Below, in pieces: positions 1 through 31,108 of a DNA stretch of 31,108 nucleotides (the first letter of the stretch is position 1; each line of letters opens with the position of its first letter). Origin of the DNA: a virus (Duplodnaviria; Caudoviricetes); the IMG/VR virus record IMGVR_UViG_3300025168_000388, positions 1-31,108 of that record; one strand, 5' to 3'. A program made the translations under genes and the position numbers. Under the pieces are notes generated by a model that was not told where the DNA came from, did no database searches, and saw nothing but the letters and a program-made list of their open reading frames with translations.

Positions 1-70
1 TTGCTAAAACCATAATCTTGGCCATAAACTACTTTACCTACTTGCTTAAATTCTCCTATACTCCAATCAG
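1..70. repeat. 70-bp terminal direct repeat, left copy (identical to 31039-31108); assembly overlap of a circular contig
   Basis: ttgctaaaac...ctccaatcag read identically at both ends; terL stays in frame when the overlap is collapsed. Confidence 0.97.
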
Positions 71-779
71 TAAATATAACACCCTCAGCTTTATCTAGCC
101 AAGCACCTTCTATTGTATGCTTGTATCTGTTTGGTCGTCTAACCTTCATTGTTTCAATCTGCTTAATATAGCTTTCTGAAAGGTTGTCAATGTTATCTAA
201 ATATGTTGTGTGTATATATGTTGTATCTTCTTTAGTTATGTTACTACCAGCAGAAACACCCCTATCTTCAAACCATCTCTTATAAATGAAATGTTCTTTG
301 GTTGTTGGATTCAATATTAATATAACTCTATTCTCTTGTATTTTATTACGAACACTTAAATCTATTTTATCAAATATATCCTCATCATTAAGTTCTTCTG
401 CCTCATCCATTACCCAAGTAGTAATACCAGTTAATGATTTAAGATTTGCAGTCTGGTCGCCTGAGCTTGTTTTAATACCACGAAATATTATCTTACTGCC
501 ATTGCCAGTATTTATTATTTCATCTTTAGTTATTTTGAAGCGGTCAATAACTCCAAGCAGTTCTAACTTTTCTATAAATTCAGGTATGATACTAATACTG
601 GCTGCTCTTAGCGTATAACGTGTAAATAATATAGTATGTCCAGCTTGATAGGTTAATAGTAATAGTACAGAGTTAACAGCAAATGATTTGCCAGAACCAC
701 GACCACCAGTTACAATAAAGTATCTAGCAAATGATTCATCTAATACTAAATACTTTTTATTGAGCTTTAATCCGTGCAA
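1..779 (-). CDS. terL: Terminase large subunit (PBSX-like), N-terminal ATPase part; continues across the circular junction to 30606 (~403 aa total)
   Basis: Manual translation from TTG at 779: MHGLKLNKKYLVLDESFARYFIVTGGRGSGKS (Walker A), TWVMDEAEE (Walker B), VILILNP, HTTYLDN; absent from the ORF track because it runs off the edge. Confidence 0.93.
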   Translation of the reverse strand, partial: MHGLKLNKKYLVLDESFARYFIVTGGRGSGKSFAVNSVLLLLTYQAGHTILFTRYTLRAASISIIPEFIEKLELLGVIDRFKITKDEIINTGNGSKIIFRGIKTSSGDQTANLKSLTGITTWVMDEAEELNDEDIFDKIDLSVRNKIQENRVILILNPTTKEHFIYKRWFEDRGVSAGSNITKEDTTYIHTTYLDNIDNLSESYIKQIETMKVRRPNRYKHTIEGAWLDKAEGVIFTDWSIGEFKQVGKVVYGQDYGFS

Positions 780-1098
780 TGATATTTCTAAAATCGTGGT
801 TTACTTCTTCTGAGGTATGTATATCAACAGAATCTTTCTGCTTACCATAGATGCTATCTAATACCATATTAAGTGCTTGATGGTCACCTTTCTCAATAAC
901 CTTTTCTATAACAGCCATAGCCATACGATATTCATTAGACATCCATACTTCTTCACCAGTAACAGGGTCAATTCCTTTTGTCCTAAGTTCTGCTAATTCT
1001 TTGAGAATTGTGCTTCTATTTTTAGCACCTTTTGGTTTACCTTTAGGATTACCGCTTTGGCCTTTCTTCCACAAAATTAAGTTTTCTTCTTTTGACAT
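757..1098 (-). CDS. terS: Terminase small subunit
   Basis: N-terminal WKKGQSGNPKGKPKG motif typical of this small-terminase class; overlaps the terL start. Confidence 0.8.
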   Translation of the reverse strand: MSKEENLILWKKGQSGNPKGKPKGAKNRSTILKELAELRTKGIDPVTGEEVWMSNEYRMAMAVIEKVIEKGDHQALNMVLDSIYGKQKDSVDIHTSEEVNHDFRNIIARIKAQ

Positions 1099-1149
1099 TT
1101 GGTCTGTGTATTATCTGTGTATTTCTTTAAAAACATTAATAGCTTTTTT

Positions 1150-1527
1150 TCAATTGCTTTTACTTTCTCTTTCGTATTCATATTCATTATATAATCTTCT
1201 CATTGTATCTACTAAACCTTTAACGCAACTACCACAACTTGATTGTTCTTTATTAGTTCCAAATACTCTATTGTGTATTATTAGCAATCCTTTTTGTTCG
1301 CTTGCATTTACTACATTCTTTTGTTGATTGAAGAAACCTTTTAGATATACATATTCATCTTCGTTAAGACATTCTACTTTGTATGGAAATAATTTATTAA
1401 GCTTTTCTTTTCTTGCATCACATCCGCAGTCTTTACCTAGTTTGTCAAATATCCATTTAGTTGCTTTTTTTATACCAGTTTTTTCAGTGAACTTTTCTAC
1501 TGAATCTCCTAAACCTTTACTCGTCAT
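1150..1527 (-). CDS. Conserved phage protein with GLGD...DCGC..RKEKLN and CxxC motifs, possibly metal binding
   Basis: 125-aa ORF coupled to the upstream gene; Cys motifs CGC and CGSC. Confidence 0.7.
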   Translation of the reverse strand: MTSKGLGDSVEKFTEKTGIKKATKWIFDKLGKDCGCDARKEKLNKLFPYKVECLNEDEYVYLKGFFNQQKNVVNASEQKGLLIIHNRVFGTNKEQSSCGSCVKGLVDTMRRLYNEYEYERESKSN

Positions 1528-2026
1528 TAATTTTTTTTTTAATTTCTTTAATACAATTGTTTATAGTTCTCCATACTACAACGTGAGATATGTTAGTTGC
1601 TGCAGATAGTTTTCTAATGCTATGAAATTTCTTTCTATATAAATTAAATAACTTTCTATCAAACCAATAAAATTCATTTACTATATCATCTACTACTTTT
1701 TCTATGTCTACATACTTTGTGTTATCTGCTTCTATAATGTTTTTAAGGTCTTTATCTATTAGTAAATCTTTATCAACTCTTATAGTATCAATAAATATAT
1801 TGTGCATCATCTTATATATAAACGCTTTATTTAAAGAATCGTTATATAGAATATCATTAATTTTTACTTTTTTACTATCTATTTTGCTATGTAAAGCAAT
1901 ATAAAAGTCGTGTAATAAATCTTTTGCTGGTATTTTACTATTGCTACTTATTTCCTCAGCCATAGATAGCCAAGTTTTTTCATCTTTTACTAAGATGTGT
2001 AATATATTATTTACTTCTGTACTCAT
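1517..2026 (-). CDS. Phage-encoded sigma-70/ECF-like transcription factor (late-gene sigma)
   Basis: 169 aa; region-2-like AKDLLHDFYI and C-terminal region-4 HTH SIRKLSAATNISHVVVWRTINNCIKEIK; three ECF-like promoter motifs in the genome. Confidence 0.7.
   Translation of the reverse strand: MSTEVNNILHILVKDEKTWLSMAEEISSNSKIPAKDLLHDFYIALHSKIDSKKVKINDILYNDSLNKAFIYKMMHNIFIDTIRVDKDLLIDKDLKNIIEADNTKYVDIEKVVDDIVNEFYWFDRKLFNLYRKKFHSIRKLSAATNISHVVVWRTINNCIKEIKKKINDE
1817..1847 (-). promoter_or_regulatory. Putative phage late promoter, copy 1 (ATATAAC-N13-AAGCGTTTATA), inside the sigma gene and upstream of 1527/terS/terL
   Basis: Same bipartite motif and 13-nt spacer as 21155-21185 and 29817-29847. 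Confidence 0.75.
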
Positions 2027-2357
2027 CTAATTCAAGAAGTATATTTACAAAATCATCGTATTGTAAAGCAATGTAATCTTTTTCAAAGTTCTTAGTAAAT
2101 ACTACTACTGGTGTTTTTAGTGTGCCTCTTGCATCTCCTTCACTTTGTTCTAATGCTTTCCAGATATTAAGTTTCTCTTGGTTCTTACATTCCCAGCTAT
2201 ATTCAGATAGTATGCCACTTGTAGTCATAATATCTCCTTTAATACTTAGTCCACCAGAGTTTGGTGTTCTTCTTATATTAGTATCAAATTTCTTAGCTAA
2301 ATCTTTAGCAATTTTTAATTCGAATCTTTTACCCTTTTGATTTGCGTTTAAACTCAT
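2007..2357 (-). CDS. Holliday junction resolvase-like PD-(D/E)XK nuclease
   Basis: KGKRFELKIAKDL ... GD ... ECK motif pattern of Hjc-like phage resolvases. Confidence 0.75.
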   Translation of the reverse strand: MSLNANQKGKRFELKIAKDLAKKFDTNIRRTPNSGGLSIKGDIMTTSGILSEYSWECKNQEKLNIWKALEQSEGDARGTLKTPVVVFTKNFEKDYIALQYDDFVNILLELDEYRSK

Positions 2358-2518
2358 ATCTTTTGAAAATGTTTTCTTATTATTGCTCCAAGCTCTGCAT
2401 TATTAGGATATATTCTACACAAAAAAGCAATGTTGTACTCAATAGGAGAATCATCACTATGGTAGTGAGAGTCCTTTGTTTGTCTGTATTCATTTAATGT
2501 TCTCTTTTTACTTTTCAA
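2354..2518 (-). CDS. Small hypothetical protein (54 aa, MKSKKRTLNEY...YPNNAELGAIIRKHFQKI)
   Basis: Manual translation; TTG start; stop overlaps the next ATG (ATGA); fills a gap in the operon. Confidence 0.65.
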   Translation of the reverse strand: MKSKKRTLNEYRQTKDSHYHSDDSPIEYNIAFLCRIYPNNAELGAIIRKHFQKI

Positions 2519-2606
2519 AATATTTTTTTATTATCACGACAATTAAAGCACCAGAGATAAAACTAGTTATGTGTGATGTGATTAACATTAATAATATAGT
2601 TTTCAT
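2508..2606 (-). CDS. Small membrane peptide (32 aa, MKTILLMLITSHITSFISGALIVVIIKKYFEK)
   Basis: Manual translation; ATG overlaps the upstream stop; single hydrophobic segment followed by basic residues. Confidence 0.55.
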   Translation of the reverse strand: MKTILLMLITSHITSFISGALIVVIIKKYFEK

Positions 2607-2866
2607 TTTTTAAATGTATTAAATTTTTTCTTTAGTTCTGCAGTTTCTTTGTATGCTTTTACATTTTGCATTGTTAACAATGTTTGTTTGTTTTTCATTT
2701 CATCTAACATTAACCTCAGCTCTAACATACATTTTAAGCTACTTTGAAGCGTTTCTATCGCATCCAATTTACTTTGTGTTATCTTACCTACTTTTAAACC
2801 TTCTTGAGCCTTTAAAAGCAATATTTCTAATTTGTTCTTTATTATTGTATAATCTAAATCTGTCAT
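2603..2866 (-). CDS. Hypothetical coiled-coil protein
   Basis: 87-aa ORF tightly packed in the minus-strand operon. Confidence 0.7.
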   Translation of the reverse strand: MTDLDYTIIKNKLEILLLKAQEGLKVGKITQSKLDAIETLQSSLKCMLELRLMLDEMKNKQTLLTMQNVKAYKETAELKKKFNTFKK

Positions 2867-2867
2867 A

Positions 2868-3494
2868 TTAAAACATTCTTATTTGTTGTTTGTGTTGTTC
2901 TATTCTTTTCATAGCTGCTTCAAAATATTCTTTATCTAACTCGCAAGCAGTTAAATCAAATCCTAAATTATGACAAGCAATAGCAATTGAGCCACTACCT
3001 AAATGTGTATCTAAAATTTTATCTCCTTCTTTACCATAATTCATTAAAAGCCATTCGTAAAGTTTAACAGGTTTTTGTGTTGGATGTGTTCTGTCTAATT
3101 GATTGCTATTTATTTTTATTAATTTTGAATGTTCATTAAAACTTGTATAAGCTAATTCAATTTGTGTCATAGTTGGAACATAATTCATTTTATCCCAAAC
3201 AACAAAACACCTACTACTATTTAGATTGTCTAAAAAATAATTTCCACCCCAAATAATCTGATTTTTACTAACCCTAAATAACTCTGTAAAATATTTATCT
3301 GTTGGTATCTCATCATCCCAACCTTTTGTTTTATTTTGTTTTTTAAATTTAGTCATACTATTTTTTTTACTTAGTCCGCCAGTTTTTTTTGTTCCACCAC
3401 CTATACCATAGGGAGGGTCTACAATAGCCAAGTCAAAGTAATTGTCTTCATACCTTGCCATTAGCTGCATATTATCTTCGTTAGTAATATTCAT
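2868..3494 (-). CDS. DNA N6-adenine/N4-cytosine methyltransferase, beta class (orphan)
   Basis: DPPY catalytic motif precedes HPTQKP and the SAM-binding ILDTHLGSGS. Confidence 0.92.
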   Translation of the reverse strand: MNITNEDNMQLMARYEDNYFDLAIVDPPYGIGGGTKKTGGLSKKNSMTKFKKQNKTKGWDDEIPTDKYFTELFRVSKNQIIWGGNYFLDNLNSSRCFVVWDKMNYVPTMTQIELAYTSFNEHSKLIKINSNQLDRTHPTQKPVKLYEWLLMNYGKEGDKILDTHLGSGSIAIACHNLGFDLTACELDKEYFEAAMKRIEQHKQQIRMF

Positions 3495-3730
3495 TGTTTT
3501 AAATCTTCTGAGTAAAGTAATTCATCACCAAGTTTTTTATCTAATGTTTTTATAGTTCTATATATTTCTATGCTTTTTCTTTTTACTTCTTCTTTCTCTG
3601 CTTTAGTAGAATCAGTTCCAAGATGTGCATACAAACTACAATCTATTTCTAAAAGTGTATCTATCTTTTTTTTATTACTCCAAGTTTTATAATTCATAAA
3701 CTCTTGTATGTTTTCATATTTATATCTCAT
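3491..3730 (-). CDS. Hypothetical protein
   Basis: 79-aa ORF with ATGA overlap into the MTase gene. Confidence 0.7.
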   Translation of the reverse strand: MRYKYENIQEFMNYKTWSNKKKIDTLLEIDCSLYAHLGTDSTKAEKEEVKRKSIEIYRTIKTLDKKLGDELLYSEDLKQ

Positions 3731-3740
3731 TGTTTTTGTT

Positions 3741-4400
3741 TTAAAATAATTCTGTTTGGTTTACATTTTGTTTTCTAGTTATTCCTACTGCTGTTTCTAA
3801 TATTGTTTTACCAGCTTCATAGTCTACTAAGTTTCTTGCCATTTTAACTATTCTTTGTTTGCCTTTTACTTGTTTTTTATACTTCCAAAAATCATAATCG
3901 TGAAACTTACTTAAATTGTTTACTTCTATATGTTCACCCTCATTAGCACTAATTCGAACTTTTCTGTCACTTAGCACATTTGGTAAATTAAAGTTAGTCC
4001 AGTATAAGTGCCTACCTCTTTTTTTTGCAGGAATTAATGGTTCATAAAAAGGAATAACATTTTCAACACAATACTTTCCATTAAAATATTTATCTAAAAA
4101 AATAATTTCCTCATATAATTTCATATCAGGATATTTTGGTTCATTTTTGTGTTTTTGACTAAACCTTACTCTACTATGTGTTGGGCAAGGTGGTGAACTC
4201 CAAATAAAATCAAATTCTTTGTAATGGTCTAATAAATATTGGTGTGCATCTGCTACTATTACTTTATCATTTGGAAACCTCTCTTGGTACAATCTTGCTG
4301 CCTCTGGGTCTAATTCAACAGCAGTTACTTCTATATCTGTAACTTCATCCCACTTGTAACGGTTACCACCTAAACAAGCATATAAATTTAATATCTTCAT
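3741..4400 (-). CDS. C5-cytosine DNA methyltransferase (short, orphan)
   Basis: Motif I LYACLGG, motif IV SPPC, motif VI ENV. Confidence 0.85.
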   Translation of the reverse strand: MKILNLYACLGGNRYKWDEVTDIEVTAVELDPEAARLYQERFPNDKVIVADAHQYLLDHYKEFDFIWSSPPCPTHSRVRFSQKHKNEPKYPDMKLYEEIIFLDKYFNGKYCVENVIPFYEPLIPAKKRGRHLYWTNFNLPNVLSDRKVRISANEGEHIEVNNLSKFHDYDFWKYKKQVKGKQRIVKMARNLVDYEAGKTILETAVGITRKQNVNQTELF

Positions 4401-5251
4401 TTTTTTTGTTTTAATACGTTATTACCACCAATTGTAAATCCTAATCCATTATTGTAATCAAATCTTAGTGGCTCGCCTAACATTGTAGGTTTGCCACCAG
4501 TTTCTTTATCTTTTATTTTATATACGTGTACTTCTGTCATCATCCACAATTTATCGTGTGATATCAAACGGTGTAAACAAAGGAAGTTGTCCACCCTGTT
4601 TGGAAAAACTTGGCCACCTTCAGAATCAGCTTTTCTTGGTGGTTGTATATGTCCGTTTAATTGATGGTCTGGTGGATATACACGCCTTGCAGCTTCTGTT
4701 TGTGGATGCATTGCAATAAACATTGTTTTGCCTGTTTTATTACAAAACTCTCTAACATCATTACAAACTTGATAGTTTCTTTCAAATTGTGAAATTCTTC
4801 TATCGTGGTTTATACCTGTGTATGGGTCAATAAAACAACCATCACAATCTTCAGCTTCAAATATCTTTAGTAATTCTTTATGATTGTAAAGTTTTCTATT
4901 ATCAATAAATTTAAAATATTTACTAATCTCATCGTGGTAAAATAAATATTCATTTAAATCTTTAATTGTTTCACCTGTCCACATTTGTATTATATCTCGC
5001 TTCAATTGTCCAGCGTTGTTTTCACCTGACCAGATGCACCACTTCTTACCGTGTATTTTACTTAGTGCAGTTAAGTACCATAATATGTAATTAGTTTTAC
5101 CAACATTATCTAAACCTAAAAACATATTAAAGTTGCCATTCTTATAAAGAAAGTAATCATCTAATAAACAACCAATGCCAACACCTTTTTTAATTCTACC
5201 TTCTTTAAATGCTTTTAAATACGGTACTGTGGCTTTATCTTCTAATATCAT
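4397..5251 (-). CDS. DnaB-like (SF4) replicative helicase, C-terminal domain only
   Basis: Walker A GLDNVGKT, WSGEN, FIDPY, AMHP motifs; directly downstream of the initiator. Confidence 0.82.
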   Translation of the reverse strand: MILEDKATVPYLKAFKEGRIKKGVGIGCLLDDYFLYKNGNFNMFLGLDNVGKTNYILWYLTALSKIHGKKWCIWSGENNAGQLKRDIIQMWTGETIKDLNEYLFYHDEISKYFKFIDNRKLYNHKELLKIFEAEDCDGCFIDPYTGINHDRRISQFERNYQVCNDVREFCNKTGKTMFIAMHPQTEAARRVYPPDHQLNGHIQPPRKADSEGGQVFPNRVDNFLCLHRLISHDKLWMMTEVHVYKIKDKETGGKPTMLGEPLRFDYNNGLGFTIGGNNVLKQKK

Positions 5252-5655
5252 TGGTCAAGAAGTTTTTGCACTTCATCATTTACTTTTAATAAATTATCAT
5301 TTGCGTAATTATCTTTTCTTTTCTTTTCTTTTCTTAATGCTTGAGCCCTGCTTAAGCCCCCCTTCTTTCCGTTGCTAACATTTCTCTTGTGTTCTACTAA
5401 GCGTTGCTGGTATTGTTCATCTAACCATTTAATACTAATAGCTTCTTCTTCTATCTTAAATAACTCAGCATCTAACAAAGTACTCCATTGTTTAGGTATT
5501 AAAGATTTAATTTGTTTTCTGGAAACTTTACATTCTTTGCTCCAGTAGTAGCAGCAGACTTTCATAAATGCACCTTGAACATCTAAGTCCATAAATGATA
5601 TACTGCCTGTAATCCATTGATTAGGATAAAATTTAAAATATGGTAATTCTTTCAT
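5248..5655 (-). CDS. Replication initiator-like protein (DUF1376/YdaU-like N-terminus) with internal iteron-like repeats
   Basis: LPYFKFYPNQWITG...QGAFMKVCCYYW, then NGKKGG and AAGAA-repeat-encoded KEKKRK; precedes the helicase as in O/P-type modules. Confidence 0.7.
   Translation of the reverse strand: MKELPYFKFYPNQWITGSISFMDLDVQGAFMKVCCYYWSKECKVSRKQIKSLIPKQWSTLLDAELFKIEEEAISIKWLDEQYQQRLVEHKRNVSNGKKGGLSRAQALRKEKKRKDNYANDNLLKVNDEVQKLLDQ
5311..5363. repeat. Origin-like element: (TCTTT)n tract plus GCTTGAG/GCTTAAG boxes at 11-bp period; 39/47 identical to 30553-30599
   Basis: Direct reading and manual ungapped alignment. Confidence 0.6.
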
Positions 5656-5697
5656 AATTGATTAGTTTGATTTGATTGGTTTAATATATAAAAATAT

Positions 5698-6165
5698 TTA
5701 TTTATTTATTTTTTTTAATTCATATTGTTTTATGTCATTATATTTTACTTTAATAATTTCATCTTTTTTATTCCATTTTTTTCTTGTATATATTTTATAA
5801 AATTCATCTTTACTTTCAGTACGTTCTTTAAAGGTTAAAGCATAATTTAATAAATCAATTCTTTTAAATACAGAATAACAATTTAATTCTACTATTTCAA
5901 ATATTATATAAAATGCTTTTCCTTTTAACCAACCATTATTACCATTCACATTAGTTATTTCAAGCCTTACATTATTTAAATGTTTATTTGCTTTAGCATC
6001 AACGCCAAAACCATTAACAAAAAAATCTATATGACTATATCTATCTTGTTCAACTGTTGATTCTTTTACAGTGTAACCTAATAATTTTAATTTTTCTTTT
6101 AAATCATTTTCAACTCTATCACCTTCTTTTTTAGAGTAATCATATCTTTTTTTAGTAACTTCCAT
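5698..6165 (-). CDS. PD-(D/E)XK-family endonuclease-like protein
   Basis: GDRVE...HIDF...VDAK...LE...GWL pattern; very AT-rich. Confidence 0.6.
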   Translation of the reverse strand: MEVTKKRYDYSKKEGDRVENDLKEKLKLLGYTVKESTVEQDRYSHIDFFVNGFGVDAKANKHLNNVRLEITNVNGNNGWLKGKAFYIIFEIVELNCYSVFKRIDLLNYALTFKERTESKDEFYKIYTRKKWNKKDEIIKVKYNDIKQYELKKINK

Positions 6166-6469
6166 AATATGCTTTATTTTTTTGTTCGTATTTATAGTAA
6201 GCTAATAGCTCATCTTCATTAAGTGATTCTTCTGTATATAGTTTATCAAAAGCGAAGGATACGTTTTTTATATCCTTCACTTCTTCTTTTGGTTGTATAT
6301 AATCAATATACTTAAAACCTTTCTTTTGAATTTGATATGCCTGTACCAATGAAATATAAGTAATATTATACTTCTTTGCTATCTCAGGCATCGTTTGTCC
6401 GTTCATCAACATATTTTGTACATCTAACGAACTCAAACCCAATGCGGTTAAGATTTTTGATTGTTTCAT
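6152..6469 (-). CDS. Hypothetical protein with possible N-terminal HTH
   Basis: GQTMPEIAKKYNITYISL resembles an HTH. Confidence 0.55.
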   Translation of the reverse strand: MKQSKILTALGLSSLDVQNMLMNGQTMPEIAKKYNITYISLVQAYQIQKKGFKYIDYIQPKEEVKDIKNVSFAFDKLYTEESLNEDELLAYYKYEQKNKAYYGSY

Positions 6470-6474
6470 AATAC

Positions 6475-6795
6475 TTAAAAGGGTAAATCGTTTGAAGTAT
6501 TACTTGCTTCAACTTTAGGTGCTTCAGCATCTGGCTTCCAAGTATCTACACTAATACTAACATCTTTACCATATTGGTCAGCTTCATCTTTTAAATTAAT
6601 ATTTAGTTTGATGAATTTGTTGCCATTATACTCTTGTATGTAATCAGCGATTTTAGTAGGATTAATAGTTACTTTTAACCATTTAGGATTCATAACTTTA
6701 CCACTTCCACAATATATTGTTTCTTCTTTTTTATCCATTGTTATTTGTTTTTGTTGTTTATAATCTGGCATCCAATGCCATTCTTTTTTAATCAT
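6475..6795 (-). CDS. ssb: Single-stranded DNA-binding protein (start may be 6738)
   Basis: Small beta-rich protein with C-terminal NDLPF tail, next to recombination genes. Confidence 0.65.
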   Translation of the reverse strand: MIKKEWHWMPDYKQQKQITMDKKEETIYCGSGKVMNPKWLKVTINPTKIADYIQEYNGNKFIKLNINLKDEADQYGKDVSISVDTWKPDAEAPKVEASNTSNDLPF

Positions 6796-6950
6796 TAAAA
6801 TTTAAATGTTACTCCTACAGCTACAAAAAAACTACCTGTAGCTATAGCAAATGTATTAGGATTTAAATTTAACTTTTGTTTGTGCATAATCATATTAGTT
6901 GCACCAGCAGTCATTAAAGATAAACCACCTATTATTGCTAACTTCTTCAT
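6795..6950 (-). CDS. Small membrane protein (51 aa, MKKLAIIGG...)
   Basis: ATG at 6950 overlaps the upstream stop; two hydrophobic segments. Confidence 0.6.
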   Translation of the reverse strand: MKKLAIIGGLSLMTAGATNMIMHKQKLNLNPNTFAIATGSFFVAVGVTFKF

Positions 6951-7675
6951 AATATTTCTTCTGTTTCTATTTTTACTTCTACTATTGAATTTTGATAGCC
7001 CTGAGGTTCTCCGTTCCATTCTTTGAATTTATCTGTATAATAATCGTAATCCATCCAACCTTTAAATAATAAACTATCATCTAATTTATATATCTGTACA
7101 TTAAATGGTGTTGTAGTTTCTATTGCTACAATGTAAGCATCTGTATCTTTATCGTATTGGTCTTGATACATTGCTAACTGCATTTTATAATCATTATAGT
7201 ATAAATCACGTTCAAAGCGTTTTCCAGCATCATTAGTAGTTTTTATATCTACTATACACTTTCTACCATTAAACGTTGTTAGAAGGTCTGCAAAGCCCTT
7301 AAAATTAACATCTTTATGTTGCCACTCTAACTTAATTTCAGTATCTACTTTATTTTGCATCATTTCAGTAAGTACTGGATGCAACATAGCGTTGTTAATT
7401 ATTTTATTTGCATCATCTAATTCTTGTTGCTTAATTAGTGTTTTGCCTTCGTTTTGTTCTTTAAACTCAATCCATTGTTTACCAGCTCGCCTTGCACCTT
7501 CAAAGATTGCAAACTCTTTTGTAAATGTATCTGGCTCTAATAACATCTTGTGTATTAAAGTTCCAAATTGCATTGCATCTGTAGTTTTTAATTCTTTGTT
7601 CCAGTAAGCAAGTAAATGGTTAGGAGATTTCTTAAACTGACATAAAGCCGAGTAACTCAAGTGATTCTTTTTCAT
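6947..7675 (-). CDS. RecE/DUF3799-like PD-(D/E)XK exonuclease
   Basis: LSYSAL, AMQFGTLIH, KGFAD, IVDIKT, YKMQLAMY motifs. Confidence 0.85.
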   Translation of the reverse strand: MKKNHLSYSALCQFKKSPNHLLAYWNKELKTTDAMQFGTLIHKMLLEPDTFTKEFAIFEGARRAGKQWIEFKEQNEGKTLIKQQELDDANKIINNAMLHPVLTEMMQNKVDTEIKLEWQHKDVNFKGFADLLTTFNGRKCIVDIKTTNDAGKRFERDLYYNDYKMQLAMYQDQYDKDTDAYIVAIETTTPFNVQIYKLDDSLLFKGWMDYDYYTDKFKEWNGEPQGYQNSIVEVKIETEEIL

Positions 7676-7690
7676 AATATAGTTTTTAAT

Positions 7691-7789
7691 TTATTTTGAA
7701 TAGGTATTGATTGCCATAGCTAATACGATTCCAAAAAATATGCTTGTCATAATAAGAGTAGCTAATTCTGTAATATTTGTTTCTATCAT
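7691..7789 (-). CDS. Small membrane peptide (32 aa, MIETNITELATLIMTSIFFGIVLAMAINTYSK)
   Basis: Manual translation; ATGA overlap with the upstream gene; one TM-like stretch. Confidence 0.55.
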   Translation of the reverse strand: MIETNITELATLIMTSIFFGIVLAMAINTYSK

Positions 7790-8160
7790 TGTTTCTTAAA
7801 GTTATCAGCTTCAGAATCTGAATAAATACCATATTCGTAAGCGTTAATTAATTTTAGTACTAATCTATCTTTTAAACGTTTCTCAGCCATTGCAAACATA
7901 TAAGGAGCTTTACAGTTCTTAGGTGATGCTTCACCAGTACTCCAAATAACTTTGTTACCACGTTTTGCATCTCCTACTATTGCAACATCTTGGTTGCTAT
8001 CTCTGTATATAGTTGGCGCGCCAAATTGTATGTTTTCTTTTGCTGCTATCTTTTCACAAGCATCGTGAGTAATAATCCACATACTTCTTGTACCTCTTTT
8101 TAATTCCCAAAAGTCATCTTTTGATAAATCATATTTTTGTGCTAATTCTTTAATTTTCAT
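7786..8160 (-). CDS. Putative single-strand annealing protein (Sak/Rad52-like)
   Basis: GEASPKN...AMAEKRLKDRLVLK...GIYSDSEAD pattern; upstream of the RecE-like exonuclease. Confidence 0.5.
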   Translation of the reverse strand: MKIKELAQKYDLSKDDFWELKRGTRSMWIITHDACEKIAAKENIQFGAPTIYRDSNQDVAIVGDAKRGNKVIWSTGEASPKNCKAPYMFAMAEKRLKDRLVLKLINAYEYGIYSDSEADNFKKQ

Positions 8161-8467
8161 AATTTTTAATTTTAGTAAATATAGTTTTTAATTTATTCAT
8201 TCTTTTTTCGTTGTATTGCATTGCAATTGTTTTTAATTGCTTGTCAATGTTTTCTAATTGTGTAATAAACCTTTCAAACCTATGTTGATGTATTTCTAAA
8301 TCATTTGCTGTTAGGTGTATTCTACAGATAATACGTTTGTTCCAGTTAGCTCTTATTACTAAGTTGCGTAATCTATCCTGCAAGTATCTGTTAGTCTCGT
8401 ATGCCCACCAATTGTTAATATTATCGTTGTGGTGCTGTTCGTTGTGTGGATGAGGATAATGTATCAT
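8150..8467 (-). CDS. Hypothetical protein
   Basis: 105-aa ORF coupled to neighbours. Confidence 0.65.
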   Translation of the reverse strand: MIHYPHPHNEQHHNDNINNWWAYETNRYLQDRLRNLVIRANWNKRIICRIHLTANDLEIHQHRFERFITQLENIDKQLKTIAMQYNEKRMNKLKTIFTKIKNYEN

Positions 8468-8619
8468 TGCTCATTATATTTCTCCATTAAACTAAGTAAT
8501 ACTTCAGAATAAGATTTGTGTCCATTCTCTTTGCATTTGCCTTGAAACTTTACCAGCGTTTCTATTTTCTCTGCTGGTACGTAAAAGGTTCTTGTTGTGT
8601 ATGATATTTCTCTGCTCAT
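8464..8619 (-). CDS. Ribbon-helix-helix DNA-binding protein (51 aa, MSREISYTTRTFYVPAEKIETLVKFQGKCKENGHKSYSEVLLSLMEKYNEQ)
   Basis: Manual translation; alternating beta strand TRTFYVP, helix, G-x-x-S turn, helix SEVLLSLMEKY; ATGA coupling. Confidence 0.65.
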   Translation of the reverse strand: MSREISYTTRTFYVPAEKIETLVKFQGKCKENGHKSYSEVLLSLMEKYNEQ

Positions 8620-8630
8620 AATTGTTTGTT

Positions 8631-8894
8631 TTATTTGTTTATATATTTAAAATTATTTTTATAAAATTCTTTATTGTATGCAATAAAACTTCTTTTACAA
8701 GTTTTTACATTATCTAATTCATTTACAAACTTTCCTTCAATAACAATTTCTCCATTATTCATTTTAAAAACTTTGTAAATTTCATTATTAATAAAACTTT
8801 CTTTGTAATCTTCAAAACTTGGTATTAAATAAGGTTTTCCAATAAATTGAACTAAATATTTTTTTGTTCCGTTTTCTATAATTGATTGTTTCAT
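8631..8894 (-). CDS. Hypothetical early protein (87 aa from ATG 8894)
   Basis: A-rich leader before ATG 8894; the longer track start runs through promoter-like DNA. Confidence 0.6.
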   Translation of the reverse strand: MKQSIIENGTKKYLVQFIGKPYLIPSFEDYKESFINNEIYKVFKMNNGEIVIEGKFVNELDNVKTCKRSFIAYNKEFYKNNFKYINK

Positions 8895-8913
8895 AATTTT
8901 TAAGTTTATGATG

Positions 8914-8947
8914 TAAATATATATATAATTATAATACAAATTACAAA
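8914..8947 (-). promoter_or_regulatory. Candidate Bacteroidota-type early promoter (TTTG...TATATTTA)
   Basis: -7-like TATATTTA at 8914-8921; TTTG 15 and 22 nt upstream; heads the early operon. Confidence 0.45.
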
Positions 8948-8984
8948 ACACTATAAAAACTTTATTAACAATTAAATGTTAATT

Positions 8985-10046
8985 CTAAAATAAATGTGTA
9001 ATTCTAGCTACTTGGCCATTGTTTTTAGAGAAGATAAAACCTTCAATTGCTTGGTTATTAGATGAAGTATATCCCATTTTATGATGCCAACTATCTGCTG
9101 GTGATGGACTTCTTAAACTTTCTAAACTACAACCAATTAAATCTTTACTTACTTTGTGGTGAACGTGGTGTGCAAACATATATCTGTATTTAGTTTCACT
9201 CCATTCTTTACATTCATCTGCCATTAGTAATGGTAATAAATCCCATTTAGCACCGTCTCCGTGAGTACTGCCAATTAAGTTATTATAATAAGTATAATAC
9301 TTTCTATGTTGTAAACTAATATCGAAAGTGATGTTCTTGCTATTTCTAAAGTAAGTTGATATTGTATCTGCTAAACAAAAACCTGTCAAATAATCGTGGT
9401 TACTACTATTATAAACAACGTGTAAATCAGGATAGAAACTAACTAATGTTTCAATAATATTAATATATAAACGTTTTGCAATATGAAAATGCTCAAAAAA
9501 CATTCCATCTGTATCCTGAACAGTTCCTTTTGTAGTTTTACCACCACTTGGTGTGTCAATATGCATTACATCATTACCAATACATAGTATTAATTTATCT
9601 ATGTTAAAACCATTACTCTTTTGTAATATACCATCAACAGCTTCTAATGTTCTTTGAACTGCTATCTGCTTATTATATTCTTCACCACTTACAAAAGATT
9701 TACATAATTTACCAATGTGTATATCTGCTGGTGATATTAAAAGGCAGTGGCCATCGTTTACTTTAGGTTTAACAACCTTTTGAAAGTTTGGTGAGTATTC
9801 TTTTAAGTCCTTTAATAATTCTTCCTTAAAACCTTTTAAATCGTTTTTATTAAAATTAGGATTCTTAAAATATAAACTGGCTTTCTTGTTCTTTATCCAA
9901 CCACTATGAATATCGTTAGGATTTAAACCTTCTGCTTCTGCTTCTTGTTTTAACCTTCTATAATCATCTATAATTTGTGCCTCGTCTGAGTTGAGGCGGT
10001 AACGTGGATTACCTTTATCTTTCCACCTTTTTTTGTGTGATTTCAT
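8985..10046 (-). CDS. Calcineurin-like metallophosphoesterase
   Basis: DIHIGK, GNDxxHxD, SNHD, HGD and AHHVHH metal-binding motifs. Confidence 0.85.
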   Translation of the reverse strand: MKSHKKRWKDKGNPRYRLNSDEAQIIDDYRRLKQEAEAEGLNPNDIHSGWIKNKKASLYFKNPNFNKNDLKGFKEELLKDLKEYSPNFQKVVKPKVNDGHCLLISPADIHIGKLCKSFVSGEEYNKQIAVQRTLEAVDGILQKSNGFNIDKLILCIGNDVMHIDTPSGGKTTKGTVQDTDGMFFEHFHIAKRLYINIIETLVSFYPDLHVVYNSSNHDYLTGFCLADTISTYFRNSKNITFDISLQHRKYYTYYNNLIGSTHGDGAKWDLLPLLMADECKEWSETKYRYMFAHHVHHKVSKDLIGCSLESLRSPSPADSWHHKMGYTSSNNQAIEGFIFSKNNGQVARITHLF

Positions 10047-10082
10047 TTAACAATTTTGTTAAATATAATAAAAATAAATTAT

Positions 10083-10526
10083 TTAGTTTTTTTTGGAGCT
10101 TGTGCCATAATAAAAAGCAAAGATATTGCCAATAACAACACCTTCTACCATACCCATTAAATGAACAAATAATTCATTATGTAGAACTTCAGGTATATAT
10201 ACAACTGCATAAACTACAAACATAAAACAAGATAACCCAACAACACCAGTTACATTCATCATCCAGTCGTTTCCACCAGCTTTAGTAATTTCAACTTCGC
10301 GTTGTCTTGCACTATCTCTATCTTCTACTTCTAACTTGTATAATTCTACTAATTGCTCGTGAATTTGTTGTTTATCTTCTGGTAATAGGTTAGGGTCTTT
10401 ATCAATTAAATTTTTAACAACACCTAATAAACCAGCATCAGGTAATAAAGAACCAGCAACATCTAAAACGTGAGGTGCTTTCTCAGCTAAAAACTTTCCT
10501 ATTTTAGTGTCTTTTAATTGTTTCAT
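10083..10526 (-). CDS. Holin-like membrane protein (GTA-holin/3TM-like)
   Basis: EVEDRDSARQRE followed by hydrophobic helices and a FYYGTSS end; downstream of the endolysin. Confidence 0.7.
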   Translation of the reverse strand: MKQLKDTKIGKFLAEKAPHVLDVAGSLLPDAGLLGVVKNLIDKDPNLLPEDKQQIHEQLVELYKLEVEDRDSARQREVEITKAGGNDWMMNVTGVVGLSCFMFVVYAVVYIPEVLHNELFVHLMGMVEGVVIGNIFAFYYGTSSKKN

Positions 10527-10636
10527 CCACTACAGCTTTCACAACTTTCATCATCAATATTACAAGTTCTTTCTGGAACTGGTAAGTTTTCCATTTTCTT
10601 AATTAAGTCCTCTAAGTTAGTTTGATTTTTTTCCAT
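10523..10636 (-). CDS. 37-aa peptide with Cys-rich C-terminus (MEKNQTNLEDLIKKMENLPVPERTCNIDDESCESCSG)
   Basis: Manual translation; overlaps the endolysin end, and its stop overlaps the holin ATG (ATGA). Confidence 0.65.
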   Translation of the reverse strand: MEKNQTNLEDLIKKMENLPVPERTCNIDDESCESCSG

Positions 10637-11129
10637 TTAATTTATCCTTTGCTTTTTTTGATTTTGGTTTGAAAGATTTTGGTTGTAGCTCTAAATACTC
10701 TACTTCTGCTGAGAAACAAGGACACATTTTCATAAATTCGTGTTCCTCTACTCCATCACCATCTTTATCAGGTGAATAGTCTCTATGTCCGTGAATACTT
10801 GCTTGTGGATAAATGTTTTTTAATACTTTAAGTATTTTAATTAATGATGCTTTTTGTGCTTCTGTTCTTGTATCTTTTGCTTTTCCGTTAACATCTAAAC
10901 CGCCTACATAGGAAATACCAATTGAATCGCTGTTACCGTTCTTAACGTGTGCGCCAGCTCTTGATACTGGTCTACCAGCATTTATTTTGCCTTCAATACC
11001 TATGATATAATGATAACCTATGTCTGAAAAACCTCTGTTTAAATGCCATCTTTTTATAGTGGCTGGACTTACATTGTTACCCTCTCTGGTAGCTGTACAA
11101 TGTATTACAATTTTATTAACCTTTCTCAT
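10617..11129 (-). CDS. Endolysin, N-acetylmuramoyl-L-alanine amidase (T7 lysozyme-like)
   Basis: IVIHCTAT, DIGYHY, GAHV, SIGISYVGG, GHRD, KMCPCF motifs. Confidence 0.93.
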   Translation of the reverse strand: MRKVNKIVIHCTATREGNNVSPATIKRWHLNRGFSDIGYHYIIGIEGKINAGRPVSRAGAHVKNGNSDSIGISYVGGLDVNGKAKDTRTEAQKASLIKILKVLKNIYPQASIHGHRDYSPDKDGDGVEEHEFMKMCPCFSAEVEYLELQPKSFKPKSKKAKDKLNGKKSN

Positions 11130-11415
11130 CTCTTTTTCTATTTACTTTTTTTTTTGCACTATTTATTAATCGCGCTTCCATCTTAACAACTTTAACCCTT
11201 AGTTGTATGTTTTCTTCAATAAGTAATTCAATCTTTGTTTCTAGCTGTGTAATTTTATTAGTAAGAATTTCAATTTGTTTAGTATATAAACTTTCTTCTC
11301 TTTCGTCTTTCTTAGCACCTATGTCAATCTTTTGCTTTACAATTCCCCATATTTCTTTAATACCTAAAGCTCCAATTAAAGTGCTAACTACCATTAAAAT
11401 TGAGTGGTCTTCCAT
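11116..11415 (-). CDS. Putative holin/lysis accessory protein (N-terminal TM plus coiled coil)
   Basis: Likely start MEDHSILMVV at 11415; directly upstream of the amidase. Confidence 0.55.
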   Translation of the reverse strand: MEDHSILMVVSTLIGALGIKEIWGIVKQKIDIGAKKDEREESLYTKQIEILTNKITQLETKIELLIEENIQLRVKVVKMEARLINSAKKKVNRKRDEKG

Positions 11416-11438
11416 TCTTACTAATTTTAAATTGTTCA

Positions 11439-11687
11439 TTATTCTGGCATTGGCTCTGTCCAATCGCTACCACTAAGTAGCGTTAGTGCTTCTGTTTGGT
11501 TCATAACATCACCAACAGGCACTACCGAACCATCTGTAATAAAACTTGGTGTAACACTATAAGAAAGTAATCCTTGAGTGTTTGCTAAGTTTCTTCTCAT
11601 ACTTTGTGCAGAGCTTTGTGAAACCTGAGAAAAAAGCACCTTGTCTGTATCGCTTAAATTAATTACTATATAACTTCTATTATTCAT
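11439..11687 (-). CDS. Small tail-fibre-associated hypothetical protein
   Basis: 82-aa ORF after the LamG fibre gene. Confidence 0.6.
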   Translation of the reverse strand: MNNRSYIVINLSDTDKVLFSQVSQSSAQSMRRNLANTQGLLSYSVTPSFITDGSVVPVGDVMNQTEALTLLSGSDWTEPMPE

Positions 11688-11706
11688 TTTTATTTATTTT
11701 AAAATT

Positions 11707-13938
11707 TTAACTTGGTGTATCTGTTACCCTGTCTAAAACGTCCATATTTACACTAAGAGAATTACTACTACTGTAAGGTGCATCTCCTATAACTTCATCT
11801 CCACCCATTCCAGAGCTTAAACCATTAGCTGAACTTCCTACTCCGTCCACTATAGAATCTTCTCCCATATTTACAGAAGTTCCATTGTTACTACCTTTTT
11901 CATCTAATACAGTCCAGTTAGTATTAAAAGAACTATTACTACCTAACTGCCACCAGCTTACTAAGTTTGAATATGCACTATGGTTATTTAGGTTAGATGG
12001 TACACCTTCGTTATAAATTTCTGATACTTGTGCTGAAGTTAAAGCTGTATTCCAGATTGATGCGTTAGAAATAGAGCCAAGAAAAAAACCAGCACTTGAA
12101 TCTCTTGAACCAATAAATAAATTTCCACTTAAAGGAGCATAAGAAACTAAAGAATGATTATTAATTTCTTTTGTACCATCTACATATACATTGCAAATTG
12201 TACCACCTGAATCATATTCACAAGTTTGAACTATATGATGCCAGTTTCCATCTGCTAAATCTGTTGATGTTTGTGCTAATGTTGAACCTTGAACAAGTAC
12301 TACAGAAGAACCGCCAGAAGAAGCAGCTTGTGAATAAATTCTAATAGGCGAACCATTGGGAAATAAATTTGTAAAAACCCCAACAGGATGGTAGATAGTG
12401 TAATTACTTAAATCTGATTTATTCATTTTCACCCAACAGGCTAAAGATATATTAGGAAAGGTTGTATATGCTAAATCCACATTTGTTTGAATATACTGTG
12501 AACTTGCAGAATCAAAATCTAAAGCATAAGGAGAGTAACCACTTGTAAAACTTAAATCACTTTGTACTAAATTGGCTTGTGTCATTCCTGAGCTTGTGCC
12601 ATCGTTTGAATTAGTACTGTCATCAGGTATAGTCCAATTAGTACCATCATAAGTAGCAGAAGCATCTAATTTCCACCAACCTTGTAAAGATGTAAATCCT
12701 GTCATTGAAGTAAGTGGAGAACCATTATTGTAAAGAGTTTCTACTGAGTTAGAACCTGTTGCTGGTAAAGCTGTATTAAAAATTGATACGTTTGAAAGAG
12801 AGCCGTTAAAATTTAATGAACCATCTGACTTTGAGCCTATTGTTACATTTTGAGTGCTATTTACTATGTAATTTAATGTAGCTGTTGCTGTTCCATCTAA
12901 AGTATTATCAATATAAAGACTAACAGATGTTAAGTTTTTAATAGCTGTTATGTTGTGCCATTTACCATCATTGTAACTATTGGAAGTTGTCACATTGAAT
13001 ATCGTTCCTGAACTTGAGCCCTCTGTGTTGGTTAAATAAAACTGAAGTGTAATTTTTCCAGCAGTGTTAAAATACATTGCATAACTTGAGCCTGCTCCTG
13101 TAGTCCCTACATATAAACCTTTATAAATAATCCCTTGAAAAGAACTAGAATTTGTTTTAATCCAAGTTGATAAAGTTAAATTACTTGTTATTTGTAAACT
13201 TGTACTATTACCACAATCTATATAATCATTGGGTATAAAATCAAAAACATAGTCCTGAAGTGAAGCGTTGGGAATAAGGTAACTACTGGAATTATACGCT
13301 GATTTATCTCCTAAATTATAGCTCGCCACAGGCTTTGGAGATAAACTCATTGGGTTTCCTATACCAGTAGAGCTTGAACCATAAAGAGTTGTTACTTGGC
13401 TTGAAGAAAGAGCGTAATTATAAATGGATACTGCGTCAAGTTTTCCATTAAAATAATCAGAACCCCATCTTCCTATTTCAAGATTACCTGTATTATTATT
13501 AATCGCAGATGATATACTTGTTGTGTTTGTATCAACTGCACTACCATCGATATACAAAATTAAAGAAGTACTTGGTGTGTACGTTACAACGCAATGATGC
13601 CAAGTATTATCAGCATAAGTACTTGGAGATGTAACTCCAGAAGTAACACCATTTATAAAAGCTCTAATTGTGTTAGAATTACTTTGCCAAATACCAAAAT
13701 TTCTTTGTGTATATGAGCCAGTGCCTTTTGATAATAAATAAACATTTCCTGATGGAGTAGTATTTGTTTTAAACCATAATGAAATACTTAATTCTCCAGT
13801 TATTTGTAATTCAGTTGGATTACCAGCATCTATATAATCTAAACTGGCAGAATCAAAATCCATAGAATAGTTTGAAACCTTACTTTTATTTTCTTCATTT
13901 GGCAAACGCCATTGTCTATTTGTAAACTGTGTACTCAT
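11707..13938 (-). CDS. Virion fibre/receptor-binding protein with three LamG (concanavalin-A-like) domains
   Basis: Repeated MDFD..YID / SLWFK / WHH / LYIDG / FNG.L..VSI.N.AL patterns. Confidence 0.85.
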   Translation of the reverse strand: MSTQFTNRQWRLPNEENKSKVSNYSMDFDSASLDYIDAGNPTELQITGELSISLWFKTNTTPSGNVYLLSKGTGSYTQRNFGIWQSNSNTIRAFINGVTSGVTSPSTYADNTWHHCVVTYTPSTSLILYIDGSAVDTNTTSISSAINNNTGNLEIGRWGSDYFNGKLDAVSIYNYALSSSQVTTLYGSSSTGIGNPMSLSPKPVASYNLGDKSAYNSSSYLIPNASLQDYVFDFIPNDYIDCGNSTSLQITSNLTLSTWIKTNSSSFQGIIYKGLYVGTTGAGSSYAMYFNTAGKITLQFYLTNTEGSSSGTIFNVTTSNSYNDGKWHNITAIKNLTSVSLYIDNTLDGTATATLNYIVNSTQNVTIGSKSDGSLNFNGSLSNVSIFNTALPATGSNSVETLYNNGSPLTSMTGFTSLQGWWKLDASATYDGTNWTIPDDSTNSNDGTSSGMTQANLVQSDLSFTSGYSPYALDFDSASSQYIQTNVDLAYTTFPNISLACWVKMNKSDLSNYTIYHPVGVFTNLFPNGSPIRIYSQAASSGGSSVVLVQGSTLAQTSTDLADGNWHHIVQTCEYDSGGTICNVYVDGTKEINNHSLVSYAPLSGNLFIGSRDSSAGFFLGSISNASIWNTALTSAQVSEIYNEGVPSNLNNHSAYSNLVSWWQLGSNSSFNTNWTVLDEKGSNNGTSVNMGEDSIVDGVGSSANGLSSGMGGDEVIGDAPYSSSNSLSVNMDVLDRVTDTPS

Positions 13939-13939
13939 A

Positions 13940-15985
13940 TTAATCTCCCATTCTATTCCAGTAAATTAGGTTTGAACCTGATACTGTGGTTAAGTCTTTA
14001 GTTAAATTAGTTGATGTTGCATCGTAAATGCTTTGTATTTGTGTAGATGTTAGAGCTGTGTTCCAGATTCCTACTTCGTCTATAGAACCGTCAGTATTAT
14101 AACCAGATAAAACTTCACTTCCTCCTATCCTTAAATTTTTTATTGTTGATGCTGCAAAATTTGTTATAGTATTTGTTACAGGTGTTCCAGCATTTATATA
14201 TAAACTTTGATTCCCATTACTACCTCCAGTGCTTTCAAATATAAAAACTATATGATACCAAGTATTTGTAGTTAATCCTGTTGCTGTTAATTTACTGTTT
14301 GCGTCATATGACCAAGCGTGGACTGAATTTCCAGTTCTAAAATCAATATGATAGCCTGCACCATTACTTGCACTTGAATCTTTAGATATTATAGCATTAT
14401 TGCCTGTGTCGTTTAAATCAATCTTAACCCAAGCTGAAATAGTAAAAGAACTTGAAAACTGTAAACTAACATCATTTTCAACATCTATATAATCTGAACT
14501 TGCAGAATCAAAATTCATACTATACACGTTTGAAATGCCACTTGCAGTTACAGCTAAATCAAATGTTGACGAATTAGGGCATCCAGCACCACTTGTTTCA
14601 TAGAATATTTTATAAGATTGTATAGTAGAAGCAGCTAAATCAATTTCACCAGTAGAAGAGTTAATACTTAAACCACTAGGATAAGCACTATAAACACCAC
14701 CAGAAGTAGTTGGAGTAGTTGTTAAACTTGCTGTTCCTGTTTGTGCTAAACTATTTGAACTATAAGCAAAAGTAGCACCATCTAAAGCATTTATTGTTAC
14801 TGTATTATTAACTGTATTTGGACAAGTTCCATTAGTAGTATATACAACAGTATAACTTCCAACCGTTGAACTGTTTAAAGTAATAACACCTGTTGAACTA
14901 TCTATAGTTAAGTTTCCAGTAGATTCACTAAATGTACCACTTTGACCAGTTATTGTAGGCGCTGGTGTTGTTAAAGAATAAGTTCCGTGATATATTGTAA
15001 CACCATCATTTGGCATATAAAAAGTTCCTCCTGTTAAAGAATGAGGATGAGAAGTTCCATCACTACTTGCTGCATTTGCATCTGCTTGGTTAGCATATAA
15101 AGGATAATAACCATCTACAGCTAAAGCACCAGTTGGCATTTGACAATAAGCATTTGCTGAATAAGTTACTGTTGCACTATCTAAAGGTAATTCAGTTACT
15201 GTAGAAGCCGAAGAAGTAGCACTACATCCATTAGAATCTGTTCCTGTTACTGTATAACTACCAGCAGTTACATTTATAGCTTGTGTAGTTGCTCCAGTAC
15301 TCCATAAATAAGAAGATAAACCAGCAGTTGCAGTTAGTGTTGCTGTACTACCAACACAATAAGTTAAAGTACCAGATATTTCAACAGTTGGTAATGCATT
15401 TACAGTAATTGTAGTTCCACCAGAACTTGTACAACCATTAGAATCTGTACCTGTTGCATTAAATGTAGTTGTGGTAGTAGGTGATACTGTTCTTGGATTA
15501 TCTGTATTACCATCATTCCAAACATAAGTAGAAGCACCACTTGCAGTTAGTATTGTACTTTCACCATTACAAATAGTACCAGCAGAAACGCTTACAATAA
15601 CAGTTGGTAAAGCATTAATAGTTAAGTTAAATGTAGCAGTTGCAGAATCTGTATCTGTATATGTAATTAAATAACTTCCTAAAGTAGAAGCATCAATATC
15701 AACAACCCCAGTAGTTGAATTAATTACTAAACCAGTAGTTGAACTAAATGCACCAGCACCAGCATTATTTTGTATAGTTGGTGTAGGGTCGCTTGCATCA
15801 GCACAAAAAGCACTTGCAGAATAAGTTATTGATACAACAGGTTGCCCTCCAGCAATATTAGTATCACCACTTGGTGAACTATCATAAACAGCACCAAAGT
15901 TATTGGTAGAATTAGCTTTTGCTTTACCAAAATCATTGCTGTTGTTTACTGCAGCTTGTCCCCATTCTATGTTATTATCTGGCAT
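13940..15985 (-). CDS. Virion fibre/decoration protein with Ig-like adhesin repeats and a C-terminal LamG domain
   Basis: TVNALPTV...C.G....LTA....Y.W...TGTDSNGC repeats and GL.I.SSTG.I repeats; LamG at the C-terminus. Confidence 0.8.
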   Translation of the reverse strand: MPDNNIEWGQAAVNNSNDFGKAKANSTNNFGAVYDSSPSGDTNIAGGQPVVSITYSASAFCADASDPTPTIQNNAGAGAFSSTTGLVINSTTGVVDIDASTLGSYLITYTDTDSATATFNLTINALPTVIVSVSAGTICNGESTILTASGASTYVWNDGNTDNPRTVSPTTTTTFNATGTDSNGCTSSGGTTITVNALPTVEISGTLTYCVGSTATLTATAGLSSYLWSTGATTQAINVTAGSYTVTGTDSNGCSATSSASTVTELPLDSATVTYSANAYCQMPTGALAVDGYYPLYANQADANAASSDGTSHPHSLTGGTFYMPNDGVTIYHGTYSLTTPAPTITGQSGTFSESTGNLTIDSSTGVITLNSSTVGSYTVVYTTNGTCPNTVNNTVTINALDGATFAYSSNSLAQTGTASLTTTPTTSGGVYSAYPSGLSINSSTGEIDLAASTIQSYKIFYETSGAGCPNSSTFDLAVTASGISNVYSMNFDSASSDYIDVENDVSLQFSSSFTISAWVKIDLNDTGNNAIISKDSSASNGAGYHIDFRTGNSVHAWSYDANSKLTATGLTTNTWYHIVFIFESTGGSNGNQSLYINAGTPVTNTITNFAASTIKNLRIGGSEVLSGYNTDGSIDEVGIWNTALTSTQIQSIYDATSTNLTKDLTTVSGSNLIYWNRMGD

Positions 15986-15994
15986 AATATATTT

Positions 15995-16498
15995 TTAAAG
16001 TACCCAACCTCCAAAATCTGCAACATCATCTGGATACATATCCTCTTGAGAATTACTATAATACTCAGGTATTAATCCAGCTGCATTATTTTGCATATAA
16101 TCTATAAATCTGTTTGTGTAGAACTGTGCTGTAGTTCTGCTTCTTTCAACTAAGCTATCTACGTGTTCTTTGCTTAGTGCTGTGCTGTTTTCAGGATTTT
16201 TTGTATATATACCACCATTAGCAATATTTACACCAGCGTAAGGTAAGTATTCAACTAAACTCCAGTGTAAAAGCATATCTTTTATATAATCATTTAATAA
16301 AGATAAATATGGGTCAGCTAATGTATTAGCAACAATCTCTGCTTGTATTTTATTATATAAATCAGTACCAAGATAATTCTGTATGTGAATGTCTTGCGCT
16401 TGATTTATAAATGGTAAGATTTTGTCATTGTCGATGTTACCATTAGCAGCAGTAAATACTGATATATCGTGTCTTGTTACAAATAGTGCTTTACTCAT
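15995..16498 (-). CDS. Head-tail adaptor/connector protein (putative)
   Basis: AQDIHIQNYLGTDLY pattern; directly follows the portal. Confidence 0.6.
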   Translation of the reverse strand: MSKALFVTRHDISVFTAANGNIDNDKILPFINQAQDIHIQNYLGTDLYNKIQAEIVANTLADPYLSLLNDYIKDMLLHWSLVEYLPYAGVNIANGGIYTKNPENSTALSKEHVDSLVERSRTTAQFYTNRFIDYMQNNAAGLIPEYYSNSQEDMYPDDVADFGGWVL

Positions 16499-18540
16499 TT
16501 TCCTTTATAATTTGGGTGGTGTCCATTATTAGGCATATTTACTGGTGCTTTAACTGCTTGTTTTCTACCTCTTGGTTTTGGTTCGTAACTTTTAGGAATA
16601 GTTTTACTTTTTTTGTAATCATCTAAATCATCACTACCAACTTCTTTACCTTTTTTTATTTTGTATAAAATCTGTTGCCATTTGTGACGACAATAAACGC
16701 CACCTTTAAATTTAAACAAATCATACTTTTGGTCGTTGTGCATTGGTAATTTAGCAGCTTTAAAGTTCATATCTCTGCTTGCTTTATCAATATCTTCTAA
16801 TCTGTAAACAATACCAGCACCAGTTCTGCTCATCATTTCTTTGCAAAACTCTCTGCTTTCTCCACCTCTACTACTACCTTTTGCGTATTTGTATCTTACT
16901 TTATACATTGATTTATCTAAAGTAGAAAAACCATCTTCTTTGCTATCTACAACATCACTTAATTGTATCATTGATTTAGCCCAATCCTCAACACTTTCAT
17001 TTTCATCATCTAAATCTCTAATATCAACAATTTCAAACTCTTCAGAATCCATTTTAACGCCTTTAAGCGAATCTAAAGCATCTTTTAATAGTTTATCACT
17101 ATCTTTATTAGAAACACTCTTAGAGGCCATTATTTCAAGCTCTGTAGTTTTTTCTTCTTCTATCTTTTTATTTAGTATTTTTTTTAATATTTGTTGTCCA
17201 TTTTCATTAAAAAAACCTTTTGCAATATTTTCAGGTAATTGTAAAAACTGAATTAAAAATACTGTTGCTTGTTCTTTTGTTAAAATACCTTCTTTTACTT
17301 TTGCAATTATATCAATAGCACTTGATATTTGTGCTCCATTATAAGATGCTTCTACTTGTTCAATTTCATCTTCACTTATTTCAGTAACAGGCTTATCAAC
17401 AATTTCACCATCTTCTTTTATTCCAGTTTGTTCTTCAATAGCTTCATCACCTTCAATATTCTCTAAATCCATAAACTCAAGTGGTTCAATGGTTTTAAAG
17501 TAAAGATTTAAACTAATATCATTTACTGCTAATATTGCATTTAAGCTATCAATTAAAAGGTTTTGGTATGGTTGTATAACTACGTTATTAAAAAGCCTTG
17601 AGGCGTTCTCTATTTCATCAGCATTTGAACCTAAACCACCGCCACTACCATCTCTTAAGCCAATAAGTAATGGTGAAGTAACTCTATGTGTTAGCATAAT
17701 CTTTTTAGAACATTCTTCACTTAAATACGTGTAATGTGCTGGAGCATCGTTTAATGGTATATCGGTTACAGTAGTAGCACTTTCGGCATTATTATTAAAT
17801 GCGATTATCGTTTTTTCTCCGTAACTTCCGCTTAACTTGTTCATTACATCGCTTTTGATAGCAAGTTGTTTCTCTCTATCTGGCACACCATTGTTAAAAT
17901 TTACAACCTTAGTACCACTAAAACCATTTTGAGTATCGTTAATTAAATAACAAGCTATTTCATCTTCAAGTGTTGCATAAGCAGTATTATAATCTGCTGG
18001 TGAATAATAATAAAAACCAGTTACATATCTTTTAATAATAAATATTTCATTTTGTCCACCACTACCAAATACTGGAAACTTCTTTAGTTTAGTATTTTGT
18101 TTAACTTTTGTCCAATCAGCAGAATAAAAATAGTTTTTTATTTCACCATTATCATTCATTTTTTCAGCTCTTAACGTTTCTCTTGGAAAGTGTGTTATTG
18201 CTGATATTTTATTTCCATTATAAGTAATCTGGAAACTTGCTTCACCTAATAATTTTAAATCTTGGCAAACATTTCTTAAATCGTGAGGTTTTACTAAACT
18301 TTTCATTTGTGCATACTGGTCTGGCTTTTGTGCAGAATCAGTAGCATCTAATCCTTTTCCGTATATCTGGTTAACAATACCATTAATTACAGCATTGTTT
18401 GTTGTACTATCCATATAAGCATTTATCAAACTTTGGTAATAATCATTGTTATCGCCTATTGAGACCCAATCTTTGTTGCGTTCTTCTGTGATTGTTGGTC
18501 TTTCGTATTGACCTAATTGTATTAAATGTAGATTATCCAT
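16495..18540 (-). CDS. Portal protein with an acidic linker and a C-terminal MuF-like (SREFC...GGVYCRH) domain
   Basis: NNAVINGIVNQIYGKGL, NGFSG, HRVTSPLLIG and GLGSNADE core; Cys/His C-terminal extension. Confidence 0.78.
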   Translation of the reverse strand: MDNLHLIQLGQYERPTITEERNKDWVSIGDNNDYYQSLINAYMDSTTNNAVINGIVNQIYGKGLDATDSAQKPDQYAQMKSLVKPHDLRNVCQDLKLLGEASFQITYNGNKISAITHFPRETLRAEKMNDNGEIKNYFYSADWTKVKQNTKLKKFPVFGSGGQNEIFIIKRYVTGFYYYSPADYNTAYATLEDEIACYLINDTQNGFSGTKVVNFNNGVPDREKQLAIKSDVMNKLSGSYGEKTIIAFNNNAESATTVTDIPLNDAPAHYTYLSEECSKKIMLTHRVTSPLLIGLRDGSGGGLGSNADEIENASRLFNNVVIQPYQNLLIDSLNAILAVNDISLNLYFKTIEPLEFMDLENIEGDEAIEEQTGIKEDGEIVDKPVTEISEDEIEQVEASYNGAQISSAIDIIAKVKEGILTKEQATVFLIQFLQLPENIAKGFFNENGQQILKKILNKKIEEEKTTELEIMASKSVSNKDSDKLLKDALDSLKGVKMDSEEFEIVDIRDLDDENESVEDWAKSMIQLSDVVDSKEDGFSTLDKSMYKVRYKYAKGSSRGGESREFCKEMMSRTGAGIVYRLEDIDKASRDMNFKAAKLPMHNDQKYDLFKFKGGVYCRHKWQQILYKIKKGKEVGSDDLDDYKKSKTIPKSYEPKPRGRKQAVKAPVNMPNNGHHPNYKGK

Positions 18541-18886
18541 AATATATAAATTGATTGTCTCCTGTGCTTTGTTCTATATAAACACCGTTTGAAATTTCAT
18601 AGTCTGAAAGTGTTTGGTCTGAACAATACATTTTGTCTTTGAAAATTATTGCGTTATCTGTTGTATTAGTGATTGTAATAGTATAGTATTGATTTTCAAC
18701 TAATGCTTGAGTAGTTGAATATTGATAATAGTAATCTAATTCAGCAAATGTTGCATTAACATCTGTAAATAAAACTTTATTTTGAGCTTCTGACTTTATC
18801 ACTAATTTATAAGTTTTAGTACCTGAAATTGTTTCTCTTGGTATAAAGTTAATAATTCGTGAACCACTTGTAGTTAATATTTGCAT
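18533..18886 (-). CDS. Hypothetical structural protein
   Basis: 117-aa beta-rich ORF coupled to the portal gene. Confidence 0.6.
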   Translation of the reverse strand: MQILTTSGSRIINFIPRETISGTKTYKLVIKSEAQNKVLFTDVNATFAELDYYYQYSTTQALVENQYYTITITNTTDNAIIFKDKMYCSDQTLSDYEISNGVYIEQSTGDNQFIYYG

Positions 18887-18897
18887 ATTTTTTTAAT

Positions 18898-18928
18898 AAA
18901 AAAGGGGAGGTTAATCACTCCCTCCCCT
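18898..18928 (-). terminator. Intrinsic terminator after the major tail gene
   Basis: AGGGGAGG-N10-CCTCCCCT followed by TTTTT on the minus strand. Confidence 0.85.
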
Positions 18929-18979
18929 CCAATCAAACTATATATTATGAATCACACAATTAATTTAATCGCGTATTTT

Positions 18980-19528
18980 TTAACTATTGGTTCCCACCGT
19001 AACTGTTACAGTCGCTGAACTCATTCCCGCAAGAGGGTCAGCAGCAGTACCGCCAGCAATAAAATTAGCTGGTTCTAATTCTTGACCAGTTAGTGTTAGT
19101 GAGTAACCACTCATATCACCAAAAGCAGTTCCAGTAGCTATGCTTCCACCAGTTACTTCCATCCCGTGTTCTAAACCACATAATAAGAAATTACCATTTC
19201 TATCTTCTACGCAGATATGAGGTCTACCGTAAGCCATAAGCTTTAGTTGTAAGTTATCTTCTTTAGATAATTTAGGTAGTGTTAAAGTTAATGTTTCTTC
19301 AAAGAATGTTGTTCCATTCTCTCTTGAGGATGTAATAGCAGTTTCCAAACTATTTGTTCCTTTTAAATCATATTGTAAGGCAGTAATTGTACCTGTCATA
19401 TCTGTAATTTCATCAGCAGTTTTTGTTACAGTTCCTAATTCACCAAAATCAATGAACCAAGCTCTTACTATACCACCAATAACATCTTTACAAGGCACTT
19501 TTCTACCAGCTGTTAAATCACAAGCCAT
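18980..19528 (-). CDS. Major tail (tube) protein
   Basis: MACDLTAGRKVPCKDVIGGI...ENGTTFFE...GYSLTLTGQE pattern; follows the capsid gene. Confidence 0.7.
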   Translation of the reverse strand: MACDLTAGRKVPCKDVIGGIVRAWFIDFGELGTVTKTADEITDMTGTITALQYDLKGTNSLETAITSSRENGTTFFEETLTLTLPKLSKEDNLQLKLMAYGRPHICVEDRNGNFLLCGLEHGMEVTGGSIATGTAFGDMSGYSLTLTGQELEPANFIAGGTAADPLAGMSSATVTVTVGTNS

Positions 19529-19548
19529 ATTGTTATTGTTTTAAATTA

Positions 19549-19568
19549 AGGGAGCATTTCAGCTCCCT
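19549..19568 (-). terminator. Hairpin between capsid and tail tube genes (weak terminator or stabiliser)
   Basis: AGGGAGC-tgaaat-GCTCCCT with a poor U-tract (TAATTT). Confidence 0.55.
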
Positions 19569-19585
19569 AATTATTATTTTATTTC

Positions 19586-20521
19586 TTAAGCGTGATAAAG
19601 AACTATATCAGAACCTATTCCGTAATTTACAGCACTTGTGTAACGCATTATTACTCTAACATTCTGCGAACCATCAAGGTCACTCATATCAAGCACCTTC
19701 ACTTCGTTCATATCGTTCAATAAACCAGTACCAAAGTATAGATTAGATTTTTGTGCAGCCATTGCTGTGTCATCAGCTAATCCATTAGCAACGAAGATTT
19801 TTACACCATCAAAAGATAGTTGACCACCAGCGTTATACCATTGTGTTCCTTGTGCGTTAACACCATTTGAACCAATAGAAGTAGCAAAACCACCTAAAGC
19901 TCTTACATAAGCTCTAGCAATGTTTTGTGATACGTAAATATGTAAATCTTCCTTATTGTAAAGTGCAGAAGGTACTGCATCAACAATAGAGCCTAATTTA
20001 TCAATTACGTTAGCAGCAGTTACAGCAGCGTGTGAAGCTACATCAATAACATCAGCATCAGCTAAAGCTAAAGTTGTTAATCCATCAAATTCACCAGCGT
20101 TTGCATTAACACCTTCCCAGATATTAGATTCAGTTTTTTCAGCTACTAAACCAGCTACGTGGCCAATAATGAAATCTGAAAATTTAGGTGGCATTTTATC
20201 AAATGCAGAATATCCCATTTGAGCAGCTTCCCAATCAGATTGAAAATCTTGCTTACAAAATTGTAAGTTTACTTGAAACTCCTCTGGTTGTAGTAGTCTC
20301 TCAGTTAATGTTACTGTAGCAGTTGCATCAAAATCACAAGAAGCGTTTTTAATTACGTTTGCATCAGTAGCTACTTTTTTCATAGTAGACTTATATTTGA
20401 TATTAGGCATTACTTCTATACCGCCTTTATCAATTGTGTTAGCACTTAAAAGAGCAGCAGAGATATATTTACCTGCAAATTCTCCAGCGTAAGTACTTGT
20501 TATACTTGTTGTTGTCGCCAT
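19586..20521 (-). CDS. Major capsid protein
   Basis: 311 aa, MATTTSITSTYAGEFAGKYISAALLS N-terminus; follows the scaffold gene; high-expression-like codons. Confidence 0.85.
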   Translation of the reverse strand: MATTTSITSTYAGEFAGKYISAALLSANTIDKGGIEVMPNIKYKSTMKKVATDANVIKNASCDFDATATVTLTERLLQPEEFQVNLQFCKQDFQSDWEAAQMGYSAFDKMPPKFSDFIIGHVAGLVAEKTESNIWEGVNANAGEFDGLTTLALADADVIDVASHAAVTAANVIDKLGSIVDAVPSALYNKEDLHIYVSQNIARAYVRALGGFATSIGSNGVNAQGTQWYNAGGQLSFDGVKIFVANGLADDTAMAAQKSNLYFGTGLLNDMNEVKVLDMSDLDGSQNVRVIMRYTSAVNYGIGSDIVLYHA

Positions 20522-20532
20522 TTTTTTATTAT

Positions 20533-21138
20533 TTAATTATTGTTAAAAATTTTATCAAAAACCCTGTCTTTAGTTGTAGCTGTTCTATTGCTTGCAATAT
20601 GAAAATTTACTTTATTATCAACTTCAGCTTCAGGATTATGTTTTACAGGTTCAGGAGCAACAGCAGAAAGTTCTTCTTTCTCTTCTATTACTTCTTCCTT
20701 CATTTCTTCTTTGTCTCCAAATTTTTCATCAATCATTGCTTTGATTTCTTCAACAGCAGATGCGAATTCTTCTTTGGTTACATATTTCATTTCTTCTTTT
20801 TCTTCTTCCTCTAATTCAGTTTCTTTAACTTCTTCAGATTCTTCAGATAATTCTTCTTCAACTACTTCTTCTTCAGCAGCTTCTTTAATACTGTCAATTA
20901 AACCTTCTTCAGATACAACTAAAATTTTATCACCTTCTAATTCGTATTCACCAACAGGTAGAGCAATTTGCTCATCTTCAGTTTTAATAAATACAGATTT
21001 TCCAGCTTCAAAAGATTCTGCAACTAATACAGTACCATTTTCTAATGTAATTTCAGCCATTTCTATTTTTTCTTCAGAAAGATTAACTTTTTCACCAACA
21101 ATATTTTTTATTTTGTTTAGTATTTCGTTTGCTTTCAT
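20533..21138 (-). CDS. Capsid scaffolding protein
   Basis: Very acidic, helical C-terminal half; LPVGEYEL; immediately upstream of the capsid gene. Confidence 0.72.
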   Translation of the reverse strand: MKANEILNKIKNIVGEKVNLSEEKIEMAEITLENGTVLVAESFEAGKSVFIKTEDEQIALPVGEYELEGDKILVVSEEGLIDSIKEAAEEEVVEEELSEESEEVKETELEEEEKEEMKYVTKEEFASAVEEIKAMIDEKFGDKEEMKEEVIEEKEELSAVAPEPVKHNPEAEVDNKVNFHIASNRTATTKDRVFDKIFNNN

Positions 21139-21154
21139 AATTTGAGTATATACC

Positions 21155-21185
21155 TATAAACGTTTGAAAACCTTTACTGTTATAT
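21155..21185 (-). promoter_or_regulatory. Putative phage late promoter, copy 2 (ATATAAC-N13-AAACGTTTATA), upstream of scaffold/capsid
   Basis: Intergenic; exact motif and spacer length shared with 29817-29847. Confidence 0.8.
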
Positions 21186-21202
21186 TTTTTTTCAACTTTA
21201 TT

Positions 21203-21343
21203 TTATACTTTGCCTATTCCTTGTGCTTGCAAGCTACCATCACAGCACTTATTACTATATCTTTTACCATCTGGACATAAACAACCACGCTTTGTATTTT
21301 TAGGTGATGTGTTGCTTGGGGTTTTAAATTTTTTACTTCTCAT
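21203..21343 (-). CDS. 46-aa basic Cys-rich protein (MRSKKFKTPSNTSPKNTKRGCLCPDGKRYSNKCCDGSLQAQGIGKV)
   Basis: Manual translation; starts 2 nt after the upstream stop; CLC/CC motifs. Confidence 0.7.
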   Translation of the reverse strand: MRSKKFKTPSNTSPKNTKRGCLCPDGKRYSNKCCDGSLQAQGIGKV

Positions 21344-21345
21344 AA

Positions 21346-22467
21346 TTATTTTTTTATATGTTCTTTACAAGGCATATACCATTCTTTGCCTTCAAACTCG
21401 TGAACGTGAAAACCTTCACATCCAATATTTTGAGCCATCTCTTCAGCTTTCTCTTGTGTGCTATAAGCTAATCTGTCATCAATAATAGCAAAGGTTTCAT
21501 CAACTACCATAGAAGATAAATTAATTTCTCCTAATTCCTTTAACTTGCTTTCACTCCATCTTAAACCAGCTTTACCACCCCACAATAAGTAACTAATAGT
21601 ACCACAAGCTTTTGTATCTCCTTCATCATAATATTCTTGCGCTCTTGATAAATAAGAATACATTCTTTTTAATGTTTCTTTACTAATGTTTTCTTTTTGT
21701 GCTAGTTGTTGTCCTCTTATTTTACCCACTTGTGTTGCACATTTATTATTAACTTTTTCATTTAGTTCAATACCTCGTTTTGCATTATTACTAACTGCTT
21801 GTGGATAATCTTTAAATGTTTCTAATTCTGTTCTTTTACCAGATTTAGTTCTTTTATCTTTTTTTATTAGTGCCTTAATATTACTAAGCATATATTCAGC
21901 TTCAGCATCTTCAATAGCTTGCATCTCTGCTTTTGTATCTGGTTTTTTAATTTGTGCTTTATCAGCAAAATAACCTTCAATACTAAAACCTTTTACTTTA
22001 CCAGTTTTAACATAGTTTTTCCAAACATCTTCATTTTCTACTTTCATTGAAATCATCCACGTGCCTTTAGGTACACTTAAGCCATACTTCTTAGATTTAT
22101 CCATTTCAGTATCTTCAACAATCCAAGATTCAACAACAGTTAAATTGTTAATTTCCATTTCGTGTTCTAAGGTTGCGTTGTTCTGCATACTATTTTGAAA
22201 AAACAACTCGCTTGCTCTCCTAACTGTTTTTTCAGAAAAATAAACGTAAAAAGTATTTTCTCCGTTCTTTCTAAAGATTGGTTTGTTAGGTATTAAAGCA
22301 GCTCCCATTAATAAACGCTTTTCATCATCTATTTTAGCTAATTTAATTTCTTGCTCTGATAGTGTTACAAAGTCAGATTCTATTGCTGGCATCTCAACGA
22401 TGCTCACAGCTTCAATTCCAGTTAACCCTTCACTATCTTCATCTAGTATTAATTCTATTATATCCAT
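21346..22467 (-). CDS. Prohead protease-like protein (XkdF/S78-like) with two C-terminal extra domains
   Basis: TLEH, VVESW, GTWMISMKV and GKVKGFSIEG motifs; upstream of scaffold/capsid. Confidence 0.75.
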   Translation of the reverse strand: MDIIELILDEDSEGLTGIEAVSIVEMPAIESDFVTLSEQEIKLAKIDDEKRLLMGAALIPNKPIFRKNGENTFYVYFSEKTVRRASELFFQNSMQNNATLEHEMEINNLTVVESWIVEDTEMDKSKKYGLSVPKGTWMISMKVENEDVWKNYVKTGKVKGFSIEGYFADKAQIKKPDTKAEMQAIEDAEAEYMLSNIKALIKKDKRTKSGKRTELETFKDYPQAVSNNAKRGIELNEKVNNKCATQVGKIRGQQLAQKENISKETLKRMYSYLSRAQEYYDEGDTKACGTISYLLWGGKAGLRWSESKLKELGEINLSSMVVDETFAIIDDRLAYSTQEKAEEMAQNIGCEGFHVHEFEGKEWYMPCKEHIKK

Positions 22468-22478
22468 TGTATTTTGTT

Positions 22479-24392
22479 TTAAAAAGTTGCTTGTGTAATT
22501 GTATTATTTTGTAACTGTTGTGCGCTGGTTACATCTCCAGCTACTACAAATGCTTGTACTGGTGGTTGTTGTCCTAATGCACCAGCTACTTGATTAAATC
22601 CTGATTGCCCTACTACATTAAAAGATGGTGGTTGTGTTGCTGCTGTTAAACTACCTCCACCAGTATTATCATTCGTTGTTGGTTTTACACTACTACCAGA
22701 ATTAAACCTTGTTGTTGCTATAGTTGCAATTTGAGCTGCACCAGCTAAAGCCATTGCAGCAGCAGCAGCATAGTTTGTAAAAGTTAAAGTTTTTACTGGA
22801 TGTGAAAGTTCATTCATAATACCTTGTGCAGTGCTTATTGTTGCCTGTGCTATACCAATAGCTTTATTAATTTTAAATGCTTTTTTTGCTCTTGCTTCAT
22901 CACCTTTTGCAAATGCATCTGCTAACTGACCAATTGAACTCAAAGTGTTAGATGCAATGTTTATTCTTGTGTTAGCTTCTGCTATTCTTCTTTCATAAGA
23001 TTTATTGTCACGTATTACATCATCGCGAGTACGTTCTTTATTAACTTTTTTGATATGCCTTTCTACTAAATCTTCTGTACCAGTTCTTACTTCTACTTTT
23101 TGTGCTTCTCTTTTTTGTAGTTTTGGTAATGAATCAAAATCAATTTTCTCAATAGCAAATTTAGCTGTTCTTAAATTTTGTAGTTCTTTTATTTCATTTT
23201 GTATTGCTTGTACTTTTTCATTTCTTGCAGCTAATTCATCTCTTGTTTTTGCTGCAGTGTTTTGTATTACTTTTAACTCTTCTTGTTTTAAAAGTATTAA
23301 ATCTCTTGTTTTGTTTGTTTCCTCTTCATTGGCTTTTTGTGCAGCTTTTCTTTCTGCTTTTTCTTCATTTCTAAATGTAGTTAATGAAGTTTGTAATCTT
23401 TTTTGTAATCTTAATTTAGATGTGTTTAACTGTATCAATTGAGCTTCTAATTGTGCTTCCTCATCTAAATCTTCTTTAGTGGATTTACTTAAACTATTCT
23501 CAAGTTTCTTTGCTTCAAATCTTAATCTTGCTGCTTCTATTTCTTGGTTGGTAATTTTTTCTTCTAATGCAGATGCTTCTTCTAAAAATTTAATTCTTTC
23601 ACTAACAGAAAATTTATCTCTTTGCTCTGCTTTGAATCTTAAATCTGCAATTTTTCTATCTGCTTTTGCTCTTTCAACAGTATTTTTTCTTTCTATTTTA
23701 TCTGCTTTAGCTCTATCATCAGCAATTTTTGCAGCAACTTTACCTTCTTCTTCAAGTTCTTTAACAAATTCTTTTGTTTTGTTTATTGCTTCTTGTGTTT
23801 TTTCAATTACATTATCAATACCTAAAACAACTTTTGCTGTTGCATTGGTTGCTACTTTACCAGCTTCTTTAAATTCACCTTTAAATAATAAACTAACAGC
23901 TTTACCTAGTGCTGGAATTAACTCCATTATACCTTGAAACCTGTTAATAATATTTTCTTTAATTAAATTAGCAAAATCTTTTATCGCCTGTTTTGGATTT
24001 TCAAAAACAGATATTACAGCTTCCCCAAAATCTGCTAATAAATCTAAAACGTTGTTTACTACAGAACCAATAACACCCATTAATTTAGCAAACTTATTTT
24101 GTCCTGCTTCACTTCTTGTAAATGCTTGACCAAGTGCAACTACAGCCAATACTAAAGCACCAATACCTGAAGCAATTATTGCAACTCTTAAACTTTTAAA
24201 AGATTTTACTGCTCCTAATACATTTGTTTTTAAAGCATTAAATCTACCTACAGCTCCACCAGTAATAGTATTTAAACTGTTTTGTGTGCTTTTAGCATCT
24301 TTGCCAGTATCTTTAATTGAATCGTTTAATTCATTAACTTCTTTTACTGCTCCTTTTGTTTCTACATTAACTTTATATGTAACTTCTTTCAT
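22479..24392 (-). CDS. Tail tape measure protein
   Basis: 637 aa, Ala/Lys/Glu-rich coiled coil with hydrophobic Ala/Gly segments (SGIGALVLAVVAL). Confidence 0.78.
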   Translation of the reverse strand: MKEVTYKVNVETKGAVKEVNELNDSIKDTGKDAKSTQNSLNTITGGAVGRFNALKTNVLGAVKSFKSLRVAIIASGIGALVLAVVALGQAFTRSEAGQNKFAKLMGVIGSVVNNVLDLLADFGEAVISVFENPKQAIKDFANLIKENIINRFQGIMELIPALGKAVSLLFKGEFKEAGKVATNATAKVVLGIDNVIEKTQEAINKTKEFVKELEEEGKVAAKIADDRAKADKIERKNTVERAKADRKIADLRFKAEQRDKFSVSERIKFLEEASALEEKITNQEIEAARLRFEAKKLENSLSKSTKEDLDEEAQLEAQLIQLNTSKLRLQKRLQTSLTTFRNEEKAERKAAQKANEEETNKTRDLILLKQEELKVIQNTAAKTRDELAARNEKVQAIQNEIKELQNLRTAKFAIEKIDFDSLPKLQKREAQKVEVRTGTEDLVERHIKKVNKERTRDDVIRDNKSYERRIAEANTRINIASNTLSSIGQLADAFAKGDEARAKKAFKINKAIGIAQATISTAQGIMNELSHPVKTLTFTNYAAAAAMALAGAAQIATIATTRFNSGSSVKPTTNDNTGGGSLTAATQPPSFNVVGQSGFNQVAGALGQQPPVQAFVVAGDVTSAQQLQNNTITQATF

Positions 24393-24526
24393 TTCTTCAT
24401 TCTTAATTGGTTTAAACCTTCTTTAAATGTTAGTGGTACTTTGTTAATACCTAATGCAATATTTATATGTTTATCATATAATTTATTTTCTTTACAAAAT
24501 TCTAATGCTTCTAATATTGTTTTCAC
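24389..24526 (-). CDS. Small hypothetical protein (45 aa, MKTILEALEFCKENKLYDKHINIALGINKVPLTFKEGLNQLRMKK)
   Basis: Manual translation; GTGA overlap upstream and ATGA overlap downstream. Confidence 0.65.
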   Translation of the reverse strand: MKTILEALEFCKENKLYDKHINIALGINKVPLTFKEGLNQLRMKK

Positions 24527-26742
24527 GTTGGTTCATTTAAAAGTTCAAAAGATGTTTCACCACTTTGTAGTTTAGTAGACATTTTATTTATTGTGTAAGC
24601 TCTTGTTCCTACTACAATCAAATCATCTAAGCTTAAAGTGAGCAAAACTTTTAAAGGCAATACAGCAGAGAACTTAAATATTCTTGTTCTCTTATTAAAT
24701 ACTCTTAGTATGTAGTTTTGATAATATGTTTGAAATAAGCTGTTGTTGTTACCACTATAATCAGTTAGTGTATAGGTGTTTATTTCACTACCAAAGTTTA
24801 AGTTGTAAGTTGGTGGTGTTGAAGCTGTACCTAATTCATTACAAACACTTGGAATCCAATAATCATCTAAAGAAGAATTTGTTCCAGTTGGACATAAAGC
24901 ACCATATGTTTCAGGCCTCGTGCTATCTAAAAAATTAATTGATGTAGCTGCGTTATTTTGATAGATACCATAAAATAAAAGTGGTTGCCCTATATTTGGA
25001 CTTAAATTAGTATCTAAGAAACTTCCAACTTGAACTGTAGTTAAAGCACCACTTGTTTTATCTTGCAACCTTTCAAATAGCATATGTTCAAAAGGAAGAT
25101 TTATTTGATAAATACTTTTCTTACTTACATCAGTTACATAATTTAGTTCTCCATACTTTTGGTTATTTAATAATTGAAACTGCTCTGCCAGTATGCTTTT
25201 TGGTTCTGAGTATTCAAAATCTACTTCACTAAATGGTATCACATCACAAACAGTATGTTCATCTGTTTTTACATATTGTGTTATATCTTGAGTATCTCCA
25301 CTAGCATAATAACTATCTAAGGTTTTAACAACTATCTCATTATTAAAATCAATAAAAGCAGTTAAATTAAATTGTCTAAATAAACCATTTAAAAAGTCTT
25401 TAAGCTTTAGTTTAGGCATCTGTTCAGTAACAACTACCAATTTATCTTGTGGTGTTAATGTTGTTGAATTACTTGTGAATGTTGCACTCCAATTAAAACT
25501 TAATACAGACCCATCAAAATTGTTAAAACTAAAATCTCTTGTAATTGTAAATTTAGATTGAAATTGTATTGAAGATTCTGACATTAACCTACCAACAAAA
25601 TCATTACCATTAGGATTAAAAGAAATTAAAGAAGCTATATCTAAACCATTAGCACCACCAATTGTTAATACAACAGAACTTGTGCCACTTTGATTTTCTA
25701 CTTTTGCGAATGACTCCCAATTATTAGCTCGCACTATTTCTAAACTATATTCAACTGATGTAAACCCACTTGCTGGAGTTACTTCAAAAGTTATGGTAGT
25801 AACATCTGTATCAGGCCCAAAATTCGAGTTCCATTTATATATGCCAGTATTTAAAGTGAAGTAACCTGTAAAACCAGCAGTACTTGTTAACTCTGCACAG
25901 TTTGAACCGCTACAAGTGTAAATATCACTATTGCCAATCCAAGTTCCAGCAGTAGCCATTTTTCCTTTTTCTCTATGTAACCATAAATACAAATTATTCA
26001 TAGCAGCAGAATCAAAAAATTCACCAGTTTTAAAAGTTATGTTGTATTGTTCTTCAATAGCTTTTATAATATTCTTAACTGTAACTGCTGGTTTTAAATC
26101 CTCAGGAACAACACCTCTTCTTTGATGCTGTGAAGAATGTGTGCTAATATTTAGACCAGTGTCCATATTATTAGTGCCATCATAAATATAACTTTGTGAG
26201 TGTGCTATTAATGGGTATATTATTGCATCGTTATAAGCTACAGAATCTACAGTAAAATTTAAACCATTCTCTAAACCATCTTTAACATTAGTAGCTGTTG
26301 CACTATGATTAAATTCATTTAACCAAACTAAATCAGAAAGTTCATCTTCATTAATAGCATTTTTAAAAGTTGTTGTGCTTCCAAAGAATGTTACCTTATA
26401 CATAGAAGGTTCTCCAAACTTCATAACAACTTCATTCAATTGTATTTTACCAAATCTAAAATGTAAATGATTTAATTCAATTCTTGACTCACAAAAAACA
26501 CTTGAATCAAAACCATCAATGTCTGGATTATACCAATGTTTAAAAATCTTGTTATTTGTTTTACTTGCTGGTAGATTAAATGTTCTACTGTAATCTGTAA
26601 ATATTTTTTCTATATCATTTACATCTTGTATAACTTGAGTTAGTTCAATTAAATCTTCTTCCATTAAATCAACTCTAACAAAGTCTTGTTCAGTTGTTGT
26701 GTTTCTTAACTGTGGCTGTATGTATAGAATAATTTTCTGCAC
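24523..26742 (-). CDS. Tail tip/baseplate hub protein
   Basis: 739 aa; FTDYSRTFNLPASKTNNKIF N-terminus; position among tail genes. Confidence 0.65.
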   Translation of the reverse strand: MQKIILYIQPQLRNTTTEQDFVRVDLMEEDLIELTQVIQDVNDIEKIFTDYSRTFNLPASKTNNKIFKHWYNPDIDGFDSSVFCESRIELNHLHFRFGKIQLNEVVMKFGEPSMYKVTFFGSTTTFKNAINEDELSDLVWLNEFNHSATATNVKDGLENGLNFTVDSVAYNDAIIYPLIAHSQSYIYDGTNNMDTGLNISTHSSQHQRRGVVPEDLKPAVTVKNIIKAIEEQYNITFKTGEFFDSAAMNNLYLWLHREKGKMATAGTWIGNSDIYTCSGSNCAELTSTAGFTGYFTLNTGIYKWNSNFGPDTDVTTITFEVTPASGFTSVEYSLEIVRANNWESFAKVENQSGTSSVVLTIGGANGLDIASLISFNPNGNDFVGRLMSESSIQFQSKFTITRDFSFNNFDGSVLSFNWSATFTSNSTTLTPQDKLVVVTEQMPKLKLKDFLNGLFRQFNLTAFIDFNNEIVVKTLDSYYASGDTQDITQYVKTDEHTVCDVIPFSEVDFEYSEPKSILAEQFQLLNNQKYGELNYVTDVSKKSIYQINLPFEHMLFERLQDKTSGALTTVQVGSFLDTNLSPNIGQPLLFYGIYQNNAATSINFLDSTRPETYGALCPTGTNSSLDDYWIPSVCNELGTASTPPTYNLNFGSEINTYTLTDYSGNNNSLFQTYYQNYILRVFNKRTRIFKFSAVLPLKVLLTLSLDDLIVVGTRAYTINKMSTKLQSGETSFELLNEPT

Positions 26743-27881
26743 TATCTAATGTTGTTTACTAAACTGAAAGATTTATCAAAACTCATTGTGTAATTTATTA
26801 GTCTATCGTTTAGACCTGTTTTTTTAGCAAATGAGCTTTCTTTTAAATTGACTGGAAATATGTTAGCACTTGAATCTGTTAGCCAGATATATTCACTAAC
26901 CATTAATTCTTCAAAATAAGGATTCATTAATTCGTTAACATATCCAGTATTTAAAACAATAGATTCTGTAGCGTTTGCATTGAAAGTTTTCTTTGCGTGT
27001 GCTGTTGTAGAATATAGGTTGTATTCTGTTGTAACTCTACAAGGGTCGTTAGGTTCATTAGGTGGGTTTGTAGTTACTCTTCTTGCTTCAAAAATACTTC
27101 TATTAAAGTTTTCTCTAGTTGCTTCTAAGCTTTCGCTAGACTTCTTAAAAAAGAATAAATCTTGTAAAGCTCCCCATCTGTTAACAAATGTTATTTTATT
27201 TACTGGATATTTACACTCTTCAATTCTTGTTGTGTAAATAGTTACAAAACTTGTTGTGTCATAAGTTAATTTAACTCTTGCAACATCTTTAATATCTGTA
27301 TTAGTAAATTGAGCAAATTGAATTTTTTGATTTTGATTACCATTATCTGTAAAAGTATCTGTTCCAACATTAATACCATTGCTTGCTATCCAATCAACTT
27401 GACTTACTCTTTCAACATTTATTGGTATTGTTAGTGTGCTGCCTTTATGATATTCAAAATGTGTTCCTGTTATCATTGCAATAGGTTCTGTTGTGTAGTT
27501 AACACCATCTTTAAATTTGTTAAAACCTTCTTGAGCTAAGTAATTATTTGAAGCTACTGAACCAATTATGGTTCCATCTGCTTCTCTTGCTGATGTTGCA
27601 ACAGTTACCCAAATAGAAGATTTAGCAGCAGCATAAGTTCCTGTAAATATTTGTTCTATATGGTCGTTAACTATTTCACTAATATCAAATGAAACAGAAT
27701 CTTCTGTTCCTAATGGTTTTTTTTGTAGTGAATAAGATGCTGTTAAATTATCACAAGGGTCTTGAGTGTTTTCTAATCCACCAAATACAGTTATGTTAAT
27801 TTGAAAGTAACTAAGGTTAACACTTGTTTCTTGTGGTGTTCTTATAAAATATGGGCTTCTTGTTCTTATTATTGTACTCAT
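26742..27881 (-). CDS. Tail protein (distal-tail-like, putative)
   Basis: 379 aa; RSPY N-terminus, ITFVNRWGALQ and LNTGY motifs; tail module. Confidence 0.6.
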   Translation of the reverse strand: MSTIIRTRSPYFIRTPQETSVNLSYFQINITVFGGLENTQDPCDNLTASYSLQKKPLGTEDSVSFDISEIVNDHIEQIFTGTYAAAKSSIWVTVATSAREADGTIIGSVASNNYLAQEGFNKFKDGVNYTTEPIAMITGTHFEYHKGSTLTIPINVERVSQVDWIASNGINVGTDTFTDNGNQNQKIQFAQFTNTDIKDVARVKLTYDTTSFVTIYTTRIEECKYPVNKITFVNRWGALQDLFFFKKSSESLEATRENFNRSIFEARRVTTNPPNEPNDPCRVTTEYNLYSTTAHAKKTFNANATESIVLNTGYVNELMNPYFEELMVSEYIWLTDSSANIFPVNLKESSFAKKTGLNDRLINYTMSFDKSFSLVNNIR

Positions 27882-28357
27882 TGTAAATCTAATTTATCTT
27901 CTAAATAACCAGCAACTATTTCATCTCCGTATAAATCTAAACCACGTTCAAAAGGTTTTGTAAAAAATAATGTTGCTCTAATACCTTTGTTTTTAATACT
28001 TCTTGCAATTAAGAAATTAAGTGATTGCCTACTTACAAACCTACCTTGTTTATCTCTTGGTGCTATACCTTTTCTAATACTCCACTTATCAAATACTGAA
28101 CTTGGTGGTTGTTTAGTTGTGTATCTAAATGGACTTGAAGAGCTTTCTGGATATGTTGATTTAGAACCTTTAACACCTTTGTCTATAAACTCGCCATACT
28201 TCTCGCTAAGGAACGAAATTTTATCTCCTTGTATTTTATACTCTAAACTATTATATAGTTGCTTAGAAGCGTTGTTTTTCTTTTTAGTAAGGTTGCTTCT
28301 TGACTGTTGTATAACGTACTTAGCGTATTTCTCTAATGCTTTTTTAAATTCACTCAT
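27878..28357 (-). CDS. Tail completion/neck protein (HK97 gp10-like, putative)
   Basis: Basic 159-aa protein: LYNSL, YGEFIDKG, IARSI..KGI...FF. Confidence 0.6.
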   Translation of the reverse strand: MSEFKKALEKYAKYVIQQSRSNLTKKKNNASKQLYNSLEYKIQGDKISFLSEKYGEFIDKGVKGSKSTYPESSSSPFRYTTKQPPSSVFDKWSIRKGIAPRDKQGRFVSRQSLNFLIARSIKNKGIRATLFFTKPFERGLDLYGDEIVAGYLEDKLDLQ

Positions 28358-28812
28358 TAGCAGTAAGTCATTTCATCATTAGTACCAGCATCAAAAGTAA
28401 CAGCCCAACCGCAAAGCATATTGTCAAAACGCTCTGTGAAAGGTTCACAAGTAGCTGAATTAATTAACTCAAATTTATCTTTGTATAAATCACTCTTTTG
28501 TAAAACTCTAATAACTCTTGTTGCTAATGCAAGTTGAGTATTTAATATATCTTGCCTGTTATCGTTACCTCTATATAAATCTGTTACTTGTTCATTGCTA
28601 ACATCTACTAAATCCATAAAGAAGATAGTGATATTAAATGTTATATAATTGTTGTTTATTGTACTGTTATTTACCATTACGTGAGATAGTGGAAACAAAC
28701 TCTGCTTCTTTAAATCAATATCAGCTATATCACCAAATGTTATTTCGTTGTTAAATGGTTCTGCAACAATTACTTCTTTTATTTTATCTATTATATTGTA
28801 AAAACTGTTCAT
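28357..28812 (-). CDS. Tail terminator protein (putative)
   Basis: 151 aa; FPLSHV...CEPFTERF...GW pattern; adjacent to the neck gene. Confidence 0.6.
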   Translation of the reverse strand: MNSFYNIIDKIKEVIVAEPFNNEITFGDIADIDLKKQSLFPLSHVMVNNSTINNNYITFNITIFFMDLVDVSNEQVTDLYRGNDNRQDILNTQLALATRVIRVLQKSDLYKDKFELINSATCEPFTERFDNMLCGWAVTFDAGTNDEMTYC

Positions 28813-29075
28813 ACTACTTTTATATATCTTGGTGTGTGTTCTCCTAAATCTTGATTTATAAATTCATCTAAGTCATCAATAGCATTATCAAAATCCATAT
28901 TATCTCTTTGTATTAATAAATCTAAACATATCCAATAATCATAAATAGCTTGCACTGGATTGTTAGCTGTAATACCTAAAAATGCTTCTTCAAAGCCATC
29001 AACTAAAATTATGTGTTCATTCTCAATTAATAAATTGCGTTCTGTTAATTCTTCTAATATATCATCTTTTGTCAT
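28809..29075 (-). CDS. Small acidic hypothetical protein
   Basis: 88 aa; DGFEEAFLG...AIYDY...GEHTP; ATG overlaps the stop of the -1 frame product. Confidence 0.7.
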   Translation of the reverse strand: MTKDDILEELTERNLLIENEHIILVDGFEEAFLGITANNPVQAIYDYWICLDLLIQRDNMDFDNAIDDLDEFINQDLGEHTPRYIKVV

Positions 29076-29329
29076 CGTTGGCTTCTTTTTAATATCTGTT
29101 GTTCTAATTCATATTTATCTTTTTCAAATGCTAAGTGCATTAAACAGGTGTGTAATTTTGATTTGGTAATTTCATTGTGTTTGAGAATGTCTCCATTAGT
29201 AAGTCCATAGATAGATTGATACCACCCCCATTTTGCAGAGAATCCCGCAGATGCTGAGGAAGCTCTATCTCCTGTTGCGTTGCTAAATAGTTCAGGATAG
29301 TTTTCTGTAATTCGTTCTTTAAACTGTAA
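29072..29329 (-). CDS. -1 frameshift extension of the tail assembly chaperone (85 aa; fused product ~246 aa)
   Basis: Open -1 frame LQFKERITENYPELF...KWGWYQSIYGL...CLMHLAFEKDK...SQR begins at the T_TTT_TTT site; no upstream start codon of its own; ends in an ATGA overlap. Confidence 0.8.
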   Translation of the reverse strand, partial: LQFKERITENYPELFSNATGDRASSASAGFSAKWGWYQSIYGLTNGDILKHNEITKSKLHTCLMHLAFEKDKYELEQQILKRSQR

Positions 29330-29811
29330 AAAAAAACAAGAGAACCAAATACAATATCTAAAGTTACTTCTGACATATCGTATTTTTCAGCACTATCATA
29401 ATCTTCTATTAAATACTGTTTCTTCTTCTTGTAAGTTATTGGTCTATATAAAACACCTATTGCTTTGTTCATTAAATCCCAATCAGCTAAGTAAGTATCT
29501 AAATCTACATATTCACCAAATGATATATCATCCAGCTTTGGTATGAATGCAAACTCTTTATCGTTTAAAGTAAACCTATCTATAAACTTAGGTTCGTTAT
29601 TAAATAGTTTTGATAGTTCTTCGCAGATGTTGTTGATATCAGTAGCTTTTATTTGTAACACATTCTTAAGTGGTATATTACAAAATATTTCTACCATCTT
29701 TTGTTGTAGAAACGAATCCAGTTCTTTACCCTCAGCAATCTTTAACCACTTTTGGTATTGCTTTAAAGTAACCTCATTAAGAGTTTCTGGTATGTTAATT
29801 GTTAGTTTCAT
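29140..29811 (-). CDS. Tail assembly chaperone-like protein (gpG analogue, zero-frame product)
   Basis: 223 aa; contains the slippery run GTT TTT TTT TAC; first gene of the tail operon. Confidence 0.65.
   Translation of the reverse strand: MKLTINIPETLNEVTLKQYQKWLKIAEGKELDSFLQQKMVEIFCNIPLKNVLQIKATDINNICEELSKLFNNEPKFIDRFTLNDKEFAFIPKLDDISFGEYVDLDTYLADWDLMNKAIGVLYRPITYKKKKQYLIEDYDSAEKYDMSEVTLDIVFGSLVFFYSLKNELQKTILNYLATQQEIELPQHLRDSLQNGGGINLSMDLLMETFSNTMKLPNQNYTPV
29329..29335 (-). other. Slippery heptamer T_TTT_TTT for programmed -1 ribosomal frameshifting
   Basis: Nine-T run (plus-strand A 29328-29336) correctly phased as X_XXY_YYZ. Confidence 0.78.
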
Positions 29812-29816
29812 TTATA

Positions 29817-29847
29817 TATAAACGTTTAAATTAGTGAATCGTTATAT
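29817..29847 (-). promoter_or_regulatory. Putative phage late promoter, copy 3 (ATATAAC-N13-AAACGTTTATA), upstream of the tail operon
   Basis: Intergenic, ends 5 nt before ATG 29811; flanks also closely match the copy at 1817-1847. Confidence 0.8.
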
Positions 29848-29855
29848 ACAAATAT

Positions 29856-29895
29856 AAAAAAAAGTAGGCAATGCTCTTTTGCAAATACCTACTTT
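29856..29895 (-). terminator. Intrinsic terminator ahead of the late promoter
   Basis: AAAGTAGG...CCTACTTT stem followed by a T-run. Confidence 0.75.
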
Positions 29896-29960
29896 AAACC
29901 AAAACATAAATTTTAAATCAAGACTTTAACTAAACGTATTCAGAAAGTTGTTTATTATTT
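29856..29960 (-). ncRNA. Candidate ~100-nt small RNA
   Basis: Segment with no convincing ORF between a TATATTTG -7 box (29966-29973) and a terminator; contains UGUUUUGGUUU complementary to two early-gene leaders. Confidence 0.4.
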
Positions 29961-29975
29961 ATAATCAAATATAAT

Positions 29976-30002
29976 AAAAAAAAGCTACCTATTACAGTAG
30001 CT
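29976..30002 (-). terminator. Intrinsic terminator overlapping the stop of the Zn-finger ORF
   Basis: AGCTAC-N8-GTAGCT followed by a T-run. Confidence 0.7.
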
Positions 30003-30182
30003 CTTTAAAAAGAAAGTATATTTCTTATCTATTGACCATTTGTGAGGATACATATATTTTTCAGCTACTGCTAAAAACTTACCACAACTGTTACAAAATA
30101 TTTCTGTGTCATCATTTACCTCTTTTATGTTTGGCAAATTTTGTGGTTTTGCCTCTATACATATATTACATTTTACTTTCAT
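29985..30182 (-). CDS. Small zinc-ribbon protein (CxxC...CxxC)
   Basis: CNIC and CNSC pairs; AAAACCAAAACAA leader. Confidence 0.65.
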   Translation of the reverse strand: MKVKCNICIEAKPQNLPNIKEVNDDTEIFCNSCGKFLAVAEKYMYPHKWSIDKKYTFFLKSYCNR

Positions 30183-30245
30183 TTGTTTTGGTTTTAATTT
30201 CTGAGCACTTACGCTAAGATAACTCGGCTGGCTCTTAGTATTTTT

Positions 30246-30458
30246 TTATTTTAAATCTCCATTACTGTGCCAAAAAGTTTTATCTAATCTTTCTATTATC
30301 CATTTGAACCTTGTATTTTCATTTTCTTCTTCTTGCATATTTGCAAGCATAGGAGCTTCTTGCATTGCTTTTGTATTTGCTTTTATTTTATCCTCTAACA
30401 TACTAATAAATAGTAATGCTTCTTGTGATGTCATTGATACTTTTTTAAAATCTATCAT
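30246..30458 (-). CDS. Hypothetical early protein
   Basis: 70 aa; downstream of a host-type promoter with an AAAACCAAAACAAATATT leader. Confidence 0.7.
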   Translation of the reverse strand: MIDFKKVSMTSQEALLFISMLEDKIKANTKAMQEAPMLANMQEEENENTRFKWIIERLDKTFWHSNGDLK

Positions 30459-30489
30459 AATATTTGTTTTGGTTTTTTTAATTACAATG

Positions 30490-30520
30490 CTAATATATAA
30501 ATATATTTATAAACTACAAA
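30490..30520 (-). promoter_or_regulatory. Bacteroidota primary-sigma-type promoter TTTG-N19-TATATTAG
   Basis: Matches the -33 TTTG / -7 TAnnTTTG consensus with one mismatch and a 19-nt spacer. Confidence 0.7.
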
Positions 30521-30552
30521 ATATTTTAAACTTTTTTTTATTTTTCTTATAT

Positions 30553-30609
30553 ATCTTATCTTTTCTTATCTTATCTAAATGCTTGAGGGTGGCTTAAGCG
30601 TGGCTTCAA
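30553..30609. repeat. Second origin-like element: (TCTTW)n tract plus GCTTGAG/GCTTAAG/GCTTCAA boxes at 11-bp period
   Basis: 39/47 ungapped identity with 5311-5357; lies just downstream of the terL stop. Confidence 0.6.
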
Positions 30610-31108
30610 TAAATGTGATATTCTCCTAAGTTTGGATTCTGTAATTGGTAACTAACTGCATACCTCAAAGCATCTATAGCGTGATTAAAATTATCTACTG
30701 GTGTTTGTGATTTCTTTTCTAACCAACAATAGTTATTTAACTCTTTAATTAATTCTGTACTATCTTCAGTAATTACTAAATCATAATCTTGTAGTAAACT
30801 AATACCAAACGTAATACTTCCTTGACCTTTAATTGCTGGTACTACATTACAATCTCTACTTAGTTCTGTTATTAATCTTGGTTCTGCTGAATCACCTACT
30901 ATTAAATTATCTGCTGCAAACTTTTTATTCAATTGTAATATCTCGCTTGTAGTTAATTTAGTTTGGTAGAAACATAGTTGTATATAGATAACTTTATTTT
31001 CTTTATCTATGCTTGTTTTAACTAATGTTGAGGGGTCATTGCTAAAACCATAATCTTGGCCATAAACTACTTTACCTACTTGCTTAAATTCTCCTATACT
31101 CCAATCAG
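30606..31108 (-). CDS. terL: Terminase large subunit, C-terminal nuclease part (joins 1-779 across the junction)
   Basis: GQDYGFSNDP, DSAEP and NHAIDALRYA motifs; in frame with 779 after removing the 70-bp overlap. Confidence 0.93.
   Translation of the reverse strand, partial: DWSIGEFKQVGKVVYGQDYGFSNDPSTLVKTSIDKENKVIYIQLCFYQTKLTTSEILQLNKKFAADNLIVGDSAEPRLITELSRDCNVVPAIKGQGSITFGISLLQDYDLVITEDSTELIKELNNYCWLEKKSQTPVDNFNHAIDALRYAVSYQLQNPNLGEYHIY
31039..31108. repeat. 70-bp terminal direct repeat, right copy
   Basis: Identical to 1-70. Confidence 0.97.

Follow-up and report, generated by a model that had tools for sequence, protein, structure and literature searches.

What does a phage keep in roughly 100 nt that hold no conserved reading frame, lie between two terminators and stand directly ahead of its structural genes? 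The window, by which we mean the whole stretch of DNA that was analysed, is 31,108 bp long and represents a complete virus record that carries terminal repeats. The 42 genes called in it are all on the minus strand, and their leaders are A/T-rich and lack a Shine-Dalgarno sequence. The gene for the large terminase is broken by the ends of the record, which suggests that the terminal repeat arose through circular assembly and does not mark a physical end of the genome. Reading 3' from this gene, the order is a 70-aa ORF, a 65-aa ORF, the candidate RNA unit, a 223-aa gene and the structural genes. In a protein search, the only cultured matches were the Nonlabens (Persicivirga) phages P12024S/L, to which the portal protein is 33% identical, and a DNA search of cultured phages returned a single 65-nt match within the terminase. 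Because the Nonlabens phages are the nearest cultured relatives, the host of this phage is likely a member of the marine Flavobacteriia. An earlier note on this DNA had read its translation signals as typical of Bacteroidota, and this kinship, the A-rich leaders without Shine-Dalgarno sequences and the TTTG-N19-TATATT(T/A)G promoters of the neighbouring small genes are all consistent with that assignment. The features that concern us are as follows, in the order in which they would be transcribed.

3-779 and 30606-31106, - strand: large terminase gene, broken across the record ends.

30490-30520, - strand: promoter-like TTTG-N19-TATATTAG of the accessory operon, read from the sequence.

30465-30475, - strand: leader AAACCAAAACA of the 70-aa gene, 7 nt before its ATG at 30458; proposed target 2.

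30246-30458, - strand: 70-aa accessory ORF, from the ORF list.

30184-30194, - strand: leader AAACCAAAACA of the 65-aa gene, 2 nt before its ATG at 30182; proposed target 1.

29985-30182, - strand: 65-aa accessory ORF, from the ORF list.

29976-30006, - strand: T1, the intrinsic terminator closing the accessory-gene transcript, with an 11-bp stem, a 6-nt loop and T8, from a terminator scan.

29966-29973, - strand: P1, TATATTTG, a box like the Bacteroidota -7 promoter element, for the candidate RNA; an exact match to TANNTTTG.

29858-29961, - strand: predicted small RNA of about 100 nt (104 nt), from the putative start to the U-tract, with both ends predicted from the sequence.

29923-29948, - strand: 5' hairpin of type A, CUUUCUGAA-UACG-UUUAG-UU-AAAG, present in the minimum-energy and centroid folds.

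29896-29906, - strand: seed UGUUUUGGUUU, with its core GUUUUGG between the hairpins; the complement of AAACCAAAACA.

29856-29895, - strand: T2 terminator, composed of an A-tract, a hairpin at 29892-29864 and T8 (U8) at 29863-29856.

29856-29849, - strand: second TATATTTG, directly 3' of T2.

29819-29844, - strand: conserved motif TAAC-N16-CGTTTA, which precedes the ATG of the 223-aa gene (29811-29809) and lies outside the RNA.

The earlier note had described a terminator, a promoter box, about 100 nt without a convincing ORF, an antisense tract and a second terminator, and this layout was borne out, as T1, the TATATTTG box, a stretch of about 100 nt without a conserved ORF, the 11-nt tract and T2 follow one another in the window. 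T1 is preserved in many relatives as GAGCTACTGTAAnAGGTAGC followed by T8. P1 fits the TAHHTTTG consensus, which comes from Flavobacterium johnsoniae, where transcription starts 4-5 nt downstream of this -7 element (PMC6847099), and applying the same rule to P1 places the predicted start of the RNA at 29961/29960. Across 48 distinct cassettes P1 takes the form TAT(T/A)A(T/C)nTTT(G/A), and variants with TATATTTA exist among them; in the promoters of F. johnsoniae, the G at -5 is nearly invariant (PMC6847099). Boxes of the TANNTTTG type are not enriched in the window (51 vs 60 expected). One further P1-type box, TTATTATATTT followed by A and not G, lies at 10061-10071 (- strand), 15-25 nt before the start of a 353-aa gene, which suggests that this type of box may be a working promoter elsewhere in the phage.

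T2 escapes a simple terminator scan on account of the scan's loop and GC rules, yet it folds and covaries, and it has the G+C hairpin and U-run of an intrinsic terminator, with 12 of 12 pairs kept among relatives and two double changes. The region with the second TATATTTG and TAAC-N16-CGTTTA adjoins the unit in every cassette-bearing locus. The sole ORF between P1 and T2 would encode 21 aa (29842-29907) and overlaps the terminator; we rejected a tiny peptide as the product because its frame is broken in relatives with GGTTAAAG and because types B and C have no equivalent. A search of the whole window against Rfam 15 with cmscan under permissive filters gave no match at E<=1, and ARAGORN detected no tRNA or tmRNA in the window.

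Relatives were gathered through the neighbouring 223-aa protein, which yielded about 280-300 stretches in the viral collection, and 80 loci were kept; a wider search with a 79%-identical homologue recovered only the same population. In 66 of the 80 loci, a seed-bearing unit occupies the same place, directly upstream of the conserved structural-gene promoter; in three more the unit is present but lacks the tract, and the remaining 11 lack the unit altogether. Two cassette types retain the promoter, the hairpin and the terminator but lack the GUUUUGG tract. GTTTTGG is exact in 43 of the 48 distinct cassettes, and one locus (L148) retains it though both flanks differ. GG is followed by 1 to 3 U residues, depending on the cassette, which indicates that pairing with a leader would span 8 to 11 nt. 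The U-run of T2 abuts the downstream promoter in all copies found through the protein and in all 147 cassette copies found by pattern, although that pattern itself included the junction of T-run and promoter. Over 1775 diverged pairs, identity is 0.94 in the terminator and 0.96 in the downstream promoter and leader, compared with 0.77 at third codon positions of the adjacent gene; as judged from these comparisons, the unit is under purifying selection. The corresponding figure for the seed is biased by the search pattern and was set aside. A search of public data for expression found 22 sequencing runs, 11 of them recorded as RNA and all of them available as assembled contigs. Metatranscriptome contigs of relatives from four of the runs span 29789-30002 and bridge T2 at a depth near that of the flanks; such contigs carry neither transcript ends nor strand, and they speak neither for nor against a discrete RNA.

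Folding and covariation bear on whether the stretch acts as RNA. The window RNA folds at -19.5 kcal/mol (z -2.09), and the type B version gives a z of -2.82. In the type A fold of the window, the seed tract is partly paired with upstream A/U, and in the type B fold it is unpaired and positioned 3' of a hairpin. At least six sequence-unrelated 5' parts occur among the relatives, and every one that was folded forms a hairpin, which begins anywhere from a few nucleotides to about 13-20 nt past the predicted start. Covariation was scored in 26 sequences of types B, C and D. Within this set, 97.8% of cells pair, compared with 35-51% when the partners are slid; four pairs have changed on both sides, two in each hairpin, and the covariation score was reached by none of 500 shuffles. 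The two such pairs of the 5' stem are found in types B and D, and in T2, where 100% of the terminator cells pair, they are a change from G-C to A-U and one from C-G to U-A. In type B, the loop AGCCAATG is conserved and its stem covaries. A conserved unit, at least six 5' versions that form hairpins, compensatory changes in both stems and an exact GTTTTGG in most cassettes together make a small non-coding RNA likely. The most economical reading, towards which we lean, is that the locus encodes a selected, structured RNA unit that runs from promoter to terminator. It would probably represent a new family of phage small RNAs, and an action of this RNA on leaders is plausible.

The leaders in question belong to a slot of exchangeable genes between the terminase and the unit. 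The slot is hypervariable: among the relatives it holds 23 distinct small proteins (38-103 aa), of roughly 16 unrelated types when sorted by eye, behind one shared promoter-leader module. Breakpoints between variants of the slot or of the cassette are sharp, with sequence types swapped as blocks. Neither the 70-aa nor the 65-aa ORF has a PHROG or Pfam match, and almost none of the 23 leader-bearing proteins matches a known family. In relatives, the ORFs of these 23 proteins are each preceded by ...AATTAAAACCAAAACAA(A)(A)ATG, such that unrelated ORFs share one leader; some accessory ORFs have leaders without the CC, and at some loci the leaders differ (AAAACAAATATT, AAGAAAAACAAA). TTTG-N19-TATATTTG stands in the same position before different ORFs, and the first accessory ORF of each locus also has the TTTG-N19-TATATT(T/A)G promoter, which matches the Bacteroidota consensus and suggests that the accessory genes are likely transcribed by the host polymerase as early genes. 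ORFs that bear the leader are always on the same strand as the unit and within about 600 nt upstream of it.

Other conserved elements lie in the same interval. A weak hairpin at 30203-30234 (- strand) separates the two accessory ORFs, and its outer stem changes from GAGC/GCTC to GAGG/CCTC among relatives, with both sides altered; in some loci, a hairpin of this kind sits directly before P1 and not before a leader. Right after the terminase stop, 30545-30599 (- strand) contains a near-palindrome, GCTTAAGCC-ACC-CTCAAGC, which is perfect in relatives; behind it come GATAAG repeats (AGATAAGATAAGAAAAGATAAGATATATAAG), conserved from locus to locus.

The complementarity between the seed and both neighbouring leaders, which the earlier note had put at 11 nt, is exact. 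AAACCAAAACA occurs three times in the window, once antisense in the unit and twice in leaders. In the leader of the 65-aa gene the complement of the seed spans -3 to -13, and in that of the 70-aa gene it spans -8 to -18. The occurrence of AAACCAAAACA on the plus strand is followed by neither an ATG nor an ORF, and a reverse-strand leader was rejected. When the start regions of all 42 genes were ranked by duplex energy, the leader of the 70-aa gene came first (-16.8 kcal/mol) and that of the 65-aa gene second (-13.1 kcal/mol). Against shuffled seeds, this top ranking stood out less, as the best duplex was equalled in 18 of 500 shuffles and the second-best in 56 of 500, which makes the pairing modestly unusual. 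The 104-nt RNA as a whole has six exact complementary matches of at least 11 nt to the sense strand.

Across genomes, leader and unit are linked in space. Where ACCAAAAC falls within 30 nt of a start codon in the 11 near-complete genomes, the gene is always a small ORF immediately upstream of the unit, and the leader is present in seven of the nine seed-bearing genomes and in neither of the two cassette-less genomes. Two seed-bearing genomes that are 76-77% complete have no ACCAAAAC leader in their available sequence. Among the 42 seed-bearing loci in which the whole variable region is in view, 23 have no ACCAAAAC leader there. The earlier note had looked to changes in the seed that are matched by changes in the leaders, and no such covariation was found: the one informative variant, GTTTCGG (L034/L111), stands opposite an unchanged leader, and the GCTTTGG variant of L094 has no cognate leader in its record. 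In Flavobacterium, adenines at -3, -6, -12 and -13 promote initiation (PMC6847099). The spatial link between leader and unit, pairing within the -3 to -13 window and the precedent of the Bacteroides small RNAs GibS and FopS give modest favour to the idea that the RNA would act against the leaders.

Two further sites proposed for the same mechanism fared less well. Pairing with an 'initiator' leader (UUAAACCAA, 5676-5684) is near chance, with three matches vs 1.1 expected; UUAAACCAA sits 21-29 nt upstream of the start codon at 5655, is absent in three of the six relatives in which gene and seed are both retained, and does not track the number of U residues in the seed; this pairing was rejected. 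A recurrence of the layout at 18929-18957 was rejected, as the tract there is a different one (AGUUUGAUUGG), has no TANNTTTG box and is paired in the predicted fold, and 7 of 100 shuffles equal its 9-mer match, which is thus close to chance. The interval 18929-18957 falls within the 3' end of a 182-aa gene, and 18895-18985 (- strand) folds as two adjacent hairpins (-28.1 kcal/mol, z -5.07), the second of which is a GGAGGGG...CCUCCCC terminator.

We also considered how far the leader is particular to these phages. The leader 19-mer TTAAAACCAAAACAAAATG was found in 77 viral stretches, 66 of which lie outside this phage group as judged from the upstream sequence. The ATG of the 19-mer begins a reading frame in 60 of them, counting frames of 50 aa or more and frames still open where the locus ends, and only two of the 66 have GTTTTGG on the same strand within 900 nt. 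The 19-mer also occurs in 83 bacterial stretches; the titles of 55 among the 80 listed point to Bacteroidota, and in 47 of these 55 it opens an ORF. Its adenines fall at -3, -6, -12 and -13. At loci L261-L420, many Bacteroidota genomes and phage contigs from outside the group have it as the start region of genes that are themselves unrelated. The 19-mer appears to be an optimal leader for ribosomes that initiate without Shine-Dalgarno pairing, either through convergence or because it is widely shared. It is a generic Bacteroidota start region, and the efficiency of translation is enough to explain its conservation, with no small RNA required.

Of the explanations considered, the full model in which 29858-29961 (- strand) encodes a small RNA that acts against leaders has the best support, and we put it forward tentatively, as possible rather than probable. 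According to this model, host RNA polymerase would transcribe an RNA of 65-105 nt from P1 that ends at T2, and the 5' hairpin would stabilise it. The exposed GUUUUGG(U) tract would pair in trans with ACCAAAAC in the leaders of the adjacent accessory genes, or in cis, as the 3' portion of an accessory transcript, where T1 is absent or leaky. Pairing would occlude the A-rich start region that Bacteroidota ribosomes need, such that accessory genes driven by host promoters would be turned off. A broader and more speculative proposal, which we consider unlikely as a whole, is that 'anti-leader' RNAs occur in Bacteroidota phages as counterparts to an A/C-rich start tag shared by a set of each phage's own genes under host promoters, with this unit as the version found in phages of marine Flavobacteriia. 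The RNA would then time the silencing of interchangeable accessory genes, and it would stand ready for newly acquired cassettes that bring the standard leader. Such readiness would have the RNA persist in genomes in which the slot is currently empty.

The alternative that survives best holds that the unit is an insulator made of terminator and promoter, which would shield the structural-gene promoter from transcription of the accessory slot by host promoters, and a conserved boundary at which accessory cassettes are swapped by recombination, with no role in trans. The tract ahead of the terminator is rich in U and G and the generic start region in A and C, and their match would then be coincidental. 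T1-P1 and T2-P2 are indeed modules of the same kind, each a hairpin with T8 followed by TATATTTG, and the unit is fused directly to the structural-gene promoter in every cassette-bearing locus and never occurs elsewhere. The sharp breakpoints with block exchange of sequence types are consistent with a boundary, as are the versions of the unit without a seed and its retention without a cognate leader in 23 of 42 loci; the leader is generic, and the statistics of pairing within the genome are weak. However, an insulator requires a terminator alone, which leaves unexplained both the promoter box and the at least six unrelated 5' hairpins with their compensatory changes, and GTTTTGG survives the replacement of both flanks in L148. 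Furthermore, the whole unit is missing from 11 of the 80 loci, which indicates that it is not needed for expression of the structural genes. We consider an insulator without further function somewhat unlikely.

A genuine small RNA could instead have its main target elsewhere, whether a host mRNA or an RNA-binding protein, and be recognised through GUUUUGG or through the loops AGCCAAUG of type B and AAAAGA of the terminator. Retention of the unit where the ACCAAAAC leader is absent would be expected of such an RNA, and so would the conservation of AGCCAATG above a covarying stem in type B. In Bacteroides, the protein RbpB is reported to bind FopS and GibS (PMC11697453). Each of five Flavobacteriia genomes contains a few starts of the form AACCAAAAC-A(1-4)-ATG. 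However, host mRNAs, which the earlier note had raised as potential targets, appear unlikely in this role, since the looser form AACCAAAAC-N1-10-ATG occurs 21-51 times per genome in the same five host-like genomes, not above the 28-41 of the reversed control. Within the phage, no convincing conserved alternative target emerged from the five of nine seed-bearing genomes that were scored with a seed pattern that missed one terminator variant; the best alternative group of orthologs, that of a 107-aa gene at 11439, scores only via bases inside the 5' hairpin. A principal target other than the accessory leaders is, in our estimation, rather improbable.

An action confined to cis, in which accessory transcripts that reach T2 would fold their 3' anti-leader onto their own 5' leader and limit translation or stability, is very unlikely. 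Leader-bearing ORFs do lie on the same strand and close upstream, and T1 is absent in several relatives (among them L063, L065, L067, L075, L076 and L080), in which the accessory transcript would run into the unit. T1 of the window, however, is a strong terminator with its 11-bp stem and T8, many loci have no leader to fold onto, and the conservation of P1 implies a separate start of transcription. Least likely of all is a leader of the lambda 6S type, in which P1 would be the true late promoter and T2 a regulated terminator that is read through with an antiterminator: a promoter and, some 100 nt on, a terminator that immediately precedes the structural genes have the expected form, but cassette-less loci keep TAAC-N16-CGTTTA directly before the same gene, this motif recurs before two other gene blocks without P1 or T2, and no antiterminator-like protein was found among the proteins scanned. 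A type I toxin-antitoxin pair was rejected, because the 23 leader-bearing proteins, judged by eye, are charged, soluble-looking and of many unrelated types.

The TAAC-N16-CGTTTA motif is a subject in its own right. It occurs three times in the window (29819-29844, 21157-21182 and 1819-1844, all on the minus strand), compared with 0.18 expected, and none of 100 shuffles reaches three. Its copies sit just 5' of the 223-aa gene, of a 201-aa gene and of an internal ATG, near 1811, that precedes the packaging genes, and each of ten relatives has 2-4 copies. We take the AAC-N16-CGT spacing within it to resemble that of promoters for ECF sigma factors. The motif may be a phage-specific late promoter. 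A 135-aa ORF (5248-5655, - strand) gives a weak, sub-threshold match to an ECF sigma factor (PF07638, E 0.0013) and no match in a search of solved structures; it is a possible candidate for the phage sigma factor that would recognise this motif.

If the unit is a working RNA, it would add a layer of post-transcriptional control to an abundant group of uncultured marine phages, of which the viral collection contains about 280-300 related stretches, and it would provide a compact test case for the repression of translation on leaders without Shine-Dalgarno sequences. If it is an insulator or recombination module only, it documents the swapping of accessory genes behind a fixed promoter-leader in these phages.

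Among known arrangements, the PeSL cassettes of T4-type phages, each a promoter with a stem-loop, flank small ORFs that are swapped. The locus described here is like them in that a hypervariable slot of interchangeable, unrelated small ORFs has conserved modules of hairpin and promoter at its borders. It differs in that the pair of modules around the unit encloses a structured non-coding stretch with a conserved tract rather than an ORF, and in that its promoters are of the Bacteroidota type.

Our literature searches found no small RNA from a Bacteroidota phage, and in the main text of a 2025 review of phage-derived small RNAs, 'Bacteroid' and 'Flavobacter' do not occur (PMC12197685). That review describes the phage RNAs c4 (phages P1 and P7) and sar (P22), which are 68-77 nt long and pair around the ribosome-binding region of a nearby phage gene, thereby blocking its translation (PMC12197685). 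Like c4 and sar as described there, the candidate is a small, phage-encoded RNA with predicted pairing at the starts of nearby phage genes. By the same account, c4 and sar are parts of the immunity systems of temperate phages of enterobacteria, where they target an antirepressor mRNA (PMC12197685), whereas the targets proposed here are interchangeable accessory ORFs with one common leader. Furthermore, unlike c4, the unit has no match to the Rfam C4 model and no immunity context, its neighbours being the large terminase, two ORFs without an assigned function and structural genes.

The nearest parallels in mechanism are GibS and FopS, trans-acting small RNAs of Bacteroides thetaiotaomicron that base-pair beside the start codon and thereby block initiation (PMC7366714; PMC11697453). 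A FopS-like sequence has been reported in a phage predicted to infect Bacteroides (PMC11697453), and the authors of the GibS study proposed that AT-rich Bacteroides small RNAs may require long seeds (PMC7366714). As far as these reports describe GibS and FopS, the unit differs from them in that its seed lies between a 5' hairpin and the terminator rather than at the 5' end, and its predicted pairing is 8-11 nt long. It is also borne by phages of the marine Flavobacteriia type, and its proposed targets are the phage's own accessory genes. The absence of a match to any Rfam model indicates that the unit is not a member of GibS/FopS or c4, and it is probably an uncharacterised candidate of the kind 'phage-encoded base-pairing small RNA'. 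With GibS and FopS, as they are described, it shares a Bacteroidota setting in which leaders lack a Shine-Dalgarno sequence, and a Rho-independent terminator; an unpaired seed, predicted for type B but partly paired in the type A fold of the window, and repression through pairing beside the start codon, within the A-rich initiation window, would be further likenesses.
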